This document shows, piece by piece, positions 1 through 64,000 of a stretch of DNA of 64,000 bases; the stretch's first letter is position 1, and each line of letters starts with the position of its first letter. Under the pieces are notes generated by a model that made no database searches, was not told where the DNA came from, and saw only the letters and a list, made by a program, of their open reading frames with translations. The translations under genes and the position numbers were made by a program. Origin of the DNA: Phaeosaccion multiseriatum. Taxonomy: Eukaryota; Protista; Ochrophyta, other classes. The DNA lies in the NCBI GenBank assembly GCA_965112735.1, contig OZ218954.1, positions 1,984,001-2,048,000 on the forward strand. Reading direction: 5' to 3'.

Positions 1-2854
1 TGTGCATTGGGACGTGCCCTTAGAATCTAAGCTCTGGGAAGGTCCATGTGCAGGGCTTCCTCCAGCAAGTGGCCGCTCTAAATCCCACAGGGTGAGTCAG
101 CAGAGAGTATGAGGGGAGGGCAGTTCAAGCAGTCAGCGAGGGAGGGAAAAGAGGCGACCACGAGTGGACTTCACACAAAGAGAGACAGTGAGAGGGCGAC
201 TCTCTCCCATGTTGCAAGTGTGGTGTGGTATTTTCCCTTCCTCTGACCTTTCCTTTCCTCCTCATCTCTCGTCTGGCTGGCCTACAGCATGGGTGTCCCC
301 GGTATCAAGCCCAGCAAGAACGGGCTACTCATGCCCAAGGATTCAGGTGTGACCCACTCCGACGACGACCTACAGGACCCTTCCCTCGTGGACCCTTGGT
401 AAGAGAGGGGACGGGCGGGTATCGGGTACACCGGGAGCGAATGCTTGTTGTTGCGCGAAGAAGCTGCGAGGGCCTGCTTGTGGGAGAGTCCTTGCTTGTG
501 TGTGGCATGTGGCATCGTATTGTGTTTCAGGAGGAGGCCGCTGGAGTGGGAGAGAGGCCCTTGGACGATAAGACGCCCGGGCTGGTACTGAAACTGAAAC
601 TGAAACTGAAACCGGAACCGAAACTGCCACTTTCTTATTCTCTTGTACTCACCAACAGGGTGCCGTCCTGGATGCACAAACGTGAGCCGCGGCACTACGA
701 CACATCGATGCAGCAGGCTGCCGCGATACACTTCCCCAACTCTGACCAAAGCGTGCGGCTGCTCACGCACTACTACACGTTTGTGGCCAACACAGACAGA
801 AAGAGGAACAACCTCATGCTCCGGACGATGCGGGACACTCTGCATTATGATGATAAGCTCTTCTGCAAAGCCAGCCAGGTATATGGGCAAGGGAGGGGGA
901 GCAGGGAGGGAGGGAGGGAGGGAGGGGGCCGGCCCAAGCCACTTTCAGTTTCAGTTCCACAGCCTTGTGAAGGAGTCGGCGAGGCAGGCGGGGAAGAGAG
1001 GGGCTCTGGTGTCCACTGCTTTGGGTCTGCTGTGGGAAACTGTTGGGCAGTGACCATTCATTATCTCGTCGTCCTCCTGTGCTTCTGCTGCTGTTGCTGC
1101 TTTGGTAGATCATATCGCTGCTGAAGGAGGATGCTGCGGATGGAAGCTTCAGCACATTCCACGTGCGAAGAGGGGATTTTCTGAAGGCAATGAAGATGGC
1201 CGTCAAGTCGGGGGAGAAGTTTTTCTCAATGTCCAAAAAGTACCTCAATGTGAGTGAGAGAAAGTCCCCACTCTGTCTGCGCGCTCTCTCTCTCTTTCTC
1301 TTTGACACCGACCGTCGGAAGGAGCCAAAAAGAGGGGTCCAGCAAGAGAGCCGACGAGGGAGGGTGGGGGGGGGGGGGCACAGAAAGGCGATGGCGCTGG
1401 TAGGCGACGCTGCCGCCTTCCAGTGCCATCTCCCAAGGGCGAGAGGACGTGGGTGGCTCACCAAGGGGTGGGCGGGTGTCAGGACAAGGGGTGGGTGGAT
1501 GTCAGGACAGGGCGGGGGGCTGAACAGCTCGTGTTTGCCCTTTGACCCCCGTCTCGGCTTCTCCGTGCTTCTCCCCCGCCCTCCCCGCCCCCTTCCCCTA
1601 CTGCCTTCCCCTGCCTTCTCCTATGGAGCCATGGGTGTGAAACCGGGCGTTGTCTCTTGGTACATGCATGCATTTTCTCAACACCCACCCCATCCATCTA
1701 CCAACCAACCAACCAATCAACCAACCAGACAACCCACGAACCAACCAACAAACCAACCAACCAATCAACCAACCAGACAACCAACCAACCAACCAACCAA
1801 TCAACCAACCACCCAATCAACCAACCAGACAACCAACCACTCAACCAGACAACCAACCACTCAACCAGAAAACAAGACAACCAACCAACCAATCAACCAA
1901 CCAACCATCCAACCAACCAACCCACCCACCCACCCACCTACCGACCCCTGCAGGAGGGCGAGTTGATCTACATTGCCACCGATGAGAAGAACTCCTCGTA
2001 CTTCGACCCCTTCCGCGAGCGATACACCTTGCGCTTCCTTGGCGACTACTTCGAGAGGGCGGGCTTATCGGAGGTAGATCCCGACCACATCTCCTTCATT
2101 GACAGCATCGTGGCGGCGCACGGGCGCACCTTTACAGGCACTTACTGGAGTACCTTCTCCTCCTACATTATGCGGATGCGGGGCTTCTACAACTACCCCC
2201 CGGAGAGCAGCTGGTGAGTGAGAGAGGGAGGGAAGGAGGGAGTGACGGAGTGAGTGAGTGATTGAGTGCGTGAGTGAGTGCGTGAGTGAGTGAGTGGCTG
2301 AGTGAGGAAGGGAGGGACTGAATGAGGAAGGGAGGGAATGAGTGAGGGAGGGCGTGGGTTGGTCGAATCCGTAGTAGATGTATGTGGTTCTATCCATCCG
2401 TACACCCGCTCCAACCCTTTGTAGATTGGTGCGTACTTAAACGAAAGGGAGGCCACGTATAGCAAGGAAGCGTGTATGTTCAGTGGCGGATAGGCTTGGC
2501 CGCTTTGTTCTGCCGAGCGGAGGCACTCTTGCCTGTTTTGTCTGTTTTATCTTCCCTCCGTGGACGAAAAGAACACCACACCGCTTGTAGTCTTCACTCG
2601 TTTCCGTATTCCACCTTTTTGAGCTCCCTTCTCCCGTCCCTGTCCCACCCACTCACCCATTGACGTATGACACACCTACCCATTGGCATACTACACCTCC
2701 AATTGGCAGGTACTTCGAAGTCAACAACCAAAAGCGTATGCACTCCTTCGAATGGCCCGAGCCGCCCTTTTGGTTCCAGGAGTGGCGCTTCGGATGGGAA
2801 GACATCGACGAGGTTCCTCCTGAGCCCGCGCGCTCTGCATATGCCCTCACTTAG
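1..2854 (+). CDS. GDP-fucose protein O-fucosyltransferase-family (POFUT2/GT68-like) glycosyltransferase, 5' part outside window; exons approx 659-878, 1108-1251, 1954-2213, 2710-2854 plus upstream exons
   Basis: Spliced motifs RLLTHYYTF...[70 protein letters not shown] and a C-terminal [14 protein letters not shown] match the O-FucT-like family (H.RRGDF / YIATDE / F.GT..STFS). Exons have GT/AG boundaries. Confidence 0.8.
1700..1940. repeat. Intronic (AACC)n-type microsatellite
   Basis: Degenerate caac/caac tandem run seen directly. Confidence 0.95.
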
Positions 2855-3394
2855 CGAAGAGAGAGAGGGCCGCACATCGGAGGGGACAGCCCTGGCTCGC
2901 CCCCCCCCTCCCCTTCCCCTTCCCCTTCCCCTTGGGCCGTCTTGTGTGCACTTTGTCGACGAAGAAACGCGGGGATAGCATTTGGGAGGAGGCCCACAAC
3001 CACACAGAGCAGGGGAGGAGCGAGATGCGGCGGTTCCACAGGAGAGGCTCAGCATCAGAGAACAAGCAGCCTTAAATAGCCTATACCCCTCTTCGCCCCC
3101 GGGAGGGCTGGGTGTGGAGGGTGACAACGTGTGGTGGAGTGTTGCTCCGCTTCAACTCTCCACTTCCTAGGGCCAGAGCAGGCGGACGGGGTGGGGGTTA
3201 CGAGAGGGGTACGTGGGGGTTACGTGAGGGTTTACGCCTCTCTGACTGACGACGATATGCGCCGTGCGGCTTCTCCACACGGCAACAGTCGTGCAGCTCC
3301 AAGGAAGCTTCTTTCGGGACATGCACGGTGTAAGCTTATACTGCACGTGGGGACATCGACTGGGCAAGCAGCAGCACAGAGCAAAGGTGCAAAG

Positions 3395-3520
3395 GGCCAC
3401 TACAGGACACTTACAGGGCAACTACCGGGCACCTACAGGGCAAGCTGTACAGAGCAACAACAGGGCAACTACAGGGCACCTACAGGGAAACTACGGGGCA
3501 ACAACAGGGCACCTGCAGAG
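3395..3520. repeat. Degenerate ~11-bp minisatellite (ACAGGGCAACT/ACAGGGCACCT)
   Basis: Repeated cagggca(a/c)ctac units. Confidence 0.8.
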
Positions 3521-3774
3521 CGAGCTGTACAGAGGGAGGGCCAAGGACTCTGCCGTGCATTCCTGTGGGGGGGGGGCGTGCGTGCGTTTGGGGAGCAGCG
3601 ATGATCTCTGCACGCACACGAGCAGCCCCAGGCTGTGTAGACAGGCACTCGGCGGCCTCAAGAGCCTTCGCTGGTCCGTTGGGGTGGTCCGACGCGTATC
3701 CTTCCTGCCGTCCTTCACTGAAGTAATCGACGCCGCAACACGCGTCTTCGAGGTTAGCGGAGAGAGCTTGTCTG

Positions 3775-4015
3775 GTATGAGCAGGGCAGATAGAAACGAG
3801 GTGTGTGAAAGCCTTACGTGAGCCTTACATAAGCCTTAGATCGTATGAGCAGGGCAGACCGGAGGTGTGTGGAAGCCTTACATAAGAAATACATAAGCCT
3901 TACATCGTGTGAGTAGGGCAGACCTGAGTTGTGTGGAGCCTTACATAAGCCTTACATAGCATGGGCAGAGGGCAGACAGGAGGTGTGCTGAAGCCTTACC
4001 TAAGCCTTACATCGC
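3775..4015. repeat. ~55-70-bp tandem repeat, about 4 copies (GAGCAGGGCAGA...GTGTG..AGCCTTACATAAGCCTTACATCG)
   Basis: Unit with a doubled AGCCTTACAT core repeated about four times, ending ~170 bp upstream of the ATG at 4181. Confidence 0.85.
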
Positions 4016-4180
4016 ACGGCTCGGAGCGGCGGCGAATGCTTTAACGAGGGAAGGGAGGAGAGGCGCTTAAGGTCCTTCCACTTTTTCGCTTGTGTGGTGT
4101 AACTGTACCGCCGTCGGATACGCGGAAGTAATTAATTCCCGATCCCATTTGCCTCAACTTTCATTCCCCACGTAGAGAAC

Positions 4181-6458
4181 ATGCTGCTGCATGGGCTCGG
4201 GAAGGCTGCTACTGCGGTTACGCTTCTGCTACTTGGGGTATTGACGCACAACCGCCTACTGTGCGAGGCACACGTACACAGCATCGAGAATGAGCAGCAG
4301 CAGGGCAGCACGAAAGCGGCTGCTGCTGCGGATCCAGATCCGAGGTGCGACGAGGCGAATACTCATAACTCTTGGGGGGTCCACAACAACTGCACACCCG
4401 TGTTCGACTACATCAACGACACCGGTCGGCCCAGGCCCGAGCCTTCCTTCCCGATGGTGTGGACATCACAGTGGACCATGTATATCGTAAACACTCCTGA
4501 ACAAGGCTGTGGCGACGCCAGCAAGAGAACGCCGTGGGTGGAGCACCCGCCGCCGTACAATAATCCTCCACAGAGTCTGGACCCGTCCGAGTACCGTCGC
4601 TCCAGAGGCACAAGCTTCTACGACAACACCTACCGCGGCGGTGCCGGAGCGATGATGGAGTACTATGGCGACAATCAGTGCTTGCCCATCTTTCCCCTGC
4701 TGGCCAACAACTTTTCGTGCGCCTTCGTCTCTATTGGCGATGTGGCCTACTTTCTGGACTACGGCACACAGAGCGTCCATCCAACGGAGAACGGAGCTCT
4801 GCCTCCGACCGACATTGCCACCGCCAACCCTGTGTGCTGCCTCTTCTCCAGTTTCAACCACGCGCCTCGACCTGATTTCATCAAGCATCTGCCGTACCGC
4901 CCGGAGAGCAACAGCATCGGCGACATCAACTCCTACCACAAGACGATTGAAGGGCCTGACATCCTCTTTGGGTACAACTTCTACAAGGGAGAAGTGAGCA
5001 GCAGCAACGACGCCTTTCCCGGGAACTACTCATTGCCGCACTCCTTCATGTTCTCAGGTTACCCCATTGACCCTCCGGGTGCCCCCATCGTAAGCCAGAA
5101 CTACGAGAACTTCCGTGTGGAGCAGCCAGACCCTGACCTTTGGGCGTCTATAGAGAAGTACTGCGGTCAACAGGAGGAGACACTTCAAAAGTGCCGACTA
5201 ATGCCGGAGAAGGGTCCCGGCGAGCGCCCAACACGAGGAGATGTCTGTCCGGTGTGCGTGTACGACGATTCATTGTCTTATCAAGGTGACGACTTGGCCA
5301 GCGACTCGAGGGCGGTGACGGATAAGGGGTTAGCGCATGGTGTCCCTGTGCAAGTGAAGGTACCACCTCATCGCCGATCCGCCATGGGCGAGTGGTTCTA
5401 CATGCCCAGCAACGGAAGCAGCGAGGATGGGCATCTGCCGCAGTTCGACAAGATGAACGTGTCTGCGCCCAAGCATGGCTGGGCGGACGACTCTCCTCAC
5501 GATTGGCACGGCTTTCACACCCAGTGGTCGAATCTCACTGGCTGTGTGACTCACGTCGGGGTGGGTTTACGCCGAAAAGACTCCAAGGTGTTTATGGCCT
5601 CCAGACTGAGCCTACCTCAGTCCTCCCGGCAGTGTAGCCCCATTGGAGAGGCATTGCACAACACAGAAGTCTATTCTGGTGTCATGGCCTTGACTGGATC
5701 CTTCCTCATCGGAGGAGCGGAGGCTACCGGAGGAGCGATGGTAAGAAGCAAGTGGAGCGACTGCTGTAGCCAGCCACAAACTCACTTACCCAATTGCTTC
5801 TTGATCATTCCTGTCCCTAAACAACACTCGACCATCAGGTAACCAGCGAGAGTGTATCTGAATACGAGAAGGAACGATCCGAAGTCCTCGTAGTGACCGT
5901 GAACTTCTCCTCGAGCGGCGGCAGCAACAACGACAGCACTGAGAGTGAGACCCTGGCCGGGACCTTCTCCGCCACCGTCGACGGTGCTCCCTACCAGCTT
6001 ATCATCAAAGACACGCGTCCCGGGGCGTATCATCTAACCTGGTCTCCCAACCATGACGGGACTGGCGCCGAGAAAGGTCCCACTTTTGAAGGCCCAGGTG
6101 TTGCCGACAGCGATAAGCGTAACTGTACGACCAGGTTGGTAACAACTCTTGTTTTGTGGATGTTGTGATGGAATTATGTGAGTTTGCTTTGCTGCTGGTT
6201 CCTGGCGTGGTGACGCCAAGGGATGAGAGAGGTTACCTCTGGAGCATGAGGGGGACGCAGTAGGGTCTATGTGAGTGGGGGGAGTCATGTGGATGCGTGT
6301 CGTGAGAACCTTTCCAGGCATGAGGCAAGGCTCCAGAATAAGACTGTGCTCGTCACTGATTCATCTCACTTTTCCCCATTCGCCCCTTGCTTTGTTGCTT
6401 CCCCCGTCGCGTGACCTTCTCCTCCCAACAGCCTCGTTTCATCCTTCGTAGCGCGAGG

Positions 6459-6499
<41 letters not shown>

Positions 6500-9470
6500 G
6501 AGGAGGAGGAGGAGAGGAGGGGAAAAGCGAAGGATTGCCGGAGCTGGTCATGTGGGACTTTGGGCGCTTTAGTAAGGTCCTGGGCGTGCAAGTGGCGGGT
6601 GACGGTGGCCCTGCTAGGAATAGCACGGAGGTGCTCCGCAAGTTCCGCATCAGCGGCAGAGAGGGCATCATTGAAGCTCTGAACGAAGCAGCCGCCCTTG
6701 AACAGATGCTCATGGTGCAGTACTTATTCGCGGCGTGCTCTATTCGCATCGACTACCGGGACGAGCAGGGCATTTCTCTGACCGAGCAGGGGCGTCGTGC
6801 AGAAAAGAGTCGCGAGTGGAAGCGGATCATCTTGAAGGTCGCGCAGCAGGAGATGAGACATTTGGCGTACGTGCTCAACCTCCTAACGGCAGTGGTGAGT
6901 GGTGGAGTGAGTGAGCGAGGGAGGGAGGGAGGGGCGGAGGGGCGGAGGGAGGAGGGAGGGAGGGGGGGACGGAGCGAGGGAGCGAGGGAGGGAGGGAGGG
7001 AAGGAGGGAGCGAGGGAGGGAGGGAGCGAGGGAGGGAGGGAGGGAGGGAGGGAGGGAGGGAGGGAGGGAGGGAGGGAGGGAGGGAGGGAGGGAGGGAGGG
7101 AGGGAGGGAGGGAGGGAGGGAGGGAGGGAGGGAGGGAGGGAGGGAGGGAGGGAGGGAGGGAGGGAGGGTGAGAGTGATTGAATGAGTCATTGGAGTGCGG
7201 AAGGGGGCTGAAAAATGGGCAGGTAGTAGTAGAAGTATATGTCTCCATGCCGCAGCACAACAGCCCTCCTGCTCCATAGGGAACCATTGCCTTACCAATT
7301 TGCCTCTGCTGCGTTTGTGTGTATCCCGCGATGGAATAGGGAGGGGCCCCCAATCTGCAGCCCCCGAATCTGCCGGTGCTGAACCGCTTCTATCAGACCG
7401 AGCAAGGTGGAGAAGGGATTCCCATGACCCTCGAGCACTTCTCCCCCGAGACTTTGAAACGATTCATTCTCTTTGAATCTCAGGTGTGTCAGTGAGCGAG
7501 CGAGAGAGAGAGGCAGGGGAGGGGAGAGGAGGGGTTGCCGCATGAACTCGCCAATATCCAATGCCTTGAAACGAACTCTCACCTACCATCTACTCTACTC
7601 ACGCTGGTTGATACACACGCACGCACGCACGCACGCACACACTCACACAGGGGCCCGAGGTCGCTCACGAGATTTCTGCTACCCCCGCACCAACGGAAGG
7701 CGTTGCTGCCTTCGGTCTACCAACGGAACGCTTTGCTGCCTTCGGTCTGCTCCCTCCATCGTACCGAGGTGCTGGCAATCAGCCCCTGTACAACTCTGTG
7801 GCTGACCTGTACACGTGCATATATGGCGCCATGGAAGACATGGGAGAAGAGAATGCATTCTTGGCCAACAACCAGCTGCACTTACAGAGCGGGCTGGGCA
7901 GAGGGGCCGTAACCGGTACCAAGGGGGTTCCGTTCGTCATCACAACCCTCGCTGAGGCATACACTGCCATAACCGCAGTCGTGGAGCAGGGCGAGGGTGG
8001 AAGCATGTCCGACCCTACTTCACACTTGGCGCAGTTTCTCAAGGTTTACCGTGAGGTGCAGGAGGAGAACTTCACCGCGGCCTACCCTGTTGTGCCCAAC
8101 CCCCATGTCCGTGTCCTCCCTAAGGGGATAGGTGTGCCAGGTAAGCTTCTCCCCGCGTGGTGGTGGTGGTGGTGGTGGTGGTACGTGATAGTCTATCTAC
8201 GGATGCACATAGACTTGTAGGTACACGCACTCACACACACAAGCACGCATACACACACACATACACGTGCGCGCAGACACACGCACACGCACGCACACAC
8301 ACACACGTACACGCACACACACGCACACACATATACAGCAGTATGAAACTTCGTTCCTCCCCCCTCCACCTCTCTCTTGTGAGAAGGGCGCTTTTGCTAG
8401 CTTGACACCTCCGCCCGTGATTAACGCCAGCAGAAAGCACACCTTCTCACACACACTCTGTGCATCCGTCTCCCTCAAACGCTTGCACGCACGCACACAC
8501 ACCCACGCCCGCACACACGCCCCATGCTCAGCAAACACCACTTTCATCTCCTCCCTGCTGGATGAAGGACGATCCTACCGAGCCATGGTCCTCTTCAACG
8601 GCGCCTACAGCCTGGTCCTCAAGTGGCTGTACCAAATCTTCGCGCTCACTGGATCTGTCGTGGAGCGGGACACTGTGGCCTCTCTTGCGCTCTTCCCCTA
8701 CATGTCCGAAGTAATCATGCCTCTTGGTGACTGGCTGGCGAAGCAGAGAACGGCGCCCGGCACAGGCGTTAACCTCGGCCCTTCCTTCGAGCTGCCGGCC
8801 TTTAAGAACGTCCAGACCCCCAGCACCACCGCGTCTTTCGCCGTCTCGCTCGAGGCCCTGACCAATCTGCGCGCCGACTGCTTGCAGGTTCTGTAACGGC
8901 TCTTATCCCTTGTTGCTTACTGCTTGCTGCGTGCACCTGCTGCAGCAAACAAATGAACCACCCGCCCGCTCCCGGACCCCCACCCCCCCCACCCCCCACC
9001 CCGCCTGCTACCCTCCTTCTACCTGCCGCCCTCCCTCACGCAGGTGGCCAAGCTGTTCAACTCGTCGGAAGTACAAGGTGTCGCGGAAGGAATTCGTCTC
9101 ATCCACGACGAGCTGCAGGCTAGAGTACTCTCCGCTGGCGGTTTCAACTTGGCTACGTGGAAGTACGATCAGTATTTATGGGATCACAGTTACAGCGAGG
9201 CTGTGGATAGATACGAAAAACTCCCTGACAAGCCTCCTGTGGTCCACGAAGGCGAGGACAATGTGTTGGCTGTCAGATTCAGCGGATGGGCACTGGCAAG
9301 GCTCGCCTCCGACCCGGTGCGTGGCTGGTGGGGGCAGTGGTGTGTTGTGTTGTGGTGCTCGCGCATCGGTGCTTATTAGGTGGTCAGCAGGCGTTTCTGG
9401 GCAGTGGGTTGGGGTATGGTGCCTGGTCTTGCTTGCAGCAATATTCGTACCGCACACGCACGCACACACA

Positions 9471-9548
<78 letters not shown>

Positions 9549-10498
9549 TGAATGAGCACAAGCACAATTGAACTAAAGATGAACCTGACGAACGTGATGT
9601 GTGATGCTATCTATGTGCCACGAACAACTTTCAGGACTCATCCAATCACCCTCGTGGCGTCTCCGGAAACGCCTTCGCTTTCGGCAACGAGCCGGACCTC
9701 GACCGTATCATTCGCTTCCAGCTCGACCCCTCCGAACGAACCCTTTTGCAGCGTGAGCTCTGCATGGACGTGGGGGTCTACGTTCGGAACGCATCCATTC
9801 GTAATGGCAACGACACCGTTGTGGTCGAGCACTTACTCGGGGCCAGCGTGGATGTCCTGGGCAAGCCGACGTTTGTCGGCATCAATCACGTCATCGCTCA
9901 GGATGGGTTGGAGCCGGTCGATCCGTTCCACTTGTCCATAGAGAGCAAGGATCACGCACGGGTGCTGTCACGCTCTACTCGTGACTCGCCCCCCATGACC
10001 AAGATGAGTCCACTTGAGCGGGCAGGCTGTGGTCGCTTTCCCGTGGGTGTGAGCCTCGGTAACTACCCGGCCATCGTCGCAGAGGCCAACAAAGTCACCA
10101 ACCCGCCGCTGCCTGAAGATGCAGATAAGTACTGGCCTACGCGTATCGACCATCTGAATAAAACCCTGCAGAACGCGGACAAAGGCGGACAAGGAATCAG
10201 CAGCGACAGCGTTGCCATGTTGTCGGCGCGCTTGTTCGACTTGGACACACGCATGGGCGACAGGGGCTCAACGCGCACGCGTCGTCTTCAGTTCAAGCTT
10301 GACTTTGAACACCTGCTGTCTGGAGAGGGACGGGACAGCGGGGTGGTGAAAAAAAGTAGCATGTTTGGTCGTGGTGATGTGGAAAAGGTGGAGCTGGTGA
10401 GGCCCTGGAGAGTGAAGTACTCTATGTCGATGTACGATACAGACTGCCTCACCTTCTTCGTCAATGGCACCTTGCTGATCCCGTTGCCTGCTGCCTGA
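4181..10498 (+). CDS. Secreted multidomain protein (~1481 aa): signal peptide, putative LolA/ependymin/VioE-like beta domain, unknown middle domain, VioB/RebD/StaD-type ferritin-like domain, C-terminal RFSGW/EPDLDR domain. Exons 4181-5740, 5839-6134, 6432-6894, 7340-7483, 7651-8140, 8532-8887, 9044-9316, 9635-10498
   Basis: All seven introns are GT-AG with matching phases (0,2,0,0,1,0,0). Exons sum to 4446 nt, one open frame. Hydrophobic N-terminus (AVTLLLLGVLT). Ferritin-like motifs: LNEAAALEQMLMVQYLFAACSI, VAQQEMRHLAYVLNLLTAVGGAP, TLKRFILFE, AITAVVEQGEG..SHLAQF, LFNGAYSLVL...VIMPLGDWL...GPSFE. Confidence 0.85.
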
Positions 10499-10718
10499 CG
10501 AGTGAGTGAGTAATTGGTTCCTCGCTTGTGATTGCCTGAGCCAAGTAGCTAAAAACGTACTTCGCTGCGGACGGCGGAGGGCGTCATGCGCACCACACCC
10601 GACCTCGACCTTTGTGCTTGCTGCAGCAGCAACTGTTACATGGAGAGTTGGTATAATTGTTTCTTTTTTTTAATTAAAATTAAAAAATTAAACTGATTAA
10701 TTTTAAATTTAATTTCAA

Positions 10719-10950
10719 CAGTCGATTTGCGTAAGAATCGCCCAAATCACCCCCGATACATTTTTTGGACGAACTCCGCGAAATGACGCTGGGATAAGCG
10801 CTATAGCTCTTCGTGTAGCTCTTTGAGATGCCTACCGACACATAGTCTCTTCCCTTCCCTAATTTTCAGCATTTCCGCAGGAGCACTCCCCCTTGCCGCC
10901 CGATCCCTAATTAAACGGGCGATATGGGCGATTCTTACGCAAATCGAGTG
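10719..10950. mobile_element. MITE copy 1 (~232 bp), ~30-bp terminal inverted repeats
   Basis: Left end CAGTCGATTTGCGTAAGAATCGCCCAAATC; right end GATATGGGCGATTCTTACGCAAATCGAGTG (near-perfect reverse complement). Internal sequence (aaatgacgctggga.aagcgctatagctcttcgtgtagctc...gagatgccta.cga...catagtct) is shared with 22318-22579. Flanks are degenerate (TCAA/TCAT). Confidence 0.85.
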
Positions 10951-11526
10951 TCATTTAATGATTCATATAACTTGTTAGAAGATGAAAGCTGCGTCGTCAT
11001 ACAATACACACAATTGGACAGGTCAATGTAGAGGTCTTGATGTGATGTCCTCCTCCTCCTCCTCCTCCTCCTCCTCTTGGATCTTGTTCTTACTTTAATT
11101 GATCACTGCATGAAACCTACCGTTGGGCCAAATGGCATCAATCAGAGCATCTAGCACCAAAACTGGGCTATCCCAACACCGCGCTACGCAGGCAGACCGT
11201 TACACCCTCCTCGTTCTGGCGTAACCGATTCTTGCCGTCGCAGAAGGGCGAGAGCGGCTGGGGGCAGTAAACAAGGGTGACTGGATGTGAATCCTTCTTC
11301 TTCCTCGGCGACAATACACCATTTTGAATGCATTCCCCACATGTCTTACACACACCATTACGCTCGCGGATGCCCAGGCCCTCACTCCACTCCGCTCCAC
11401 TCCACTCCACTCCTGCTCCTGCTCCATTCGCCACTCCCCTACCCGCCCATCGGCTCACGGGGGCGTGTCTCCCCGCTCAGCTTTCATCTTATGCAACAGT
11501 GCCTGAGCCTTCCTCCTCTCCTTCCT

Positions 11527-11725
11527 ACTCAGCCCTCCGCGTGGCACCCTCTCCCAGGAAGGGGGCAAGGACTCCACCACTTGCTCCGCGCTTTGCGGGA
11601 CTCGCTGCTGACCGTCTGTAGGAGCGAGAGAGAGAGGAGAGGGGTCAGGAGGTGAAGCAAGCGAAGGGGAGGGGGGGGGGGTTGAGAAGAGAAGCGTTGG
11701 CAGAGAGACAGGAAAGGGGAGAGCA

Positions 11726-11756
<31 letters not shown>

Positions 11757-11869
11757 CTGATATAGACACGATACTCAAAGGAGATCCAGAGAGATGTACC
11801 GATACCCCCCTCATTGACCACACCGCAGGATGGAAGGCATCAGGGTGGTTGCTGTCACAGAGTAAGCCA

Positions 11870-11925
<56 letters not shown>

Positions 11926-12750
11926 GGGAAGAAGGGAAAGGACGTATGCGGCCGTGCCACACACCTGCTCCTCCGGACATTTGTGCCTTCGCCATGGCAT
12001 CCCGCAGCTGACGATTGAATTCATCCGCATCCTCCAAATTCATTTTGCTCAAGTCCAAGTCGACCCCGGGTCCATCAGCGCTCTTGCTGTTGCCTTCCTC
12101 CCCCCACCCCTCCGCTCGCCCTTCCTCTCCTCGCCTCCTCCGTCGGCCCCTTCTCTCTTCTTGAGGGGGAGGGGGAGGAGGAGGAGGAGGAGGAGGAGGA
12201 ATTCCAGCGCTGCTCTCCTCCGGGTCATTCATCTCAACGCTCTCTTCCCAACCATCATCACCACCACCACCACCACCACCACCACCACCACCTCCACTAC
12301 CGTCATCCTCGAGGAATACACTGGAGTTTCCTTGCCCTTCCTCTCCGTCCGCGCTGCTTGCACCATCGCTGCTACTAGAGCCCTCTCGGATGTCCTGGAC
12401 GTGTTTGTGCAGCTTCTCCCTATTGTATTTGCCGCCCCACAGCCCCGCAAATGCCCGCAGCTCCATCTGCTGTTGCGCTGGGCTCGGAGGCGCCACCAAG
12501 AGCGATTTGCAGGCGCGAAGGGCCTCTGAGGGAGGAGGGAGGGAGGGAGGGAGGGAAGGAGGGAGAGAAAGATAGCGAGAGAGTTGAGAGCAAGGGGGAA
12601 GGCAGCACCGATGGCAGGGTAGGAGTGAGGGAAAAGGGTAAGAGGAAAGGGGTAAGGAAGAGAAGGGAGGGAAGGAAAACGACGATGCCTCTCTTTCCAT
12701 GGCTCAGTGCAGGCATGCGATGAACAAGCACCACGAAGAGAGAGAGAGAG

Positions 12751-12810
<60 letters not shown>

Positions 12811-14882
12811 TAGAGTAGCTCGCTGGTGCCATTCTTTGGCCTCCTTGTTGTTCGTCTTCGTCATCACGCGCTTCCAGTTGTCTGACAAAGTCCAATGCCC
12901 ACCCTACACACCTGTTGAGCCGTTCAGTAAAAAAGGCTTGAGGAACTTTACTGCAGCCTTGAGGGTCTCTCCCGCCTTGGCCGGCATCTCCACCAGGCCA
13001 CTTTGGATGGCAATGTCTCCCTCCAGAGGCAACGAGCCGCACAACAGGGTCATGCTTGAGCGTCGATCGCAAATCTGAGAGAGACGGGCGGCGCCCCCCC
13101 AGCCTGGGCAGATGCCCATTTTGGTCTGGGGTGGGGAGGGGCGTGATGCGTTGTTGAGTGGTACGTTCCGTTTTTTTGGTTGTTGTTGTTGCGGGTGAGA
13201 GAAGAGAAGACAGAGCGTTAGAGAGAGAGAGAGGGTGTGGGGGAAGAGAGCAGGGTAGACTGAGGCTGAGGCTCTCTATCAAAGAATGCAAAGTGAGACA
13301 CCTTCCGCAGCAGGAGGGGAAGGCAGACAAAAAGAAGAAAAAACAAGACGTAATCAAGCACACGTCCTGTCCCACTCCTCCCTCCCTCTTTCTTGCCCTC
13401 AACCAACCTGTATAAAGTGAATGCGAGCGCCCTCCGCAAGCACACGGTAGTCAACTGCGGTGATGAGCTCCGCGCCTCCACCGATGGCCGAGCCCTCGAT
13501 GCAAGCGACGCTGACCATGGGCAAGCTAGTCCCAAGGACAAAGGGCAACGGACACAGGATGAAGGATGAAGGAGACGAGGGAGCAGCAGCGGGTATATCA
13601 AGGCGATGTGGTCAGCAACAACGAAAAGGGAACACAGTGAGAGAGAGAGAGACAGAGAGGGAGAGAGAGGGACAGAGAGATTGATAGAGATAGATAGAGA
13701 GAGAGCGAGGAAGACACAGGGACAGAGAGAGAGGGATAGAGAGAGAAAGAGAGAGGGAGAGAGGGAGAGAGAGAGTGGGACAGAGAGAGAGAGGGGGACA
13801 GAGAGAGAGAGAGAGACAGACAGACAGAGAGAGGAGGGAGACAGGCAGAAAGAGGCAGAAAGCCCTATCCAATTCTGCCCTGTCCTGTGCCGTGCTGCGC
13901 TGACCTCTTGAGCCTGTTGAGTGTGTCCGTCATGAGGCTACACATGAGGCGGCCGTCCTCAGAGGTTGTGAGGTGCAGCAGCGCCAGGTCCAAGTCAGCC
14001 CCGGAGCAGAACGACTGCTGCCCCTCGCTGCAGAGGAGAACCGCGCGGCCCTTGTCCCAGCCTTCCAGATGCGCGACGATGTCTGCCAGCTGCGCCATCA
14101 TGGCTCCGGACATAGCTGGAGGCAAGACGCCGGGGGGGGGAGGAGGACGGCATGCGTGGCCGTAAGAATCGAATGTAAAGAGCTATGGGGTGACAAGTGG
14201 TGGATCGAGAATCGTGGCTGGGGTTGAGAGACGGCCCAAAAGCATGCCTCCTGCCGGCATCATATACCACGCCCACTGTACTGTACCGTTGCGCTTGGCC
14301 TCGTTGCGCAGAGTGATCCTGGCCAGCCCGGTCTTGTCATCCTTCTCTACCTGCACCCATCCCGGCCCCAGCGGCCGCAGCCTCTCCTTGAAGGCCGCCA
14401 GCTCCGCCTCCGTCGCGAATGCCACTTCGCCCCCTCCTCCTGCTCCTTCTCTGTCCGCTTCGTCGCATGGGCTGTTTGGCAGGGTACTTAAATGCCTACA
14501 GGGCGTAGTGAGGTGGGTTTGGGGGCGTATGCAACCAGCTAGACCCCATGCGTGCGGTCTCCTCGTGTAGTGGTTGTTTCGTTCTTGAGGCTGCCATTGC
14601 TGCTGAGAGCCACCCACCCCAGACACTGCCCGGGCGACCGCGGATCTGCTTCCACACATACGAACACACACACGCATACATGTATAAGTATGGGAAAGAG
14701 CCGGAGAACATAAGCTTTGGTCCTTCTTACCTCGGGGGTAGTTGCTGCGGCTCCTGCGGCTGCTGCTGCTGGGGCAGACAGGGCCTGGGGGAGCAAAAAT
14801 CCCTCCCTCTCCTTCCGCTGGTTCGGAGTTGGGCAGAGCTACCGCTGCTGCCACCTCCGCGGTGTCGCAAGCGCGCTAGCAT
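11527..14882 (-). CDS. ECHDC1: Crotonase-superfamily enzyme, ethylmalonyl-CoA decarboxylase (ECHDC1)-like, probable mitochondrial presequence; 3' end approximate
   Basis: Exons encode LARITLRNEAKRN|AMSGAMMAQL...SFCSGADL...LMTDTLNRLKR|LPMVSVACIEGSAIGGGAELITAVDYR...|KMGICPGWGGAARL...|EALRACK...ELRAFAGLWGGKYN. The N-terminus MLARLRHR (ATG 14882) is Arg/Ser-rich. Confidence 0.8.
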
Positions 14883-15263
14883 AGGTAACTGGAGTACCCG
14901 GGTAGAGGAGGATCACTTCCTTGGCCGCGGGTGCCGATTGTGGACTGTGGACCCAAAAGAAGTTCGTGTGTTGTGCTCCAGGAATCACATCTGGCTTCAC
15001 GCTTTTTTCTTTTCTTCTTAATTCTCAATGCTTGTTGCCCCGAGCCTGGCCCCTTTTTCGACTGCGAGGAATACCACCACCCTAAGACCCTGCCCCTTTA
15101 AAAGCAGCAGCAGAAGGAGCACCCACTAGTAGGTCGTCTTGCCCCTGAAAAAGAGGCTGCGATGATCCCGTGATACTTGAGATTTAGCGAGAGCGCCGGG
15201 GTCTCCATGTAGTCGCCTCATTTCGTACGGAAGAGGGGCATAGGGACCAGCGGAAGAGCACCA

Positions 15264-16144
15264 ATGGGCCACTCGTTCTTGCTGGTCGTTATTTTCATCG
15301 CAGCGTGCTCACTTTCTGCTGCTGCGCACTATACCGTGCCGATTGGGCCAAGCCCAACAGCAGCGAGAGGCGATGCTCTCACAGGTGCCAAGAGAGCAGC
15401 TGCACCAGGAACACGGGGGTGGTTGGCTAAACGTAACGTGAACACGATGTTCCCACGGCCTCTTGTCAAGGCCTTGGTGCAGTTGACTGTGACGTCTCCG
15501 GCGGAGTCTGATGAGTGGAATGTGTCTCACGACAAGACCATAAAGTGGGAAAAGAGGTCCGGTGGGACCTGGCCGGGCGAAGTGGACTTGATGCTCTGCT
15601 CGTTGGCAAGACGGACCGACAAAGCGAGCGATGAGTGTCTGGAGATAGTTAGAGGGATAGAGGTGAGGATGGGGTGGGGAGGAAGAAGGAGAGAGGGGGC
15701 GGGGGGGCGAATGAGAGCAAGGGAAGAGGGGAAACGCTCTGAGGAAAGAGCGGGGAGAGCTGACAATAGAAACGTGCCGAAGGGCTTGGTGGAGCTTCGG
15801 GTCTCCACGTGGATTGCCTCGCCCCCCCAAGCCCTCCAAGTTGTCGCGCCCAACCACCCATCTTCCTTCTCTGTCCTCTTTTTCCCTCCCACGACTGCAG
15901 GCCGTGGCCCGGCGGTACGACAACTGGGATGCGATTGATACGCTGGAGCGAGAAGAGGCCACAGACGGCGCGCTCCGTGCATTGGACGATTTAAGCGGGT
16001 AAGAAGAGGAGCAGGATCGGAGCAGAAAGCGTCTTCCCTTACTTCAGTGTGTGCGTGCGTGCGTGCTTGCATGTGGGCGTGTATGTCGAGAGAGAGGAGG
16101 GCAGAAGGGAGTCCTCCACCGGCTGGTAGAGCAGGCTTTGCTGC

Positions 16145-16178
<34 letters not shown>

Positions 16179-16428
16179 GCTGCTTCCTCTCCATGCTTAC
16201 TCAGCTCATCGCCGCGGCGGGAGGTTGTCCGTCTGTTGCGGCTTGCGTTGGAGGTGGAACACTCTTGTCATCCTTTGAAGCTTTCGTGGGCGGGTACTGA
16301 TGCGGCTCTCTTTCTCCGTTTCCTTCCCCTTTTCCGTCTCTCTTTTCTGTCTCTCTGTCTGTCTCCCTCTTCCTCTCTCTCTGTCTGTCTCTCTGTCTGT
16401 GTCTGTCCGTCTCTCTCCCTCTCTTCTC

Positions 16429-16470
<42 letters not shown>

Positions 16471-17767
16471 CTTGTCTCTCTCCCTCTCTGTCCCTGCCCG
16501 ACCTCCCCAATTTGCAGCGTCGTGTTTAGTATACGTATTCAAGACTCCGAAACGGCAGAGGTGTACGGGGAATCGGGTCAATTCACCCTGTACGACGAAA
16601 CGTGAGTGGGCATTTTTTGGGTCTCTGCCATCCTTGCTTGGGCACTGCCGTTACTCGGCCTTGCGACTAGATACCTTCTTGCGTGCCCAGTACCGCCCTT
16701 GCTTGCTTGAAGGCGAGTACCGCTTAACCTCGTGCTCCCGCCCCTTTGGCCACTGCTCCTCCTTCCACCCTCTCATCGTGCCCTCCTGTCGTCTGTCAGG
16801 ACTGCCTTGGGGGAATCAAGCTTAAAGGCCAAGTAAGTGAAGTGATGCCACCCAAAAGCGGCCAAAGGTCCAGAGCTGTACTGAATATTCGGTCTCTCGC
16901 TCTCTCTCTCGCCGTCCATATCACACGCACGCCATTCCATTCCCTCGTCGGTGCTTGTACTGCCTTGGTCCGCCGGGCGGCTCGCCGACTCTCGAGCCGA
17001 TCCGCTCCTACCCCACGTTCCCGTTAAACCCCTTTCTCGCGCCCCCTCCCTTCTAAGGATTGTCGATTATATAGGCCTATTCATCTTCCTTCTCGTCTTT
17101 GTGGCCTGCCTGGGCTTCGCTACTCTGGCCTTTTGTAACAACCTTGGTCGAGACATGGATGACGATGATGACGAGAATGTGAGTCGGTCAAATCAGGACA
17201 TATAACGGCAACAAACGACTCGTCCATCTGGGTCTCTATCCGTACATACCCCCGCTCACCAGCCTCGAATGTGATCCCCTTCAATTAGAAACAGAGAGAA
17301 GTGGGGTACGCACGCACACACGCCCCCCCCCCCCTCCCCCGCCCCCACAGTCTCTGACCGTTCGCATCGCTGTGCTTTTTCCTCCTCCACCATGATATTT
17401 TCTAGTTGCTTCAATGACTTGCCTTCCTCCGAGCTCAAAAGCTGTACTTTACGCCCCCTCCCCCTCTCAATCACTGTCTCGCTGGTGATTGCCCACCGCG
17501 CTTTGCCCGCACTTTTCCGTTCTCTTCGGTTTTCGTGTTGGCTTGTCTTCTCTTTTCGGTTTCCAGATCGACGACTTCGAAGAGATACCAAAGGCCATGG
17601 CAGAGGCGTACTCCATAAAGATGACGAAATGTCAGCGACAGACGGTGGGTGAGGCAGGCTGGCCCGATGGAATCGGCTATGGCGGTGTCAAAGAAGGGAC
17701 AAAAAGTGTGACTGACCACTTGTGGCTGGCAGACACACAAACAGGCAGGCACGCACACGGACTGCCT

Positions 17768-17807
<40 letters not shown>

Positions 17808-18130
17808 AACAGACAAGACACTACAATCAAACAATCATACTTGCTTCTGACTCATACACCCCACTCACTTCATCAACACACCGAACGGCGGGGAGTAGCG
17901 CATATGGCGCGGAGTATTCGAAGTGTTCCTGGACCGTTCCGTTTTCCCGTTCGGCAGGCACACTCTCACTTGACTGCCGACCGTCCTTTGACGCACTCCT
18001 CTGCTGGGTTCTCTGACCTCTGACCTGCCCCTCGCCCCAAGGTGGTGTTGCCCGCGGAGGCGAGTCGTGCCAAGCCTCCCGCTTCAGCCTCGCTGACACC
18101 CGCAGCGTCGCCGACAGCACGAGAGGGAGT

Positions 18131-18162
<32 letters not shown>

Positions 18163-18205
18163 GAGTTGCAAGAGGTGCAGGAGGTGCAGCAGCATCAGCA
18201 GAAGG

Positions 18206-18244
<39 letters not shown>

Positions 18245-19227
18245 TGGGAAACAAGACGGACAGCTGCCCGGTGCTGGTGTAGTAGCCCTAACAGCGCTGC
18301 AAGAGGAGGATAAGGAGGAGGGTGAGGAAGAGAGGAAGGAGGAGCAGGTGGTTGAGCTGCAGCCTGGTCACGAGCTGTACGGCCCGGACCGGTCGCCATT
18401 TGGGCCGACTCCGGCATGCGTGCCAGCCGCTGCAGGAGCCGTAGCGGGGGCTGTGGCGGGTGGCGCGGCAGGGGGGGAAGGGGCGACAGCTCGGGGCGTA
18501 ACACCCTGGAGTGATGCTTCGTCCTTCGAGGACCGGAGGGAGGACAGTGTGACCAACCCGATGGCTCCCACTGGCTCTGGCGCCCTCCGACTGGCGGCCG
18601 AGGTGCTCACACCCTCCAGCGCCTTGCAGGTGAGGATGCATGCCACACGGCCAAGGAAGGTTATGTAAGGTTATGTGAGCTGTACAAGACCGCTGCTGCT
18701 TCTTGTTTCTTCTTCCCGCAAGAGGCATTCCTCGTGTGACATGTTTGACACGTGAGCCGTGACTGACTCACTTGCTTTGGGCCCCCACCCCCACCCTCAA
18801 CCCCACCTCCGCCTCCGCCCTCGTCAGCCAACCTCGTGCTCCTTGTTCTGTGCCTTGTCCCGTCCGTTGCCGTCCTTCCTGTTCTGTCCTGTTCTGTCCC
18901 CCCCTCGATGTCATGTACATCTATGCGGTTGCAGACCCCCAGCAGGAAGGACGTCTTCTTCATCGACGTGGAGGCGTCCGCCCTCAGTCCCATGGTGGGG
19001 GGTGTGGCAGTGGCCAAGTGAGTAGTGAGTATATCCCCCAACTTTGCCTGTCAGTTGAATGAGCAATCCCTGTCCCTTCCCTCCCGTGCTGTTGGCAGTT
19101 GTGATGGAGTGAGTTGGAGCTTAGTTGTCTTGTTGCCTCTTCGATTCATTCCTTGCCTTGCGGAGGCGTCGCATGAGTAGGCGAGGAGGTATAGACGCGT
19201 AGGCACCGTGATGCTCGCTCACTGATA

Positions 19228-19262
<35 letters not shown>

Positions 19263-19828
19263 GCCTGTCTGTCTGCCTGTCTGTCTGTCTGCTTGCCTAT
19301 CTCTGTCTATCTCTGTCTGTCTCTCTTACCTCTGTCTGCTCCGACCGATTGAGAACGTTCAGAACGTGGAGGGGAGAATTCGCACACGATTTATTCTTTG
19401 GCGCAGACGGCCTCGTGCTGCCGGCCCCTCCAGAAGACGACGATGATTATGACTACGACGATCGAGAGGAAGGGGGGGATGAGGAGAGCGGCGGCAGGGG
19501 GCGGCGAAGACGGAGTGTCAGAGGGAGGCGGCGAACAATCTCGACTGTGCTATCAAGACGAACCAGTAATGACCTGGAAAGGGGTGATGAGGGAGGAGGA
19601 CAAGAACAAGTAGGCCAGTCGAGAGGTCGGGGGCGATTGGCTGCCTTGGGGAGGAGGAGTCGGAGTGCTGCTTATTCTGCAAGGCGAGGTTCCGCGACGG
19701 TGCGGGATGTGGCACGGCCAGGGCGTGAGGAGGAGCAGGAGGAGGAAGAGGAGAAAGAGGAGAGGGGGGTGGAGAGAGGGGGGGCTTCGGCAGCGAGCCG
19801 CTCTTCTACGGCTGTGGGGGGGATCTAG
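15264..19828 (+). CDS. Type I membrane protein of unknown function: signal peptide, small Ig-like/Kre9-type ectodomain, one TM, long low-complexity cytoplasmic tail (multi-exon)
   Basis: Signal peptide MGHSFLLVVIFIAACSLSAAA; VTSPAESDEWNV...TIKWE...SIRIQDSE...YGESGQF ectodomain pattern; TM IGLFIFLLVFVACLGFATLAFC (~17070-17135). Further GT-AG bounded exons near 17568-17644, 18042-18629, 18934-19018 and 19355-19828. Linkage of the exons is inferred. Confidence 0.6.
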
Positions 19829-20018
19829 GGGGCGTGCCGCGGAGAAGACTCCTACCATTATGGATGACTGATTCCCGCGTTGGTGATCTTCTTTCACAGA
19901 AATGAATATTACTTTATTCCGAGTCGCGTCCTAGCATTGGCATTCTGATCGTCGTGCAGCTTCCCCCCTCGCAAGCAGCAGTCCCTGCACGTCTCTCTCT
20001 TCTTTCTTTTTTTTTGAG

Positions 20019-22078
20019 ATGAGACTTTGGCTGCTGGGCCTGCTACTGTGCCTCATTCTCGTCGGTGCTGCAGTGCTCCTCATCCAGCCGTGGGAGGGGT
20101 GGTGGTTGGATACAGAAGGCACCAGCTCCAGCTTCACGCCGCCAACTTTGTCTCTTTGGGGCGCAGGGTTCAATCTGCCGAGGTGTGCGTTGGAGGAGAA
20201 GGACCACGGCCCCTATTACCCCTACGTAAAGCCCCCCTTAAAGAGACGTGCGGGGACTGCTGCTTGCGAGGGGGGAAGCTGCAAGACGATCAGTGTGGAT
20301 AGGCTGAAGGAGGGCAATGCTCCATGTCTGACCTCGGACGCGACTCGAGTAACTTGGCACCACGACGCCGCCCCTACCCGTGACCATCTCTACGACGAGG
20401 TGAGCAGAGGAAGGGTGGGAGCTGGATAATGATACATATGTTGAACGCACGACTCGTCGTCCCGCAGATGCGAAACCACACAACTTTCTCGTTCAGCCGA
20501 GAAGACTGCTGCGGCACCGTGCCCAGAGGAGAGGCCGTGTCGCTCTTGGAGGGAGACTGCATTCTGCTGATTGGGGACTCCACCACTCGGCGCCTGGCTG
20601 CCTACCTCGCGGCCTTTGTATCTGGTGTAACGGACCACTTCACCAACACCGAAACCTTGAGGGGCAAGCACACCGAAGTGTCGTGGAAAGGGGCGTTTCG
20701 CTGGCTCTACCCCTTCCACTTCCCCAGTGCCATTGACTGTATTGACTTTCAATGGGCACCCAAGATACCTGATCTGCAGCGTGCTCTGCTGGACGAACCC
20801 TTTCTCAAGGCAAGCCAGCGACGAGGGGGGGGGGGGGGGTGCGTCCGAAGGCGCTGGTCAGGCTTCCATTCACACCCTACCACTATTGTTTTGTGTTTGT
20901 GTGCATGTAAGAGAGAGGGTCGTGTGTGTGTGTGTGAGGGGAAGGAAAAAAACAGACAGCCCTAAGCTCGACTGCTTTCCCCTGACGATGCGGGTTACCA
21001 ACACCATGTACGGGCCGAAGCACTCGCCCGCTCACTCCCCCCCCCCCGCCCCTCCCCCGTGCCTGCGAACATGCGACATATCCATATGACTGCCGTGTAG
21101 AAGTGGGCTGAAAACAAATACTCCATCGTGGTGTTTGGAGCGGGGCCCCACCACAGAGGAGAGATTCTTTCTGACCTCGAGAAGGCTCTCCGGCAGCTGC
21201 TGGGTACTGTGCTGATAGCTCTGCACACAGGAGGCAGCAGTGACAGTGGCAGTGGTAGTGGTAGTGGTAGTGGCAGCGGTGGCGGCGCTTCGCCTCCACC
21301 ACAGGGGGGGGGGGGCGCCGAGAATGAGGGTAACAGCAACAACAAGAACGACAACAAGAAGAGATCGCCCTTGCTTTTGTGGAGAAACGCGGGCTGCGGC
21401 GATACTGCCTACGACTGGGACCACCAATGGGCGTCCGTCTCGCGTTGTGTGCTCGAAGAGGCGATGCAACGCGTCAACACGCGACGGAAAAGTAATGACA
21501 GCATGGGGCAGCAGAGCAAGAAGGAGGGTGGCAGCCGGGGGAGGAAGCGTCGGCGGATTGGGGCAGCTACAGAGGCAGCAGCAGCAGTTGGTGATCCGGC
21601 AGGAGAAGCACCAGCAGCACCCAGTAATAGTGGTCATAATCTCTATAGGTTGCGGACATCATCGGTAGGAGGAGGAAGAGGAGGAGGAGGAGGAGGAGGA
21701 GGAGGAGGAGGAGGAGGAGGAGGAGGAGGAGGAGGAGGAGAGGGAGAGAGAGTAGGAGAAAGGCAAAGAGGAGAGTTAGAATTCATGGACAGCCGGCCCC
21801 TCACAGGATTCAAGGGCAGCAGCAGCAGTGGCAGCAGCGAAGCCGATGCGACTGCCAACCGAAGGCAAGCGAGCAGCAGGAGCAGAGAGGCCCAGTCTCC
21901 GCTCCCCTCTGTCCCCTGTCTGGGCTTCATCGACCACTACGAGCTGCTGCAGGGCGTGAGCTTTGGAGCACAGCGCAATGAAGGTGACACGGGCTCTCAT
22001 TTCGGAGAGGGGGCGCTGAGGGCCGAGGTGCAAGCGTTGCTCAACCACCTGCGGCTGCACAGGGCGGCGGTTACATAA
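20019..22078 (+). CDS. SGNH/GDSL-like acyl-esterase or O-acetyltransferase (PC-esterase/TBL-like), N-terminal anchor; exons 20019-20399, 20468-20809, 21101-22078
   Basis: N-terminal hydrophobic segment; ILLIGDSTTRR (GDS nucleophile motif), IVVFGAGPH, LLLWRN, and C-terminal GDTGSHF...VQALLNHL (D..H motif). Confidence 0.7.
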
Positions 22079-22317
22079 GAACGGCACTAGGTCGGTCTTT
22101 GTGTTGGCAGTGCGGGCAGGCCGGCAGGGAGAGAGAGGAAGGTAGGTGGGTTAATTCTCTCTCTCTCTCTCTCTACGACTTGCCAACGGAGGTTTTGTTT
22201 CGGGACTCACAACTGGCACAGCACGGAACCGCCCCTGATGAAAGCAAGCCACAAGTCACACATGCAACAGCCGATGACCCCCTAACTCATTTTTTCATTT
22301 TCAATTTAGTTCTTTAA

Positions 22318-22579
22318 CACTCGAGTTGCGTACTGTACAGTAAAAATCGCCCAAATCGCCTGAAGTAAAGTTTTTGGACACATGCAGCAAAATGACGCTG
22401 GGAGAAGCGCTATAGCTCTTCGTGTAGCTCATCGAGATGCCTATCGATCCATAGTCTTTCGGCTTTCATCGCTTTTTCCCTTCCCTGCTTGTCAGCACTC
22501 CTGCACGAGCACTCCCGCTTGCCGCCCGATCGATCTCTAAAAAACGGGCGATTTGGCCGATTCTTACACAAATCGAGTG
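22318..22579. mobile_element. MITE copy 2 (~262 bp) with TTAA target-site duplication (piggyBac/Kolobok/Sola-like target)
   Basis: TTAA(22314-22317)-CACTCGA...TCGAGTG-TTAA(22580-22583). Internal homology to 10719-10950. Confidence 0.9.
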
Positions 22580-22689
22580 TTAATTTTTTAATATGAAAAA
22601 ATGTTAGAAGAATGTGTATGTACACACTATGTACACAGAGCGCGAAACCACTCCCAGAGGCCAGAGGGCCAGAGGGTAGCGCCAAGAGA

Positions 22690-33476
<10,787 letters not shown>

Positions 33477-34909
33477 CTCCTCTCTCCTACACGCGGAGGA
33501 TCAAGTCTACAGTCTAGTGTGTCTCGTACCATTCTCCTCTTCCCAAGGCTTATATACATCGAAAAAGGGAGGGAGGGGATCGGGGGAAGAGTAGTTGGAA
33601 AATTTTTGGGGACGTTCGCCTGTTGGTGGTACGCCACCGAGGAGAGGCCTTCCTCCCCACAAAATAAACAAAGCACAGCAGCAGTACTGAGGAGATGAAC
33701 TCACTCAAGAAGCAGGTTAGGTTCCCTTTCACAGACTCATTCATCTCTGCCTTCTAGTTTGGTCGTTCACTGCTCCCTCTCCTGACATCTTACCCATTTC
33801 TCTCCCGCTGCTCCGTCCCGCCCCTCTCTGCAGAGGTCCTACTGCCCCAGCGAAGCGAAGGATGCTGCTGGTACTGCCGGGGGGGCTGGGGGACTTCCCT
33901 CCGACGAGCGTATGGCAACCCTCCGCTTGGAGGCGAAGGTGAGGATTTGGCACAGAAAAGAAGACGGCGGCTCTCCAAGTTTGGCGAAGAGCTCACTCTC
34001 AGCAACCCAGCATCAGTGATGCTTGGGACACACAGCAACAGGTCTGATCGACTCTACAGGCTCTCTCATGTACTTGCTCCGCTGCTGGTTCTCCTCTCTT
34101 CGTTCAAAACCCATCACCAGGCGGACCTGCGCACCTCCGCTGCTGCAGGAGGAGAAGGGGGAGGGGAGTCATGGGCCCTGATGGGTTTGTCCCAGTGGCG
34201 GAGCGCCGATCCTGTCCTCCAGACGAGGGAAGGCGCGCTGATGGTCAAGCAGAGGCAAAGAGAGGCGCGGAGGGCCATGCTGGCGCATCAGCAGCGGCAG
34301 GAGCAGCGACAGAAGCAGCAACAACTACATCAGTTACCTCAAGGAAAGTGCCAAGAGTCGCAGCAGCCACAGCAAGAGCAAAAACATCAAGAAGACGTCT
34401 ACATGTGACGCTGTGTGGATAGGCGCTGCCGTCCGGCTGCTTGAATGGATCCATCACGAGCGTAGCGTGGGAATGAATGAACGATCAGTGAGATAGTGAT
34501 CAGAAGCCCCCTTGGAGGTGCGGCTAAATTGGCCGCAGGAGACGAGCGGGTGGGAGGCAAATCTCCCGCCGCTTTTCTTCGGCCCTCAAAACCCAGGCTC
34601 GGTGCCCTGCTTTTGCGGACGGTCTTTGCTCTCTCTGGCCTTTGCTGGCGGCGACCGGCAGAGAGGACACGGAGAGGGATTAACCATGCCAAGTGCAAGA
34701 AGTGTGTCGACCATCGCAGCGAGGAGGGGGGGCGGGGCGATCCACCCCAAGGCCTGCGCAATGCTCATCACTACAAGGCCCAGGCCCAGCCGTGCTCGCA
34801 GGTCTACCGTCCCCGACAAGCGGCAGCGACAGCTTCCCCTCGCTCCTTTCCAGGGTCTTTCCAATGTTGGCCCAAGCTCTTCCATGCGCCTGCGCCGCTC
34901 ACTGCCGGT

Positions 34910-35156
34910 GGTGCAAGTGATTGGTATGATGGTGGGCGTGCATATCGTCGAAGCGTACCTGCTGAACCCGCAACAGATCTACAGCTTCATGCTCAAGCCG
35001 AGCCCCATCTACGTGCTGCTGGTGCTGTACATTGCCGAGCACGCGGTGGGCGTCCAGGGGTTGCTCATCGCCGTGCCGCTGGCCGTGTACATGGCCAAGA
35101 CGCTGGTGGGCAACGAGGAGCTGAGCAAGGACCAGGTCACACCGCAGCTCGAGTGA
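34910..35156 (+). pseudogene. C-terminal fragment of an AI-2E (PerM)-family transporter
   Basis: VHIVEAYLLNPQQIYSFMLKPSPIYVLLVLYIAEHAVGVQGLLIAVPLAV matches the AI-2E C-terminal signature (E.Y.L.P.I....L..P..VL.......G..GLL.AVP). The N-terminal TM helices are not recognisable upstream. Confidence 0.6.
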
Positions 35157-35544
35157 ATGGGGGTGCGCGAGCAGGGAGGGCGTGGGGAGGTCTGAGGCTT
35201 GAGGGCTTGTGGATGACCCCACGGACCCGGCTGGAGGAGTGGTAGTGAGCTTTGTCCTCTCTTGGGGAAAGAGCATGGCACGGCCGAGGAAAGCCGGAGC
35301 TGACAAGTAGGGGGGAGGGTGCCTGGGCTGTGCGGTGAGCGGCAGTAGGAAGGTAAAGATGGCGAATATAGAGGAAACAAGGCGCACTGCCCACGAAATA
35401 CATACATTTGTTCCTATTCGTAACTCATGTGCAATGACGTGTGTTTCATGTCAGCGAGCCAACACTTGAGGCTGCTGCGCAGACCACGCAACTCCAGCAG
35501 CCCGCCTCCTGCCTGCCGCCCCGCCTCCAGCCCCCCTCAGCCCC

Positions 35545-35645
35545 CGCCTCGTACCCTATCCCTGAGGCCTTGCTAGCTCGGAGCAGGGAGACGCCTCGTA
35601 CCCTATCCCTGAGGCCTTGCTAGCTCGGAGCAGGGAGGCGCCTCG
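35545..35645. repeat. ~47-bp direct repeat x2
   Basis: GCCTCGTACCCTATCCCTGAGGCCTTGCTAGCTCGGAGCAGGGAG duplicated in tandem. Confidence 0.9.
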
Positions 35646-35769
35646 CTGGTAACGTTCAGCGTGAGAGTGCCGCTCGTAGGGTGCCGCTCGTCCCCGGGCG
35701 CTGCACTGTGAAGACTAAGCATCTGCCGAGCTCGAAGCCCACTCGGTGAATCACATGCTCCCTGCCTCA

Positions 35770-36890
35770 CCAGGTGCGGCCACCGTCAATCTCGAGGATG
35801 ATCTCGTGCTCCATAAGGCCGGCGCGGGTGACTGGGAAGCCCTGCTCCACCTCAGATACGCTGATGCCGGCCGGGCCGCCTCCCCGCAAGCCGCGCTCTT
35901 CTTGGTCCAATCTCGTCGCACCCATGTTCTCCTGTGGCAGTGGGGGGGGCGACAAGCCGCAAGCCGCGGCGTGTGATCGCGAAATGAATCAGACCCTTGT
36001 ACGTCATCAACGCCGAGATGGCCGTAGCTCCTCCACCTTACCAATGCCGACGTAAGGTAGGAGGACTCGTCCATGGTGGGTGACCAGCGACGGAACTACC
36101 CGCGCAATCATGCCGGCGGGAATGCAGAGCCTGGGGCGGAGAAGAAGCACGTGTGCGGTCGCATCGCAATAGCAGGAGCAATAAGGTCAGAACGACGCAC
36201 TAACCCTTTCTTCATGGTAGTACTGCCGCACCCCTTGCTTGTCAACGCATGAGCGAGCAGCCAGCAGCCGTTGACTCTGGCTTGGGTAACTTGGTACCCA
36301 TGGAAGCAACAAGGATGGCCCACTCTCACCCGAGCCCGGATCCTCCTTCTCCTATCCTCATGGCCGCCATTGCCACGACACGGCCATCCAGGTCGACGAG
36401 GGGACTGCGGCAGAGGAGAGGAGCGAAACAAGGCAAAGCAAACAGAGGAGGTCATGTGGTTACGTTGAGAGTTCCGAGGAGAAGCATCACCTCCACCAAA
36501 ACAGGCGAAGTAACTTACCCTCCACCGCTGCTAGGGTGGGTTTCAGGCAGAGCTCTGAATGTACCGCGTGCGAGATGTGCAACGAGCCTGCTGACGGAGA
36601 AGTCTATGTAGCCCATTGGCTGCGATTGTCAAGGGCCAAGACGGGGTCACCGACGCGGACCGAGCTGCTCCCACAAGGCTTAGCGCCTTGAGGGACCGCT
36701 CGGGAGAGGTGGGTATCTAGCTGATTTACTACGAAGTAAAATAAACCATGGAGTGTCTGAGATGAGCACGAGAGCGACAACGGATGCAGGGATGGTAGGG
36801 ACCTGAACGATGGCAACACCCGTCTGCACATCCACGCCTGCCACTGTTCCCATGCGCTTCTCGCCTGTGGCCATCGCCACCCCCCCACTT
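35770..36890 (-). pseudogene. Decayed, intron-retaining Deg/HtrA serine protease (trypsin-like + PDZ) pseudogene
   Basis: Motifs in the correct order: ATGEKRMGTVAGVDVQTGVAIVQV; GSSSVRVGDPVLAL; (fs) IDFSVS; RYIQSSA* (fs) THPSSGG|GPLVDLDGRVVAM...GSGLG|LCIPAGMIARVVPSLVTHHGRVLLPYVGI|; PDZ GISVSEVEQGFPVTRAGLMEHEIILEIDG. Frameshifts and stops present; GNSGGP is corrupted. Confidence 0.8.
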
Positions 36891-37405
36891 CACCGTCCGA
36901 AGCGCCTGAGCGGGGCCACGCAAACAAAGTCGCATATCACTTACGCACTCATGATCTTTCCCTCGGCTCCCACATGTGACCTCGCCCTTGACAACGTGCT
37001 CGTGGTGACGCTGAGGCCGCATTTTTTTTTTTTTCACCCCCTCATGCCACTGGTTTTGGGGGGAACCACACTCAGGCAGTAAGTCAATTGTTCCGGGAGT
37101 GGCCTCCCCCCTCTTCCTCCCACTCTCGCCTAAGCTGCCCATCGCCTGCCAGACAGAGCACGACCGACCCCCAGTCGGAGTAGCAGTGGTAGAAGACAAG
37201 GCTTCTAATCGAGAGCGCTAAGCACTGAAGCCTCCTCCTTCGCTTGGAGTCAAGCAAGGCAGGACATGGATTCCCGCGCTAGCGCAGCGCCGCGCTCCAG
37301 CGAGGTTCAGATCCCCCCCCAGAGCAGGGCAGCAAGGCCCTATAAAGAGTCCTTTCGCAGTACTCTAAGTAACGGTGCGAGGAAACCAACCTGGCCACAT
37401 TAAAG

Positions 37406-38506
37406 ATGGACAGAGGGTTCTTTGACCCGCTCGTCCTAACGCTGGGGGCTTGCTGCGTGATGTCGCGAGCGTGGGAGCGTCTCGAGCTAGACGCAATGGC
37501 GAGCTGCGCCAAGAGAGCCTTGATGAAAGGATGGAGGAGCCTGTATACCATGCCGAACGAGGACTTGCCTCTCACTGCTCCAAACGCAGAGAAGAAGGAG
37601 GAGCATCCAGCCTTGGCGCTGGAGCACGTGTTAGAGAAGGTGATGGCCAATGTTGGGGCTGGGCATCACTTCTACGTCGCTACAGTGAGCAAGACTTTCA
37701 AGAGGATGTACACCGCCGCTCATCCCGACAGGAGGACATCGCCTCGCCATTGCTTATTCGGATCTGTGGAGTGCCTCAACTGGGCTCTAACGCTGGACGA
37801 CGTTGTGCCTCTCGAGATTAGAACGTTCGAAGTTGCAGCCGAGTATGCAGATGTGAGCATCTGCAAGGCTCTCTACCGCCACGGATGTCCGTGGGGTGCG
37901 AGAGTGTGTGCAGCAGCTGCCCGGAATGCCAAGCATGGCGTGAGCATTCTCGAATGGCTCCGCTTCAAGGACCTGCCTGACAAACTACAGTGTTCGTGGG
38001 ACGAAAGCGCTTGTGCACAAGCGGCATTATCGGGGAACGTTGGCACACTGATGTGGTTGCTGTCAGAAGAGGTGAGCGGCCCATTCAAGGGAACGGTATG
38101 GTTGAAAGCCGCGGAAGGCGGGCACATCATCGTCCTGGAGTTGCTTCTGCAGGACCCCAGGGTCAGACCTGAGTTAGACGCGGGGTCGGCACGCAGCGTG
38201 TGGCGGTGGGGGAGTAGGAGTGCTGCACGTGCGGACCAGTTGGAGGTGCTGCGTTGGCTGCATACCAACGCTCGTGACTTGTGCAGATGGGATAGTAAGG
38301 TTTGTGGGCTTGCTGTCATGCATGCCCAGAGCCTGCAGACCTTGCAATGGCTGCGATCCGAGAGCGTCATGTGTCCATGGGACAGGTTCTCCTGCCCGGA
38401 GGAACTGCTCAAGGAGCACATGTGGGATGCGGGGAAGAATGAGGCCTTTGAGGAGATCAAGCAGTGGGTGCACGCCAACGGCCACCCCTGCGACTGCGAG
38501 GACTGA
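37406..38506 (+). CDS. Intronless ankyrin-like repeat protein (CPW...CAAAA..G.L..L.WLR type, common in algae and giant viruses); start may be 37550
   Basis: F-box-like start (VGAGHHFYVATVSKTFKRMY) followed by repeats GCPWGARVCAAAA, CSWDESACAQAALSGNVGTLMWL, AAEGGHIIVLELL, QLEVLRWLH..CRWD, TLQWLR..CPWD. Confidence 0.8.
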   Translation: MDRGFFDPLVLTLGACCVMSRAWERLELDAMASCAKRALMKGWRSLYTMPNEDLPLTAPNAEKKEEHPALALEHVLEKVMANVGAGHHFYVATVSKTFKRMYTAAHPDRRTSPRHCLFGSVECLNWALTLDDVVPLEIRTFEVAAEYADVSICKALYRHGCPWGARVCAAAARNAKHGVSILEWLRFKDLPDKLQCSWDESACAQAALSGNVGTLMWLLSEEVSGPFKGTVWLKAAEGGHIIVLELLLQDPRVRPELDAGSARSVWRWGSRSAARADQLEVLRWLHTNARDLCRWDSKVCGLAVMHAQSLQTLQWLRSESVMCPWDRFSCPEELLKEHMWDAGKNEAFEEIKQWVHANGHPCDCED

Positions 38507-40207
38507 GCGTTTACTCTCCATTCGGCAGCACGCACCAGCAGCCACACTACAGCGCCGGCCGCCCAACAGGAAGCGGTCAGGAGTGGGTCAGGTCCACGTC
38601 ATGCCAGAAGAGCGGCTGGAGTAGCCGCGTTAGAGGCACCAAGAAGAGATGGCGCCTTGGAAGGCTCAAGAGGGACTTCGCAGGGCCGGGCATCCCGCCG
38701 CATTGCAAAAGTCGAGGGGGAAGGGCTCGCATCAAGCTTTACTCTTGTACTTTAGTGATCGAATGGAGGTTGAACGCGCAGCCGCTCGAGAGGCAGGGCT
38801 CTCGTCTCCCTAGCTCCGTGCCGTGTGAGACCGAAAGGAGCCATGCCCGCGGTGGTGGCACAGCCTACAAACAACAAACATTATTATTATTATAGAAGTA
38901 CCTAACACCGTTCGCAGTTAACTAACCCTAGCTCCCCATCTGCCTGTGGGCAGAGGATGCAGCTCTGCTCTACGATTGCACACACGTCTCTCAGTACCCC
39001 TCCCCGGCTGCCCCCCAACTCTTGTCACCGTAAAGGGGGGACTCTGCTTATGAGCTGGGCCCGGTGAGTTCGAGCCTGCCCCGACTTCACGCTCACCAAA
39101 TTGCAGGGCCTGCGCACCCCGTCCCTGGAAGAGAGTGCGCTTGCCAGGCGCGCCTGCCACAACATTCGGTCCAACATCTCGCGGGCGCTCTCGATTCTCT
39201 GTGCCCTGTCGAGATGCTCGCCCACCGCGAAAAGTTGCTGCTGGAGGTCTTGAAATATCCCCGCGTTGTTGTCGCTCGCGGCGAGGGAACAAGGCCAAGC
39301 GACCGCAAATCTCGGAGGTGGAAGTGTTGAAGAGTGCTCCCAATGCATCCGCGCTGACGTTGTCGGGCCAACTTGAGCGGCGATGAGCCTCTGTATGTTG
39401 CAGAGCACCTCGTGTCTACGGAGGCTGTGGAGCGCCGAAGGAAAGAGCACAAGAGGGGCGACGACGCGGCAAGTCAGTCGTCCAGGCAGATTCTCAGTGC
39501 ATGCGGCTGCTGTTGCAGGATCGGGGGGAGCGGGTACGCAGGCAAGCTCTTTCCTCTAAGAAGGTTTCGTATGCCTTTTGTTGCTTGCCTGTCCGCCTCT
39601 AAGGCTAGCAGAGCGTCTGGACCCCAGAGAAAGGATGTTGATCGAGCGGCTCTTGTTCGTGCTGCTCTTGCTAGTACCGCAACTCCCACACCAAGCGCCA
39701 GGATAATAGCCGCTCCGGAAGGCATGATGGCGTCCGCGGGGGGTCTGAGTACGGCAAGAAGCACGGAGAGAAGCGCAGCGGCCAGGCAGGCACAGTAGCA
39801 GCACCCCGCGAGTCTAAAGTGCGCGCGCTACGAGTGTAGCAGCTGTGTGAGGTATGCCAGAAGCGTTTGTTTGGAGACTTCAGTTCGCGTCAGGCCTCCT
39901 CGGCATGAACAAAAGAGAGGCTAGTAGACACAAATGGCGACGGAGTTCCCGCCAATTCCCCCTTTGCACACTCACAATTTCACTTTCCTATGAAGTCAAT
40001 AAAGTGTTTCCCCTTTGGCTTGAGAGAGCTGTTGAGGGAGTTTTTTTTATTATATTTTGCGTACTGTAGTAGTTAATTAAAGTGCTTACTGGACCAGCTG
40101 ATCTGGTGTATTGTAATTAAACAAAAACGAGAAACCTAAGACATTAAGGAAAAAAGTTGTGTATGTGTCGCGCCAGTGTGATTCCTTCCTTCCCCCCCAT
40201 CCGCCCT

Positions 40208-40427
40208 TCACCTCGTCTCGTGCCTGATGTGGGAGATGGCGTACCAGAAGAGGACTCGGGCCATCGCAATGAAGCCGAATAGGACAAAGATGTCGTAGAC
40301 CCGGTGGCTGAGGGACCAGCTACCAAAGAAGTCTTTCGACCTGTCGGCGATGGTCACCTGCTGGCCCGACACGGTGCTAATCATGTCGGTGTTATCGAAG
40401 AATTGGGTAACTGGGGGCCCAAGAGGG

Positions 40428-40477
<50 letters not shown>

Positions 40478-42649
40478 TGAGACAGCGAGAGAGTAGAACA
40501 GGGGGGGGGATGCGTAGAGAAAGAGAGGGACGGAGGGCAACGAAGGAATGAAGACAGATGGGGTGGGCTGCAATTCAAGACAGCAGCCCCAGCAGCAGTC
40601 CCATTTATATCTACCCAGTCCGCCTTGACGCACCAACGTACGTACGTACCAATCATTCCCTCATACGCGTAGTGTTGGGGGTCCAGCCAATATGCCCAAA
40701 TCCAATAGCTTGGGATGAGCGAGGGGCCGATGAGGAAGCCCGCAAAGAGGGACATGACGCTGACGACATTGGAGTTGACCTGCTGGGTCATCTCGGCAGA
40801 AGATATGGCCACCGTGAAGACCGTTCCCAGACTGGTGAAGAGGAAGATGTAGAGCGTAAAGTAGCCCCAAAAGTAGAAGAATTTTGTGGCTGTTGGTGTG
40901 TATGTGTGGTTTGTGTGAGTGTATGTGTGCGTGTGTGTGTGGTGTGTGCGCGAGTGTTTGCGTGTGGGGTGTGTGTGTTTGAATGTATATATTGGGAAGG
41001 GTGGACAGACAGGGAAGGAAGGAAGGAAGGTGGTATAAGCGGAAGGAAAGGTACGGCACTACCGTAGTGTGCGCGTTTGTGTGCTTAGCGCTGCGGTGAG
41101 TCCAGACCGGCACGCGACAGAGACCTATTCAAAGTGAATGGAAGGAAGCAAGCAAGCAAGGAAGGAAGGAAGGAAGCAAGGAAGGAAGGAACAAAGGAAG
41201 GAAGGAAGGAAGGAAGGAAGCAAGCAACGAAGGCACCCCCCGGCAGCTCGGGCAAAAAGACCAAAGGAACATCGACTGACAACACCCATATGCGGCCGTC
41301 AATGAAAGGGTGTGGCAGGGGCCTTCGCTACTCACCGTCCGGCTCAAATCCGCTCAGAAAGTAGAAGATGGAGCAGTACACAAGGGTAGTCACGCTCAGG
41401 AAGGGCAACTCCACAATACCATACGTGGCTGCCCAAGGGAGCGCAGCGTAGGTGCTGGCGGCGCTCTCTCGGTAATAGACGGCACGTTCGGCGGTGAAGA
41501 AGGGCACGGTTTGCTGACTGAAAATAACGCTCATGAAAATGAGGGACACAAAGATGAGGCCGAAGCGGCTCACCAGCTCCTGTTCACAGGGTTTGCGTGA
41601 ATGTACAACATGTGTACATCAAAGAAGGAAGAGGGAGAGTGGGTGAGATGGAGAAGTGATGTGTTGAAGGGACACGGGTAGCGGCGGCAAGAGGGAGGAG
41701 GGAGGGGCAGGAGGTGAAGGAGAGGGCGAGGGACAGAGATGAGAGAATGAGCCGAGAGAGAGGGTGAGAGTGAGTGCATGAGTGCGTCAGTGCATGACGT
41801 GTTTATGAGAGAGGGAGTGAGCGAGTGAGCGAGTGAGAGCAAGTTCGTGAGAGAAAGGGGGAGGTGGGAGAGAGACAAGAGAGCGCAGGGGAGAGGGAGC
41901 GAAACGTTGTCCTCAGCAAAGATCATTCAAAAAGAGCGACGGGCAGGGAAAAGACCAATTCACAGCCGTCCCCGCCAGAGATGAAAGGAGGGAGGTGGGG
42001 GCAAGGGAGGACACGAGCAAGCAGGTACAGAAGGCAGACTGCAAGGCAGCGAGGCAGCAAAGAGCAGCACCCGAGGCAGTCCAGTCAAGGGCGATCCGCC
42101 ATATACTTCAGAGCTTTGTTGTCCACCGCCGCCCCTATTCTTAACAGCCTCCTTTCTCCTCTCTCCCTCTCACTCTCCCTCTCTTCCCCTCTCTCTCCCC
42201 CTCTCTCTTCCCCTCTCTCCCTCTCTCTTCGCCTCTCTCTCCCTCTCTCTCTCACTCTCTCTCTCCCTCTCTTCCTCTCTCTCCCCCTCTCTCTTCCCCT
42301 CTCTCCCTCTCTCTTCGCCTCTCTCTCCCTCTCTCTCTCACTCTCTCTCACCGTCTCTGTGTCTACGCTCTTGCCGATGTAATTGCTTCCATACACGAAC
42401 GCCACGATGATGCCCACGAACATGCGAGTCCCCGTGTACTGTGCGTGCGTTTTGTGTGTTTGCGGGGGTGTGTGTACGTGAGTGTGTGTGTACGTGAGTG
42501 TGTGTGTACGTGAGTGTGTGTGTACGTGAGTGTGTGTGTACGTGAGTGTGTGTGTACGTGTGCATCATGAGAAATACATATCACATGATGCTTCAATCTC
42601 TCCCTCCCCCTCCCCTATGTTCTGTCGCGCTCTCTCTCCCCTGAGCAAC

Positions 42650-42703
<54 letters not shown>

Positions 42704-45229
42704 GCAGCAGCAGCAGCAGACCAACCAACCAACCAACCAACCAACCAACCTGAGGCGCCCGCCAAAACTGCTTCAGCGCTCGCATAAAGAGCCTTTGCGT
42801 CTGCGGCCACAGGGGCTGAGCAAAGCGGCCCCCAGACACCGTCACCGGCTCCGTGCCGGGCTCTGCACGGCAGTGCTTACTCAGCTCAATCCCATTAGCC
42901 TTGCAGAGGTCGCTCTCTTCGTAGGCGGCGGCGTAGATGGCAGTGTCCACCTTCCCACTGGTGCCAGCACCGATACACTCGAGCATCCAGGTGGCCGGGT
43001 TGGCGTTACATTTGATGGGGGGGCTCTGAGGAATGGCACTGAGGTAGGAGATGAGGCTGGAGCTGCGATGGCCGAGGGGACCGAAGAAGACAGTCTGGCC
43101 TCCCTTCTTGAGCAGCAGCAGGCTTGTCGTTCAAAGGAAGTACAACCAGGGAGGTAGAGGGGGGGGGGCGGGGAGGAGGGGGAGGGGAGGGGTGAAGGCG
43201 GGAGGGGAGAGGAGAGGAGGAGCGGGGAGGGGAGAGGGCGGTTGCGGAGCAGCAGCGGTGCGGCTAAGCGCTTCGAACACCACAACAGGCCGGGAGGAAG
43301 GATTGCTGACATGCAGGGAGGGGAGGCGCCTGTCCATCTACAGGCAGTACAGGTGTATGCTCCTGACTCGTAGGGAGGGACACAACTCACTCACTCACTC
43401 ACTCACTCACTCACTCACTCATTCACCCACTCACCCACTCACTTACTCCCTCAAAATCCTCCACTCCCCGACCCATCCAGCCACTCAATCACTCATTTAC
43501 TCCCTCCCTCACTCGCTCACTCTTTCCACCCTCTCGCTCACTTACTCGCTCAACCCATCACTCCACCACCCATCCAGCCACTCAATCACTCACTTACTCC
43601 CTCAGTCATTCACTCACCCGCCTACCCACCCACACACACACATACGCAGACACGCACTCCTCCACTCACTCACTCACTCACTCACTCACTCACCCATTCA
43701 CTCCCTCACTCCCTCACTCACTCACTACACCCCTCCCTCACCCAACTCCCTCACCTGTCGAACATCTCAAAGAGGTATGTGGAAGGCTGATGGATGGTGC
43801 AGATGACAGTGCGCCCTGTGGATGCGACCTTCTTGATGGCCTTCATAACCACCTTCAAACACAAGCATATGGGCACAGGCATACGGGCACAGGCAGAGAG
43901 ATGAGATGGGGCTTAGGCGCGGGGCACTCCATTGTCGAAAGGCGCCAACAACCGAAGGGCGGTATGTCATGGTCTCGCGGTGTGCAGCGGGTGGTGATAT
44001 GGTGTCGCCAGCTGCATGCAGTCTCTACTCACTTCTCATGAGAGAGACTGACTTAAAAGGACCAAAGGCATGCGCATGCAAGTACAGTAGGCAGGAGGTG
44101 AGGTGGTGAAGTGCGGGAGTGAGTGGTAAGGACCTACCTGGGCAGCTCTGGCGTCAAGTCCACTGGTTGGTTCGTCGAGGAATAAAAGCGCGGGGTTGGC
44201 TGCGAGTTCGACACCGATGGTCAGGCGCTTGGCTTGCTCCACCTAACGGGTGATGGGGTGATGCATCGGGATGGATGGATGGATGGATGGGTGGATGGAT
44301 GGATGGATGGATGGATGGATCGATGGATGGATGGATGGATGGATGGATGGATGGATGGATCGATGGATGGATCGACGGATGGATGGATGGATGGATCGAT
44401 GGATGGATGGATGGATGGATGGTGAGGGGGGGTCAGACAAGGCGGAGAGGGAAGAGAGGGTGGGAGGGGGGTGAGAGAGGGGTGCAAGAGAGGGATGGAA
44501 GTCAGGAGGAAAGGAGCGAAAGACCGAATGTGTGGGTGAGAGGGAGAGAGAAAGGCAGAGGGAGAGAGTAGAGAGAGAGAGGGGGAGAGGTGAGAGGGAG
44601 AGAGAGAAGAGAGAGAGAAAGAGAGGGGGGGGCAGAGGAAGGGAGTGAGAGAGAGAAGGGGGGAAGATGGAGAGAGAGAAGAGAGAGAAAGAGAGGGGGG
44701 GGGCAGAGGAAGGGAGTGAGAGAGAGAGAAGGGGGGAAGAGGGAGAGAGAGAAGAGAGAGAAAGAGAGGGGGGGGGCAGAGGAAGGGAGTGAGAGAGAGA
44801 AGGGGGGAAGATGGAGAGAGAGAAGAGAGAGAAAGAGAGGGGGGGGGCAGAGGAAGGGAGTGAGAGAGAGAGAAGGGGGGGAGATGGAGAGAGAGAAGAG
44901 AGAGAAAGAGAGGGGGGGGGCAGAGGAAGGGAGTGAGAGAGAGAGAAGGGGGGAAGAGGGAGAGAGAAAAGAGAGAGAGAAAGAGAGGGGGGGGGCAGAG
45001 GAAGGGAGTGAGAGAGAGAGAAGGGGGGAAGAGGGAGAGAGAGACACTAGGGATACTGAGAGGGGAGGGAGAGGGCGGCACCACCCGAAGTATGCCAGTG
45101 ATGTATGCCAGTGATGTATGCCTATTGTCTACCTGCAGAGAGAGCCCTCCCTGCCCCGGCGACCCCGCCAAGCGATGGCGGATGGGCTCAAGCTCGAGCA
45201 TGGAGATCACCTGCAGCGGAGAGACACGC

Positions 45230-45268
<39 letters not shown>

Positions 45269-45290
45269 AACAAAACACACACACACAAAC

Positions 45291-45338
<48 letters not shown>

Positions 45339-47307
45339 AACAAAACACACACACACATACATACGGAGAGATGGCAAACACGGGGGCATGTATGAGTCAA
45401 AATGCAGGCAGCAAGCACACCGGAGGAAGCAATGCCAGGGCCACACCACCTCAGGTGCCCGTCACCCCAGGTGCCCGTGCAAAACTCTACAGTACAGCAC
45501 AGCACCAGCCAATCTAGAGTACAGCACAGCACCAGCCAATCTACAGTACAGCACAGCACCAGCCAATCTAGAGTACAGCACCAGCCAATCTACAGTACAG
45601 CACAGCACCAGCCAATCTAGAGTACAGCACAGCACCAGCCAATCTACAGCACAGCACCAGCCAATCTACAGTACAGCACAGAACAGCCAATCTAGAGTAC
45701 AGCACAGCACCAGCCAATCTACAGTACAGCACAGCACCAGCCAATCTAGAGTACAGCACAGCACCAGCCAATCTACAGTACAGCACAGCACCAGCCAATC
45801 TACAGTACAGCCGGAGCTGGAGCCGGAGCTCGACTTGAGGGCTTCGCAACAACATGAGCGTCGGTGTTTACGTGTGTGTGTGTTCTTGCGTGCGTGCGAG
45901 CGTGCGTGTGTGCGTGCGTGCATGAGCACGAAATCTCTCATACAAGAAGATGGTAAGACGAAAACGCGCCCCGCCCCACCTACCCCTTACCACTCCCACT
46001 CACTGACGTAGGACTTACCTCGTCGACCCACTTCTTGCGGTCCTCCCGGGACACGCCCGAGTCAAGCCTCAGGGCCGCCGAGAAGGCGATGGCCTCGTAC
46101 ACACTCACCTAAGGCGTTAAGAGTACGTAATTAGTTATGTAAGAGGAGGAGAGGGGGTGGGGGGGGGGGTGGGGGGGCGGGAGAAACAACGAAATGCTGT
46201 CAGGTGCCATCAGATGCCATCAGATGAGATGCCATCAGATGCCTTCGGAGCCAGAGGGGGGGTCACTTTTGTATACTTTGTGTGAGGCGAGGGAGAGATG
46301 CGATGTAGCTCTAGAAAACACAAACTCACACTCTGTCTTCTCTCTCCTCTCCCCCTCTGCCTGCCCAAGCCCCTCTTTCCCTCTTGTTTGTCAATCCATT
46401 TACCCATCAATCTATTTCTGTGCTGGTACAGCTCTGCTGACCTTGGGGGAGTGAGCGTCCATTTGCTCGACATATCCGCTGAGCCTGTTGAACGTCTCTT
46501 GCACTTTGGGGAAGCCGTTGAGGAGGATGGTGCCCGTGATCTCACCCCCCGTCTTGCGCCCAGCGATAACGTCCAAAAGGGTCGTTTTCCCTTCGGAGAG
46601 AGAGAGAGGAGAGAGAGACGGGGGGGGGGGGGCGGGGGAGACAGAGGGAGAGGGAGACAGAGCGAGAGGGGGAGAGGGAGAGAGGGAGACAAAGAGAGAG
46701 ATAGGCAAAGAGAGACCAGGGAGAGAGATTCCGAAAGGTTACATGAGCACTGTGACCACAGAACGTATACAGTCTCCTCCCGCCCCACACAAGGTCTCTG
46801 CTCCTGCCTTTCACAGGCTCCCCTAGCGCGCTCTCCTTCCCCTCTCCGCTTCCCTCCCTCCCTCCCGTTCACAGGAGGATGGCGGTCTGACTGTCTCCCT
46901 GCCTGCCCATATGCCTGCCCATGTGCCTGCCTGCCCGTATGCCTGCCTGCCCATCACCTGCTCCGGAGCTTCCCATGAGGGCCGTCATGGTGCCGGGCAG
47001 GAAATATCCGCTCACCCCCTGCAGCAGGTCGAGGCGACCGTCGCTGTCGTTGGGGTGCGGCACTGAGTACCTGAGGGAGCGAGGGAGCGAGGGAAGGGGG
47101 GGGGGGGGGGGCTCACTGAGTGGTCCTGCATTGTCGATGAGACTCAACGCACTCACGCCCAGCCGGCTAAGAGGGCTGAGAACTGGGCTTACCCTTACCA
47201 CAAGTCAGTGAAGGCCAGGGTGACCGGGGTGAAGTCCAGCGACGACTCCTTCGGCTTTGAGCTCAGCGACCTAATCATCGTCTTCGCTCAACGCCAGGGA
47301 GAGCAAG

Positions 47308-47338
<31 letters not shown>

Positions 47339-49321
47339 CGAGCCGAGGGCCCGCAGGGCAGGGGAAGGGAAGGGAAGGGAAGGGAAATGTGAGAAGGAGA
47401 AAGGAAGGACCGAAGGGGGAGGAGCGGCAGTGATCTCTCTCTCTCTCGTCAACACACATCTTGGAGGGGAAACAGGGTGGGGCCTGCGGCCAAGGTGCGG
47501 GACAAGAGGTGGGGGAGAGGCCCCTACACTTGCTCTACACCTGCTCTACACGTGCTTTACACTTGCTCTACACTTAGCTCTACACATGCTCTGCACTTGC
47601 TCTACGCTTGCTCTACTTATGCTCTACACTTGCTCTATACATGCTCTGCACTTGCTCTACCCATGCTCTACCTTTGCTCTACACTTCGTCCCAAACGACA
47701 CACGGCACATGATGAACAGCCCCCCCCTGTCTGTCTGTCGGCCGGAGTTTCCTCCTCCTTCTCCTCCTGCTCCTCCTCCCCTCCTCCTCCTGTCTCTTTG
47801 TACTACCCAACCAAAGCCCCCCCCAACCCCTCCACAACAAGAACCACAACCATAGCACAGCAGCAGCAGGAGCAGTTGGTGATACACCAGCAGGAGCAGG
47901 AGCAGCAGTTGGTGATACATACAGCAGCAGCAGCAGCCTCACCTTATACCTCAGGTCATCCGCAGCGCTGTCATCCCCACCCCCCTCGCGCTGCCCCCCG
48001 TCCCCCTCGGGCTCGAAGCGCACAACCTGAAAGGCGATACAGGTCAAGACAATAAAGACCAGCCAAACGGCAATGATGTAGGCAATGGCCAAGTATATCC
48101 ACTTGGTGTCCGTGAAGAAGCCGTACCCCTCGAGGATGCTGACGGTGTAACTGCCCGCCAGGCAAGGGTCTTGTCCTTCCACAGCACAGGCCTTTTGGAG
48201 GAGGGGGAGGGGGGGGGGGTATGGGGGGCTTGGGGGTCAAATGCTGCACTCCACTTCATCAGAGCATCAGCTCATGCCACCCCAAAGAGCACGCACACAC
48301 AATGGCAGTAGCACGACTCTCGGGCCAGCCATTACCCCGGTGGGCCCATTACCCCGGTGGGCCCATTACCCCAGTGGGGGGGCTCTAGTTAAAGTGAAAC
48401 TGAACACCTCACATCTTTGAATTTGTCTGCGGTGAGCTCGTTGATGGCGAGGGCGCGGAAGGCCCAGCTGACGGGAGTGAACCAGTACATCTACAGGTAC
48501 ATAGGCAGGATACAGGCATACCGGCATATGGAGGTATATAGGGATACAAGGGGCAGACATGTGTAGTTGGAGAGGCAGCGAGGCAGCAAGGGCGGTACAT
48601 GGAGCGTAACGGGTCAATGCAATGGAGCGTAACGGTTAAAGCACTGGAGCGCAACGGGTTCAGGAAGCAAGGGCGGTACATGGAGCGTAACGGGTTAATA
48701 CAATGGAGCATAACGGTTAAAACATTGGACTGCAACAACGGTTTAACTACTTGTAGGCTGTGGCATGTACCAAAAGCAATTGTGAGCGGAAAGGAGGCAG
48801 AGAAGGGAATCCAGTGAAACCACACACACAACAATACAAAACAGCGACCACAACAGGCCACACCTACACAGGTACACACACACAAACACACAGACACACT
48901 CACACACACACGCATACACACACATTCACACACACACACACACATTCACACACACACACACACAACTCACGCACACACACAGACACACACAGTCATGTAT
49001 ACACACACAGACACACTCACACACACACACGCATACACATAAACACACTCACGCACACACACACACACACAGTCATGCACACACACAGACATACACACTC
49101 ACCCACAGATACACTCACATACACATACACACTCACGCATACCCACACTTTACACACACTCACTAAGGCACGCACACACACACGTACCCAAATCCAGAAG
49201 GGGGGTATATCTGTCCTGGCGATCAGGAAGCCGCAGTACGTGATGTTGAGCATTGTGAAGATCCCCGCCATGCCCTGTGCCCGGTCGAAGTCCGGCCCGA
49301 CCGCTGCCAGCAGGCGGTAGG

Positions 49322-49357
<36 letters not shown>

Positions 49358-49857
49358 CGTGGGCAGTGTACGCAGAGGCGGTTACGTTTTGGTATGAATT
49401 CATCCTCATATAAGTACTACTAGTACAAATTTCAAGTTGTAAATGTCAGTTGGTCAGGGGGGAGAGGGGGGGAGGGAGGGAAGGAGGGGGGGAGGGAGGG
49501 AAGGAGGCAGGGAGAGAGGGACGGAGGGAGGGAGAGAGGGAGGGAGGGAGGGAGGGAGGGAGGGAGGGAGGGAGGGACAGGAAGAGGGGGGAGGGGCACT
49601 CTCACGTTGCCCTTGCGAGGAGAACTTCGGACTAACCTGATGCATGCAGGCTGCGCACAGGAAGATGATGAGGGTGAAGAGCAGGAAGGGCACAAACTCG
49701 GCTCGGAAGCCCACCTAACGGACATATACACACACAGGCAGAAGCGAGAGGTTTACACCGGGGGATTAATGGGCATTGCGCCATCCAACTTCGCTTGGAG
49801 CAGCAGCAGCAGTAGCAGCAGCAACAGTAGCAGCATCAGCAGTAGCAGTAGGAGCAA

Positions 49858-49908
<51 letters not shown>

Positions 49909-52708
49909 CAGAAGCAGCAGCAGCAGCAGTAGCAGAAGCAGTAGGAGCAACAGCAGCAGCAGCAGCAACAGCAGCAGAAGCAGCTATTGGTGACACAGCA
50001 GGGTTCAAAGAGGAGAGGCTATGAGGAGGAGGAGGCGCTTCAACCACGCACGCACACGCACACACACACACAAACACACGCACACACGTCATCACGTACC
50101 ATGAAGTACAGGATGGGGCAGAAGATAAGGGTCTGCACAAAGAGCTCCGGAATGCCGATGAGAGCGCTCGCCACAGCCACTGACGCGGGGGGGAAGAAGC
50201 CCGCCTCAGCCTGAGGGGAGGGGAGGGGAGGGGAGGGGCAGTTGATGTCCCCGGGGGTGGGGGGTACGAGTTTATGGCACCAGATGGCAAGCGGTGGATA
50301 CGCTTACTCTTCGTTTTACGCCGGAGCAGCCCACAAACACGTTTGCTTCAATGGTAGCGACAAACCTGTTCATCTTGTACACCCACCTCCTCAACTACCT
50401 ACTCATCTACCTACCTACCCACCTATCTACCTACTTCCCTCCCTCCCTCTCTCCCTACCTGCTTGAAGAATGTCGGTCTGCGAGCCATGTTGCCGGCAAG
50501 TTCGGCTATTCCGCCAAGAACGAGGTTCAGCAGCGCAAAGAACAAAACTCCCAATCGAGCGTTGGTGTCATAAAGACCCGTGTCCCAGAAGATGGAGCCG
50601 ACGATGATGGCCAGGAACAAGGACACACAGAGCTGAAGAGAGGGGGAGGGGCGAGGGGAGGGGGAGGGTGGGGGAGGGGAGAGGGGAAAGGAGGGCAGGG
50701 GAGGGGAGGGGAGAGGGGAGAGGGGAGAGGGGTTGGAAAGGAAGTGGGGGGGGTAAACGTCACTCACAGCATTGACTGACTCCTACTGACTGCTCGTCTG
50801 CCTGTGCATCTTCCAATGCCCCTGACTAACCTTGATTTTCACACCGGAGAAGTTCCTCTTTTTGAGGAGGACCTCCCTTTGCAAGGCGAGCTTGGTGTGG
50901 TATTTCAAGTCACCCGTGTACGTGCGTGTGTGTGCATCGGGAAAGGTGTAGTTGTTCGCTGAGGAATGGAATATGTTTATTGTGATGTAACGTAGTGTGA
51001 TGTGATGGTGATGATTGATGTGTGTGTGTGTAGCGGGAGAGGAGAAGAAGAAAAGGGGGTTGGGGTAAGTAAAGTGTTGTGTTGTGTTGTGCGCCTCCCA
51101 CTCCCCCCCTGGATTGGGGCTCTGGCTCTGTCACTTTTCTTTGTCATTGTCACCACTTTGTCCTTCGTCGTGACTGCTCTCCCCTCTCCTCTCTCCCCTC
51201 TCCCCTCTCGCCTCAACCATGTCCACCCCCTCGGCCCTACCATCTTACCAAGCGGATGGGGCTCGTTGAGAGTGGTGACGGTGTCTTTGTACGTTTTGGT
51301 CTCTCTCCACTTGGCTGCGAGCTCCTTGGGAGTGAGGTGCTTCATGAGGCCCGTCTCTTCGTCATCCTCAGCGCGCACAGCACCGCTGTCCTCCGTCCCC
51401 TGCGAGGCCGTGAGATAGAGGCGCCCCTCGGGAGTGGGCAGCTCCACAAGGAAGTCTGCCACGTCTTTCCTATCCGGGCACGAGTAGCCCAGAGAGGAGA
51501 AGTAGGCCTTGGCGTCCCCCGGGGGCCCGGAGAAGATGACAGCGCCTTCCGCCATGACGATGACGCGGTCAAACACCTTTTTTTTGGGGGAGGGGGGGGG
51601 GGGGGGTGTTTTTGGCGGGAAGGGAATGAATGAGAAGGCGTGTGGGAATAAGGGATGAGGCGGGAGGCGTGGAGTGAAAGGGCGGGCGAAACAAGAGGGG
51701 GAAGGGAGTGAAGGGCAGGGGGATGGAATGAATAACAGGGAGAAGGGGGCACCAAACACAACAACGAAAACAGCGCCAAAGACTCAAAGGGGCTCTGTGT
51801 TTGGCGTTACATGCGTTGCACGTACGTAGATGCGACGCGCTTCAAATCGGTCGACAGGTGCATGCCGCCTTCACACAGTTTTATTCGTGAATAACTGACA
51901 TACTTCATACTGTGGTACTCCGTAGTAGTAAAAAGGAGGGGAAAAAAACATGAAATGAAACGAACAATGACGTGAAGGAGTACTCACATCAAAGACCTCC
52001 GGCGGCGGCTGCTGCAGCACCACAACGGACGTCTTGTTGGTGGTGTGGCATACAGCGTACATGTTGTTGATTAGGTCGGCAGTGGTGCTCGTGTCCAGGC
52101 CAGTGCTCACGCTGTCGAACAGGTTGATGTTCTACGGGGAGAGAGACAGAAGGAGTCAAGAGAAGCGGCGGTAGTGAATCGAAGGAGAGAGAGACAAGGA
52201 GAAGAGAAGCGCAAGTGCATGTAACAGCACCGCACCGGAGCAACAAGAGAGCGTTGGGACTAACCACCCACTCTCTCTCACTGACTTACTAACCGCTCCC
52301 TCTCTCTCACTGACTTACTAACCTGTGTACCCAGGAGCATCTCCCCTAAAGAGACTCTCCTCCTCTCTCCGCCGCTCACGCCACGCAGCGATGCGTCACC
52401 CACTGAAGGTTGGGGTGCCAGAGAGGGGCATGGTGAGTGAGTGAGTGAGTGAGTGAGTGAGTGAGTGAGTGAGTGAGTGAGTGAGTGAGTGAGTGAGTGA
52501 AATAGTGAAAGAGTGAGTGAGTGAGTGAGTGAGTGAATGAGTAAGTGAGTGAGTGAGTGAGTGAAAGAGTGAGTGAGTGAAAGAGTGAAAGAGTGAGTGA
52601 GTGAAAGAGTGAAAGAGTGAAAGAGTGAGTGAGTGAAAGAGTGAAAGAGTGAGTGAGTGAGTAATTGAGTAAGGCGATTGAGAGGGTGTTGAAAAAGCAT
52701 CACCCTGC

Positions 52709-52748
<40 letters not shown>

Positions 52749-54872
52749 ACAGCCTGACTGTCTTCTGGTCAAACCCCATCCCCGTCTTCTCGCGGCCCTC
52801 ATGGAGAGGCAACTCCACGCGCGCATACAAACACACAGACACACACTCACACGCACACACTCACACACACACACTCACACACACACACACACACTCACAC
52901 ACACACGCACACACGCACACACACGCACACACACGCCCAAACTCACCAGGCGTGTCTCTCGCATTCCACAGCCCCAGCCCCTTCTCCACGAGTGCGGGTC
53001 TCCCGCCCGTACGGTGCATCCACTCCTGAAACTCGAGCTTTTGACGCACGCAACAAAACCCCCAAAAGGGGGGGGGTGGTGGGCAGAGGGTTAGGGGGAG
53101 GAGGACTGATTTTGAACAGTGAACTGTGGGTGAAACCATCCTCCGCCCCAACACGCTCAAAGACACTCGAACGACACGCATACGACAAGTCCCTCTTGCC
53201 ACATACAAAGTCCATATTGACACATACAAGTCCCTCTTGACACATACAAAAGTCCATACAGCTCTCCCCTGTCCCCAACCTCGGTGTACACTCCTCGGCG
53301 TCTACTTGACCGGGGCGGCGGGGGGGGGGAGGAGGAGCAGCCCTGGCTCAACTCTTATGCCTCCATCCATCATAAAATCTATCTACACGTACTTATGTAC
53401 TTACGTACTTACCTGTTCCTTTGTCAAGACGGTTCCGTGCTCCATAGGCCCGTACTGCGCGCCCCCCATGGAAGCGTAGGCGAAGCGAAACGTCTCATCC
53501 ACGGTCATGTTGGGGATGTGTTCTTCCCTCTGTCCGATCATCACGGCCATGCGCTTCAGGCTAAAGTCGCTCTTGTCCCTGTGACAGTGAGTGGGTGGGT
53601 GTTGTTGTAGTTCTTCTTTTTTTTAATTAAAAAAGTAAGTGAGAACGGAACGTTGGGAGGAGAAGATTGAAGATGGGAGGGAAGGCAAGGCAAGGCCAAG
53701 GGGAAGGAGAAGAGGAGAGACGGGACAGCGGGTGGGCGTGCTCCACCCCACTCCACTCCACTCCACTCCACTCCACTCACGTGTGCTTGCGTCCGTTGTA
53801 CAGCACGTCTCCTGAGAAGGACTTGTTGTTGGCCTTGTGGCCCAGCGTCCCGTTGAGGATATTGAGTAAGACGCTCTTACCACTCCCAGGGGGGCCTATG
53901 ATGAGCGTGAGCTGCGAGGGCTTGAAGATCTCATTCACTGAGTCCAGCACAACCTTGGCGGTGATTTTGCGGTGATACGGAGCACAGACAAAAGGGGCAG
54001 GCAGGGGCAGGCATGGGATTCGGGTGGGTGGGGAGGCGGGGAGGCATGTGGGAGAAGGAAGGAGGTAGGGTAGGTAGGGTAGGTAGATGGGTAGGCAGAC
54101 AGAGTCGAGAAGGAGAAAGAGCACAGAAAGTAGTGCCCGGCGCTGCCCGCCAGATACGCCATGCCTGCCTTTGAACAGAGCAGAGCAAGACTGACCTGGT
54201 CATCCATGGGAGGAGGGGAGAGCTTGGCCCTGCAGGGAGTGCATGTGGCGAGGCCGAGTACGCTCATGCCCACATCTCCGAGGGTGGGGTCTAGCGCCAT
54301 TCCCTTGGGCCTGGACACGACGAAGGACACGTCCTTGACGCGGATGTCGCACTTAGCGGTAGGAGGCAGTCTGTGCAAGGGAGGGAGGGAGGGAGGGAGG
54401 GAGGGAGGGAGGGAGGGTAGGCAGGGAGGGAGGGGAGGCAGGGAGGGAGGGGGTGACAAAACGCATGTATCGTCACGCCTATTTCGCAAATCACAAGCAC
54501 AAGGCTTGTCAACTTCCATTTTGAGTCCCAACTCCACTCACCTGGCCACCAATTGGTCCATTCGCCCGGCCACACCGCCTAACTTGGACAGATCATACCT
54601 TGAGCGGGGGGGGGGGGCGCAGACAGAGGGGAGGGGAGTCAGAGGCTTGGAGATGACATGGCCTTTTGAGTTTTTCATCTAAAATCGCACACAGCAGCCG
54701 CAATCCCACAAAATGCGGAGCCTCACCACACCGCATCGTACCAGTCTGTAGTGGCAATTCTCTCGAAGGTGCCGCGGGACGGTTCCTCCCCAAACTCCGT
54801 TCCTTCCTTCACAGCGACCACCTTGGCAGAGCCATTCTGCGCGCTGTCCTTGCTCTCGCCCACTGCTGCCAT
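40208..54872 (-). CDS. Full-size ABCG/PDR (pleiotropic drug resistance) transporter, NBD-TMD-NBD-TMD, ~20+ exons
   Basis: NBD1: [49 protein letters not shown]2: [23 protein letters not shown]|[77 protein letters not shown]2: [21 protein letters not shown]. Start at 54872 (MAAVGESKD) is inferred. Confidence 0.95.
44560..45045. repeat. Intronic purine-rich compound minisatellite (~60-bp unit)
   Basis: Repeated gagagaaagagaggggggggcagaggaagggagtgagagagaga units. Confidence 0.9.
45487..45810. repeat. Intronic 27-bp minisatellite (AGTACAGCACAGCACCAGCCAATCTAC/G), about 12 copies
   Basis: Directly visible tandem array with alternating C/G variants. Confidence 0.95.
47524..47686. repeat. Intronic ~11-bp minisatellite (TGCTCTACACT)
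   Basis: Degenerate tandem copies. Confidence 0.85.
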
Positions 54873-55358
54873 GGCTATAGCCACAGATGGCTACGCCACC
54901 CCCGGCGCCTGATGGGTAGAGCGAAAGATTTTTGTTAACACCCTTGAGAATTGGCAGCAAGTAGGAAAAATGAGGCAGAGTCAAATTAAGGGACGCTGTG
55001 CAGCTAGCGGCGAGAGATAGATCAAAGCACATGCACCGCGTCCATCAGCACATGGATCGGAGCACCGCATACAGCCACATACAGGGGGAAGTAGCAGCAG
55101 AAGGGACATTTGGCGGGGGAAAGTCGAATACTATTGCCGTTACCGGGGGGGAAAGGGCAAGTAATAATGATGGGTGGTGGGTGCGGAGCTTTTCGCTCTT
55201 ACCTCTTTCCTCTGTCTTGGGCCCCTTTCCTTTAGAGGCCTTGGCCGTGCCTCCTGCTCCCCTCGCAAAACTTGGGGAAAGAAGCAAGCCGACGCCGTCG
55301 GATAGACACAAACTGAAATTTGAAACTGATTGGTACCCACGCGATGCTCGACCCTCGA

Positions 55359-55480
55359 CGACCCCTGACACGCTATCGCCCACTTTCTCAATAGCGCGCT
55401 ATCTAGCACGCCCCCACAACCCCCCCCCCCCCCCCCAAAGCCGGCTGGCGCCGGGATAGCGGATAGCGTGTCAGGGGTCG
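55359..55480. mobile_element. Short inverted-repeat element (MITE-like), perfect 19-bp IR
   Basis: CGACCCCTGACACGCTATC (55359-55377) and GATAGCGTGTCAGGGGTCG (55462-55480). Confidence 0.7.
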
Positions 55481-55869
55481 ACGATGCGCATACTCGACCC
55501 ATGACGCGTGCCACCTGCTACCGCCGGCGTCGGCTCCAGGCGAGGTTTCTCGGGCTTTAGGCTTCTGGGCCGTAGCCCCCTCCAGACTTCGGGCTTCTGG
55601 CCGCAGGCCAGTGGTCAGGCTTCAGGCTTCTCAGGCTGGGAGAAAAATGGGGGACTTGGCAGGCTTCTCGCTACTTTCTGCAGGCTTCTGGCCGCAGGCC
55701 AGCCGCAGGCTTCTTACTTTCGGCCGCAGGCCGCCGCAGGCTTCTGCTTTATCGGGGGCCCGAGAAACCTCGCCTGGACCCGACCGGCGTCAGCCAACGT
55801 GCTACCTGCTAGCGGCCGACAGCCGTCGTGAGCTAGCTGCTACGGGGGGGATAGCTGGCGTACCTGCTA

Positions 55870-56135
55870 TCGACCCCTGACGTGATTCTGAGGGAGAAGG
55901 GAGGGCGGGAGGGCGCCGAGAAGCACGAATCACCTCTGTAGCGGTGCGCAGAATCACAAATCACGCCTCCAGCGGCCGCCAGAATCACGAATCACGTTTC
56001 CCTGACATATTATACGCACTATGACGTCATTCATTGCCTTATTTCGAAGGCGCACCGCCGAGAAGCACGAATCACGCCTGTAGCGGTGCACAGAATCACG
56101 AATCACTCCTCCCTCAGAATCACGTCAGGGGTCGA
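55870..56135. mobile_element. MITE-like element with perfect 27-bp IR and internal GAATCAC repeats
   Basis: TCGACCCCTGACGTGATTCTGAGGGAG (55870-55896) and CTCCCTCAGAATCACGTCAGGGGTCGA (56109-56135). Internal ~50-bp duplication cgccgagaagcacgaatcac..tgtagcggtgc.cagaatcac. Confidence 0.75.
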
Positions 56136-56291
56136 CTGCCACCGGCCGGCCGCCAGTAGCATGCTACTCGGGAGCACGTCAGGGGTCGACCATGGTCGAC
56201 CATGCTACCGAGAAAGCGTCGGTTTTAGTATGGAAGGTATGGAGGTGCCACTCGTTATTAGGCTCCGATACGGCTTCATCTTCCCTCCTCC

Positions 56292-58002
56292 TCATCGGGT
56301 AGAGAAGGTGCCGTCTTCGCTGACGAATATCCTCTTGGCTCCTCCGCCTCCGCCCTCCCCCCCCGCCCCTGCCGCCGCTGCCGTCGCCACCGCTCCTCCC
56401 CCACGCCTGCCGGCGCCTCCCCCAACCTCGTCGACATAGTCGCTCATATGATCGTGGTCGTGGTCGTCGTCTTCACTGCTATCCCCGGCGGCTGCCTCCG
56501 CGATATCGAGGGCCGCGATTTTAAGCGCCTCGTTGAGCGTCTCCACCTCGTCCTTGTAACCTCTCAGCATCTGCTCCACACGTTTCCTAGCGTCCACTTC
56601 CCTGCGCAGCGCCTCCTCTAGCCTCTTTCTGTCCGACTGCAGCTCTGCCCCTCGCTTCAACTCCGCTTCCAGCAGTGCCAGCGTGCCACGGTGTCTCTTC
56701 TCCACCTCCCCCAGCGAGTTGTTTGAGAGGCGAACGAGACGCCAACACCGTAACACCCCTAGTAACCGCACCTCACCCCCGCCCAGGCCCGGTAGGAGAA
56801 GCATGTTCTCAGGAAGCTGGAGCTGAAACTGGTCGAGGATGAAGGCTGAGGTCACCAGGAGGTCGAGAACGTAACCGTAGTGGCTGAAGAATCGGCCTCG
56901 AAAGGCCAAGAGAAGAGCGAAGAGCTCTAGGCAGAAGATGGCTGTGCTGACACGGGAGAACGTCTGTCGGAAAGAGGCAAGGGTGGTGCGAGGGCACACA
57001 TCAGAGAGGGGACGGGGAAGAGGAGATGGGAAGCGAAGCAAAAGTGGTGAGCGACAAAGGTCAAGATGGACCGGCTGCTTGGAGGCTCAACGGGGGCAGT
57101 GCAACGCTCACAAATGGCAGCCCACTGACGACGCCTGTTTCCCTATCTCGCTTTCTCGCTCTCCTCCTCCCTCTGCCCCCTGCCCCCCCTTCCCTCTCTC
57201 ACCCCTGCCCCCTGTCTCACCTCGATGAACAACGTCGCAAGGAGGTGGGCGACAGAGGTGGCATCATCCTTAGCGGCGCTCTGAGCAGTCCCGTCTCTCC
57301 TTAGCAGCAGCCCCGCCACGCACAAGGCTAGGTCGGCGAGGATGAGGAACACCATGAGCACCTGAACCTCGTGCAGCTCCACCACGCCCCCCACACCGAG
57401 CTCACGGATGGTCTGCTCCTGAGGCTTCTTGCGCTGCTGCTGCTGCTGCGGCTGCTGCTGTTGCTGTTGCTCGCCTGCGCGGGCTGGCTTGGTGTCATTG
57501 CCAGCCCTTTCTTGACCGGTGTGGTCACTTGTACCAGCCGGGGCTCGGCCGGAGGGCTGGACCTGGTGTTGCGTGTGTCGGGAACGAGTGGACGTTGCGG
57601 TGGGTGCATGAGCGTGTGCGTGACAGAGAGGGAGTGAGGGCGTGAAGAGAGGGAGTAAGGATGCCTTCTCGATAGCTCCATCGATCATTGTCACCGTCCA
57701 CAAGTGATTGAACCAGCAGCAGCCGACTCAGCGGGCCACAGCAGCAAGGCCGCGGCGAGCGGGCTACCACCACACCGAGCTGGCTTTGAGCCTAAGTAGA
57801 GACCCACCAGGTTGCCACCGCACTCCTCTCTCTCCTTGGGAGCGAGTTCCGTTGAAATTTTCAGCTTTTCCTGAACTGTGCTTGGCTTTCGTTTCCCACC
57901 GCCAGCTACGGAAGCGGCGGAGGGAGCGATCATACTATCGCTCCCGGGCGCCGCTTCGCGCTGCCTAGTGCGCAGCGTGTGGAACTCATCGAAGGTCAAC
58001 AT
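56292..58002 (-). CDS. HVCN1: Voltage-gated proton channel (Hv1-type voltage-sensor-only protein) with C-terminal coiled coil
   Basis: S1 VQVLMVFLILADLAL (mid-helix Asp), S2 STAIFCLELFALLLAF, S3 GYVLDLLVT, S4 RLLGVLRCWRLVRL (RxWRxxR signature), then a long heptad-rich helix. No pore domain. Confidence 0.8.
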
Positions 58003-58408
58003 CTAAACTCCCGATCTCACCTCCTTTTTTTTTGTTTTTTTTTTTTTTTTTTGTCTGAAGGCGGAACTGTCTGTCCATAAGTCAACAAGAGCACGTCCGT
58101 GTCTACTCAGAGCTTTTCGCGAATTTATATACAGAAAATCTCCCCATCCCCCCAGAGCTCAGCTGGTGGAACAGCACACACAGAGAACAGGAAGGGAAGG
58201 ACACGACGGGGGAAGAGAACGCAGCCGGCGAAGGGGCGGGGAGCATTGGGGGGAAGGTTTGGCATATCGAGCGCTGAGGGAGCGAGAGTTAGCGGCAGCG
58301 GCAGATGAAGAACAGGAAGGGAGAGAGTGAGTGAATATTGGGGCGCTCTATATGGCTTTTTGTAGACGGACCGGGTGCGCGGGGTGAGAGGGGGCCTGGT
58401 GGGAGAGG

Positions 58409-59858
58409 ATGGTGACCGCCGAGGCGGGGGAGGACGAGCAATGCCTCCTCCCGCTGCTAACTCCCTGCACAGACTACCCGGCTGAGGCAGACTTGGCTCA
58501 GGGAGTCGGGGCCTTTAGCGATGCCGCCAACTGCATTGTAGATCGCCAGGAAGAAGAGGAGGGTACGGCGAACCCCGGCGTGGGTTGTGAATATGAGGGC
58601 ATTCAAGAGTGCCGGCTGTGTTTCTTCGACTTTGAGACTTGGAGAGACGGTGAGTGAAGTCGATCTGAGGCCGAGACCCCTTGCAGAGCTCGACGGGCTA
58701 TAAGCTGACTGAATCTCCTCCATGTTGAGCTGGTTGCTTCACTTTTTCGCCCGGAGAGACCTCTGACACACGTGCGCCTTGCTCCTCTTCTGCCTCCCCC
58801 CCATCCCCCCCCACCCCCCCCCCACACACACACACAGGCAACCCCAATGCCCCCATGGCGCAGGACGCAGCAGAGCGCTACCCCGATTGCCCGTGCTGCG
58901 TGGAGACGAGCCTGAACGTCACCTTTTCCCCAGTCCTGCATGACTTTTGTGAGACAGAGAGGACAACTTCGAGCCCCACTACCGCAATAATGGTGGGGGA
59001 GGAAGTTACGGTGCCGACACCTGCTCCGTCATTGATGGAGACATCTCCCACCCCAGCACCGACAGTGGACTTGGCCGTTACCCCCGGACCCATCAGTAGC
59101 GAAGGGAAGGGGGGCGATACTGATTCCGATTCCGATATTGTCGGTGGCACTTCTCGCGGACACACAGAAACCAGCGACATTTCGCAAACAGTGACGTTTG
59201 TGATCTTAGCCGTGGCCATCGTGGCGGTAGCCTTGTGCTGCTGCGTCTGTGTGGCATGGCACAAAGTGCGGAGACGGGGTCGCAAGAGGAGGCGCCAGAG
59301 GAGGATGGGCGACTACTTGAAATCCGTGTGGTCCGCGCCTCCATCCCCCGGAGAAGACCTGGACAGGGGGAGAGGGTTTTGGGTCATTGAGGACGGAGAC
59401 ACGTTAGCGGGGCAGTTAGTCTCGGGGACGGTCTTGACCCTCGCCACGGCCTTTCAGGTGAGAGACAGGTGGGGGTGGGGGGGGGGGCAGGACAGGACTG
59501 GCGTTGCAGCGGTCCCTTCTCTACTGGACTTGCTCTGCGTAAGTTCCCTGCTGCCTGTTCCGGACCTCCAAGTCTCCGCAAGCGCATACTCTCCCCCCCT
59601 CTCCCTCACCTCCTCTCTCTCTCTCTCCCTCTTACCTGTCTTGTCTCAGGTACCCCTCGCCAAGGATGCCTTACGCCGTTACATGGTGGGCGTGTTTCAG
59701 AACCACGCCGCTTTCTTGTTCTTGGAGCGCAGTCACGAGCTGATTCACTCACCCCCGTGCAGTCTTCGGAGCCTGCAGGCCACCAAACAAGAGATAGCAG
59801 AGGTCTTCCTTCAGCCGGGCGGAGCCTACGAGCTAACGACGTACGTGTGTGTATGTGT

Positions 59859-59896
<38 letters not shown>

Positions 59897-60895
59897 ACGC
59901 GCGTGTTTGTATGCGTGTGTACAGACGTGTACCCCACGGAAATGGAGGTGTAGGCAGGCATATGGGCAGGCAGGGCTCTGCGGCAGGACAGTCACGGTGA
60001 ACCAACATGTGGCGACCCAGTTCCTTTATGTATGCGATTATGAAGCCAAACCGCACCCACGCGCTCCCGCTTCCTCGCCGTTCCATCGTCGTCCCCCCTC
60101 CCCCCCCCCCCCCACACACACACACACACAGCTTGCCCAGTCACGTCCGTCGGCGAGCGCTAAACTCCGCGACAGGCGCCTGCCATGTGGCCTTGTGCAT
60201 TGTACCCAGCGTGTTGGAAGGCACAGGCACTCCGGCCGAGTGCAGCTGCTTTCAGGGGGCCACTCTGGCTCTGCAGAAGAGCGTGCTGGACTCGGCGTGG
60301 GAGGGCTTTCTAGCTAGCCAGGTTGGTTGGTTGGTTGGTTGGTTGGTTGGTTGGTTGACTGGTTGGTTCATTTCACTCCTCTGCCGCTTCATTCCTTAGT
60401 TTTTAGGCTTGCGGTGTGAGCATTCGTAACGCAAAGTGCCAAAGATGAGGCTTTGTGGGCACTCACTCCTCTCTTTGACTCCTTCCGCACATTGCTCGCG
60501 TACTCATGTACTCACCCCCGATACGTGCTTGCTTCCCCCTCTCCTGTTTGCGCCTTTGCTCCTCTCGCCTTCCCCTCCCCTCCCTTCCTTTCTTCCTTCC
60601 CTTCTTTTACTTCCCTACTCAGGAGCTGAAGGACATCATGAATGTAACCGACACGCCCTTCACCACTGTGGCCACCGCAGAAGCACAAAAGGCAATTGTG
60701 CTGTCCGACGAGCGCGAGCTGGAGCTCATTTATCGGGGTGTAGAAACGGGGTGCAGAAGCTGGTATCAGCGGATCTTTTCCACGAGTCCGAAAACGCGGG
60801 CGGGAAGGGCGAGTGTCATCAACCGCGCGAGGACAGGGTCGGGAGGGAGCAGGAGCCGCTTGGAGAGCTGGAGCGAAACCAAGGCTTTCCTGTAG
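58409..60895 (+). CDS. Single-pass membrane protein: Cys-rich ectodomain, Ser/Thr/Pro stalk, TM, cytoplasmic RGS-like domain; start uncertain; exons approx 58409-58649, 58839-59457, 59650-59840, 60132-60321, 60623-60895
   Basis: CTDY...GVGAFSDAANC...GVGC....ECRLCFF..CPCC; TM VTFVILAVAIVAVALCCCVCVAW followed by a basic stop-transfer segment; RGS-like LRRYM...AAFLFLE...EIAEVFLQPGGAYELT|LPSHVRR...FQGATLALQKSVLDSAWEGFLAS. Confidence 0.65.
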
Positions 60896-61429
60896 AGAGA
60901 GGGCATCGGTTGTGAGGAGGAAGAAGGGGGGGGGTGGGGTGGAAGCGTGGAAGTTGGTTGGCGGTGTATTATAATGGGAGGAGGATACGGATAAGAGAGG
61001 CTGGCCCTATTGTGCAAGGGGTGGTGGTCGGTTGTGACGGTCGAGACGGCGATCAAGACCGTGAGGAGTGTGACGGAAGTGGGAGGCATGCATGCTCCAT
61101 AGACGTGAGTGGCACATGAGAGGGGGAGGAAGGAGGGGTCTGAGAAGGAGGGAGGTGTATCGTGGGAGGGATATAGATTGGAGAATTGGCGTGTGGGTGG
61201 CGAGTCCTGTGAGCCTGTAGTCGACATCCAGCAGGGATAGAACATGAGGGAGGGGAAGGAGGAGAACAAAAAAAAAAAAAAAAAAAAAAAAAAAGCAAAA
61301 CATGACATATGACTCTCATATGCCCAAGAACTGAAACTGGGAGCTAGGGGGAGATGAGCTTGAGAAAGAGAGCACCGCCGCTCCTTCACCACCGCCTGCA
61401 TTCCCCGCCGCGCCGCCGCAGCCGTAGGG

Positions 61430-63345
61430 ATGGCGTTGGCGGGGCGGCGGGGGCTGCTGCTTCTTGGCAAGCAAAGTGGAACACCTCAGAGACGGGTTGG
61501 TTCGTGGCCTGCCCTCAGAGAAACTGTGGACGCTTCTGTGCGCAGCAGCTGCAGTAGCAGCGGCGGAAACAGGATTATCGGGAGGAGCCGCAGTGGGCTG
61601 CAGCAGAAGCAGGTGCTCCTTTCTTCCGCATTGAGACATGGTCTCCAGCAAGGGAGGAGGGGCTTTGGTAGTAAGCAGTTGATGTGCCATCGGTGGCAGC
61701 CCTCCAGGGCCGGGGAAGGGGCGCCCTTCTCGTGCGTAACCAGCAGGAGCAGTAGTAGCGGTAGCGGCAGCTGCTCAAGTAGCAGTAGTAGCAGTGGTAG
61801 TAGTAGCCCGAGCGCGCCTTCATCCTCGTCGCCCGCGGGCGGCTCTTCTCTGTCTCCTCTCCGTGGCTCGCTACTGCCCGCCACCGCCTTTCGGCCGCCC
61901 CCGTCCATCCGAAGACGGCTCAGCCTCACCATCAACCCTCGAGCATTGTCTGCAGGGCAGCAGGAGAAGCAGCAGCAGCAGCAGCAGCAGCACAACAAAG
62001 CGGCAGATCGACGGATGGAAGAGGACGAGAGAGTCAAGGCGGCAGATCGGGGAGGGACCGGCAGAGGGGGCGCTGGTGACAACAGCAGCGAGAGTGGTGG
62101 CAGCGGTAGCAACACCATTGACATTGAAACCCGCCGCAGTATCTGGAGGGGGCGCGAGCAGTTTGCATCCAAAAGCAAGAGCACCATGGTGACTGCGCTG
62201 GCGGGAAACACCTTTATCTGCATTTTCAAGGTAAGAAGCTCGGCAGCTTTGCTTCACCAAGGGACATCATCATCACACCATCCAGATCGAGGACGACCAC
62301 CCCCCCCCCCCCTCCTCTCCTTCACCTCCCTCATGCCCCTCCCTTCCCCTCCTCTCCTCTCCTCTCCTCACAAAAAGGTGGTGGCGTGGTGGTCCTCCGG
62401 CTCTAGTGCCATGCTCAACACTGCAATCCACAGCCTCGTCGACACCCTGAACCAGGGTCTCAACCTGGTGGGACTGAGAGAGGCGGACAATGCCCCAGAC
62501 AAGACCCATCCCTTGGGCTACGGCAAGGAGATTTACTTTTGGAGCCTCGTGTCTGCGATGGGCACCTTCTGGCTGGGCTTTGGGCTGTCCTTCACGCACT
62601 CGGTACAGCAGCTCATGCAACCGGATCTGCAGGTGAGGGAGAGCGCTAAGTATACAGGCAAGGAGACCTACACTGCTGGTACAATCCACACTCAGAAGCA
62701 CTCGCCCTTTGATCGTAACACTCGGGGTACATTAGTTGGGTGAAATCAAAAGGAGTAGTAGTGAGTGCCAGCAAGGACAGCGTTGGCTTCGCTCTGCCAC
62801 TCTTCCTTCTATCCCTCTTTCAGCGGAAGACGTACGTACCACCCACCTTCTTGTGGAGATGAAGATCGAATCAGCGCATTAGTCATGGAAGCCTGCATGC
62901 TCTGCTGCTTTCGCTTATAGTTCCTCATGAACCTCAACAACCCCACACATCTCCCTCCCCTTTCCCCTCCTGCCTCAGGTGGAAGCCATGGGGACCTGGT
63001 GCCACAGCGCGCTGCTGTTCGCCTTTGTGGTGGACGGTTACGTCCTGTACGAGAGCATCTCGTCTCTGTGGCCCACCAAGCCCAAGGACGTCAGCATCTT
63101 CAAGCACATCTTAGCGCTCAGGGACCCCACACGCAAGGTGAGGGGAGAGAAAGAGGAGGAGGGAGGGAGGGAGGGAGGAAGGAAGGGAGGGAGAAAGGGA
63201 TGTATAAATTATATTAATAACCTGGCATTGGGCTATAAACACGTGTCTGTCGCCTCCTTGCCTTTTCCCTCCCCTTGACCATCCCACTTATGTATGTCTC
63301 TTGCCCTCTTTTGTCTCTTTCTTTTCTGCGCTCTTGAACCAATCA

Positions 63346-63394
<49 letters not shown>

Positions 63395-64000
63395 AACAGG
63401 CCGTTATCTACGAAGACGCCGCCTCGTGCGTGGGTGTAGTGGTTGCCCTCATCGGCACCACGGCCAGTCATGTGCTGCAGAACCCCATATACGACACAAT
63501 GGCAGGCTTCGGCATCTCCTTCCTGCTGGGCTTTATGGGCTACAAACTCATGGAGCTAAATCGCAAGTATCTGGTGGGGATGGCAGTGGACGAGGAGATC
63601 ACGAGGAAGATCATCGAGGTGATGAAGAAGAGGCCGTCCATTGATGCCGTGTCGACAGTGCAGAGTCAGTGGGTGTCACCGTGGAACTTTTCCTTCAAGG
63701 CGGAAGCGGACTTTGACGGAACCTTTGTGGCGGCGTATCTTTTGCCACACTATCAAGACAAGTTCATGCTGGTCAAGGATACGGAGGTGAGACAGTTGGT
63801 GATACAGCGGGAGGGAGAGAAGGACGGACGCGGGCACCTTTGTCAGCATCAATGCCGATCTTTTGAAGATGCTTCCCCTCCTTCTCCTTGTCTTGCTTCT
63901 TGTCTCCTGCTGCTTCTACCGCCTCCCGTTGCCCCCCCCTCTCTCTCCCCTTCTCTCATCACTCTCTGTCTCTCCCCCTCTCTCTTGTTCTCTCTCTCTC
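61430..64000 (+). CDS. Cation diffusion facilitator, ZnT9/SLC30A9/MTP7-like, probable mitochondrial presequence; 3' end beyond window
   Basis: ALAGNTFICIFK|VVAWWSSGSSAMLNTAIHSLVDTLNQGL...PDKTHPLGYGKEIYFWSLVSAMGTFWLGFG, RDPT..AVIYEDAASCVG, YDTMAG, NRKYLVG, FSFKAEADFDG. Confidence 0.9.

Follow-up and report, generated by a model that had tools for sequence, protein, structure and literature searches.

A probable secreted fusion of a PF12902 ferritin-like module with two bacterial-type partner domains in the alga Phaeosaccion multiseriatum

Described relatives of the algal protein

The closest described enzymes are VioB, StaD and RebD, which have the ferritin-like domain PF12902 and a set of motifs (E...QYL, EMxHL..V.NLL, GEG, SH and GP.FE) in common with the algal protein analyzed here. 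The latter adds a partner domain that the VioB model does not detect (C module) and a LolA-like N-terminal domain (N module), and it is predicted to be secreted. The N module shares the open beta-sheet 'baseball glove' fold of VioE (PDB 3BMZ, 2ZF3), the ependymin-related proteins (6JLA, 6E8N) and LolA, from which it differs in its low identity (9–12%), its length (~290 aa versus ~190 aa), its conserved cysteines and its export signal. The parallel with VioE extends to gene linkage, the N family too being linked genetically to VioB-like enzymes. VioE is not known to carry an export signal.

Bacterial relatives of the N module are at home in ebo/EDB clusters (of Pseudomonas fluorescens NZI7, cyanobacteria, Myxococcota and others), together with genes of a family designated U. 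Scytonemin export, nematode repellence and thallusin have all been connected with these clusters, whose role is a long-standing question. Expression of an EDB cluster leads to indole dimers (reviewed in PMC12904256 and PMC9655573). The algal locus differs from these clusters in its surroundings, as no ebo, U or LodA homologue was found in the analyzed window (the whole 64-kb stretch of contig OZ218954.1).

The PF12902 part of the algal protein (F module) and the C module have their counterparts in bacterial F-C pairs and fusions. Such proteins (e.g., P0146, 704 aa) are collinear over their full length with algal aa 695–1481, at 29% identity and with the same conserved residues, but they lack the N domain, the signal peptide and the introns; their database labels go no further than 'ferritin-like domain-containing protein' or hypothetical. 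The sole solved relative of the F family recovered by profile search was PDB 3HL1 (E 8e-15), a structural-genomics entry of 317 aa entitled 'Ferritin like protein', whose title gives no function and for which no C partner was seen. In eukaryotes, fungal PF12902 genes of probable bacterial affinity adjoin genes for lodA/lodB-like quinoprotein oxidases (PMC4417212). Fusion to an N domain was not reported for these fungal genes, which otherwise resemble the algal one in being eukaryotic carriers of PF12902.

Gene model and splice junctions

The locus occupies positions 4181–10498 of the window on the forward strand; few conserved genes were seen in the 64 kb. An earlier note, made from the sequence alone, had joined eight fragments through seven GT-AG introns into a protein of ~1481 aa with a signal peptide. 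This model was reproduced: the eight exons form an ORF of 4446 nt (1481 aa plus the stop codon), all seven introns have GT...AG ends, and the phases agree across the entire model.

Exon 1 (4181–5740) begins with the first ATG after an in-frame stop and encodes the signal-peptide-like N-terminus (4181–4270, aa 1–30), the N module (4346–5215, aa 56–345) and a tail (5216–5740, aa 346–520). Of all 19-residue segments of the protein, aa 3–21 are the most hydrophobic (KD 1.62); the n-region is basic and the c-region has small residues, and a signal peptide is therefore predicted by inspection and hydropathy only. The tail, which is followed by intron 1 (5741–5838, 98 nt, GTAAGA...CAG), appears to be a lineage-specific linker. 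Its frame is open, frame 0 is the only one with a positive codon-usage score, its predicted structure has a pLDDT below 50, and no homologue was found among 1.84 billion representatives. The linker continues through exon 2 (5839–6134, aa 521–619), which likewise had no homologue and is an open frame with a GC3 of 0.66 and +0.17 bits/codon in frame 0, the other frames being negative. Derivation of the linker from a reduced U domain was considered and rejected on comparison with the U family.

Intron 2 (6135–6431, 297 nt, CAG/GTTGGT...CCAACAG/C) is the critical junction between the N and F-C parts. It is followed by the head of exon 3 (6432–6645, aa 619–690), a poly-Ala/poly-Gly linker encoded by (GCA)n(GGA)n, in which the coding signal is ambiguous. 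Left unspliced, intron 2 would bring the frame of exon 2 to a stop at 6166, with 6565 as the position of the next ATG in frame. Introns 1 and 2 are placed only by the form of their splice sites, the open frames and the positive codon-usage signal of the exon 1 tail and exon 2. No homologue bridges either of them. The sequencing runs recovered for this organism were all genomic and came from a single sample, and their contigs cross both introns unspliced and without joints, as expected of genomic data.

The remaining junctions lie within or next to conserved bacterial domains. Exon 3 (6432–6894) ends in the first part of the F module (6646–6894), containing E709, E759-x-x-H762 and N768 and matching bacterial F proteins by blastp. 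Intron 3 (6895–7339, 445 nt) holds a (GGGA)n microsatellite and cuts PF12902 between profile positions 55 and 56, the domain being resumed in exon 4 (7340–7483), which aligns with bacterial F, and, after intron 4 (7484–7650, 167 nt), in exon 5 (7651–8140), with G-E936-G and S-H946. Intron 5 (8141–8531, 391 nt, with (TGG)n and CA-rich repeats) precedes exon 6 (8532–8887), a C-terminal extension of the F module with the motifs LFN..Y and GPSFE. Intron 6 (8888–9043, 156 nt) leads to exon 7 (9044–9316), which comprises the end of F (~9139), the linker between F and C, and residues 1–18 of the C module (9263–9316). Introns 4, 5 and 6 are all bridged by bacterial F alignments, while across intron 7 (9317–9634, 318 nt, with a (CA)n microsatellite) the conserved N-terminus of the C family is matched. 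Exon 8 (9635–10498) encodes the rest of the C module (aa 1195–1481) and the stop codon. The tblastn matches end exactly at the exon edges 6894 and 9316, the latter reached by bacterial C residues 1–18. Since aa 695–1481 were aligned in a single HSP with one fused bacterial ORF (locus L120, E 2e-54), introns 3–7 are validated, at the level of sequence comparison, by bacterial homologues and independently of the splice-site model.

Modules and their bacterial neighborhoods

The membership of the central domain in PF12902, claimed in the earlier note, was confirmed by a collinear HMM match across three exons: exon 3 corresponds to profile positions 1–55 (45.2 bits), exon 4 to 56–102 and exon 5 to 124–220 (30.2 bits), against a gathering cut-off of 22.3 bits. 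The F module spans aa 691–1135, and aa 692–1134 match an entire bacterial F protein (blastp, 31% identity, E 3e-35). All of the motifs originally listed are present, on conserved columns of the bacterial family. The alga retains 43 of the 56 F columns that are at least 90% conserved, among them E709, E759, H762, N768, E819, E936 and H946, and it keeps the candidate metal ligands of the family. The algal F belongs to the PF12902 subtype that is linked to C, and not to the one linked to U.

The two partner domains are, as had been proposed, of bacterial type. An exhaustive search of the 1.84 billion representatives yielded 82 relatives of the N module, the best with 45–51% identity and all of 426 aa or less; the domain was absent from every longer protein elsewhere. 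The family is present in 206 bacterial species, and its bacterial members are exported proteins of ~300–360 aa. The algal module matches the family HMM with an E-value of 6e-81 (positions 7–273 of 282) and retains all invariant columns (G143, E160, Y162, C167, F171, C180, C220, P229 and F233). No Pfam or NCBIfam model matched it at E-values up to 1, the LolA, Ependymin and VioE families included.

The AF2 model of the N module is confident over aa ~60–345. A comparison with VioE, which the earlier note had suggested, proved informative: the top Foldseek matches were EPDR1, VioE and LolA (E about 1e-5), and all 32 matches with E <= 1e-3 fell in the same superfamily. With VIA-align, VioE (3bmz_A) gave Z 11.9 (rmsd 3.2, 160 of 185 residues), EPDR Z 11.0 and LolA Z 10.2. 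In this predicted structure, the likeness to VioE is one of fold only, at 9% identity, and is tied with those to ependymin and LolA. In the N-domain tree, the alga sits on a long unresolved branch that points to no donor lineage.

The C module (aa 1177–1481) belongs to an unnamed bacterial family of ~283 aa. Its 31 standalone relatives (~280–295 aa) align over their full length with ~99% coverage and 26–34% identity; aa 1177–1476 match a whole bacterial C protein (30% identity, E 2e-31), and the algal residue fits in 20 of 20 invariant columns. The AF2 model (pLDDT 73) suggests a beta-barrel with a helical hairpin. Foldseek returned no fold relatives, and the best VIA score (Z 5.9) was under the noise level of the tool. 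The idea that C is a displaced VioB N-terminus, i.e., that the protein is a permuted VioB, gained no support: the VioB model is silent on exons 7 and 8, and hhalign of C against U gave a probability of 0.9%. A weak Atlas shape match (TM 0.42) of C with a cluster of ~600-aa proteins was the sole hint in its favor.

In 79 of the 86 bacterial C loci, the gene immediately upstream of C is an F gene (77, plus two in which only the tail of F is left on the contig), and fused F-C proteins recur. F and C thus form a near-obligate gene pair, translationally coupled or sometimes fused. One such pair is next to genes for LodA and LodB-like proteins.

The N genes have other neighbors. They are adjoined by PF12902 genes in 46 of 85 loci; among the 59 loci of at least 15 kb, a U neighbor occurs in 57 and a PF12902 neighbor in 33. 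This N-linked PF12902 is a different subtype from the C-linked F. The U proteins (~640 aa) and F map collinearly onto VioB, the end of U corresponding to VioB positions 515–599, so that the N genes adjoin VioB-like split enzymes (U plus the other PF12902 subtype) in ebo/EDB-linked clusters. In P. fluorescens, N and U directly follow eboE and eboF, and a Myxococcaceae cluster includes an extra Amino_oxidase gene. No PF12902 gene was found in the Pseudomonas-type N arrays, where proteins of 365, 380 and 429 aa, considered as divergent ferritin-like candidates, turned out not to be ferritin-like.

N and F-C were not found together in any bacterial locus examined (85 N loci, 86 C loci and L175): a C gene occurred in 0 of 85 N loci and an N gene in 0 of 86 C loci. 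Because of this lack of co-occurrence, and as no long N protein exists among those searched, the combination of N with F-C is unprecedented. The proposal that several genes of one bacterial operon had been fused is therefore not borne out; in the loci sampled, N pairs with the other PF12902 subtype and with U, which is missing in the alga. The suggested Rosetta-stone link between bacterial families holds in so far as F and C are a near-obligate pair and N often adjoins a PF12902 gene, but no locus joins N to F-C.

One gene or two, and the possible role of the fusion

We consider the locus to be a nuclear algal locus of bacterial origin, most likely a single gene for a secreted protein of 1481 aa in which F, C and N would act as outlined below (rough probability 0.55). 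That the eight exons form one fused gene is in itself somewhat better than an even bet. Horizontal transfer followed by intron gain, as envisaged in the earlier note, is well founded on sequence comparison, since no closer eukaryotic relative was found in any search made and the introns interrupt conserved bacterial domains. The bacterial character of all three modules and the lack of close eukaryotic relatives in our searches would also fit contaminating bacterial DNA, an artefact of the assembly or a pseudogene in decay. However, those same domains are broken by seven GT-AG introns carrying eukaryotic microsatellites, the composition of the locus matches that of its flanks, contigs from several runs of one sample span it contiguously, and all exons are open with the invariant residues retained. 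Such explanations are largely refuted, and we give them almost no weight. A more substantial alternative, which we regard as possible if not probable, is that two adjacent genes of bacterial origin are present, one for a secreted N protein encoded by exon 1 alone or by exons 1 and 2, with the stop at 5840 or 6166 as its end, and one for a cytosolic F-C protein starting from the ATG at 6565, neighbors through joint arrival or joint function. This would agree with the signal peptides of bacterial N proteins and their absence from F and C, and with the existence of bacterial F-C fusions without N when an N-F-C protein is found nowhere else; read-through stops after exons 1 and 2, an in-frame ATG lies 33 codons ahead of the F domain, and the low-complexity head of exon 3 has its ambiguous coding signal. 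Against two genes, an open, coding-like frame runs for 270 codons past the N domain, and intron 2 is phase-compatible and has sites (CAG/GT...polypyrimidine-CAG) like those of the validated introns. In addition, a 3' end and a promoter would have to fit into just ~400 nt, and upstream of the ATG at 6565 no stop interrupts the frame as far back as 6415.

A further question is whether the protein is a true VioB/StaD/RebD-type iminophenyl-pyruvate dimer synthase, with which the alga would make a bisindole pigment like violacein or the indolocarbazoles. The description of the enzyme as VioB/RebD-type stands at the level of the Pfam domain and the shared motifs; the VioB model also gives weak matches at the right positions (VioB 597–690 and 793–855), and a domain of the VioE fold is part of the same chain. 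At the level of the VioB/StaD/RebD equivalog, TIGR04492, the description fails, with 19.9 bits for exon 3 and 12.8 bits for exon 5 against a cut-off of 1250 (~1%), and no match in the other exons. The ~590-aa N-terminal region of VioB and its split counterpart U are both missing, algal aa 1–690 and 1101–1481 matching neither the VioB model nor the U family. Moreover, the algal F is not of the U-linked subtype, and no VioA-type oxidase or other pathway gene was found in the window. By these sequence comparisons the protein is not a VioB orthologue, and its action as a dimer synthase of this type is very improbable.

In the single-gene reading, the order of parts would be signal peptide, N with its hydrophobic-cavity fold, a linker of ~345 aa, F and C. 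Bacterial F and C have no signal peptide, N proteins are exported, and no transmembrane segment, which would reconcile an exported N with a cytosolic F-C, was found in the linker; the fusion would thus shift F-C into a new compartment and bring all three modules into the secretory pathway. The retargeting to secretion that had been suggested for the whole protein would accordingly concern F-C only, as the bacterial N proteins are already exported. F-C may have arrived already fused, with introns gained after the transfer. By analogy with VioB and VioE, the product may be an oxidative enzyme, secreted and equipped with a capture domain of the VioE type. In this view F and C would use O2 to oxidize or couple an aromatic substrate, which may derive from tryptophan, and N would bind the hydrophobic or reactive product and steer it further, in the way that VioE handles what VioB makes. 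It is a tentative and rather unlikely proposal that one secreted polypeptide of N, PF12902 oxidase and partner is a complete extracellular apparatus, acting along with ebo-type genes of the alga, by which an aromatic metabolite, perhaps one made from tryptophan, is oxidatively coupled to give a pigment, a signal or a compound for defence. The same proposal holds, by Rosetta-stone logic, that N and U of the bacterial ebo/EDB clusters form a dimerizing system of the VioB/VioE kind, which lies behind the EDB indole dimers.

N and C are widespread bacterial families with no Pfam or NCBIfam model, and no literature on them was found. The present analysis gives both a first functional context, C as the fixed partner of one PF12902 subtype, and N as an exported protein of the VioE/LolA fold whose gene accompanies those of VioB-like split enzymes in ebo/EDB clusters. 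If the fusion is real, it would be direct evidence, of a genetic kind, for joint action of an N-type domain and a PF12902 enzyme, as well as a clear case of bacterial biosynthetic genes that were transferred, fused and furnished with introns in an alga. It would also point to an unstudied enzyme system, which many bacteria keep beside their ebo clusters.

Splice model of the algal gene

The DNA surrounding the gene is eukaryote-like, with a GC content of ~57%. A 553-codon ORF begins at position 4181, where the first start codon downstream of a stop lies, and is followed by shorter ORF pieces with microsatellite-rich stretches between them. Eight plus-strand exons (4181-5740, 5839-6134, 6432-6894, 7340-7483, 7651-8140, 8532-8887, 9044-9316 and 9635-10498) were joined into a frame of 4446 nt, which comprises 1481 codons and a stop. 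The seven introns (98-445 nt) are all of the GT...AG type with consistent phases, and the model is exactly that proposed in the earlier note.

The part of the model comprising the PF12902 ferritin-like domain (F, aa 691-1135) and its partner domain (C, aa 1177-1481) was compared with bacterial proteins. Exons 3, 4 and 5 match positions 1-55, 56-102 and 124-220 of the PF12902 profile in order, with the exon 3/4 boundary at position 55/56. Residues 692-1134 align with an entire ~400-aa bacterial ferritin-like protein (31% identity, E 3e-35), residues 1177-1476 with an entire ~283-aa bacterial protein (30% identity, E 2e-31), and residues 695-1481 with one ORF of a 70%-GC metagenomic contig (L120) in a single HSP (E 2e-54). 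Moreover, the exon 7/8 junction is spanned by a match to the conserved N-terminus of the C family, and tblastn matches end exactly at 6894 and 9316, the ends of exons 3 and 7. Judged from these alignments, introns 3-7 are therefore secure. The earlier note's observation of one spliced frame with a signal-peptide-like start and a PF12902 centre is confirmed.

Introns 1 and 2 lie between the N-terminal module (N, aa 56-345) and the rest, and the main alternative to a single gene is a pair of adjacent genes, one encoding a secreted N protein and the other a separate F-C protein. No homologue spanning these two introns was found, and the coding signal is not clear at the beginning of exon 3, where (GCA)n(GGA)n repeats encode a poly-Ala/Gly tract. 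The splice sites of both introns look like those of the validated introns, the reading frame stays open for 270 codons beyond the N domain, and for the exon 1 tail and exon 2, frame 0 is the only frame with a positive codon-usage score, while the introns score negative. In contigs from four genomic runs, region 5000-7000 is present unspliced and without joints. On balance, a single N-F-C gene is favoured, with a probability of roughly 0.55-0.6; its F-C part is certain.

Immediately beyond the stop codon lies an A/T-rich tract (10501-11000) in which the GC content drops to 44%. Putative intron 2 shows no such fall, a weak hint that this segment is not an intergenic spacer. Within exon 1 (5412-5502), one run (X3) yielded short alternative contigs, each differing by one letter, at a depth of 4-16 versus ~450; they may represent a minor allele or sequencing error. 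Microsatellites abound in the gene: (GCA)11(GGA)5 in exon 3, encoding poly-Ala/poly-Gly (6460-6520), ~270 nt of (GGGA)n in intron 3 (6900-7170), (TGG)8 and CA-rich repeats in intron 5 (8157-8180 and 8220-8320), and (CA)n in intron 7 (9455-9550). Short-read contigs are broken at 6449-6526 and 6900-7000.

Modules of the predicted protein

The N-terminus starts with basic residues, followed by a hydrophobic core of 13 residues and a c-region of small residues; the protein's most hydrophobic stretch also lies here, so a signal peptide is plausible. An exhaustive search with exon 1 against 1.84 billion representatives identified 82 relatives, all of at most 426 aa, the best being 45-51% identical and covering only aa ~40-357. 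The named ones, from Sorangium, Myxococcaceae, Symploca and Vibrio, are listed as hypothetical proteins and have signal or lipoprotein leaders and conserved cysteines. The gene was found in 206 bacterial species; no Pfam or NCBIfam model matched the family. The AF2 model of the N domain is confident over aa ~60-345, and with it Foldseek retrieved ependymin-related proteins, VioE and LolA, and nothing else. In VIA-align, VioE ranked top (Z 11.9, rmsd 3.2 Å, 160/185 residues), effectively tied with ependymin (Z 11.0) and LolA (Z 10.2). For the linker (aa 346-690), neither a homologue among the 1.84 billion representatives nor a transmembrane segment was found, and model confidence is low.

The F module belongs to PF12902 and keeps 43 of the 56 columns that are at least 90% conserved in the bacterial family, including E709, E759-x-x-H762, N768, E819, E936 and H946. 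Among solved structures, the family profile found one relative, PDB 3HL1 ("Ferritin like protein", E 8e-15). The C module aligns over its full length with 31 standalone relatives of ~280-295 aa and has the family residue at all 20 invariant columns; its AF2 model (pLDDT 73) is a beta-barrel with a helical hairpin, for which structure comparisons gave no confident relative.

In bacteria, F lies directly upstream of C on the same strand in 77/86 C loci; of the others, two retain just the tail of F where the contig ends, five are truncated too far for a judgement, and two (L107 and L148) lack F. In four contexts on long contigs, the PF12902 gene codes for 399-415 aa and its stop codon is overlapped by the C gene, and F-C fusion proteins of 680-820 aa recur. 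Adjacency and recurrent fusion mark F-C as a fixed functional unit, which the alga may have acquired already fused. Further F-family fusions were noted (P0229, P0232, P0162, P0168); fusions in this family join PF12902 to a CDGSH zinc-finger/truncated-haemoglobin region (~1040 aa) or Cupin_2 to F-C (820 aa), and these additions may be built-in redox or oxygen-binding partners. In L090 (10854-14579), the C gene overlaps the next gene, encoding a 1241-aa Guanylate_cyc/AAA_16/TPR protein; by crude clustering, a ~1134-aa family, whose identity with that protein is not implied, occurs in 9/25 longer C loci.

In fungi, PF12902 genes have already been recorded next to lodA/lodB-like genes (PMC4417212). 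The same neighbours are present in bacterial locus L086 (5744-19003), where an F-C pair has divergent LodA and LodB-like flavoprotein genes on one side and a complete ebo cluster on the other (EboA, TatD, DHQS-like, AP_endonuc_2, Phosphodiest, UbiA).

Bacterial gene clusters and the origin of the algal gene

A PF12902 gene was found within 10 kb in 46/85 N loci. Among the 59 N loci of at least 15 kb, 57 contain a ~640-aa family without a Pfam model (U), 33 contain PF12902, and 30 an EboD-type dehydroquinate-synthase-like gene. In Pseudoduganella, the N, U, F, U, F and DHQS-like genes overlap head to tail (P. violacea U+F cluster, L025:10870-16921). The PF12902 gene always comes next after U, as noted for this locus and L049, with two U+F pairs per cluster; in L049 (10879-13842), U and F are fused in one 988-aa ORF. 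The C-terminal ~85 residues of U match VioB 515-599 and the following F matches VioB 662-889, so that U+F resembles a distant VioB-type enzyme in two pieces. Among N relatives, the closest one, from Myxococcaceae (MAG contig L091:10001-20771), has as neighbours two U+F pairs, an ABM monooxygenase, a membrane protein with a VTT/DedA domain and a gene of Pfam Amino_oxidase, the family to which VioA belongs; this layout recalls early violacein and indolocarbazole steps.

In some other loci, N directly follows a complete ebo cluster. In P. fluorescens ISL-33 (L063:3566-15021), a co-directional array comprises eboE, eboF, a 380-aa gene, U (786 aa), N (307 aa), a 429-aa gene, U (604 aa) and a 365-aa gene with a weak strictosidine-synthase-like match; L093 has the same order. 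No PF12902 gene was found in N loci of this lineage. The 380- and 429-aa proteins are paralogues, present in 24 loci, that stand in its place; they proved not to be ferritin-like. In L175 (3659-8062), the genes eboF, eboC, eboA and eboB are immediately preceded by a run of U, an F343-type PF12902 gene and N. Here U and N are each broken across frames, probably by long-read sequencing errors, and N hence appeared as a 426-aa database protein.

The earlier note had proposed a VioB-type enzyme and the fusion of several genes from a bacterial operon. Algal F belongs to the C-linked subtype (E 3e-35) and not to the U-linked one (E 3e-8), no U module was found in the gene, and C was absent from all 85 N loci, as were N and U from all 86 C loci. 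The algal gene thus appears to join parts of two kinds of PF12902-centred cluster and matches no single sampled bacterial operon; no other genes of such clusters were found elsewhere in the 64-kb window. Of the suggested Rosetta-stone link, the F-C pair and the proximity of N to PF12902 stand, whereas N together with F-C was not found. Orthology with VioB/StaD/RebD also fails: the protein scores 19.9 bits against the equivalog model TIGR04492 (cut-off 1250) and lacks their N-terminal region. A permuted VioB, with C as the VioB N-terminus, received no support from the VioB model or from U-family profile comparison.

The note's overall interpretation is partly supported, with PF12902 membership and horizontal acquisition upheld. 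Bacterial contamination is excluded, since spliceosomal-type introns with microsatellites interrupt conserved bacterial domains. The searches made revealed no eukaryotic relative closer than the bacterial ones, and there is good support for horizontal transfer with later intron gain. In the N-domain tree, the long algal branch emerges close to the base of the main bacterial clade. Its nearest neighbours are a sequence from Acidobacteriota and one uncultured lineage, and no donor is supported.

Proposed function and wider significance

The model places three elements in one frame behind a signal-peptide-like leader: an intact PF12902 domain retaining its candidate metal ligands, the fixed partner of that domain, and a domain whose carrier fold has a hydrophobic cavity. 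F-C would catalyse O2-dependent oxidation or coupling of an aromatic substrate, and N would capture the product, hydrophobic or reactive, in analogy to VioE, which acts on the VioB product. This analogy is supported by the repeated linkage of N genes to VioB-like U+F genes and amino-acid oxidases, and by the tryptophan-derived indoles, including new indole dimers, obtained on expression of the Pseudomonas EDB cluster, which consists of six ebo homologues and extra genes of unknown function (reviewed in PMC12904256, PMC9655573). Some non-ebo EDB ORFs carry signal peptides (PMC6282210). The genes of the L063 array are good candidates for the EDB genes of unknown function. A point against a straightforward form of this scheme is that bacterial F and C lack an export signal; fusion to N would place both in a new compartment.

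No publication dealing with any of the three families N, U and C, or with a link between N and PF12902, was found. The wider result may outweigh the algal gene itself: in the ebo/EDB clusters of hundreds of bacteria, two unnamed families, one of VioE/LolA fold and the other of ~640 aa, are linked to VioB-like ferritin domains.
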